Virus record (IMG/VR): IMGVR_UViG_3300022178_001225
Span: 1 to 34,867 of that record
Strand: one strand, 5' to 3'
Length of the DNA: 34,867 nt
DNA from: a virus
Taxonomy: Duplodnaviria; Caudoviricetes
In this document: in pieces, positions 1 to 34,867 of the stretch
Position numbering within the stretch: position 1 is the stretch's first letter
Layout: each line of letters begins with the position of its first letter
Position numbers and translations under genes: made by a program
Notes under the pieces: model-generated
What the model saw: the letters and a program-made list of their open reading frames with translations, nothing else
What the model was told of the DNA's origin: nothing
Databases searched by the model: none

Positions 1-2
1 GG

Positions 3-98
3 TGCCACCACGTTGCAGGCAATCGTGCGAACAAGCGTTTGATTACGGGTGACGCCGTGTCGGCGTTCCACGTTCACTGCATAACCAAATACAAATAG
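3..98 (+). CDS. 3' end of a hypothetical protein, truncated by the window edge
   Basis: Open frame CHHVAGNRANKRLITGDAVSAFHVHCITKYK ending TAG at 96-98, followed by GGAGA and the next ATG at 110. Confidence 0.5.
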   Translation, partial: CHHVAGNRANKRLITGDAVSAFHVHCITKYK

Positions 99-109
99 GG
101 AGACACACT

Positions 110-421
110 ATGAAGGCACGACCTAACCTCAACGGTAACGCACCCGTTGACTTCGCTAAGGCAGGCGAACGTCTGCTAACAGCGACACATGAATTGACGA
201 TAGTGATGAAGGGGGTCCACAGCCTCATTCACGGGAGAAACTACCAGTATCAGGATCATGCACAAGATCATCTGGACGATGATAAGTGCAAGTTCATAGA
301 TCATATGATCGCAGTACAAGCGCTGGGCGAATATGCCTATGAAGTGATCTGTGCGGGAGCGAGCATTGATGCAAAAAACGAACTGGATGAACTGCCGGTT
401 CCTAACGAACAGGAGAACTAA
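110..421 (+). CDS. Hypothetical early protein (103 aa)
   Basis: GGGAGA Shine-Dalgarno (SD) before ATG; tightly packed with neighbours. Confidence 0.75.
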   Translation: MKARPNLNGNAPVDFAKAGERLLTATHELTIVMKGVHSLIHGRNYQYQDHAQDHLDDDKCKFIDHMIAVQALGEYAYEVICAGASIDAKNELDELPVPNEQEN

Positions 422-424
422 GCT

Positions 425-622
425 ATGAATAACGTATATTGCACACAGCCCCGCAAGATTGCTGGCAAGTGGACTATGAATGTTCACGAGTATGGTGTCA
501 CGCTGGGTCAAGCCACCTTCGATAAGAAGGAGAATGCTTTGAGGTTCAGGGCAAAGCTTGACAACTGGGATAAGATTTGTCAGCGTGTGGGGGAGGAAAA
601 TCAACTTACACTAGCCGTATAG
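425..622 (+). CDS. Hypothetical early protein (65 aa)
   Basis: AGGAG SD upstream; stop TAG at 620-622 overlaps the ribozyme. Confidence 0.75.
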   Translation: MNNVYCTQPRKIAGKWTMNVHEYGVTLGQATFDKKENALRFRAKLDNWDKICQRVGEENQLTLAV

Positions 623-694
623 CCGAAACCCCCTCACTTCGGGGGTCGTATCGGGGTTTGCTCTCGATGCCTGATGAGGCAGCTATCCTCAAAT
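618..694 (+). ncRNA. Type II hammerhead self-cleaving ribozyme
   Basis: GCC(622-624)-GAAA(625-628); stem III CCCCC/GGGGG (629-633/641-645); GUC cleavage triplet (645-647); 9-bp stem I 648-656/662-670; CUGAUGA (671-677); GGC (678-680) closes stem II with 622-624. Loop I GUUUG can pair with CAAAU (690-694). Confidence 0.9.
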
Positions 695-705
695 TGGAGA
701 CTACT

Positions 706-1602
706 ATGCCTTTAGATATGCACATTACACCATCACAGATGCCTCTTGACGGGGTTGATCCCCGCATCTTTGGTGACATTCCTGACAGCCTCAACTTCAA
801 TGTGGAGTTTGAGCCGACGCGCTTGCACGGCAAGAAGTATGTAGTCAACAAGACTACGGGGGAGGCTGTTGGCATCGTGGGGTCATCGTATCCCAACAAC
901 CCACACCCTGCATTCTTTCGGCGGGTACAAGCAGCCATCACAGATAATTTGCGGTGGGATGATTTAGCTGATGCCAAAGTCAAGTGGCAGACTGCGCGCA
1001 ATGGCGCGTTTGGGTTGATGGATATTACCCTGCCAAACGTCCGGTATACTGTGACTACAAAGTCACATCAGACTGATGTGGCGCAGCGGATCGTTGCCCT
1101 GCACGGGGTGGATGGTCTGTGTAGTAATCAGACTTACTTCGGTGCAATAGACTTCTTCTGCACCAACGGCTGCATCAGTGGTGACTGGGGTAAGGTGCGT
1201 AAGAAGAACACGTCTGGCTTCAGTCTGGATAACTTTATCCACGAATTGAATGACGCAAAGACAGACTTCCACCAGCACGGACGCAAACTTCAAACGTGGG
1301 CTGATCGGGAGACTGACCTCACTGAAGTACGGGATGTTCTGGAGCGTATCATCAAGTCTCCACGTAAGGTGGAGAAGATGTCTACGTTGTATCTGGAGGA
1401 GACTTCCAAACGTGGTCACAATATGTTTGCACTGCATAGTGCCTTCACCAACTACGCTACATATGCGGATGAGCGTAATGGTTTCAAGTTAAAGGAGATG
1501 AAGAATACCAACGACACTAAAGCCGTCACGATGTTTGGCCGTGAGCAGGAAGTAAGCAAGTGGGTATCAGACCCCGCTTGGTCTGCATTGGTTGCAGCAT
1601 GA
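706..1602 (+). CDS. DUF932-like phage/plasmid protein (298 aa)
   Basis: GGAGA SD at 696-700 supports ATG at 706 rather than the track start at 577; motifs GIVGSSY, HGVDG and FFCTNG resemble the DUF932 family. Confidence 0.7.
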   Translation: MPLDMHITPSQMPLDGVDPRIFGDIPDSLNFNVEFEPTRLHGKKYVVNKTTGEAVGIVGSSYPNNPHPAFFRRVQAAITDNLRWDDLADAKVKWQTARNGAFGLMDITLPNVRYTVTTKSHQTDVAQRIVALHGVDGLCSNQTYFGAIDFFCTNGCISGDWGKVRKKNTSGFSLDNFIHELNDAKTDFHQHGRKLQTWADRETDLTEVRDVLERIIKSPRKVEKMSTLYLEETSKRGHNMFALHSAFTNYATYADERNGFKLKEMKNTNDTKAVTMFGREQEVSKWVSDPAWSALVAA

Positions 1603-1661
1603 CGGTAGAATGGATTGCAATGGGGGTGGCAGCATTGGTTGCCGCCCTCTATCTTAAATGA
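1599..1661 (+). CDS. Possible 20-aa hydrophobic micro-protein MTVEWIAMGVAALVAALYLK
   Basis: ATGA overlap with the upstream stop; its TGA overlaps the next SD; single hydrophobic helix. Confidence 0.4.
   Translation: MTVEWIAMGVAALVAALYLK
1622..1655 (+). terminator. 12-bp GC-rich hairpin (terminator-like or mRNA-stabilising)
   Basis: GGGGGUGGCAGC-AUUG-GUUGCCGCCCUC (1622-1649), including G-U pairs, followed by a weak U-tract TATCTT. Confidence 0.45.
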
Positions 1662-1673
1662 GGAGAGAGAGAC

Positions 1674-1817
1674 ATGACACTACAAGATTGGAAAGAAGAA
1701 TTGGATAAACTGCCAGTTCCTGACGACATTACGTGGTATGAGATGCAAGGCGCATTCGTACTGCGATGGGGTAAGAAGACCCGTAAGTTCTTCATTCAAC
1801 CGCACACTTACAACTGA
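1674..1817 (+). CDS. Small hypothetical protein (47 aa, MTLQDWKEELDKLPVPDD...), not in ORF track
   Basis: GAGGAG SD upstream; fills the gap; stop TGA overlaps the next SD GAGGA. Confidence 0.7.
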   Translation: MTLQDWKEELDKLPVPDDITWYEMQGAFVLRWGKKTRKFFIQPHTYN

Positions 1818-1827
1818 GGATAATAAT

Positions 1828-2286
1828 ATGGAAGATCAACAACACACACTAGTATTTCCACCGAAACGTCCCGTCAGGAGAAAGAAAACAATGCGTAAGT
1901 ATGCAAAACAAAACTTCGCTCGCATGACACAGTTCACAGAAATATTCTGTGTGGGTGGAGGCACGGTGCGGAGACATGCTGAAGCAGGACGAATAAACTG
2001 TGAGACAGACCCATTCGGTAGCAAGTGGTACAAGATTGCTGATGGTATAACTGTTGGCCTACCTCTCCGCAAAGAAGGGTATACGCGATTGTTTCCACAG
2101 ATAGCAGACAAACAAGTGGTTACTCCGCCTGTTGTCACTGAACCTAAAAGGTCTGAAGTAGTATCAGATGAGGTGATAAGTGATTTAAACAAACGTATAG
2201 ATAAACTTGTGGTGGAGAATGAGACACTGCAATTTCAGGTAGAATATCTGGAGAAGAGTTTATCTGTGTGGAAAGAAAGAGGGTAG
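1828..2286 (+). CDS. Putative DNA-binding protein: excisionase/MerR-like HTH plus C-terminal coiled coil
   Basis: GAGGA SD supports ATG at 1828; TQFTEIFCVGGGTVRRHAEAGRI is HTH-like; LNKRIDKLVVENETLQFQVEYLEKSL shows heptads. Confidence 0.5.
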   Translation: MEDQQHTLVFPPKRPVRRKKTMRKYAKQNFARMTQFTEIFCVGGGTVRRHAEAGRINCETDPFGSKWYKIADGITVGLPLRKEGYTRLFPQIADKQVVTPPVVTEPKRSEVVSDEVISDLNKRIDKLVVENETLQFQVEYLEKSLSVWKERG

Positions 2287-2675
2287 CACACGTGCTGACA
2301 ACAGCTTTTCTGTGTGCCGCAATAGCGGTGTACTATGAGGCTCGCAATCAACCGCCTGACGGTCAACGTCAGGTGGTTCATGTCATCAACAACAGGATGT
2401 ACCATTCAGGCTTTCCAAATGATGTGTGTGCTGTGGTGAAGCAGCGCCATCAGTTCTCATTCTATTGGGATGGTAAGCCTGAACGTCCCCGTGATAAGGT
2501 TGCGTGGGAAGCAGCAAAGACCGCCGTCGAAGAAGCATATGATGCACCGTATGAGAATTTGGGGGCTACCCATTATCATGCGACATATGTACAACCCTAC
2601 TGGTCTAAGTCACCTAACTTTGTTAGGTTGGCTCAGATCGGGGATCACATATTCTACGTGGAGGAAGAAAGATAA
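2268..2675 (+). CDS. SleB/Hydrolase_2-family cell wall hydrolase
   Basis: AVYYEARNQ, VINNR, FPNDVCAVVKQ..QFS, GATHYHA, IGDHIFY. Start may be the GTG at 2292. Confidence 0.88.
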   Translation: MERKRVAHVLTTAFLCAAIAVYYEARNQPPDGQRQVVHVINNRMYHSGFPNDVCAVVKQRHQFSFYWDGKPERPRDKVAWEAAKTAVEEAYDAPYENLGATHYHATYVQPYWSKSPNFVRLAQIGDHIFYVEEER

Positions 2676-2782
2676 TGTTTAACGTGGCAACCAAACGTGT
2701 GGGTGGCATTCGGTTTATCAAGATCGGACGCTTCTGTTTCAGCTACTGCATAAGCCGTATGCCTTTCCGACCTTTCAACTGA
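2675..2782 (+). CDS. Small basic protein (35 aa, MFNVATKRVGGIRFIKIGRFCFSYCISRMPFRPFN), not in ORF track
   Basis: TAATG overlap, GGAGG SD, stop overlaps the next SD. Confidence 0.65.
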   Translation: MFNVATKRVGGIRFIKIGRFCFSYCISRMPFRPFN

Positions 2783-2795
2783 GGAGTCACAGCAT

Positions 2796-3059
2796 ATGGC
2801 TAAATACAACAGTATTGAGACGCTTGCACATCTTGCACTAGCAGAGGGAGGTAAGCTGCGTATTACCTTCAATGAGTTCTGGAGTGTCTTCATTGAGTAT
2901 CCGAAGAACACTACGTGGGATGTAATCGCCACCAAAGAACCACCAAAGAAAACACTGGCAGTATTCGGGGGTAGGGGTGAGCCTTTAAGTAAGGTAGCCA
3001 ACCGTGCCAACGGTATACTGGGTAGCAAAATAAAGGAGATGAATGATGCTACTACTTGA
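2796..3059 (+). CDS. Hypothetical protein (87 aa)
   Basis: GAGGAG SD; packed operon. Confidence 0.7.
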   Translation: MAKYNSIETLAHLALAEGGKLRITFNEFWSVFIEYPKNTTWDVIATKEPPKKTLAVFGGRGEPLSKVANRANGILGSKIKEMNDATT

Positions 3060-3270
3060 AGGCATAAGCCAACACGGTAAGAACCGCATCCGAGAACACG
3101 GTGCTGAATGGAGAAGGGTTGCTACCCTGCCATCTATTCAAGCCCCCAGTCATGCTAGTCTGAAGGGACCATTCGCTAGTGTGGTGTCTGAACGAACTGG
3201 TGAGTGTAGGTGGGTATCACTGACTGATGATCCTGATTTCAGTATTATGACAAAGGAGAAAAGCGAATGA
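3043..3270 (+). CDS. Hypothetical protein (75 aa)
   Basis: AAGGAG SD; overlaps neighbours. Confidence 0.7.
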   Translation: MMLLLEGISQHGKNRIREHGAEWRRVATLPSIQAPSHASLKGPFASVVSERTGECRWVSLTDDPDFSIMTKEKSE

Positions 3271-3758
3271 ACATCTTCAAGTTAGCAGACTATCCGAAGC
3301 AATGCGCGGAGGATCATTGCGACAAGCACATTGTCAAGATGATACTGGAGTACGGACAGCTACTGTCTACTGCACATCATGTACTTGATGGTGAGGATGC
3401 ACCGGAAGGCATCTACAAAAAGACACACGTCAATCATCCATCAGCAGTGTGGGCTAGAGAAAGTAGTATGAATTATACGTGGCTATACACACTGATGGGT
3501 GAGTGTATGGATGAGTACAATCGCAGGTATGGTAAGGATCATGCCACAGAGCGTCTTGTACCTATGCTGTGTCGCAAGCCTAAGAATATGCCATTCGGTC
3601 ATCTCACTGACATACCACAATGTATGCCGGATGAATACAAACGGGAGGGTGATCCTGTTGGGGCATATCGCGCATACTACAAAGGTGAGAAGGCTCACTT
3701 TGCTAAATGGAATTACACAGCCGCACCGTACTGGTGGGACAATGAGGAGGACGACTAA
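3267..3758 (+). CDS. Conserved phage protein, pyrimidine-dimer DNA glycosylase-like family
   Basis: MNIF...HCDKHIVKMILE..QLLSTAH, THVNHPSAVWARES..NY.WLY, PQCMPDEYK, AYRAYY motifs. Confidence 0.7.
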   Translation: MNIFKLADYPKQCAEDHCDKHIVKMILEYGQLLSTAHHVLDGEDAPEGIYKKTHVNHPSAVWARESSMNYTWLYTLMGECMDEYNRRYGKDHATERLVPMLCRKPKNMPFGHLTDIPQCMPDEYKREGDPVGAYRAYYKGEKAHFAKWNYTAAPYWWDNEEDD

Positions 3759-3931
3759 TGCACACGTTCATACACAGAGTAAGCGAGATCAAGCTGTCTG
3801 AGACACAAGTATCTGCTACGTTTACTACTAAGAGGCTTATCATAACTTCAAAGAATATGGAGGATGGTAAGACCGTGACATACGAGTTCGATCTGTTTCT
3901 TACTGATGACGTTGAAGTGGAGGTGGCGTAG
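3758..3931 (+). CDS. Small hypothetical protein (57 aa, MHTFIHRVSEIKL...), not in ORF track
   Basis: TAATG overlap, GAGGAGG SD, fills the gap. Confidence 0.7.
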   Translation: MHTFIHRVSEIKLSETQVSATFTTKRLIITSKNMEDGKTVTYEFDLFLTDDVEVEVA

Positions 3932-3932
3932 T

Positions 3933-4145
3933 ATGTCACACATTGAAAGACCCCGACGGGCAGGTTACGCAGCCATCACTGATGATACAAGCGTGACTGT
4001 GTATAAGTTTGTCAGCAGGAAGGAGAGAAACATCTGGGTGGCTGACAACGGTGAGGCTATTAGGGTGGCTGGGCATGAGGCCACCCGACTACTGGCTGTT
4101 AATGATGGAAGAAAGAAACGATACGTGGAAGGATACGTAGACTAA
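3933..4145 (+). CDS. Hypothetical protein (70 aa)
   Basis: GGAGG SD supports ATG at 3933 (MSHIERPRR). Confidence 0.7.
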   Translation: MSHIERPRRAGYAAITDDTSVTVYKFVSRKERNIWVADNGEAIRVAGHEATRLLAVNDGRKKRYVEGYVD

Positions 4146-4453
4146 TGCGATACGGACACATTGTGAGACGTGAAAATCTTCAGGATGTCTTCATAAGACC
4201 TAAACTTAAATCTGTTAAGATTAGGTACAAGTACTCTAAGTGGTCTGCGTACACGGGGTACTGGCTTGAACCTGTAGACAAACCTCTAAGTGTAATTGGA
4301 GAGGAGTTAAAGCTCACCAATGAGAAAGGGGGTAGGGACTTCACATATAAGATTATAAAGGGTACTCTACATTTCACGTTGTCCTACAGAAATGTGAAAC
4401 GTGTACTAAAAGGTGTAATCACACGTGGCGATAGAAAGTTATCAAACACATGA
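4145..4453 (+). CDS. Basic hypothetical protein (102 aa)
   Basis: TAATG and ATGA overlaps with both neighbours. Confidence 0.6.
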   Translation: MRYGHIVRRENLQDVFIRPKLKSVKIRYKYSKWSAYTGYWLEPVDKPLSVIGEELKLTNEKGGRDFTYKIIKGTLHFTLSYRNVKRVLKGVITRGDRKLSNT

Positions 4454-5529
4454 CAATAGAACTACCTAAGTACGTGTCGAAGGTTACGTATCGTAATCGG
4501 AGGATCGGCTACCGTTTCTACCCGCCTAAAAAGTACATTGATGCTGGCATAGCGGAGAGAAAGACGTTTGGTGCCAATGTTCATATGGTTAAACGAATAG
4601 TCGAACCCATCCTTAAATCTATGGAGGATTGGGATGAGACCAACAGAATTAAAAAGCTTAGTAGTTCTAACAAAGTGTCTGCACTTGTGGAACACTACAA
4701 AGTGTATAGCAATTTCAGTGATTTGGCTGATACGACAACCAAAGATTATGAGTATATGTTTGGTGTACTCACGAAGCATAGTGGTGACTGTAAAATAAGT
4801 ACAGTGAACGTGCAGAAGGCTAAAGGCATATACGATGGGATAAGGAATGCTCATGGGTTGCATGTTAGCTCAAAGGCTATTCGTGTTGCAAGAGTATTGT
4901 TCAATCATGCGCTAGATAATTTACTCATAGAGAGTAATCCATTCTCTCGTGTGAAGGTTAAAACCCCACAACCTCGACGTGTAATGTGGAAGGAGGATCA
5001 GGTCAAACAATTTCTATTCACAGCCTATGATAATTGGGAGTGGCGCAACATTGGACTTATATGTCATATGGGGTATGCGTGGGTACAGAGGATGAATGAC
5101 CTTCGACTACTTACGTGGGACTGCGTTGATCTTAAAGCACGTCAGGTTACTATTTTACAAACTAAGAGGGGCGCAACTGTATACCTTCCAATAGAGGATA
5201 AGCTACATGAAATGTTGAGTGAGCAGTATGAGGACTTTGGCTTCCAACCTTACGTGGCACCACGTGTACACCCTGCTAATGGTGAGTTCTACCCTTATTC
5301 ACGTGCAGATGTATCACGTGTAGCTAAGAAAATACTTGAGGCTGCTGACTTGCCTACAAATATGTGGTTAAGTGACCTAAGACGCACGGGTACTACTGAA
5401 ATGGTGGAGAATGGTGTACCTGTTACATCAATAATGCAGGTTACGGGTCACACAACACCATCCTCACTCAGCCCATACCTAAAAAATACGTTGAAGGGTG
5501 CAACGGAGGCATTAAAAAGTAGGGGGTAA
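4450..5529 (+). CDS. int: Tyrosine recombinase / integrase
   Basis: Catalytic set R (QRMNDL), K (QTKRG), SDLRRT (HxxR with H replaced), TGH and Y (SPYLK); N-terminal arm and core-binding regions. Confidence 0.9.
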   Translation: MTIELPKYVSKVTYRNRRIGYRFYPPKKYIDAGIAERKTFGANVHMVKRIVEPILKSMEDWDETNRIKKLSSSNKVSALVEHYKVYSNFSDLADTTTKDYEYMFGVLTKHSGDCKISTVNVQKAKGIYDGIRNAHGLHVSSKAIRVARVLFNHALDNLLIESNPFSRVKVKTPQPRRVMWKEDQVKQFLFTAYDNWEWRNIGLICHMGYAWVQRMNDLRLLTWDCVDLKARQVTILQTKRGATVYLPIEDKLHEMLSEQYEDFGFQPYVAPRVHPANGEFYPYSRADVSRVAKKILEAADLPTNMWLSDLRRTGTTEMVENGVPVTSIMQVTGHTTPSSLSPYLKNTLKGATEALKSRG

Positions 5530-5541
5530 TAAAAAAAGGGG

Positions 5542-5570
5542 TTGCACACCACAAAGATACGTGCTAAAAG
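5542..5570 (+). promoter_or_regulatory. Putative sigma70-type promoter for the replication module
   Basis: TTGCAC-17 bp-TAAAAG with an upstream A-tract, in the only long intergenic gap. Confidence 0.5.
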
Positions 5571-5587
5571 ATTGGTACAAGCCGGAG

Positions 5588-5638
5588 AGTAGAGATATAT
5601 AATGTATATATATAAACCTTATATATTGTAACTCTACT
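5588..5638. repeat. AT-rich imperfect inverted repeat
   Basis: AGTAGAG-ATATATAA (5588-5602) pairs with TTATATAT (5619-5626) and CTCTACT (5632-5638); TA-dinucleotide run inside. Confidence 0.7.
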
Positions 5639-5659
5639 AGTCTTAGGAGGAGAGATACT

Positions 5660-6436
5660 ATGAACATATTAGATTACATAAAAGATTTAGAATTAGCTGT
5701 GGGTAGGTCTGTAAGACTAGATTGTCCTGTATGTAAGGGGTCTAAGACATTCACAGCCAGCAATGTAGGTGGTGAGTTACTGTGGAATTGTTACAAAGCA
5801 GGCTGCAATGTTAAGGGTAGGTCTAAACTCCGTATGACCGCTGACGATATTGTAATGAGATTAAATAAGCTAAACAAGTCTGCTCCTATCACACGTGCAA
5901 CGGTAACGGAATTTATTCGTCCTAACTTTATTACGTATGACAAGCCTATTGAATTAGTTCAGTGGTGCGATCAATGGGGTATTGACACGAAGCATGTGAT
6001 GTATGACATTAAAGATCATCGCGTTGTATTTCAGGTGTTTTCAGATGGTATGCTGGTGGATGCAGCAGGGCGCGCGATTAGCCACCGCTTACCTAAATGG
6101 AAACGATACAACGATTCGGGGTTGCCATACCACAAAGGTCGTGGTAAGGTGGCTGTGCTGGTGGAGGACTGCATCAGCGCGTATGTGGTCGGGGGTGACG
6201 ACAGAGTGGGAGTAGCCCTACTCGGAACATCTTTATCGGAGTTACACACCGTGTTTCTCTCCCGCTTCGATAAAGTAATCGTCGCTCTCGACCCCGACGC
6301 TCTACCTAAGACACTTCAGATAGCGGGGAAGTTAAGATCGTGCATACCAGAGGTGCGGGTTTTGCGCTTGTTGGATGATCTTAAATATGGTAAAACTGAC
6401 GATCTAAACGAGTTGGAGAGACTCATATGGAATTAG
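5660..6436 (+). CDS. DNA primase (zinc finger + TOPRIM)
   Basis: CPVC...WNCYKAGC zinc-binding domain; VLVED, ALLGT, VALDPDA TOPRIM motifs. Confidence 0.9.
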   Translation: MNILDYIKDLELAVGRSVRLDCPVCKGSKTFTASNVGGELLWNCYKAGCNVKGRSKLRMTADDIVMRLNKLNKSAPITRATVTEFIRPNFITYDKPIELVQWCDQWGIDTKHVMYDIKDHRVVFQVFSDGMLVDAAGRAISHRLPKWKRYNDSGLPYHKGRGKVAVLVEDCISAYVVGGDDRVGVALLGTSLSELHTVFLSRFDKVIVALDPDALPKTLQIAGKLRSCIPEVRVLRLLDDLKYGKTDDLNELERLIWN

Positions 6437-7650
6437 CAATACTACGCTCTTTGATGGACAAAGAGTTCTACGATGACCATCGTGGAGCCAAATGTCCTGA
6501 CCGCATCTTCTCATCTGATGGTAAGAAGATAAAGAAATCTATCGACGAAGCTATGGAGAATTACGGCAGGGCTGTGCAGCCGGATGAGATTGAGGCCATA
6601 TTTATGGCTGACAATCCTTCGATGACTACAGCACAGAAGGCCGCGTACTCATCCCTCTTTGATAAGATCAGGCGTCAAGACCCTATGGGTTCAGACGTAG
6701 CACAAGACGTATTCATAAAAATGTTTCAGCAGGTAGTTGGTGAGGACATTGCCAACTTAGGCTTTGACTATGTGAATGGTACGGAGACTAGCCTCGAACC
6801 ACTGCGTGAATTGTTAGAGAACCATCAAGACAATTTCCTACCTCAGTTACGTGTGGAGTGGGAAGACATATCTCTTGAGTCATTACTAGCTAAGAATGCT
6901 TTGGAGACTAGATGGTCATTCAACATTCCTACGCTTGCACGTAAGGTTCCGGGCATCAACGGTGGTCATCTTGTGGAAATTGGGGCAAGACCCAACACCG
7001 GCAAGACATCCTTTCACGCAAGTCTTGTGTGTGGTCCGGGTGGCTTCGCGGATCAGGGTGCAAAGTGTGTTGTACTTTGTAATGAGGAAGGCGCACACCG
7101 TGTTGGCGCTAGATACCTCACCGCTGCGTTGGGTAAGGACGTACACAACATCAGCCAGAATAAAGAGACTGCACTACAGAAGTGGCAGATGATGAAGGAT
7201 CGTGTCTACATTAAGGACTCAACAGGCAAAGATATGGCGTGGGTTGAGACACTATGTAAGACATTCAAGCCGGACGTACTCATACTGGATATGGGTGACA
7301 AGTTCGCTAAGACGGGTGGCTTCGCTCGTATGGATGAAGCACTGAAGGCTAACGCAATCTATGCCCGACAGATAGCTAAGATGTATGACTGTGCAGTCCT
7401 CTACATGTCTCAGCTATCAGCAGACGCAGAGAATAAAGTCGTACTCAATCAGAGTATGATGGAAGGCAGTAGGACGGGTAAGGCAGCGGAAGCTGACCTC
7501 ATGTTACTTATTGCTAAGAACCCTCCCGTTGAGGGGCAGGACGAAGAAGACACGCAACGTCATCTTAACGTAGTTAAAAACAAGTTGACGGGGTGGCACG
7601 GCATAGTGCATTGTGACCTCGACTACAAAGTTGGTCGCTACACAGCATAA
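6427..7650 (+). CDS. Replicative DnaB/T7 gp4-like helicase
   Basis: Walker A GARPNTGKT, NEE, Walker B VLILD, MSQLS, EADL, VVKNK. Confidence 0.92.
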   Translation: MELAILRSLMDKEFYDDHRGAKCPDRIFSSDGKKIKKSIDEAMENYGRAVQPDEIEAIFMADNPSMTTAQKAAYSSLFDKIRRQDPMGSDVAQDVFIKMFQQVVGEDIANLGFDYVNGTETSLEPLRELLENHQDNFLPQLRVEWEDISLESLLAKNALETRWSFNIPTLARKVPGINGGHLVEIGARPNTGKTSFHASLVCGPGGFADQGAKCVVLCNEEGAHRVGARYLTAALGKDVHNISQNKETALQKWQMMKDRVYIKDSTGKDMAWVETLCKTFKPDVLILDMGDKFAKTGGFARMDEALKANAIYARQIAKMYDCAVLYMSQLSADAENKVVLNQSMMEGSRTGKAAEADLMLLIAKNPPVEGQDEEDTQRHLNVVKNKLTGWHGIVHCDLDYKVGRYTA

Positions 7651-7662
7651 TGGAGAACACTA

Positions 7663-7911
7663 ATGGCTGAACGAACTACCGCAACTAAGACACCCCGCCT
7701 ACGTCAACTGTATGACCCACCAACGCGAGTTCGTGTTGTAACTACAGGAGTAAACCCAAAGAGTGACCAACCCGAAAGCCTTACTGTAGATAATGTATCT
7801 TCTATGGTTTATGCTGATAAGGGCATTCAATTTGATATCCCAAACGAGAATGTAGTATTCATTCGTTGGGATACCATTAAGTTTTTTTCTACGGAGAAGA
7901 TGGATGGTTGA
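7663..7911 (+). CDS. Hypothetical protein (82 aa)
   Basis: GGAGA SD; packed. Confidence 0.7.
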   Translation: MAERTTATKTPRLRQLYDPPTRVRVVTTGVNPKSDQPESLTVDNVSSMVYADKGIQFDIPNENVVFIRWDTIKFFSTEKMDG

Positions 7912-8359
7912 TTTCGCACTAAGCTCACGGTCAAAAAAGAATCTTGAGGGCGTGAAGCCTGAACTGGTGGCCGTAGTAAAGGGTGCCATCCTTCTTACGA
8001 AGGTAGACTTCGGAGTCATTGAGGGTGTACGCACACTGGCTAGACAGAAGGAGCTTGTTCAATCTGGTGCATCACAGACAATGAAGTCTCGCCATCTTAC
8101 GGGAGACGCAGTGGACCTAATGTGTTATGTAGGTTCACGGGGATCGTGGGAACTTAACCTGTATGATGACATTGCTGACGCAATGAAGGAGGCAGCAATC
8201 GAACAGGGCGTAGGTATCTGTTGGGGTGCAGCGTGGAATGTGCCTGACATTCGTGTGTGGGAAGGAAGTATGGAGGACGCTATGAACTCCTACGTAGATA
8301 AGCGTAGATCAGAAGGCAGAAGACCCTTCATTGATGCGCCGCACTTCCAACTGGCATAG
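7904..8359 (+). CDS. Endolysin, peptidase M15 family (L-Ala-D-Glu type)
   Basis: LSSRSKKNLEGV, EGVRT..RQ, SRHLTGDAVD, WG..W, IDAPHFQL zinc-peptidase motifs. Confidence 0.9.
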   Translation: MVDFALSSRSKKNLEGVKPELVAVVKGAILLTKVDFGVIEGVRTLARQKELVQSGASQTMKSRHLTGDAVDLMCYVGSRGSWELNLYDDIADAMKEAAIEQGVGICWGAAWNVPDIRVWEGSMEDAMNSYVDKRRSEGRRPFIDAPHFQLA

Positions 8360-8363
8360 TCAC

Positions 8364-8624
8364 ATGACTAACCCTTTCTGGAAAGAGGTAGACAGTGCTG
8401 CGTGGATTAAGGAAGGCAGGCAGAAGCTATACTACGTAGACGTTCCCGTAGGTTGGAAGTATGGTTTTCCTAAAGCTATACCAAACAACGGCGTTGACTC
8501 TGTGTCAGACATATACGAATGGGTGATAGCCAACGGCTATCCCAAAGAAGAGATGGACAGATTAGGTTCATCCTTCTACATTCGTATGTGGACATACATC
8601 ACACCAGAAAGTAAGTCTCCGTAG
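8364..8624 (+). CDS. Hypothetical protein (86 aa)
   Basis: ORF directly after the lysin stop, containing DVPVGWKYGFPK and EWVIANGYP; 3' end overlaps the tRNA. Confidence 0.65.
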   Translation: MTNPFWKEVDSAAWIKEGRQKLYYVDVPVGWKYGFPKAIPNNGVDSVSDIYEWVIANGYPKEEMDRLGSSFYIRMWTYITPESKSP

Positions 8625-8691
8625 CTCAGTCGGATAGAGCAACAGCCTTCTAAGCTGTGGGTCATAGGTTCGAGTCCTATCGGGGACGCCA
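8615..8691 (+). tRNA. tRNA-Arg, anticodon TCT
   Basis: Acceptor GTCTCCG/CGGGGAC, D arm GCTC/GAGC, anticodon arm ACAGC-CT-TCT-AA-GCTGT (TCT at 8649-8651), T arm ATAGG-TTCGAGT-CCTAT, encoded CCA. Confidence 0.97.
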
Positions 8692-8715
8692 ACAAATTAA
8701 AGAAGGAACAGGCAA

Positions 8716-9393
8716 ATGTCTGAAGTACAATTAGCGAGCTTCACACGGGCAGTAGAAGGGCAATCGGTAAACGAAAATCTAGTTGATCTCGTCGCCTACT
8801 ATGCCCGTGTGTCGAACCCAGCGTCACAAATTAGTGGCATCAATAATGAGAAACTCATTCGTTATCTCATTAGAAACAAGCACTGGTCGCCATTCGAGAT
8901 GGCTAATGTGTGTCTTGATATAATGTCTTCAAGAGATATAACGAGACAACTGATACGCCACAAATCGTTTTCTCTGCAAGAGTTTTCTCAACGATATGCA
9001 GCCACTGAAACTGTGTATGGGTTTAGGGAGGCCAGAGTGCAAGACCTCACTAACAGGCAAAACTCCCTACCTAACACAGACGTTGCCACTGAGGCGTGGT
9101 GGAAGCGCGCTCAAACAGACGTAGAAAACCTTACGTTCAGCCTCTACGATCAGGCATTGAAAATGAACATAGCCAAAGAGCAAGCAAGAGCATTGCTGCC
9201 GGAGGGCTTGACACGGACTAGACTATATGTAAATGGTACTCTACGTAGTTGGATTCACTATGTGGAATTACGTACTGACCCTTCCACTCAGAAGGAGCAT
9301 CGCGTACTAGCCACTCAGTGTGCAACTGAAATTGCTAAAGTCTTTCCAATGATAATGGAGTTCGTACATGAGCAAGAGCGTGAAGAATATTAA
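8716..9393 (+). CDS. thyX: Flavin-dependent thymidylate synthase
   Basis: ARVS, HWSPFE, RHKSFSLQEFSQRY, AKEQARALLP, NGTLRSWIHY, TQKEHR. Confidence 0.95.
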   Translation: MSEVQLASFTRAVEGQSVNENLVDLVAYYARVSNPASQISGINNEKLIRYLIRNKHWSPFEMANVCLDIMSSRDITRQLIRHKSFSLQEFSQRYAATETVYGFREARVQDLTNRQNSLPNTDVATEAWWKRAQTDVENLTFSLYDQALKMNIAKEQARALLPEGLTRTRLYVNGTLRSWIHYVELRTDPSTQKEHRVLATQCATEIAKVFPMIMEFVHEQEREEY

Positions 9394-9604
9394 CATCGAA
9401 ACTTACGTGGATTTAAATCCTGCGGGAGACTTCGACGTTATCGTATACATAGGAGATGGTGATCCCACTGTTGAGGGGTCCGTATCCTTCAAGTCCATAT
9501 TGGAGGAATTGTGTAGTCATACAGACATTGAGGAGAGGGCAAAGATATTTGATATCATGCGCTCTCAAATGATCCCGTATGATAAAGAGAGAAAGGAAAG
9601 TTGA
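9368..9604 (+). CDS. Hypothetical protein (78 aa)
   Basis: GGAG SD; overlaps neighbours. Confidence 0.65.
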   Translation: MSKSVKNINIETYVDLNPAGDFDVIVYIGDGDPTVEGSVSFKSILEELCSHTDIEERAKIFDIMRSQMIPYDKERKES

Positions 9605-10023
9605 AAAATGTACGTAAATACTTCTCACATGCGAGAACAGTTGCACTCGCTTCTGAAGGCGTTGGCGGTAGTAGCAGTGCTCGGTTCCGTCTGGGCGCTG
9701 TTCTGGTGGACCGCCATATCGTATCGTCTGGGATAAATAGCTACAAGACACATCCCAGATTAAAAGGTCTAACTCAGTATCCATTTTTACATGCTGAACA
9801 ACATGCGTTGTTTAAATATGGCATTGAGAATGCTGCCGGGTTAGACCTTTATGTGTGTCGAGTGATGGCTAACGGTAGGTTGGCTATGGCTAGACCCTGT
9901 TATGTTTGTATGCACTTTATTAAAACAGCAGGACTAAACAAAGTGTACTATAGCATCAATCAAAATAGGTACGGCCTATATGATGTAGCAACAGGAGACA
10001 CACAAATATGTCACCTCAAGTAG
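9601..10023 (+). CDS. Zn-dependent cytidine/dCMP deaminase-fold protein
   Basis: LGAVLV..G.N, HAE and PCxxC (PCYVC), VYYS. TTG start after AAGGA. Confidence 0.85.
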   Translation: MKNVRKYFSHARTVALASEGVGGSSSARFRLGAVLVDRHIVSSGINSYKTHPRLKGLTQYPFLHAEQHALFKYGIENAAGLDLYVCRVMANGRLAMARPCYVCMHFIKTAGLNKVYYSINQNRYGLYDVATGDTQICHLK

Positions 10024-10181
10024 AGATGCTATACAACTTGAGTAAGTTGATTAGGCATCAGCAGACTAGTGGCTACGGTTTCAGTCAAGAGGAGATGATG
10101 CGTTTATGGCAGGCGTATCAAAACATCATTGACTTCTGGGATTTAATTCTTCAGTATGATGAAGATGACAAAATTCATTAG
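10008..10181 (+). CDS. Small hypothetical protein (57 aa, MSPQVEMLYNL...), not in ORF track
   Basis: AGGAGA SD; fills the gap before polA. Confidence 0.65.
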   Translation: MSPQVEMLYNLSKLIRHQQTSGYGFSQEEMMRLWQAYQNIIDFWDLILQYDEDDKIH

Positions 10182-10190
10182 GAGAGAAAC

Positions 10191-12227
10191 ATGAAGGTAG
10201 TTCTCGACGTTGAGAATACTGTCACAGAGAGAGGCGGCAAGCTTCATCTTGATCCCTACGAACCCACCAACGCATTAGTGATGGTGGGTGTTTTATTTGA
10301 TACAGGAGAACATCATGTCTACACCTTCAACCATTCGGAAAAGCCATCGGACGACGTTACGGAACTACGCCGCATACTTCAGCAATGTACTGTTCTGATT
10401 GGTCACAATCTAGTACATGACTTGACGTGGTTGTGGGAGACTGGCTTTCAATATGATGGTGCCATTTGGGACACAATGGTTGCGGAGTATGTTCTGCAAG
10501 AGGGTCAGAAACTTCCCCTATCACTAGACGCCTGCTCTGAACGATACGATCTTGCAGTGAAGAAGCAGGACACACTGCACAACTATCTGAAGCAGGGCTA
10601 CAGTGTGGCTGACATACCACACGCTGAACTTACAGAGTATCTGATTGCTGACCTGAAAGCTACGCAGGAGTTAGCTAATATACAGAGGCGTCGTTTACTC
10701 TCCAACGATAAAGGTACACTACTTGAGACAGTGACCCTAAGTAATCAGGTAACTCAGTCTCTCGCCCGTATGAACCGCACAGGCATAGCCGTTGACAGAA
10801 ATGTATTGAGTGAGGTACGTGAGGAGTTCAACAGAGAACGTAACGACCTTATCAATGAACTTGATGGCATAGCGCGAGACGTTATGGGTGACTACCCACT
10901 CAACCTCAACAGTCCTGAACAGCTATCGTGGCTAATCTATTCTCGTAAGCCTTACGACAAAAAGAATTGGGCTGACAACTTCGATGACTACATGAGTAAG
11001 ACAGACTTCAACTCCTGTGTGAAGCAGCACTCTGAGATTATATATAAGAAGAAGGCGAAGCAGTGTAAAGCTTGCTACGGCACGGGTAAGGTACGTAAGA
11101 TGAAGAAGAATGGTCAGCCGTTTGCTAAACCTTCTAAGTGTCCTACGTGTGATGCAGAGGGCTACCTATACACATCTACGGATGAAATAGCGGGCCTAAA
11201 GTTTAAGGCACCCAACCCAAAGTGGGTTAGTGCTGGAGGCTTCAGTACGAACAAGCAAGACCTAACTCTGTTGGCTGCTACTGCGGTACGAACTAAGAAC
11301 AAAGTAGCTGAACAGTTTATTGGTAAGGTCATTCGGCTGAGTGCCGTTGAAACTTACCTGTCCTCATTTGTTGGTGGTATTGACACTTTCACAAAGCCAG
11401 ACAATATGCTGCACGTACAGCTTACACAAACAATCACATCTACTGGTCGCTTCTCTGGGCGCAATCCTAACATGCAGAACATGCCTCGCGGGGGAACATT
11501 CCCCGTGAAGAAATGCTTTGTGTCTCGTTGGGAAGGTGGTAGTATACTTGAGGCAGACTTTGCACAACTGGAGTTCCGTGTGGCTGCCTTTCTATCACAA
11601 GACACACTAGCCATAGAGGAGGTAACAAATGGCTTCGACGTACATTCCTACACAGCGCAGGTTATCAGCGATGCGGGTCAGCCTACAACACGCCAGCAGG
11701 CGAAGGCACATACATTCGCACCCCTCTACGGAGCAACAGGCTTCGGTAGATCACCAGCAGAGGCTAAGTACTACGAACACTTTGGAGATAAGTACAGAGG
11801 CATTGCCAGATGGCACAAAGAGCTTGCCAAAGAAGCTCTGAATGAAGGCCACATACGTACACCTTCCGGTAGGCAGTTTGCTTTTCCTGACGTAACAAGA
11901 CGGGCAAACGGTACACCTACATTCTTCACACAGATAAAGAATTATCCTGTGCAGTCGTTTGCTACGGCAGACATTGTGCCGCTGTCTTTAATCCACATTG
12001 AAAACCAACTGAAAGGAAAAAATACTTGCATTGTTAACACGGTGCATGACTCAATCGTGCTGGACGTACACCCAGATGAAACGGAGTATGCCCTGCAAGT
12101 GATTGATAATACAAATGATAATCTGAAAAACCTCATCGACTTGAGGTGGGGTATTGACTTCAACGTGCCTTTACTTTTAGAGGCAAAAATAGGACCGAAT
12201 TGGCTTGACACCAAAGATGTCACCTGA
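10191..12227 (+). CDS. polA: Family A DNA polymerase with 3'-5' exonuclease and DnaJ-like zinc-finger insert
   Basis: Exo motifs LDVE, GHN..HD, YLIAD; TGRFS; motif A DFAQLEFR; motif B RQQAKAHTFAPLYG; motif C VHDSIV; insert CKACYGTG...CPTCDAEG. Confidence 0.96.
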   Translation: MKVVLDVENTVTERGGKLHLDPYEPTNALVMVGVLFDTGEHHVYTFNHSEKPSDDVTELRRILQQCTVLIGHNLVHDLTWLWETGFQYDGAIWDTMVAEYVLQEGQKLPLSLDACSERYDLAVKKQDTLHNYLKQGYSVADIPHAELTEYLIADLKATQELANIQRRRLLSNDKGTLLETVTLSNQVTQSLARMNRTGIAVDRNVLSEVREEFNRERNDLINELDGIARDVMGDYPLNLNSPEQLSWLIYSRKPYDKKNWADNFDDYMSKTDFNSCVKQHSEIIYKKKAKQCKACYGTGKVRKMKKNGQPFAKPSKCPTCDAEGYLYTSTDEIAGLKFKAPNPKWVSAGGFSTNKQDLTLLAATAVRTKNKVAEQFIGKVIRLSAVETYLSSFVGGIDTFTKPDNMLHVQLTQTITSTGRFSGRNPNMQNMPRGGTFPVKKCFVSRWEGGSILEADFAQLEFRVAAFLSQDTLAIEEVTNGFDVHSYTAQVISDAGQPTTRQQAKAHTFAPLYGATGFGRSPAEAKYYEHFGDKYRGIARWHKELAKEALNEGHIRTPSGRQFAFPDVTRRANGTPTFFTQIKNYPVQSFATADIVPLSLIHIENQLKGKNTCIVNTVHDSIVLDVHPDETEYALQVIDNTNDNLKNLIDLRWGIDFNVPLLLEAKIGPNWLDTKDVT

Positions 12228-12233
12228 TATAAC
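12205..12233 (+). promoter_or_regulatory. Near-consensus sigma70 promoter
   Basis: TTGACA (12205-12210), 17 bp, TATAAC (12228-12233), then AGGAGA SD and ATG at 12263. Confidence 0.8.
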
Positions 12234-12262
12234 TTCGGACCTTAACAGGAGAATAAGTTACT

Positions 12263-13162
12263 ATGAACGAACTAGCAAATCTAAACACAACTAACTTCGC
12301 AGAACTTGCACTGCTTGCAGGTATGGGTACTCCATATGCGGAATCTAAAACCTCTTCCCTCATGCGTCTTGCATTGCAACACAAGCCTATCTCTGCAAAG
12401 CAGGACATCAAAGGTAAGAAGGTCAATGTGGAAGTCGTTGAAGCAGGCAGCTTCCGCATTGAAGAGCCTATTGCGGATGGTAAGAAAATCTATTCTTCCA
12501 ACGTAACCCTTCGACCCTTCATGCAGCGTGTATTCTACAAGCGTTTCATTATGGGCGATGGAGATAAACCTAATAGGTTCCGAAAGACCGTGATGGCTAA
12601 TGACTTGAAGTCTGAATTAAAGGATACTGATGGAGGCTTCAACTGTGGTAAGCCAAATCAGTACTTTGAAGATTGGAATCAAGTTCCTGATAATGTCAAG
12701 TCGGTTATCCGTGCTACTAAAAGAACACGGGCTATCTTCGGTACATTGACAGTGAAGGACGCCGTAGATGCAGAGGGTAATCCTGTCTCTACACCCGATC
12801 CTTTTCCAGCAATTTGGGAGGTCAATAACAATGAGGCTTACACCTCTGTTAATGCACCTTTCAATAAGTTGTACAAGATGCAGCAGCTTCCAATGAGCTA
12901 CAACATAGTCTTGTCAACTGAAGAAAAGCCATTGCCAAATGGTGACAGCTTCTATCTACCTCGTGTGGCACTCGATCTTAAAAATAAGATTGATCTACTG
13001 GACTCCGATCAAGATACCTTCACTAACTTTCTTGATTGGATTAAGGACCACAACTCCTACGTACTCAGTAAGTGGGACGAGAATAATGTAGATGATGTTG
13101 ATGATACCACTAAGGATTTAGTGGACGAGTTCATTGACGTAGCCTCTGAGGAGGCTGCTTAA
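12263..13162 (+). CDS. Conserved replication-module protein, probable ssDNA-binding protein
   Basis: Lies between polA and the exonuclease; beta-rich core; strongly acidic C-terminal tail; own strong promoter. Confidence 0.55.
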   Translation: MNELANLNTTNFAELALLAGMGTPYAESKTSSLMRLALQHKPISAKQDIKGKKVNVEVVEAGSFRIEEPIADGKKIYSSNVTLRPFMQRVFYKRFIMGDGDKPNRFRKTVMANDLKSELKDTDGGFNCGKPNQYFEDWNQVPDNVKSVIRATKRTRAIFGTLTVKDAVDAEGNPVSTPDPFPAIWEVNNNEAYTSVNAPFNKLYKMQQLPMSYNIVLSTEEKPLPNGDSFYLPRVALDLKNKIDLLDSDQDTFTNFLDWIKDHNSYVLSKWDENNVDDVDDTTKDLVDEFIDVASEEAA

Positions 13163-14023
13163 ATGAATCACCCCGCTGAACTGACACTACATAAGTTACT
13201 CACGGATTTACGTGATGGCAAGACTTCGATGTCTCATTCCTCCATCGAACAAATTGTATCCGGTGTTCGTGATTCACTTGAGCGTCAGTTCGGTGGGGGT
13301 GGTCAGCAAGCATTTAGACTACGTATGTCTAATATAGGCAGACCATATTGCCAGCTTTGGTATCAGAAGAACAGACCCGATATTGAACGGTCACTACCTA
13401 CCACATTTATTCTTAACATGATGTTAGGTGATATTGTGGAAGCCGTCTTTAAAGGTCTTCTTACTGAGGCTGGTGTAGAATATACGGACAGCGAAGAGGT
13501 CAGACTTGAATTAGAAGATGGCACCATCATTAAAGGTACAACTGATCTTAGTATCGACGGTGCTGTTGACGACGTTAAGTCTGCCTCTCCGTGGTCCTAT
13601 ATGCACAAGTTCTCTGATTTCCAAACCTTAAAGAAAGGAGATTCATTTGGCTACGTAGGACAACTAGCAGGCTATGCTAAAGGCTTAGATAAAAAAGCTG
13701 GTGGCTGGTGGGTAGTAAACAAAGCCAACGGAAACTTCAAATATGTTGAGGCAAATGAACTTGACATTGACGAAGAAATTACTACATTACAAGATAAGGT
13801 GCAGAAGTTAGACGTTAATGAATTTGAACGATCCTTTGAGGCAGTGCCTGAGTACTACAGGAGAAAGCCAACGGGAAACACAGTTTTAAATTCAGCGTGT
13901 AAATTCTGTGACTATAAGAGGGATTGTTACAAGTCTTTAATCACAAGACCATCAATACCCTCTACCGCTAAAGAGCCACCAGAGGTGGACTACGTACACA
14001 TTGAGGAGAAATACAATGACTGA
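13163..14023 (+). CDS. PD-(D/E)XK exonuclease, Cas4/AddB-like with probable Fe-S cluster
   Basis: LRMSNIGRPYC, GTTD...DDVKS, QLAGY; C-terminal CKFCDYKRDC gives a 1+3 Cys arrangement. Confidence 0.85.
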   Translation: MNHPAELTLHKLLTDLRDGKTSMSHSSIEQIVSGVRDSLERQFGGGGQQAFRLRMSNIGRPYCQLWYQKNRPDIERSLPTTFILNMMLGDIVEAVFKGLLTEAGVEYTDSEEVRLELEDGTIIKGTTDLSIDGAVDDVKSASPWSYMHKFSDFQTLKKGDSFGYVGQLAGYAKGLDKKAGGWWVVNKANGNFKYVEANELDIDEEITTLQDKVQKLDVNEFERSFEAVPEYYRRKPTGNTVLNSACKFCDYKRDCYKSLITRPSIPSTAKEPPEVDYVHIEEKYND

Positions 14024-14252
14024 ATTATACGATGATCTTACTATGGAACAACTGAAAGAAACAGTTGACAATCTACAGGAAGAATTATCGGCAGCACGAA
14101 AGGAGTACAACGAAAGGCGAACTACAATGCTACGTAGTTTGATGGAAACTAAACGCGACACAGATGCAGCCATTCAACAAGAAATGGTGAAGTTGGGATA
14201 CAGTTCATTCCGACCAGCGCATAAGTTTGCTTCGAGTTTCTGGTCTTACTGA
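14016..14252 (+). CDS. Hypothetical coiled-coil protein (78 aa)
   Basis: GAGGAG SD supports ATG at 14016. Confidence 0.7.
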   Translation: MTELYDDLTMEQLKETVDNLQEELSAARKEYNERRTTMLRSLMETKRDTDAAIQQEMVKLGYSSFRPAHKFASSFWSY

Positions 14253-14698
14253 TGAATAGAAAGCAGTTTCGTGCTGCTCGAAAGAAGGGGTACAGGTCTG
14301 GCTTAGAGGTAAAGGTTGCCGAAAGTCTTGACATTATCGGACAGAAATACCGATATGAAAAAGTTAAGATTGAATGGGAAGACTTATCTTACAGAACCTA
14401 TACCCCCGATTTCGTACTCAATAACAATATTATAATTGAGACTAAAGGTTTATTCACATCCCCAGACAGACGTAAGCATGTGCAGATTAAGAAGCAGCAT
14501 CCTGAATTGGATATTCGTTTTGTTTTTACTAACAGTAAAGCTAAACTTTACAAAGGTGCAAAAAATACCTACGGTCAGTGGTGTACCAAAAAAGGTTTTA
14601 AATACTACGACCGCATCATACCAGAAGACTGGTTGACAGAAGAACCAAACGACGCTATACCATCCTTCATCGACTTCAAAGGGACTAAACGAAAATGA
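14252..14698 (+). CDS. T7 endonuclease I-like Holliday junction resolvase
   Basis: GYRSGLE, YTPDF, IETKG, DRRKH, HPELDIRFVF, TYGQWC. Confidence 0.93.
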   Translation: MNRKQFRAARKKGYRSGLEVKVAESLDIIGQKYRYEKVKIEWEDLSYRTYTPDFVLNNNIIIETKGLFTSPDRRKHVQIKKQHPELDIRFVFTNSKAKLYKGAKNTYGQWCTKKGFKYYDRIIPEDWLTEEPNDAIPSFIDFKGTKRK

Positions 14699-15054
14699 CT
14701 ACCTTCAAAGACTCCTTCACGGAAGATAGCTTCTACCTCAAGTTCACACCTCTTATCGAAGATAACGGTAGATGGGCCGGTGACATTGACGTAGAAGCAA
14801 TCATCCACGATGACAATGGTCTTTCACCGGAAGACGAACAGAAGATGGAGAATGTTCTTCATATGGTATCTGCCAGCATTCATCTCTATGAACAGAATGA
14901 AGAGGTGTATAATATGGCACGAGAATTAGTCATTAACGGACTAAATAAAGATGACAATGAATATCTCTTGAACCAGACACCTGAAGAAGAAACAAAAGCA
15001 AAACCATCCTTTACAACAAACGGAAACGTAATCTCTGTGGGGTTTGGTAAGTGA
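14695..15054 (+). CDS. Hypothetical acidic protein (119 aa)
   Basis: ATGA overlap; ends in GNVISVGF. Confidence 0.7.
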   Translation: MTTFKDSFTEDSFYLKFTPLIEDNGRWAGDIDVEAIIHDDNGLSPEDEQKMENVLHMVSASIHLYEQNEEVYNMARELVINGLNKDDNEYLLNQTPEEETKAKPSFTTNGNVISVGFGK

Positions 15055-15281
15055 GCGAAGATGAGATAAACAACCCAGACCATTACAATATGAGTGGTAT
15101 GGAAACTATAGACTTACTACAAGAGTCTATGGGCATGACTGAATTTGAAGGATACCTAAAAGGCAACATACTAAAATATGTTAGCCGATACAGGTTCAAA
15201 CATGCAGAAGACCCTGTGAAAGACTTACTGAAGGCACAGTGGTATCTGAATAAGTTAATTGGGACACTACAAAAACAATGA
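15051..15281 (+). CDS. DUF3310 / T7 gp1.7-like putative nucleotide kinase
   Basis: INNPDHY..G.ETID, GYLKGNILKYVSRY..K, DLLKAQWYL. Confidence 0.85.
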   Translation: MSEDEINNPDHYNMSGMETIDLLQESMGMTEFEGYLKGNILKYVSRYRFKHAEDPVKDLLKAQWYLNKLIGTLQKQ

Positions 15282-15442
15282 AAGTTCGTATGATGATTAC
15301 GGTGGAGGTTGACACTGAAGAATATCCTATGCCATCTGATGAGAATGTAGGCATAGAGCTTGAGCGTACCTTCACCGAAATTATCTACGACATTAACGGC
15401 CTATCAATTGTAGGCTTCAAAACAACACAGACGGGGAATTAG
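15278..15442 (+). CDS. Small hypothetical protein (54 aa, MKVRMMITVEVDTEEYPMPSD...), not in ORF track
   Basis: ATGA overlap; ends 1 nt before the RNR ATG. Confidence 0.7.
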   Translation: MKVRMMITVEVDTEEYPMPSDENVGIELERTFTEIIYDINGLSIVGFKTTQTGN

Positions 15443-15443
15443 T

Positions 15444-17396
15444 ATGGGAAATATGCTACCTACAGACTATCAAAACTTTATTGCACTCAGCCGTTACGCA
15501 CGGTGGAAGGAAGAAGAAGGACGCCGTGAAGATTGGCAAGAGACAGTCAGTCGATACTTTGATTACGTAGGTAGTTATATCTATGATACATTTGGCTACC
15601 TGAAAGCTAAAAAGATTCTGTCTGAGGTAGAGGACTCCGTTCTAAACTTAGGCGTCATGCCTTCGATGCGAGCTATGATGACTGCTGGCCCAGCTTTGGA
15701 TCGTTGTCACGTAGGCAGCTACAACTGTAGTTACATTCCCGTAGACAGCCCCCGCTCATTTGATGAGGCTATGTACATTCTAATGTGTGGTACAGGTGTA
15801 GGCTTCAGCGTTGAGCGTGAGAGCGTAGACAAGCTACCCGTAGTCAATGAAGATTTTCATAGCAGCAACACAGTCATTGTCGTTGACGACAGTAAGGCCG
15901 GTTGGTGTAAGGCACTACGTGAACTCATTGCATGTCTGTATGCTGGACAAGTTCCTAAATGGGATATAAGCAGAGTAAGAGCAGCGGGTGCCAGACTTAT
16001 GACGTTTGGCGGCAGGGCATCTGGACCGGAACCTCTTGAAGACTTATTTAACTTCTGCATTGAAAAATTTACAGGTGCAGCAGGACGCAGATTATTCTCC
16101 GTTGAGGCACATGACATCATGTGTAAGATTGGCGAGATTGTAGTTGTAGGTGGTGTACGTAGAAGCGCATTGATCTCTCTATCTAATCTTAGTGACGCAT
16201 CTATGCGTAAGGCTAAGTCAGGTGAGTGGTGGAACAATGAGGCGCAACGTGCGCTGGCTAACAACTCTGTGTCTTACAAGACAAAGCCTACGATGGAAGT
16301 ATTCTTCTCTGAATGGCACTCACTATATGAGAGTAAGTCAGGTGAGCGCGGCATCTTCAACAGACAAGCAGCACACAAACAGGCTGCTAAGAATGGTCGC
16401 AGAAAGCTAGAGACTAAAAACAATAAGCCTATTGAGTGGGGTACTAATCCCTGTTCAGAGATTATTCTGCGACCATATCAATTCTGTAATTTATCTGAGG
16501 TAGTTGTTCGTGCTACAGATACACTAGAGACACTCAAAGAAAAGGTGAGACATGCTACAATCTTAGGTACGTTTCAGTCTTGCATGACTGACTTTAAGTA
16601 TCTACGTTCTATCTGGAAAACTAACACACAAGAAGAGCGTTTGTTGGGTGTAAGTTTAACGGGTATTATGGATCACAACATTCTTAATGGTTCAGACGGT
16701 CTAGCAAAAACAAACAGATGGCTTGTAGAATTAAAACAAGTAGCCATTGACACTAACACAGAGATTGCATTTGAGATGGGCATTCAACAGTCTGCCGCAA
16801 TCACCTGCGTTAAGCCTTCCGGTACTGTGTCACAGCTTGTAGATAGTGCGTCCGGCATTCACGCCCGCCACAATCCACATTATGTACGTACAGTACGTGC
16901 AGATAATAAAGACCCTATGACACAGTTTATGATTGACTCTGGCATTCCTGCTGAACCAGACTTTATGAAACCCGAAAGCACAACAGTGTTCTCTTTTCCT
17001 ATGAAGTCACCGTCAAGTGCTGTGTGTAGAGATGATATGTCAGCCATCGAACAATTAGAATTGTGGAAGGTATATCAAAATGCGTGGTGCGAACACAAGC
17101 CGTCTATCACTGTCAGTGTACGTGAAGAAGAATGGCTAAAGGTAGGAGATTGGGTCTATGAAAACTTTGACAGCATTTCGGGCGTTAGTTTCCTCCCTCA
17201 CGTTGAACATTCTTATAAGCAAGCTCCGTATCAGGATTGCACTGAGTCTGAGTATATTACGCTTAAAGAAGCGATGCCGAAAAACATTGACTGGTCTAAA
17301 CTCAAAGATTATGAAATGGAAGACAACACTTCGGGATCACAAGAACTCGCCTGCACGGCAGGAGTCTGCGAAGTTGTGGACATCACCAGTCGTTAA
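15444..17396 (+). CDS. nrdJ: Class II (adenosylcobalamin-dependent) ribonucleotide reductase
   Basis: YNCS, CGTGVG, VVGGVRRSALI, GTNPCSEI, QFCNL, TCVKPSGTVS, C-terminal CTAGVC pair; no small-subunit gene nearby. Confidence 0.93.
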   Translation: MGNMLPTDYQNFIALSRYARWKEEEGRREDWQETVSRYFDYVGSYIYDTFGYLKAKKILSEVEDSVLNLGVMPSMRAMMTAGPALDRCHVGSYNCSYIPVDSPRSFDEAMYILMCGTGVGFSVERESVDKLPVVNEDFHSSNTVIVVDDSKAGWCKALRELIACLYAGQVPKWDISRVRAAGARLMTFGGRASGPEPLEDLFNFCIEKFTGAAGRRLFSVEAHDIMCKIGEIVVVGGVRRSALISLSNLSDASMRKAKSGEWWNNEAQRALANNSVSYKTKPTMEVFFSEWHSLYESKSGERGIFNRQAAHKQAAKNGRRKLETKNNKPIEWGTNPCSEIILRPYQFCNLSEVVVRATDTLETLKEKVRHATILGTFQSCMTDFKYLRSIWKTNTQEERLLGVSLTGIMDHNILNGSDGLAKTNRWLVELKQVAIDTNTEIAFEMGIQQSAAITCVKPSGTVSQLVDSASGIHARHNPHYVRTVRADNKDPMTQFMIDSGIPAEPDFMKPESTTVFSFPMKSPSSAVCRDDMSAIEQLELWKVYQNAWCEHKPSITVSVREEEWLKVGDWVYENFDSISGVSFLPHVEHSYKQAPYQDCTESEYITLKEAMPKNIDWSKLKDYEMEDNTSGSQELACTAGVCEVVDITSR

Positions 17397-17423
17397 GGCT
17401 AAAGGTAGTACAAAGGAAATTAA

Positions 17424-17927
17424 ATGAAAAGCGTAGAGATAACCATTGAAATGATTGACAAGGCTAGGACCAAAGCTAAAGAGCTTGGTACTCTACGTAA
17501 TTCAATATCAAAAGGAAGGGGGAATTTAATTGGGTTTATTGGTGAGGAAGTAGCACAAACATGCTTGGGTGGAACTGTAGATAATACATATGACTACGAT
17601 ATTGTATTAAGCGATGGTTCAACTGTAGATGTTAAAACAAAAAGCACAAGTGTTAAACCTCTACCACACTATGATTGTAGTGTTTCTGCTTACAATACTA
17701 GACAAAAATGTGACGCATACGCTTTTGTACGAGTTAAACATGACTTGAGTATTGGTTGGTATTTAGGTATAATAGAAAAAGAAACTTACATGGATACAGC
17801 AGAGATGATGCGTAAGGGAGAGATTGATCCCAGTAACGGCTTTAAAATAAAAGCAGATTGTTACAATGTTAAAATATCACAATTACAGGATAAACTATGT
17901 ATAGACAAAAAAGACCACCAAAGTTAA
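17424..17927 (+). CDS. Putative PD-(D/E)XK / restriction-endonuclease-fold protein
   Basis: GFIGEE...YDYDIV...VDVKTK pattern. Confidence 0.55.
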   Translation: MKSVEITIEMIDKARTKAKELGTLRNSISKGRGNLIGFIGEEVAQTCLGGTVDNTYDYDIVLSDGSTVDVKTKSTSVKPLPHYDCSVSAYNTRQKCDAYAFVRVKHDLSIGWYLGIIEKETYMDTAEMMRKGEIDPSNGFKIKADCYNVKISQLQDKLCIDKKDHQS

Positions 17928-18142
17928 AGAATGATCCCCCTCTATCCTTACAGTATAATAAAGGGTATGAAGCTTTTTCTAGTGTTAAACAATGGACACG
18001 AAAGATTGATACTGCAACCATTATTGTGACGGCCTGCCCGTTTAAGGAACACACGATGCAGGCTCGCGAGTGGCAAAGAGGTTATAACAAAGCCTACTTT
18101 GATAATTTGGAGAAACTGCATGAAGCTAATGGAAGACATTAA
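17897..18142 (+). CDS. Ribosome modulation factor-like protein
   Basis: YNKGYEAF...CPF......REWQRGY resembles the RMF pattern GYxA...CPY...RxxWxxGW. Confidence 0.55.
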   Translation: MYRQKRPPKLKNDPPLSLQYNKGYEAFSSVKQWTRKIDTATIIVTACPFKEHTMQAREWQRGYNKAYFDNLEKLHEANGRH

Positions 18143-18497
18143 GGAGTTTATGGATATGAAAGGCGCAGCTATGACGTTAGAAGATTATCAAGATTTTTGC
18201 AAGACTACAGCTATCTATCCTGCAAATACAAAGCTGATGTATCCAGCACTCGGACTTGCCGGTGAGGCTGGTGAGGTAGCCAACAAAGTAAAGAAACTTA
18301 TACGTGATGGTCCACAGAAGCGGCCTGAAGACTGGAAGGAACAGATCGCGGCAGAGTTAGGAGACGTACTGTGGTACTGCTCCGCACTCGCCACTGATCT
18401 GGATATCTCTTTAGGCAGAGTAGCCAAAGATAATATGAACAAGCTTTCATCACGTAAAGATCGTGGCACTATTGGAGGGTCAGGAGATAAGCGTTAG
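18120..18497 (+). CDS. mazG: MazG-family nucleotide pyrophosphohydrolase
   Basis: LGLAGEAGEVANKVKK, ELGDVLWY, NMNKLSSR, GSGDKR; GGAGA SD supports ATG at 18120. Confidence 0.92.
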   Translation: MKLMEDIKEFMDMKGAAMTLEDYQDFCKTTAIYPANTKLMYPALGLAGEAGEVANKVKKLIRDGPQKRPEDWKEQIAAELGDVLWYCSALATDLDISLGRVAKDNMNKLSSRKDRGTIGGSGDKR

Positions 18498-18515
18498 GGT
18501 TCTTATTGCCCTAAT
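18493..18515. terminator. Weak hairpin at the convergence point of the two arms
   Basis: TTAGGGT-TCTTATT-GCCCTAA spans both stop codons; no good U-tract. Confidence 0.25.
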
Positions 18516-21500
18516 CCTGCTCTTGACTGTGCCGCTTCATCTATAGATTCATCATAAGATTCTAAGTATACAGTAGCCAACCCATAAGATTTTTGTTCTG
18601 CAATAGTTGGGCCTCTTAAATACATATAATCTATATTATATAGGGTGTCACCTTTATCTCTCTTTCGTTTTGCTTCTTCGTGACGCCTTGCAAATTCTTT
18701 TTCTACTATTGATGCTTTTGTAGATGAAGCCTTACTATCCCACAAAACCTTTTGTCTGTCATTACTAATGTGATATAAACTATACGCAGCCAACTCACCC
18801 ATAGCTTCTGCTAGTTCTTCTTTGGTTGCATTTTCTTTTTGCATTTTATCTATCTTAATCATTAAGGCAGTTGTTTTTTCGTCGGCCTCTTGATTGTCAG
18901 CCTCCGCCGCAGAAGCTTTAGCTACCTCCCTATAAGATTTTGCTCTACTCTTAATCATATTAGATTGTTGTATAAGTTTTTCTCTTACTGTCATCGGCTC
19001 ACCCGTTTTTATATCTACATCAGAATTATATCTGTTTGAGTTAATAAGATTACTTAAACCTTCAATAGCAGTAAGACGATAATGTTTAGTTTGTAAATTA
19101 TTTAAACGGCTAGAACCTGTGTATGGTAACAGGTCTTTTCTTTTTAATCCTACTCTTGCAACCTCTCTTTCAACTGCTCCAGATTTAGGTGTAAAGGTAA
19201 CACCAACAAATCTAGCAATAGGTGATCTCCTAAATTTTTCCGCGTCTTCATACATATACTGACGTATAGGCAGACGTTCTTGAACGTCAATACCAAATAT
19301 ATTTTCTGGTAAATTTGATGCAGCCATACGTGAAGATATTTGGGTCATAGAAGACTCATCTTCAAGTCCAGCACGTATATCCTTACGTCTTGAGTCAACA
19401 GATAATTGTTCAGATACATCTTTAATCATACGTAAGGGTGTACCAAAACCACCTAAGTATTCAGCCGTAAATTCTGTTAATCTATCGTTTACGGATTGAC
19501 CTCCAACAGAATCAGTGTCCTTAAAAATATCAGCAAGAGCGCCAAAAACCCTGTTTACATTTTCACCACTTCTTACTGGAAAACCACTTAATGTTTCTAC
19601 TGCCATTTTTATGTCAGTACTATTTCTTTTTCTGTTTACTTTCTCTTCAAATACACCACTTTCTAATCTTTGATCTAAAGCTATTAGTAATTCTACAGCA
19701 GCAAAGTATGCACTAACAGGCCACATAGCACGAATGTCTACGCCCATAACGTCGTACCACGGAGTTCCATCTTCTTTACTAGAAAGGTGTTTATATGCGT
19801 AAGCAAAACCAGCAGTACCAATAAGACCTTGAGCAACTGATTCCCTATATTGTGCGCCTGTATATTTGTCACCGGCCAAAGCGCGGGTCATTTTTACTGC
19901 GGGGTTAAGCGGGCTAAATTCATACGTGGTACGAATAGCGTTAACAAAAAATCGTGGAAATGGCATGACAACTGTAGTAAAAGGACGCCATTTTTCCAAA
20001 CCATTCAAAAGATTTTTAGCCATAGCATTTTCTGGAGTAGCTGCAAACGTCATTTTAAGGGCGTCTTGTGTAGCCCCCGTAATAAGACGTTTATCAAGAA
20101 TGCGACCAGACTCAATAAAATGCATTAAACTTTTAATCTCAACCTTCTTTGTATCTTTTGTTGCCGGTATTGATAGTGCAGAACCATATTTTGCTTTGTG
20201 ATCCCTCAGATAGTTTTTAAATCTCTTATCAAGGGCTGACATATAAAAGGCCCTACGATAAAATGAATCAGACGCAATATTAAAATGGTTAATTGTTTCA
20301 ATATAATTGTTTGCATATTTAGTAAATTTACCTTTACTGGCGTCCATAAGATCGGGTTGACTTCTAATCAGGGTCTTATGTAAGTCAGGTGTAAATTCCA
20401 TAGTGGCATCTATGAGAGTTTGACTTTTAGTAGTATTAAGAACAGCCATTATAACAGAGGATGACTCAGCCATAATATCCATCATACCTCTACCGATAGC
20501 TGCTCCATCAATATTTCCTTCCTTTAAACCTACTAGACCCCTGCCAGTATGATACAAAAGGCTATCAACAATATTTACACCTGTTTGAGCTACTACCATA
20601 GTACCACCACTCATTACGTTTCTAGCGGTAGTAACTAACTGACTTGTTAATGAGGAAGTACGAACTCTATCAAACGTCTTAATACCAGTTACTGTATTGT
20701 CTAGTGCTTTCTGATATTTATTGTTACCATTAACTTCCATGTACCCGTCTATAATTTTACGCATACTATCGCTTGTGTTAGGGTAAACTTCGTTAAAAAA
20801 CTCTTTCTTTAATTTAGAAGCTCTAGCCATAGTTTTGGCTGCGGTACTCATAGACTTTCTAGTCATATCTCCAACAGAAATAGCACCATTTGTATAAAAA
20901 GACATGTAGGTAACAAATTCTTTTTTGCTGATGCCCCCTTTAATAAGAGCCTCATCAAGAACAGCCAATACAGCTTTTTCGTCAGCCCTACTTAACTCTT
21001 TTGCATAGCTACCCCTAAACAAATTCTCTATACCATCAAGTCCATCAGCAATTACTGCTGTAACTCTTGTAGGTGGTGCGCCCTTATCGCCTTTAATGCC
21101 TCTGTACGTAGCTGCTGCTTTTTCCCCTAAAACATCTAACATACCGATCTTATCTAAATCTTTTTGTAGTTGTATGGATACCTTACCAATGTTCTCAAAG
21201 ACATCAGCATTTTGTAGTGCGTCAATAGCTTTGTCGTAGTCTTCTTTTTTTATGTTATCTATAAATACAAATTCTTCCTTTACTGCCTTCATTAAAGGTT
21301 CTTTAGCTTTTTTATTGTGTGCTTTACGAGCCTTATCTATTGCTTCAGCGAGTTGAATTGTCTCTAAATCAAGAGCGCCACCAGACGGTGTTGAAGTTAC
21401 GGAGTCAGTTGCTTCCAATGTTTTTTGATATTTTTTCTGTGCTTCTTTAATAGCCTCCATATTGTCGGCACGTTTTTTATTAAAGTTACGTAGCTTTAGA

Positions 21501-22573
21501 TAAGCACCTGCACCTACAGGTACACCCTGTAAAATACCACCTGTAGCACCACTAATAGCAGCCCTACCAAGAGAAAACTCAAGGTCTTCTCGTGATGCCG
21601 TAGGATCATACTTCCCAGTTGAGGGGTCAATGTATCCTAATTTTTCTACGCCTTGTAACATTAAATCATCTACAGTAGACATGGCTGCACTTGCAACTGT
21701 TGCTTTAACTACAGGTTTAGATATAGCAGCTTTTGCTGCGGTTTTTCCTATGTTAGACAATAGGGCGCTTCTAATTGCAGCAGTAGACGCAACTTTAACC
21801 GCCGTAACACCTGCTGCTACACCTGCCCCCGTACCTACAGGCCCAGCTAAAGTCCCCACAGCCCCAGAAAAAAGAATAGTACCTATAGTGCTGGCAGATG
21901 TTGCTGAATAATATATAGTATCACCTACAGCTTTTGCTGCATCCAATGTACTCATTTCATCATCAATAACAGAAGGTGCATTTTTTTCTATGGTATTATA
22001 TATGTCTCCAAATAAACGCTTTTCGTCATCAGACGATGTTTTCAAATGATAAATTTGATCTGCTAAATATACGTCGTTGTATAGGAAAGCTCTATAATGA
22101 TTACTCATAAATCTTTCTAAATAATCTTCGTTAGATTCGTCTTCCTCACGAGCGCCTTGTTTAGTACGTTTTGTATAATAGGTTTCAACCTTATTCATAA
22201 AAGTTTCATCTTGACTAAGTTGCTCTAAGGTAAGAACTTTATCATCATCAGCTTCTGCTGCCTCAATAGGAGTGCCATACTCAAATGCAGGCTGCGTATC
22301 TTCCTCTAGTGAAAAGACTTTAGGGTCATCTTCACTTTCTTCAAAGTCGTTAGGGCTAAAGATAGATTTTTCTCCTGCATAAGAGTAAGCATTATTTTCT
22401 TCTTGCTCTATTATAGCCTCTTCATCTTCTTGCTCTATTATAGCCTCTTCATCTTCTTGCTCATTTTTTTTAGGCAGCACACCTTTATCCTCAGATGCAG
22501 TATTATCATCAAAGTCGTTAGGGCTAAAGATAGATTTTTCGCCTGCGTAGGAATAGTCGATTGTTTCTGACAT
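18503..22573 (-). CDS. Large probable internal virion (ejection) protein (1356 aa)
   Basis: Last gene of the structural arm; acidic N-terminus, Gly/Ala hydrophobic stretch, PFPRFFVN motif. Function inferred from position and size. Confidence 0.65.
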   Translation of the reverse strand: MSETIDYSYAGEKSIFSPNDFDDNTASEDKGVLPKKNEQEDEEAIIEQEDEEAIIEQEENNAYSYAGEKSIFSPNDFEESEDDPKVFSLEEDTQPAFEYGTPIEAAEADDDKVLTLEQLSQDETFMNKVETYYTKRTKQGAREEDESNEDYLERFMSNHYRAFLYNDVYLADQIYHLKTSSDDEKRLFGDIYNTIEKNAPSVIDDEMSTLDAAKAVGDTIYYSATSASTIGTILFSGAVGTLAGPVGTGAGVAAGVTAVKVASTAAIRSALLSNIGKTAAKAAISKPVVKATVASAAMSTVDDLMLQGVEKLGYIDPSTGKYDPTASREDLEFSLGRAAISGATGGILQGVPVGAGAYLKLRNFNKKRADNMEAIKEAQKKYQKTLEATDSVTSTPSGGALDLETIQLAEAIDKARKAHNKKAKEPLMKAVKEEFVFIDNIKKEDYDKAIDALQNADVFENIGKVSIQLQKDLDKIGMLDVLGEKAAATYRGIKGDKGAPPTRVTAVIADGLDGIENLFRGSYAKELSRADEKAVLAVLDEALIKGGISKKEFVTYMSFYTNGAISVGDMTRKSMSTAAKTMARASKLKKEFFNEVYPNTSDSMRKIIDGYMEVNGNNKYQKALDNTVTGIKTFDRVRTSSLTSQLVTTARNVMSGGTMVVAQTGVNIVDSLLYHTGRGLVGLKEGNIDGAAIGRGMMDIMAESSSVIMAVLNTTKSQTLIDATMEFTPDLHKTLIRSQPDLMDASKGKFTKYANNYIETINHFNIASDSFYRRAFYMSALDKRFKNYLRDHKAKYGSALSIPATKDTKKVEIKSLMHFIESGRILDKRLITGATQDALKMTFAATPENAMAKNLLNGLEKWRPFTTVVMPFPRFFVNAIRTTYEFSPLNPAVKMTRALAGDKYTGAQYRESVAQGLIGTAGFAYAYKHLSSKEDGTPWYDVMGVDIRAMWPVSAYFAAVELLIALDQRLESGVFEEKVNRKRNSTDIKMAVETLSGFPVRSGENVNRVFGALADIFKDTDSVGGQSVNDRLTEFTAEYLGGFGTPLRMIKDVSEQLSVDSRRKDIRAGLEDESSMTQISSRMAASNLPENIFGIDVQERLPIRQYMYEDAEKFRRSPIARFVGVTFTPKSGAVEREVARVGLKRKDLLPYTGSSRLNNLQTKHYRLTAIEGLSNLINSNRYNSDVDIKTGEPMTVREKLIQQSNMIKSRAKSYREVAKASAAEADNQEADEKTTALMIKIDKMQKENATKEELAEAMGELAAYSLYHISNDRQKVLWDSKASSTKASIVEKEFARRHEEAKRKRDKGDTLYNIDYMYLRGPTIAEQKSYGLATVYLESYDESIDEAAQSRAGLGQ
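22341..22555. repeat. Nested coding repeats: 32-bp exact direct repeat and 27-bp tandem repeat
   Basis: TCAAAGTCGTTAGGGCTAAAGATAGATTTTTC at 22341-22372 and 22509-22540; CTTCTTGCTCTATTATAGCCTCTTCAT about 2.4 copies at 22399-22462. Confidence 0.9.
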
Positions 22574-22597
22574 TTATGTGTGTACCTTTTATTTAGT

Positions 22598-23989
22598 TTA
22601 TGAATAAAAACTGTTAAGGAATGCCCTAAAGTCAGTAGTAGCTTTTTCATTATTCCTTAGCGTTTCAGGATCAAAGAAAAAGCCGTCTACTAAATACGCG
22701 TGTAAGCTATTAGCAAATGCTGCTTTTGCTACTTTAGTTTCCTTTTCTGAGTTAAGTTTGTTGATTAAATCTTTTTGTGCTGGCAGAAGTGATTTATATT
22801 CGTCACTGTCTTTATCAGTTTTTAAATTATTTCTAACACCGTCTAAAAACTCAGTAAGATTGGTAATATTATTACCTCTTATACGTTTAGCATTTTCAAG
22901 TACATCTAACTTAACACCCCTGAGTTTAGTAGACCAACCAAGTGTTCTTTTTCTGTCATCAACGTCTTCTTGATTCTGCCCAGATACGTATATCCTGAAT
23001 ATAGTTTCTCTTTCCGCTATCTTTTGGGTAATTGGGCCAGCTACATTTCCACCAATACCCATTAACTTTTTTGTGTCCGAGTTTTCATATGCAAAAAATT
23101 CAACTGCACCTTTTACGTTACGCCTAACTTGCGCGTCCATATTATCTATACTATAAGACATTTTTCCTGTTTTATTATTATTAATACGCCCTGCTGCTTT
23201 ATCCGCTGCATAACGCGATTTAGCTATACTAAGTTGTCTTTCAGCTTCTTTAATTCCTTCATCACCACCATATTTATCGGGATCCTTTTTAACACGGTCA
23301 TATCTAGCCCGTGCCTTACTCAAAGCCTCCGTAGAATTTTCAATGGAAAGAAGTGGCACGGGAGCAGCAAGACTTACAAGAGGAATTTCACCCTCCGGTG
23401 TCGTAATGTTAAGCCCAGAAGCTTTCGCTAAACTAGCATACTGTTCTTGTTGCGCCTTCAAAGCTTGTGGTTGCCCCGAACCACCAAACAAAATAGAGTC
23501 CTCTGTAAAAGCAGAAGGTTTGTAGTGAGAGTCAATACCTTTAGGTAGCAAGCTGGGTGAAACAAGAGCCGCAGCCACATCAGTATCCGACATATTTTTA
23601 AAGGCTTCCATATTAACATTAGCAAAGTCAAGACCCTCAAAGGGTGTGTCACCTTGTCCTATGTTAGTACTATAATTATCTAATGCCTTTTGTAAGGAGC
23701 CAGTATCTAAAAATTGTTTTGCCATATTTGCAGCAACAACGCGTCTTTCATCTGAGTCTCCAATCATTGTACTTAATTCAGCAGTTGCTAAATCAAAACG
23801 CTTTCTAGCACTTTCTTTTGCTTGATTATATTTGCCTATATCCTCTTTTACGTCTCGCCTAGCTTGTTGAAAAAGAACGTCTCTCTTAGTTTTTTCCGCC
23901 TCAATTTTTTTATCTCTTTCTTCAGCCGCACTAAGCGTACCTAGAGCGGCACCTTCAAAAGCTTTAGCAAGGGTTAAACCTAAAGACAT
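22598..23989 (-). CDS. Probable internal virion protein (463 aa)
   Basis: Helical/coiled-coil character, amphipathic N-terminus, position among ejection-type genes. Confidence 0.55.
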   Translation of the reverse strand: MSLGLTLAKAFEGAALGTLSAAEERDKKIEAEKTKRDVLFQQARRDVKEDIGKYNQAKESARKRFDLATAELSTMIGDSDERRVVAANMAKQFLDTGSLQKALDNYSTNIGQGDTPFEGLDFANVNMEAFKNMSDTDVAAALVSPSLLPKGIDSHYKPSAFTEDSILFGGSGQPQALKAQQEQYASLAKASGLNITTPEGEIPLVSLAAPVPLLSIENSTEALSKARARYDRVKKDPDKYGGDEGIKEAERQLSIAKSRYAADKAAGRINNNKTGKMSYSIDNMDAQVRRNVKGAVEFFAYENSDTKKLMGIGGNVAGPITQKIAERETIFRIYVSGQNQEDVDDRKRTLGWSTKLRGVKLDVLENAKRIRGNNITNLTEFLDGVRNNLKTDKDSDEYKSLLPAQKDLINKLNSEKETKVAKAAFANSLHAYLVDGFFFDPETLRNNEKATTDFRAFLNSFYS

Positions 23990-23992
23990 ATT

Positions 23993-24538
23993 TTATCTCC
24001 GTGCCATAAGACCAGCAGGCTGTTGCTCTTGCTGGGGTTGTTCCATTGTTTCATCCATCATAGGTTCTTCTTCTTCTGTGTCTAAACCCATAACGTCTTC
24101 GTATTCTGGTTCCATATCTTCTTCTTCTTTTTGAAGCTGAGACATAGCTAAATCAACAAAGTGATCTTTAGATTCTTCAGACCCAGTAGTCAAGCCCATA
24201 TCATATTCGACTTTATACATATCACCTACTAGAGCTACAGTTTCCATAACAACGGGTAGAACTAAAATGCCTACATCAATAGTATGTCTTCCTGATGCTA
24301 CACCACTTGTAACTAGAAACTCCGCAAAGTCAGATACTCTTCTACCACGTTCAAGATTAGCAGCAATCTGAGGCATAATCTGAGGGCTTAAAATTTGTTC
24401 CATATAAAAGTTTACATTTTCCTCAACGGTAGGCATTTGAGGTGATTGTTCGTATGGTTTATTGCCTAGTTCTCCAGTTAAACTTTCACCCGGAACAGCA
24501 ACGTCATAGTCTGCTTCTGTTGGAACTGGATTAACCAT
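23993..24538 (-). CDS. Hypothetical virion-module protein (181 aa)
   Basis: PGESLT.ELG..PYEQ.P motif; acidic C-terminus ending GLMARR. Confidence 0.7.
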   Translation of the reverse strand: MVNPVPTEADYDVAVPGESLTGELGNKPYEQSPQMPTVEENVNFYMEQILSPQIMPQIAANLERGRRVSDFAEFLVTSGVASGRHTIDVGILVLPVVMETVALVGDMYKVEYDMGLTTGSEESKDHFVDLAMSQLQKEEEDMEPEYEDVMGLDTEEEEPMMDETMEQPQQEQQPAGLMARR

Positions 24539-24746
24539 CGTTAACTTCCTTTCTCATATTAGCAACTTGTAAAAGGGCTTGTAGGTGAGGTTCGTAATAG
24601 GGTTGTTCTTCACTAACATCAGGACTACCATTACTCATAAGACCTCCACCGCTAAACTTAGAAGGTTTTTCGTTAGATGTTGTTGGGGTATCTACAATAC
24701 GTTTAATAGCATTTAGATATAAATATGGGGCGTTTAAGTTACTCAT
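24531..24746 (-). CDS. Hypothetical protein (71 aa)
   Basis: Fills the gap; purine-rich SD; overlaps the downstream gene. Confidence 0.65.
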   Translation of the reverse strand: MSNLNAPYLYLNAIKRIVDTPTTSNEKPSKFSGGGLMSNGSPDVSEEQPYYEPHLQALLQVANMRKEVNDG

Positions 24747-24761
24747 TATATATTTCCCTTA

Positions 24762-26768
24762 CTATAGGATGCTACTTACAAAGCGGCCAATAGATGTATT
24801 TGCAAGTGCAGAACCCGCACTTCTAATTAAACCACTACCTGCATCAGTACCTGCAAGTTTTAAGACAGCACCTACACCTGTACCTATAGCACCAGATATA
24901 GCAGCATCATTTTCTGCGTCTAGTTTAGTTAATAAATCAGAGGTGGTTGAGTTAGCATTAAAAATAGCTGTAGCAATTCTTGTTTCTCTGTCCAAAGCAT
25001 TTTCAGAAGATTCAATAGCCTTAAACATCAAGTCTCTTGTAAACTGTTGAATGTTTGCATACGCTTGGTTAGAAACACCTAATGCAGCAGTAGCATTAAA
25101 TTCATTCTGCCTATTAAGCGCTGCCGTGTCAGCCGTTGCAATCTGTCTACGCCACTGAGCATTTGACTGTCCAATTACTAATTGGTTTTGAGCATTAAAC
25201 TGATCTCTCTGATTAGCAATATTAGTATTGAATTGATTGATTGCATTAGTTTGACCAATATTAAATTGATCCATAGCATTGCTTTGGGCTGAATTAAATT
25301 GATTTACTTGCGTACCCAAATTAGCAAAGAACTGATCTGTCTGGTTTTGACTTGTTGCGTTAAACTGCCTTGCTGCATTTGTTGCGGCTGCATCCGAAAA
25401 AATAGACTGCACACGAGACTGGGCATTAAACATAGTTGTTTGTTGCCTACTGCTTAGATTTGCCATATCTACTTGAAGAAAGTTTTGGGCGTTTTGTACA
25501 GCAGCTTGCTGTCTATTATTTAAATTAGACATATCTAGCTGAGATAGAGACGCAGCTTCAGCCATTACAAGAGCTTGTTTATTTGAAAGATTTTGTAAAT
25601 CAAATGTGTTAGCTATTCTAGAGTTCTCTAAAATAACTTGCTGCTCTGCATTAAAGTTAAGATTAGCTATGTCTGAAATTCTAGCTGCGTTGGCTACTCT
25701 AGCTTGAAATGCTTGATCGAACTCCTGACCAATAAAAGCAGCACGTTGCTGTGCAGCAAGCATAGCACGTTGTTGTCTATTACTCAAGTTAGTTTGCTCA
25801 AAAGAAGCAAAAATACTTGCATCAGCTTGAGCAATAGGAATGGCTGCTTCCATTGAAGCTTGTACGACAGCCTGTCCAGCTAAACTAGATGCAGATAAAC
25901 CTCTTGCTGCCATAGCTGCGTTAGCTGCTCGCATAGCCCCCGAAGCCCACGGCGGGGGTTCAGCCGCATCAAAGTCAGAATATAAATTTTCTAACTGTCC
26001 CTGTACCGTAGACTTTTGTGAAGGAGAGGCAGTAGCAGCTTGAATCTGTTCTGTATATTTACTAGCTTTTTCTGCATTAGCTACAGAATCAATAAGCTCA
26101 CCGTTTTGAATCTCCCTATTTGCAGGACCATCAATAAAGCTAGCCTCACCTTGAGCGGCTTCTACTTTAGATACGGAAGATTCATTTTGTTCTTGCGCTT
26201 GAATAGTTGCATCAAACTGACTTTGTTCAGCAGTTGTTGTATCTGTTACACCCTTAATGCCAGCAGCAGATTGAGCAGCCGTAATAGTTGCTGCATCCGT
26301 ATCTTTAACTTGACCTACAGTACTTGAAACACCTGTGCCTGACGGTTGAGAAGCTACTTGACCAGACACTTCACCTGTTCCCGTAGCTATATCTTGATCT
26401 TGTGCGTCCTGTACCTTTTGTGCTGTAACGGTAGCTGTTTCGGGTACTTGACCCTCAAGCCTTTTTTCTTCTTCCTGCTGTAAATCTACATTTGAAACAG
26501 CGCTATTATCAGATGTACTATTTGTATCACCTCCTGTATCATATTTTTTTACTATACCTCCATCAACAAACTTGACTACACCACCTCTAGCTGCCATCAT
26601 AGTACCCACAGCCTGTTGCTGAAATTGCTCATACTTAGCTTTAGCAGCAGGGTCTTGAGCTAAAAACTGCTGGAAACCTCCCATGTCAGGGCTATTATAA
26701 CCAGTAGCCCGTGCAATGCGAGGCATAGCGGCATCAGAAAATTTAATGTTGGTATATGGAGCAGCCAT
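24762..26768 (-). CDS. Gln/Asn/Ala-rich structural protein, probable ejection/pilot protein (668 aa)
   Basis: Long run of NLxNxQQ and QFN repeats; Gly-rich hydrophobic C-terminus. Confidence 0.6.
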   Translation of the reverse strand: MAAPYTNIKFSDAAMPRIARATGYNSPDMGGFQQFLAQDPAAKAKYEQFQQQAVGTMMAARGGVVKFVDGGIVKKYDTGGDTNSTSDNSAVSNVDLQQEEEKRLEGQVPETATVTAQKVQDAQDQDIATGTGEVSGQVASQPSGTGVSSTVGQVKDTDAATITAAQSAAGIKGVTDTTTAEQSQFDATIQAQEQNESSVSKVEAAQGEASFIDGPANREIQNGELIDSVANAEKASKYTEQIQAATASPSQKSTVQGQLENLYSDFDAAEPPPWASGAMRAANAAMAARGLSASSLAGQAVVQASMEAAIPIAQADASIFASFEQTNLSNRQQRAMLAAQQRAAFIGQEFDQAFQARVANAARISDIANLNFNAEQQVILENSRIANTFDLQNLSNKQALVMAEAASLSQLDMSNLNNRQQAAVQNAQNFLQVDMANLSSRQQTTMFNAQSRVQSIFSDAAATNAARQFNATSQNQTDQFFANLGTQVNQFNSAQSNAMDQFNIGQTNAINQFNTNIANQRDQFNAQNQLVIGQSNAQWRRQIATADTAALNRQNEFNATAALGVSNQAYANIQQFTRDLMFKAIESSENALDRETRIATAIFNANSTTSDLLTKLDAENDAAISGAIGTGVGAVLKLAGTDAGSGLIRSAGSALANTSIGRFVSSIL

Positions 26769-26771
26769 ATC

Positions 26772-26933
26772 TTAATCCTTATTTTTTATTTCATTCATCG
26801 TTTGATATATTCTTAAAGATAACCACACTATAGAAAGTACAGATGCTATAGCAGGCAGTATTTGAACTACAGCACCCAATGTTACTGTAATAGCAGACCA
26901 GTCTATGAGGGTTTTTCCTGAAGGATCAAACAT
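26772..26933 (-). CDS. Small membrane protein, holin-like (53 aa), not in ORF track
   Basis: MFDPSGKTLIDWSAITVTLGAVVQILPAIASVLSIVWLSLRIYQTMNEIKNKD: hydrophobic core and charged tail; fills the gap exactly. Confidence 0.7.
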   Translation of the reverse strand: MFDPSGKTLIDWSAITVTLGAVVQILPAIASVLSIVWLSLRIYQTMNEIKNKD

Positions 26934-26937
26934 ATTA

Positions 26938-28986
26938 TTAATGTCCAATCGCTAAATAATAAAACCCATCAATACTTCCATCTGATACTTGAACGTCAAA
27001 GCCGGATGTTGTTAGTGTGTTAACAGCAAAACCAGCCGCAGCCGCTCCACTGTGAGAAGCAGTAGTCTGCACATTTAAACAAGCAGTACTAAAAGCAGAG
27101 GTAAAAGAAACAGTGTCTCCGTTAGTAGGGTCTGAAACAAAACCCCACCTTAGTTGTAACGAACCTATATTAGTACTACCATTTGTTGCTAGTGTTTGAC
27201 TAGACACAGCAAGAGGTGTTACCCAACTAAAGGTTCCATCACCGTCAGATGCTAATACTTGTGCGCTTGTACCATTACCACTAACATTTAAGGCGGCAGC
27301 ACCTACTGCATTATCATCAATCTTAGCTGCCGTTACGGAATCTGCTGCAAGTTCATCTGTATCTACAGCACCAGCAGCAATGCTAGTTGCAAAACTTAAA
27401 CTTCCTGTACCATCAAAGTCACCAGACGTTCCTGTTACATTTCCTGTAAGCGTTATTGTACGAGCAGTAGCCCACTTAGTAGCAGTTCCAGCATTACCAG
27501 AAGCATTGCCTGTAACATTGCCGGTAAGGTTGCCGGTTACGTTGCCAGTTACAACACTGTCTTTAAGCAGTACACCATCAATGGTTACGCCTGATGCACC
27601 CGTTGTTTCATTGATTGTATTAGTAGTAAGAACGTCTCCTGCTGTCACAACAACATTAGTTCCGCCTGTAGAGTTACCAATAGCTAGTACTTCTGCTAGT
27701 GTGTCTACTGTATCGACCTGACTGTCTACATAGGCTTTAATAGATTGTTGCGTTGCAAGTTTTTCCGCACTATTAGAAGCCATATTGTCTTCATCAAGTA
27801 CGCCGGTAATCGTTGTAGAACTATTAACATTTAAGCTAGTGCTTGCCGTAAGTGTAGTAAAAGCACCTGTCCCTGCACTACTAGCACCAATGTTAGTACC
27901 ATCAATAGTACCACCATCAATGTTTGCTGTAGTAACAGTACCCAGATTGCTAATAGTTTGACCCGCAAATGTAGAAGTGCCTGCCGCTGTAATGCCACCA
28001 TCTTTAATTAGTAGGGAATCAACTGTCACACCAGAAGCAGATGTCGTTTCACTAATAGTGTTTGTTGTAATAGAGTCGCCACTAGTAACTACAATGTTAG
28101 TGCCACTTGTGCTATTTCCATTACCTAAAACTTCAGTTAATGTATCAGCAGTACCTACTTGACTATCTACATAGGCTTTAATGGATTGCTGTGTAGCTAG
28201 TTTAGCTGCACTATCAGAAGCCATATTATCTTCGTCTAGTATTCCTGTAATGGTAGTAGAGCTATTAACATTTAAATTGGTTGAGGCTGTAAGTGTAGTA
28301 AAGGCTCCTGTAGAGGCCGACGAGTTGCCAACAGCTGTAGAGTTAAGGGATGTAGCAGTAAGAGTTGTAAACGTACCAGCAGCCGCGCTAGCGCCACCAA
28401 TAACAGCACCATCAACAGTGCCTCCATTAATATCTACAGTAGTAACTGTACCTAAGTTTGACCACGTTCCTGTTAAAGAACCACCGCTACTGGCAGTTAG
28501 CGTGCCACCTACTGTTAGTGTACCGCTAATATCAGTAGTTGTAGCATTTACGTCTAGCGTACCTGTAGCAATCTCTACTTCACCGTCTGCATCAATGTCA
28601 AGCTGACCGTCTGTACTAGAGTTAATACTAATAGCTGTGTCACGCAGTTGAATCTTTTTGTCTGTGGCTACAAGAACATCTTCACCAATACCATCAATGT
28701 AAGCTATACCATCAATGTACATATCTTTAAATTGTAAAGACGCTGTACCAATATCTAATGTATTAGTAGTCTTAGGTTTGATTTCGCCTGCACTAACAAC
28801 AAAATCTTGTACTGGACCTACAACAGTAACGGGACCACCCTCTGCCGCAGTTCCGTCATGTGTGTGTCCTGACGTACCAAAGGCAGTAACAATGGCATCA
28901 AATTCACCATCAAGATCAGCCGCATTAATAACATTACCCGTAGCAATATTATTAGATGCGTCATTTCTTGTATAACCCGTTCCCAT
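26938..28986 (-). CDS. Tail fibre protein (682 aa)
   Basis: N-terminal GYTR...DGEFDAI...GHTHDG anchor; Gly/Thr/Ser-rich shaft with ATQQSIKAYVD repeats; C-terminal LQLRWG..F..AF...YYLAIGH fibre-tip domain. Confidence 0.85.
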   Translation of the reverse strand: MGTGYTRNDASNNIATGNVINAADLDGEFDAIVTAFGTSGHTHDGTAAEGGPVTVVGPVQDFVVSAGEIKPKTTNTLDIGTASLQFKDMYIDGIAYIDGIGEDVLVATDKKIQLRDTAISINSSTDGQLDIDADGEVEIATGTLDVNATTTDISGTLTVGGTLTASSGGSLTGTWSNLGTVTTVDINGGTVDGAVIGGASAAAGTFTTLTATSLNSTAVGNSSASTGAFTTLTASTNLNVNSSTTITGILDEDNMASDSAAKLATQQSIKAYVDSQVGTADTLTEVLGNGNSTSGTNIVVTSGDSITTNTISETTSASGVTVDSLLIKDGGITAAGTSTFAGQTISNLGTVTTANIDGGTIDGTNIGASSAGTGAFTTLTASTSLNVNSSTTITGVLDEDNMASNSAEKLATQQSIKAYVDSQVDTVDTLAEVLAIGNSTGGTNVVVTAGDVLTTNTINETTGASGVTIDGVLLKDSVVTGNVTGNLTGNVTGNASGNAGTATKWATARTITLTGNVTGTSGDFDGTGSLSFATSIAAGAVDTDELAADSVTAAKIDDNAVGAAALNVSGNGTSAQVLASDGDGTFSWVTPLAVSSQTLATNGSTNIGSLQLRWGFVSDPTNGDTVSFTSAFSTACLNVQTTASHSGAAAAGFAVNTLTTSGFDVQVSDGSIDGFYYLAIGH
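27560..28450. repeat. Internal tandem duplication with a 441-bp (147 aa) period
   Basis: CTACATAGGCTTTAAT at 27726 and 28167; two copies of GAFTTLTAST.LNVNSSTTITG.LDEDNMAS.SA.KLATQQSIKAYVDSQV. Boundaries approximate. Confidence 0.85.
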
Positions 28987-28990
28987 ATTA

Positions 28991-30979
28991 TTATCTCCTC
29001 GCGTTGTTAGCGTATTCTATTGTCATTGCATCTAGTGCAAATGATGGGTCTGTACCGTTACTAGTAAAGTTTAAAGACCCTGTGTATCCTGAACCTATTA
29101 GCTGTGCCTCAAATACGTATTGTAATTTACCGCCAAATCTTGCTGTACCATATACGGCAGAGCTATATAAAGAAACATCACTAGAACCGCCAGCTACTAA
29201 ATTGTTTATACTGATAGCATCGGGTTGAATGCTCGATATACCATCAAAGTCTAACTTTAAGTTTGCACTAATAGTTACTGTACCTTTAGGGTCTGTGTAT
29301 AAAAACATCTTGTAAAAAGTTTTACGTACTCTCGGATCAGCTAGTGGCAAATGTGGTGTTGAAAATGCTGCTTGTATATCTGAACCATCAAAGCTATTAC
29401 CCTGTTCAAGTTGATATATGTAACCATCGTTATTACCAAAAACTATATACTCAACACCTTCATGCAAATGACTGTCTGCTACGTGTGCTTTAATGCCTCT
29501 AGTTTCAGCACATGCAACACCACCACCACCTTCTTGAGCTAACTGTGTAACAATTACGCCCTTAGAGTTTTCTTTAGTAAATGACGCAGCATATCCTAAT
29601 ATTCTGTATTGAGACTTAGACCTAATAACTAAACTAGAAAAAACGGTACTAGAAGAAACGAAGTCTGTAAAGTCACTTTGAATTGCTTTAGATATATTAG
29701 CAAAGTTAAAGTCACCAATTCGTTCTGTTGCACTTAATAACCTAAGACCATCGGGCGCTAAAAACATAACGTCGGTGCCGACCTCTTGAATAGAATCTCC
29801 AGCCAAACAACCAATGTCTCTTGTTACAGGGTCTAGTCTAAAGTCAGCTATGGTAGAACCAGCTAATTTAAAAATAGCATTTTCTGTAAATATAAATAAA
29901 GTATCTCTAAAAACAGATAGTCCTGTAATATCATCGCCTACATTAATAGTACCTGCACCGTTAGCAGCGGTAAAGTCTGTATCAGTATATACTGCTGTGA
30001 AAGTTATAGCAGAACCTTTAGCAAAAAACAAGTTATTTTTAAAGTTTTTTACGTGTGCGGCCCCAACTACATCTGACGGCGCACTGTTTAAAACAGTAAA
30101 TGTAGTACCATTATAAATAGCAGGAGCATTTGATCCATCTACTAATATCATCTTATCTGTACCGTCAAAGTTATAACGGTCAAATCTTAATTTACTAGCA
30201 CCGTCACGAGAGATAGACAAAAAAGTAACTGCTGCATCGTCAGCAGGACTACTAGCTAGTGCAGGATCAATAGCAAGTGTTGACTCACCAGAACTAACAG
30301 TAGCGTTAGCTGTAACTGTATATACTAAATTTATACCAGCAATTTTAAATACGTCACCCGCACGAGGTGCAGCAGACAGACCGTCTACAGCTAAAGTAGA
30401 ACCGCTTTGAGAACCTGCGTTGACTAATACAGTACCATACGTAGGTACGTTTACATGAGTATAGCCTGAACCTGCTGTTTTAAATATATCAAAGTTTCTT
30501 TGTGCAAGCACAGTATCTTCAAATACTGCTAGTCCTGTTAAAATATGCTCTGTGGTTGTGGTTACAAAAGTAACAGCTACAGCATTAGCAGGACTACTAT
30601 CTAAGGATGTTGTTAAAGTTAAAGTTGCTCTGTTGTTTGTAGCATCAAAACTAACACCACCAGACGCAATAGTATATGTACCGGAAACACCTGTGACTGT
30701 AAAAGTGTCACCTGCTTCTGGTGTTTTATGTATGTTAGCTATAATAAGAGTAGTGCCACTTTGTGAGGCACCGTGAACAACAGGCAAACCATAAGGCGGA
30801 ACAATAGTGCTATCGTATTTATCAAAGCCATTAACACGCCTGTAACCACCCTCAATAGAAGGCTCAAAGTTACGTAAGATAGTAGCGCTACCCGGAGCAT
30901 TTATACCCTGCTGTAAAGGACTAAGATTGGTTACAAGACCACCCCTAAACTCTACTGGGAATGTTTGCCACTTTTCCAT
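28991..30979 (-). CDS. Tail tubular B / DNA-stabilisation (nozzle)-like protein (662 aa)
   Basis: Beta-propeller-like repeats (ITGLSVFRDTLFIF, IGCLAGDSIQ, MFLAPDGLR); follows the adaptor-like gene. Confidence 0.7.
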   Translation of the reverse strand: MEKWQTFPVEFRGGLVTNLSPLQQGINAPGSATILRNFEPSIEGGYRRVNGFDKYDSTIVPPYGLPVVHGASQSGTTLIIANIHKTPEAGDTFTVTGVSGTYTIASGGVSFDATNNRATLTLTTSLDSSPANAVAVTFVTTTTEHILTGLAVFEDTVLAQRNFDIFKTAGSGYTHVNVPTYGTVLVNAGSQSGSTLAVDGLSAAPRAGDVFKIAGINLVYTVTANATVSSGESTLAIDPALASSPADDAAVTFLSISRDGASKLRFDRYNFDGTDKMILVDGSNAPAIYNGTTFTVLNSAPSDVVGAAHVKNFKNNLFFAKGSAITFTAVYTDTDFTAANGAGTINVGDDITGLSVFRDTLFIFTENAIFKLAGSTIADFRLDPVTRDIGCLAGDSIQEVGTDVMFLAPDGLRLLSATERIGDFNFANISKAIQSDFTDFVSSSTVFSSLVIRSKSQYRILGYAASFTKENSKGVIVTQLAQEGGGGVACAETRGIKAHVADSHLHEGVEYIVFGNNDGYIYQLEQGNSFDGSDIQAAFSTPHLPLADPRVRKTFYKMFLYTDPKGTVTISANLKLDFDGISSIQPDAISINNLVAGGSSDVSLYSSAVYGTARFGGKLQYVFEAQLIGSGYTGSLNFTSNGTDPSFALDAMTIEYANNARR

Positions 30980-31731
30980 TATAGTGAATCCAATGAAGAA
31001 CCTGCGTTAGAAGAGGAAGCAGCAAAACGACCACTTCCCTGATTGTTTGAAACCATATAGCTACGTAGGTATTCAAATCTATTAATTAGCATACTACGCA
31101 TATGTTTGATTCCGTCATCAAACTTTTGAAGGGACAACCCTGCCATTTGAGCGTCACCCCTAAAAGAATAAGCATAATACATAGAGCCATCTACAATAAT
31201 ATGTTTAAAGCGTTCAGGAATAGCTGGAACATCTGTAGAAATTTCTAAGTCAACGGGAATGCGATAGTACTCATATACTACTGTGTAGGCTTTATCTGGT
31301 GGAGGAACCATTCCGTACTCTAAAGACGGTGCATGAAATACATAGTTAGGAAGAGCATTATTTGAGGTACTTGTTTTGTATTCCTGTGAAATACTTTTTT
31401 CTAAATATTCTTCATAATTAACTATTTTTAGTTTTTTAGTATTGTTGTTTAGTGTAGAGTCTTCTTTAATTCTAAATGTTTCAAACGAAATTACTTTACA
31501 GTCATTAGGAAATGGATATCTTGTTGTGCCTGCTGTAAGCACGTCTTCTTGTGTTACGTGATTAAAAGGCCATCCATACTCTGATTGATTAACGTAGCGT
31601 AAAGACGCATTGACTGCATCTTTAGCGTGAGCATAAAAACCATTAGAAGAACTAAAATTGCTTGAGGTTAACTCAACTTCGTTTAGTCTACGGTTAACTT
31701 CGTTTACTAGACCGAGAAAATTGTATGCCAT
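30979..31731 (-). CDS. Tail tubular A / head-tail adaptor-like protein (250 aa)
   Basis: FLGLVNEVNRRLNE, WPF, P.PDKAYTV.YEYY, DVPAIPERFKHIIVDG. Confidence 0.7.
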   Translation of the reverse strand: MAYNFLGLVNEVNRRLNEVELTSSNFSSSNGFYAHAKDAVNASLRYVNQSEYGWPFNHVTQEDVLTAGTTRYPFPNDCKVISFETFRIKEDSTLNNNTKKLKIVNYEEYLEKSISQEYKTSTSNNALPNYVFHAPSLEYGMVPPPDKAYTVVYEYYRIPVDLEISTDVPAIPERFKHIIVDGSMYYAYSFRGDAQMAGLSLQKFDDGIKHMRSMLINRFEYLRSYMVSNNQGSGRFAASSSNAGSSLDSL

Positions 31732-32075
31732 TATTTCTCTCTTATTGATAATTTAATAGACCGCTCTGCTGTACTTCCTGTACTGTCAGTCATTTTACAC
31801 GAGAAGGTATATTCTCTATTTAGTACTCCACCACCAATGTTAATGGTTGCTACGGTACTTGTATTAGATTGTGATACATTTTGAATATTGTCTGTAACTG
31901 CACTGCTAGAAGCAGTAGTTAAAGTTTGCCCTGACCCTAATTGTGTCTTACCTATTTCACTAGTTTTAACAAACCAAACAACAGAGCTAATTGTTGCGTC
32001 CCCTAAAAAACGTAGCCAATCTACACTGTAATCTAGTGTTTCATCTGGGTCTTTGATGGGCCATTTGAATGACAT
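31731..32075 (-). CDS. Virion-associated beta-rich protein (114 aa)
   Basis: GGAG SD supports start MSFKWPIKDPDETLDYSVDW; KDP...DY..DW motif. Confidence 0.7.
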   Translation of the reverse strand: MSFKWPIKDPDETLDYSVDWLRFLGDATISSVVWFVKTSEIGKTQLGSGQTLTTASSSAVTDNIQNVSQSNTSTVATINIGGGVLNREYTFSCKMTDSTGSTAERSIKLSIREK

Positions 32076-32079
32076 ATAA

Positions 32080-32253
32080 TTACTCCGTTGCGTATACTGT
32101 TCGATCAAAAGTACCTAACTGACGTTCTACATAAACGGAACGTATTTCTTTAGGTACTTCTACTATTCTGTCGTCTGTGGTAGACTGTCTAGCTACTGTA
32201 ACCATACGATTTTCAAAAGGTACGTTGGCTGTTCTATCAAATGCTGTTGACAT
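32080..32253 (-). CDS. Small protein with RxVxV repeats (57 aa), not in ORF track
   Basis: MSTAFDRTANVPFENRMVTVARQSTTDDRIVEVPKEIRSVYVERQLGTFDRTVYATE; TAATG overlap with the upstream gene. Confidence 0.7.
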   Translation of the reverse strand: MSTAFDRTANVPFENRMVTVARQSTTDDRIVEVPKEIRSVYVERQLGTFDRTVYATE

Positions 32254-33578
32254 TATGCGGCTCTCGGTACATATACACAGCGTTTTCTACTGTATAGTGT
32301 TTTAACATTATTAAAGTTAAAGGTTACACCAGATGCGGTAACACTGTTAGTACTTATAGTACCCGAAACACTTGAAAGTGTAAAGTCATTAGCTACACCT
32401 ACAGAACCCACTGCAAAAGTAGAAACATTGCCAGTAAGTATTTTTACTATGTTAGTCTTTAGTATACCAATACTATGTGTTGCTGATACACCTACAACTT
32501 CAATATTAGTATTTACCTCTAAAGATACAGTACCTAAAGATATAGTAGAAGAAACACCAGTAACATTTGTTTCTATAGAACTACTAACACTACCTACTGA
32601 AGAAATTAAGCTATCTTGTGATACCTCTACTGTACTATTAACTTCAATAGTTAAAGAACCAATAGAACCTGTTGCAGATACGGACGCTACATTAGTAGTA
32701 AGTAAAGATGTGACAGCGGATACTGCGGTAGTGCCTACTACACCTGTTATTGAAACAGTTGAAACTACAGTAAGTGAAACAGAACCTACGCTTGAAGTAG
32801 CTGATACACCGCTTACGGTAATATTACTAGAGGATGTTGGTGTAACAGAACCAACGCTTGAAGTACCCGTTACTCCAGTAAGTGCTTTAACTAAGCTAGT
32901 CTGAATAGAACCAACACTAGATGTTGCAGCTACAGCAGTGAGGGCTTTAGAAACACTACCCCCGATAGAACCTACACTTGATGTACCTGTTACACCGTTT
33001 GCAGTAATGTTACTAGTTGCCGTTAGGGTAACAGAACCAACACTAGATGTTGCAGCTACGCCTACTAGTGAAACAGCCTCACTTACAGTAGCACTTACTG
33101 TACCTACAGAACTCGTAGCAGACACACTAGATAGAGCTACGTCTAAAGCGGTTGTTAGTGAACCAACACTGCCTGTACTAGAAGTACCACTAAGTGTTAT
33201 ATTGTTTGTAGACGTAAAGCTAAGAGAGCCTACAGAGGTAGTACCAATTACGCCCGTAATTGACACACCGCCAGAAAGAACATTAACTGAACCAGCGGCA
33301 GTTGTTCCTGCTACACCTGTTATAACTACAGGAGCTATAGTTGTACCTAAAGTACCTACAGCGGTTGTTCCTGCTACACCCGTCAGTGCTTTTGTCTGAG
33401 GTGTAACTACAGAACCAACAGCAGTTGTACCTACTACATTAGTAAGTGCTTTTGTTAAACTTGTAGTTAAAGTACCTACAGCAGATGTACCTGCTACACC
33501 TGTAGCACTTACAGAACTAGCAAAAATTAAAGTTGTATGCGCTAGAGGTGTAGTGGCTAAAGGTGAAAAAGCAGGCAT
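32253..33578 (-). CDS. Ser/Thr/Val/Gly-rich repeat protein, probable virion fibre or decoration (441 aa)
   Basis: Many repeats of about 19-23 aa with core TGVxxTxxVGS. Confidence 0.7.
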   Translation of the reverse strand: MPAFSPLATTPLAHTTLIFASSVSATGVAGTSAVGTLTTSLTKALTNVVGTTAVGSVVTPQTKALTGVAGTTAVGTLGTTIAPVVITGVAGTTAAGSVNVLSGGVSITGVIGTTSVGSLSFTSTNNITLSGTSSTGSVGSLTTALDVALSSVSATSSVGTVSATVSEAVSLVGVAATSSVGSVTLTATSNITANGVTGTSSVGSIGGSVSKALTAVAATSSVGSIQTSLVKALTGVTGTSSVGSVTPTSSSNITVSGVSATSSVGSVSLTVVSTVSITGVVGTTAVSAVTSLLTTNVASVSATGSIGSLTIEVNSTVEVSQDSLISSVGSVSSSIETNVTGVSSTISLGTVSLEVNTNIEVVGVSATHSIGILKTNIVKILTGNVSTFAVGSVGVANDFTLSSVSGTISTNSVTASGVTFNFNNVKTLYSRKRCVYVPRAA

Positions 33579-33803
33579 TTAGACTCCAGAAGCAGTAATA
33601 GCGTCAGTAAAAGGGGTCATGTCTTCTGTAGTCCAGAAGTCCCATTCTACAACAAGTCGTAGATGATCTGCATTACGATTAAGAATAGTTTCATCATCAG
33701 CGTAATCATCTGGTGATGCTATAACAGCATTAATTAAATTTACAGAATCCATTGCTGCTGAGTAGTGTTGGGCAATTTGTTCGGATGTTAGTTCTTCTGA
33801 CAT
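33579..33803 (-). CDS. Acidic hypothetical protein (74 aa), tail-fibre associated
   Basis: AAGGA SD; directly downstream of the S74-bearing fibre gene. Confidence 0.7.
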   Translation of the reverse strand: MSEELTSEQIAQHYSAAMDSVNLINAVIASPDDYADDETILNRNADHLRLVVEWDFWTTEDMTPFTDAITASGV

Positions 33804-33815
33804 TTTATTTTTTCC

Positions 33816-34865
33816 TTATGTATTACATTGACAAAGTTTAAGTGTTTTAACTTCATCAGATAATTCTTGAATAGCCTTAACTAATACAGGAATTAGCTTA
33901 GATGGAGCCGCCTCAAGTTTGTCAGGGTTAGTTTTTAGAACTAGGTTCATAAGCTCTTCGACGCCAGCATCTTGTTGTGCTTCGTCTAATTCTTGAGCGA
34001 TAAACCCAGCTTCTTTTTGGCCTACCTTTGCACCATCGCGCATATTCCACGTAAACTCAACTGGGTTCAATGCGTTAATAAAATCTAAGCCAATCGGTAG
34101 TTCTTTGATGTCTTTCTTGTCTCTGCGATCTGACAGAGAAGATATGCTGGTAACTTGGCAACGTAACGCGCTGATGCTGCTTGGGCCTAACGTAATTTCG
34201 TTAGATACTGTAGCAGAACTAGCTTCGGCAGCATTTCCCAAAATTATGTTGTTGCTGCCTGTAGTCGTTGTGTAGCCTGCATCTGGGCCAACAAACACAT
34301 TGCTGGCACCTGTGGTAACTGAGCCTCCTGCTTCTTTGCCAAATGCAGCGTTGTTACTGGGTGTTGTAGCTCCGTCTAACGCGCCCTGACCGAATACTGT
34401 ATTGCCACTACCTGTTGTTAAAGCCGTACCAGCAAAGTGTCCAAACAAAGAAGAACTTCTGCCAGCGAAAGCATCACCCGTCCCATTTAACGCATACCCC
34501 GCCCGATACCCAACAGCGGTATTTTGAAAATTGCTGTTGGTTGTATTTAGAGCTTGATAGCCGAGCGCCGTATTTTGGTTGGCCGAGCCATCATCATTAG
34601 CTAGAGCACCTGTACCAAGACCAACAGTACCACCGGATGAGTTAGTGACGCCATCAGACAAGCCATCTATATCTGAAGCACCACCAGCAGCAGCCTCCCA
34701 GCCAGCTTCACCACTAGAATCTACGGTAAGGACGTAATTGTCCGTAGCAGTGCTGTCTTTAATGATGAAGTTAAGACCCGGTACTCTAAATTTAGTTACG
34801 CTGGTATTGCCTAGTGTAATTTCATTGCTGACGGTGGCAGATGAAGCGGCGGCATCGTGACCGAT
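33816..34865 (-). CDS. Tail fibre/spike with beta-roll repeats and C-terminal peptidase S74 chaperone, 5'-truncated
   Basis: Frame stays open from the window edge (IGHDAAASSATVSNEITLG...) through the track ORF; NTAxGxxA repeats; SDRRDKKDI...LNPVEFTW...GFIAQE...LIPVLVKAIQEL. Confidence 0.88.
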   Translation of the reverse strand: MGHDAAASSATVSNEITLGNTSVTKFRVPGLNFIIKDSTATDNYVLTVDSSGEAGWEAAAGGASDIDGLSDGVTNSSGGTVGLGTGALANDDGSANQNTALGYQALNTTNSNFQNTAVGYRAGYALNGTGDAFAGRSSSLFGHFAGTALTTGSGNTVFGQGALDGATTPSNNAAFGKEAGGSVTTGASNVFVGPDAGYTTTTGSNNIILGNAAEASSATVSNEITLGPSSISALRCQVTSISSLSDRRDKKDIKELPIGLDFINALNPVEFTWNMRDGAKVGQKEAGFIAQELDEAQQDAGVEELMNLVLKTNPDKLEAAPSKLIPVLVKAIQELSDEVKTLKLCQCNT

Positions 34866-34867
34866 AA

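What the first reader, a model, noticed from the sequence alone, without database searches (positions are those of the whole stretch)
618..694. Complete type II hammerhead ribozyme between two early phage genes
Seen: the full catalytic core (CUGAUGA 671-677, GAAA 625-628, GUC 645-647) with three correctly spaced stems; stem II is the open one, which makes it type II. Loop I (GUUUG 656-660) can pair with CAAAU 690-694. Known: hammerheads self-cleave 3' of NUH to give 2',3'-cyclic phosphate and 5'-OH ends, and natural ones use stem I/II tertiary contacts or pseudoknots; their biological role in phages and bacteria is largely unresolved. Inferred: the early polycistronic mRNA cuts itself between 647 and 648 without needing host RNase III, which T7 uses for early-mRNA processing. 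The ORF track hides this element inside a spurious N-terminal extension.
Basis: partly seen in the sequence, partly recalled or inferred. Interest (0 to 1): 0.88.

Follow-up and report, generated by a model that had tools for sequence, protein, structure and literature searches.

The report
Phage intergenic type II hammerhead ribozyme
A small hammerhead-type RNA motif sits between two genes of a marine phage and is conserved in close relatives, where it likely cuts the shared message into separate pieces; this kind of element and this proposed role have been in print since 2011, so it is an ordinary new example whose one extra is a relative that carries the same two genes without it.

Summary
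The hammerhead is real. Rfam RF02276 scores 621-688 at 44.2 bits (cut-off 37). It fills the gap between a 65-aa ORF (stop 620-622) and a DUF932 gene (likely start 706) in an HMO-2011-like marine phage. Of 12 close loci, 8 carry it; the only core substitution is at the free position N7, and it changes about five times less than silent sites. The 'N-terminal extension' is not conserved. One correction: the likely pseudoknot is 658-662 with 681-685, directly after stem II, rather than 656-660 with 690-694. One relative (L236) has both genes but lacks the 74 nt, and three lack ORF and ribozyme, so it is dispensable. Likely role: self-cleavage at 647/648 gives two hairpin-capped mRNA ends and uncouples DUF932 translation. 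Cleavage and expression are untested. Perreault 2011 described this class, context and proposed role, and this scan has found such elements many times on other DNA (54 notes). New member of a known kind; interest low.

The parts
425..622 (+). ORF2, 65-aa protein of unknown function; the G of its stop codon UAG (620-622) is the outer base of stem II
   Evidence: no PHROG or Pfam family; present in 9 of 12 close loci
622..624 (+). stem II 5' arm (GCC), pairs with 678-680
   Evidence: sequence; unchanged in 8 of 8 rows that carry the element
625..628 (+). core G12 A13 A14 A15.1
   Evidence: L228 has one extra A here
628..646 (+). stem-loop III (6 bp; 7 bp in most relatives); would cap the 3' end of the upstream product
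645..648 (+). GUC triplet and predicted cleavage site between C647 and G648
   Evidence: hammerhead NUH rule (established knowledge); not tested
648..670 (+). stem-loop I (8 bp, loop 656-662); would be the 5'-terminal hairpin of the downstream product
   Evidence: G654-U664 is G-C in 5 of 8 rows; G655-C663 broken in L238 only
671..677 (+). core CUGAUGA
   Evidence: only change in relatives is U675 to C in L238, the unconstrained N7
678..680 (+). stem II 3' arm (GGC)
681..685 (+). 3' tail predicted to form the pseudoknot with loop I: A681-U662, G682-C661, C683-G660, U684/U659 mismatch, A685-U658
   Evidence: family-wide register; same geometry with different letters in CRP-7; unchanged in 8 of 8 rows
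623..696 (+). 74-nt stretch absent from L236, which keeps ORF2 and DUF932
696..699 (+). Shine-Dalgarno-like GGAG of the DUF932 gene
   Evidence: sequence; kept in relatives
706..1602 (+). DUF932 gene, 298 aa, likely start ATG 706 (58 nt after the predicted cut)
   Evidence: Pfam PF06067, 25.8 bits over cut-off 23; relatives share this start

Best explanation
A type II hammerhead motif fills the gap between ORF2 and the DUF932 gene and is predicted to cut the shared transcript between C647 and G648 without any protein, likely giving each gene its own message with a hairpin at the new end. Shown: motif, position, conservation, non-coding status, and presence or absence among relatives. Inferred steps: (1) the co-oriented small genes are co-transcribed; (2) the core folds with the help of a short loop I/tail pseudoknot and cleaves during transcription; (3) only the 3-bp stem II joins the products, so they part and re-ligation is unlikely; (4) the ORF2 message ends in stem-loop III with a 2',3'-cyclic phosphate, and the DUF932 message starts with a 5'-OH on stem-loop I, 58 nt before its start codon, an end that would be a poor substrate for 5'-monophosphate-dependent decay; (5) the insert also separates the ORF2 stop from the DUF932 ribosome-binding site, which overlap in the empty allele. 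The net effect would be to tune DUF932 and ORF2 output separately; it is an accessory adjustment, not an essential step.
For: Rfam hit over cut-off. 167 of 168 cells paired across 8 rows, with only pair-keeping changes apart from one terminal pair. Substitutions in 622-685 against the window are 3-4 of 63-64, versus 31-40 of 120-123 four-fold sites in DUF932, in 5 relatives tested (Fisher p 4e-5 to 3e-4, rows not independent). The single core substitution is at N7. The stop-to-start spacer is 83-86 nt, all three frames. The layout is the modal one for phage type II elements: an ORF stop ends 2-8 nt before G12 in 104 of 150 (shifted controls 0-3), and the median cut-to-start distance is 58 nt in the 112 of 150 with a start found. 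In 8 of 40 more distant DUF932 upstream regions a sigma-70-like site of 10/12 or better lies in this slot, against 0 of 9 in the window's clade and 0 of 98 in-gene controls (controls not matched for A+T), so this gene often appears to head its own message. Literature: prophage tandem hammerheads cleaved in vitro and in E. coli, 14 of 18 tested were active, and a halovirus transcript 5' end maps within 3 nt of its hammerhead cut (PMC3088659). A 5'-hydroxyl slows end-dependent decay (one sentence in bioRxiv 10.1101/2020.07.22.216051).
Against: No cleavage or expression data: all runs laid were contigs, which cannot show RNA ends. No two-sided compensatory change among the close relatives; they are too alike. 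The pseudoknot is weak, with a U-U mismatch at the position paired in 88-94% of the two best-filled length classes. Nearest-neighbour folding favours competing folds by 0.8 to 5.5 kcal/mol depending on the flank, though 32% of 150 natural elements score worse. Cutting hardly changes predicted access to the ribosome-binding site (6.5-7.1 before, 6.9 kcal/mol after). The element is dispensable: absent from 4 of 12 close loci, from 9 of 12 cultured phage records and from 56 of 57 DUF932 loci scanned with the descriptor. L228, 99.8% identical to the window, has an extra A in the core and no Rfam hit. The same preprint found that a hairpin at the very 5' end of a primary transcript lowered mRNA about 2.5-fold. 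The 2019 review calls the purpose of such ribozymes undefined (PMC6765202).
Confidence: 0.55

Rival explanations
1. The cut destabilises one or both products (glmS-like), damping DUF932 or ORF2 soon after infection rather than protecting them.
For: glmS self-cleavage leads to degradation by cellular RNases (PMC6765202 passages). That alphaproteobacteria carry the 5' exonuclease RNase J is recalled, not checked. The preprint's result on a 5'-terminal hairpin.
Against: Both new ends carry hairpins by the topology of type II (sequence). Distant relatives often have a promoter-like site in this slot, which fits better with more expression than with less.
Confidence: 0.2
2. Cleavage is gated by translation of ORF2: a ribosome ending at UAG 620-622 would open stem II and stem III and also block the competing 619-623/682-686 helix, so the cutting rate would report the translation state of the cell.
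For: The stop codon supplies a stem II base here, in CRP-7 and in one CRP-212 copy. A stop ends 2-3 nt before G12 in 51 of 150 phage elements. Competing folds exist.
Against: Tight packing of phage genes explains the spacing without regulation. The competing helix loses a pair in 3 of 8 rows (U686 to C), and CRP-7 folds straight into the active form. No test of gating was run.
Confidence: 0.12
3. The motif is a nearly neutral passenger that spreads by recombination among early-region modules, active or not, with little effect on the phage.
For: Patchy presence, an empty allele (L236), a likely damaged copy (L228), a weak pseudoknot. Recent spread by recombination could also make the copies alike.
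Against: The changes that do occur avoid the constrained core and keep pairs. Carriers lie on both sides of the supported splits in the ORF2 and DUF932 trees.
Confidence: 0.12
4. The stretch is protein-coding (N-terminal extension from TTG 577, or the minus-strand ORF 606-1001) and the motif is chance.
For: Both frames are open in the window.
Against: The spacer takes all three frames, with only 10-31 open codons upstream of the ATG in the 8 relatives against 44 in the window; the minus frame is stopped early (at 2-119 aa) in 5 of 8 relatives. Rfam score over cut-off.
Confidence: 0.01

Closest known systems
Type II hammerhead ribozymes with a loop I / 3'-tail pseudoknot (Rfam RF02276; Perreault et al. 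2011, PMC3088659)
   Same: Topology, intact core, short stem II, tail pseudoknot directly after stem II, position between phage genes, proposed processing of long phage transcripts.
   Different: The pseudoknot is short (3 pairs, a U-U mismatch, 1 pair). One copy in a contig that is about 64% complete, not a cluster. Five short strings of this element were not found in the paper's largest supplement (weak if that file is a gapped alignment).
Unannotated type II hammerheads in cultured Roseobacter phages CRP-7 (1 copy), CRP-212 and CRP-3 (2 matches each, one over cut-off in each)
   Same: Same layout between a stop codon and a ribosome-binding site. CRP-7 is 77.6% identical over 74 nt.
   Different: Other neighbouring genes; in CRP-212 the first copy lies downstream of the DUF932 gene, not upstream.
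Halovirus HF1/HF2 hammerhead (HHphage, PMC3088659 discussion)
   Same: Lies just upstream of a gene in an early polycistronic phage region; a transcript 5' end maps near the cut.
   Different: Core variant in an archaeal virus, 13 nt from the start codon; here the core is canonical.
RNase III processing of T7 early mRNA (recalled, not looked up)
   Same: Cuts a long early transcript between genes.
   Different: Needs a host protein and leaves 5'-phosphate and 3'-OH ends. Nothing here shows that the ribozyme replaces RNase III sites.

Membership tests
Hammerhead ribozyme type II (RF02276) | Covariance-model score above the curated cut-off, full length | tested here: met
   44.2 bits against 37, model 1-66 of 66
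Hammerhead ribozyme type II (RF02276) | Conserved core CUGANGA, GAAA and NUH | tested here: met
   671-677, 625-628, 645-647
Hammerhead ribozyme type II (RF02276) | Stems I and III closed by loops, stem II open | tested here: met
Hammerhead ribozyme type II (RF02276) | Pseudoknot (mostly 4 bp or more) between loop I and the tail just after stem II | tested here: inconclusive
   3 contiguous pairs plus a mismatch plus 1 in the family register; invariant in close relatives, so no covariation within the locus
Hammerhead ribozyme type II (RF02276) | Self-cleavage 3' of NUH with 2',3'-cyclic phosphate and 5'-OH ends | not testable with these tools
   no raw RNA reads were offered; contigs only
HMO-2011-type phages (PMC9038755) | Family A DNA polymerase homologous to the isolates, with a partial DnaJ central domain | tested here: met
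   61.5-62.2% identity to CRP-345, HMO-2011 and CRP-1 over the whole protein; PF00684 at residues 286-328, E 8e-5, below Pfam's cut-off
HMO-2011-type phages (PMC9038755) | Two CXXCXGXG motifs in that domain | tested here: inconclusive
   one exact motif at residue 292; the second has A for the first G
HMO-2011-type phages (PMC9038755) | Homologous capsid and large terminase | not tested
   not searched for directly; none evident among 42 of 133 listed ORFs scanned against PHROGs; contig about 64% complete

The most novel reading that the evidence does not exclude
Phage type II hammerheads are drop-in substitutes for an internal promoter whose cutting is gated by the ribosome that ends on the stop codon built into stem II. 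They would let a phage make single-gene messages in step with the host's translation state, and the filled and empty alleles of this locus are a natural pair with which to show it.
Probability: 0.12. Interest if true: 0.7.

Novelty: new member of a known kind. Interest (0 to 1): 0.27.

Why it matters
What self-cleaving ribozymes do for phages is still open (PMC6765202). This copy does not answer it, but it offers handles. There is a natural allele with the same two genes and no ribozyme (L236, one contig). There are relatives with a promoter-like site in the same slot. And there are unannotated copies in three cultured Roseobacter phages (CRP-7, CRP-212, CRP-3), where RNA ends could be mapped during infection. 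I found no paper linking HMO-2011-type phages to ribozymes (search, whose one listed paper I did not read; 0 occurrences of 'ribozyme' in the main text of PMC9038755). It also shows that gene callers hide these elements inside false N-terminal extensions, here and probably in the CRP-7 record.

Tried and rejected
Expression: the look-up of sequencing runs gave only small-share RNA runs kept as contigs. Laying six runs showed relatives' contigs across the element but cannot show RNA ends or transcription, so it is not used as expression evidence; run X5 laid nothing. A second empty allele: an 18-base junction pattern in viral contigs gave one unrelated match, and the filled-junction pattern gave none; L236 stays a single observation. 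ORF2 relatives in viral contigs: none. Other ribozymes in the window: none by Rfam; no second hammerhead in the contig or within 2.5 kb in close relatives. Promoter and terminator scan of 1-4500: 5 promoter-like sites, no more than shuffles (mean 6.5), none upstream of ORF2 on the + strand; 7 terminator-like sites against 3.2; not used. Cleavage as a translational switch through SD access: no effect predicted. Folding z-scores alone were weak (-0.33 and -1.51). Direction of gain or loss: the trees favour loss in L236, but most forks are open and recombination is evident. DUF932 function: searches gave nothing usable (listings only). Literature searches for stop-codon gating or later in vivo work on phage hammerheads gave nothing new; the library lacks most subscription papers. 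One supplement of PMC3088659 (.doc) could not be read, and only one of the 11 readable files was searched.

Full report
Observation. Stem III is 628-633/641-646, stem I is 648-655/663-670, and stem II, 622-624/678-680, is the open one. Rfam's Hammerhead_II model matches 621-688 end to end at 44.2 bits against a cut-off of 37 (E 5.1e-6). It is the only hit in the contig, and 0 of 14 control genomes ring. A loose descriptor gives one hit in the window and at least one in 16 of 300 shuffles, so the pattern alone is modest evidence; the model score and the relatives decide it.

Setting. The window is a whole linear viral contig, estimated 64% complete. Its DNA polymerase is 61.5-62.2% identical to those of CRP-345, HMO-2011 and CRP-1 and has a DnaJ-like insert, which marks HMO-2011-type marine phages (PMC9038755, passages). 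One of the two zinc motifs is inexact. The element lies among small co-oriented genes ahead of integrase, primase and helicase; 'early' is an inference from that order. Upstream is ORF2 (425-622, no family). Downstream is a DUF932 gene whose likely start is ATG 706 behind GGAG 696-699.

Relatives. A metagenome scan with the first 144 residues of DUF932 gave 26 loci. Twelve belong to the window's clade (L228-L238, L253; L229 is the window itself). Nine carry ORF2, and eight of these carry the hammerhead. Rfam confirms six of the seven non-self carriers; L228 has an extra A in the GAAA run and no hit, which may be an assembly slip or a damaged copy. L236 has ORF2 and DUF932 but lacks window 623-696, so its stop codon runs straight into the ribosome-binding site. 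L231, L232 and L237 lack both ORF2 and the element. Of the 14 more distant loci, 11 were scanned with the descriptor and none had it. Nor did 56 of the 57 DUF932 loci from cultured phages and viral contigs; CRP-212 was the exception, with two copies downstream of its DUF932 gene. Three of 12 cultured phage records have matches: CRP-212, CRP-3 and CRP-7. In the trees L236 groups with carriers for both ORF2 (100/99) and DUF932 (100/100), so loss is likelier than gain, but most forks are open. I found no second empty allele.

Selection. Against the window, five relatives differ at 3-4 of 63-64 positions in 622-685 but at 31-40 of 120-123 four-fold sites of DUF932 (rows are related, so the p values of 4e-5 to 3e-4 overstate independence). 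The one core substitution is at N7, the free position. Stem changes keep pairs (G654-U664 is G-C in 5 of 8 rows; C633-G641 is U-G in one), except the last pair of stem I in L238. No two-sided change is seen. The stop-to-start spacer is 83, 84, 85 or 86 nt, so the 'extension' from TTG 577 is not coding, and the minus-strand ORF is not kept either.

Pseudoknot. In the 95 with a long loop I, helices of 4 bp or more begin 0-2 nt after stem II far more often than with swapped tails (79% against 38% at offset 1). Column covariation in the 24-nt class falls on the diagonal that in the window gives U662-A681, C661-G682, G660-C683, a U659/U684 mismatch and U658-A685. The 22-nt class is shifted by one, and the window's own 23-nt class (12 elements) is mixed. 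CRP-7 has five pairs in this register with different letters at two of them. The family-register pseudoknot here is weaker than usual.

Folding. Nearest-neighbour models put the active fold level with the minimum for 622-686 and 2.4-5.5 kcal/mol above the ensemble with more flank. These models ignore the core's non-standard pairs and the pseudoknot, and 32% of the 150 natural elements score worse. Activity is likely (my estimate about 0.85; 14 of 18 tested in 2011 were active), and the rate may be modest.

How it most likely works. Cleavage between C647 and G648 leaves the products joined by three base pairs only. The upstream RNA would end 25 nt after the ORF2 stop, in stem-loop III with a cyclic phosphate. 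The downstream RNA would begin with a 5'-OH on stem-loop I, 58 nt before the DUF932 start. That layout is the mode for phage type II elements: a stop ends 2-8 nt before G12 in 104 of 150 (controls 0-3), and the median cut-to-start distance is 58 nt. A 5'-OH is said to slow end-dependent decay, though the same preprint saw lower mRNA with a hairpin at a primary 5' end (passages). In 8 of 40 distant upstream regions a sigma-70-like site sits in this slot, against 0 of 9 in the clade and 0 of 98 in-gene controls that are not matched for composition. This suggests that DUF932 often heads its own message and that the ribozyme is one way to arrange it; four clade members have neither, which weakens the point. 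Cutting does not change predicted access to the ribosome-binding site. I put 0.55 on constitutive processing into separately ended, likely more stable messages with uncoupled translation, 0.2 on processing that speeds decay, 0.12 on gating by the ribosome that ends on the stop codon within stem II, and 0.12 on a near-neutral passenger. No RNA evidence was obtainable: the runs offered were contigs.

What is known. Perreault et al. 2011 (PMC3088659; passages, section 6 and the first part of section 11 read) described natural type II hammerheads, their pseudoknot and their place between prophage genes. They showed cleavage in vitro and in E. coli and proposed processing of long phage transcripts into gene-length mRNAs. 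A 2019 review (PMC6765202, passages) repeats the proposal and calls the purpose undefined. This scan's own notes list 54 similar findings on other DNA, of which 8 were shown, and none on this genome or look-alike stretches. I found no paper on ribozymes in HMO-2011-type phages and none on stop-codon gating, within a library that lacks most subscription papers. The RNase III comparison rests on recall and was not tested.

Verdict. A genuine, conserved but dispensable type II hammerhead: a new member of a known kind. Interest 0.27, a little above routine because of the natural empty allele and the unannotated copies in cultured phages.

Noticed in passing
window 1599-1661 (+): A 20-codon hydrophobic micro-ORF overlaps the DUF932 stop (ATGA) and is kept in 10 of 10 close loci examined. 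It overlaps a 12-bp hairpin (about 1622-1649) whose variants keep pairing on one side; the hairpin could protect the 3' end of the DUF932 message.
   Followed up: partly
L236, about 1245-1257: Empty allele: the ORF2 stop codon overlaps the DUF932 ribosome-binding site, with 74 nt missing; single contig.
   Followed up: yes
L231, L232, L237, just upstream of the DUF932 start: ORF2 and the hammerhead are both absent and DUF932 sits behind a ribosome-binding site like that of ORF2, which suggests module exchange between similar start regions.
   Followed up: partly
L189 (CRP-7, MK613349) 570-660: Unannotated type II hammerhead (50.1 bits). The GenBank start of gp02 (619) lies inside CUGAUGA, the likelier start is 658, and an unannotated 49-aa ORF (422-571) ends in stem II.
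   Followed up: partly
L261-L264 (CRP-212 and CRP-3): Two type II hammerheads in each phage, on either side of a single gene (helix-turn-helix-like in CRP-212), each followed by a near-identical ribosome-binding leader.
   Followed up: partly
L004, L030, L043, L054, L239, L249, L251, L252, upstream of DUF932: Sigma-70-like promoter matches (10-12 of 12) in the slot that the hammerhead fills in the window; a more degenerate version appears by eye in the CRP-345/CRP-1 group.
   Followed up: partly
L074-L076, L094-L096, L097-L099: Viral contigs with arrays of 4 to 9 type II hammerheads within a few kb.
   Followed up: no
window 8615-8688 (+): A tRNA gene (Rfam 69.9 bits) just before the thymidylate synthase gene; no ribozyme found beside it.
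   Followed up: no
window 22341-22540: Exact direct repeats of 30 nt or more near the start of the 1356-aa minus-strand ORF, for example 22341 with 22509 and 22398 with 22425.
   Followed up: no
window 1828-2286: The 152-aa ORF is absent from several close relatives (for example L230, L233, L236), another exchangeable early module.
   Followed up: no
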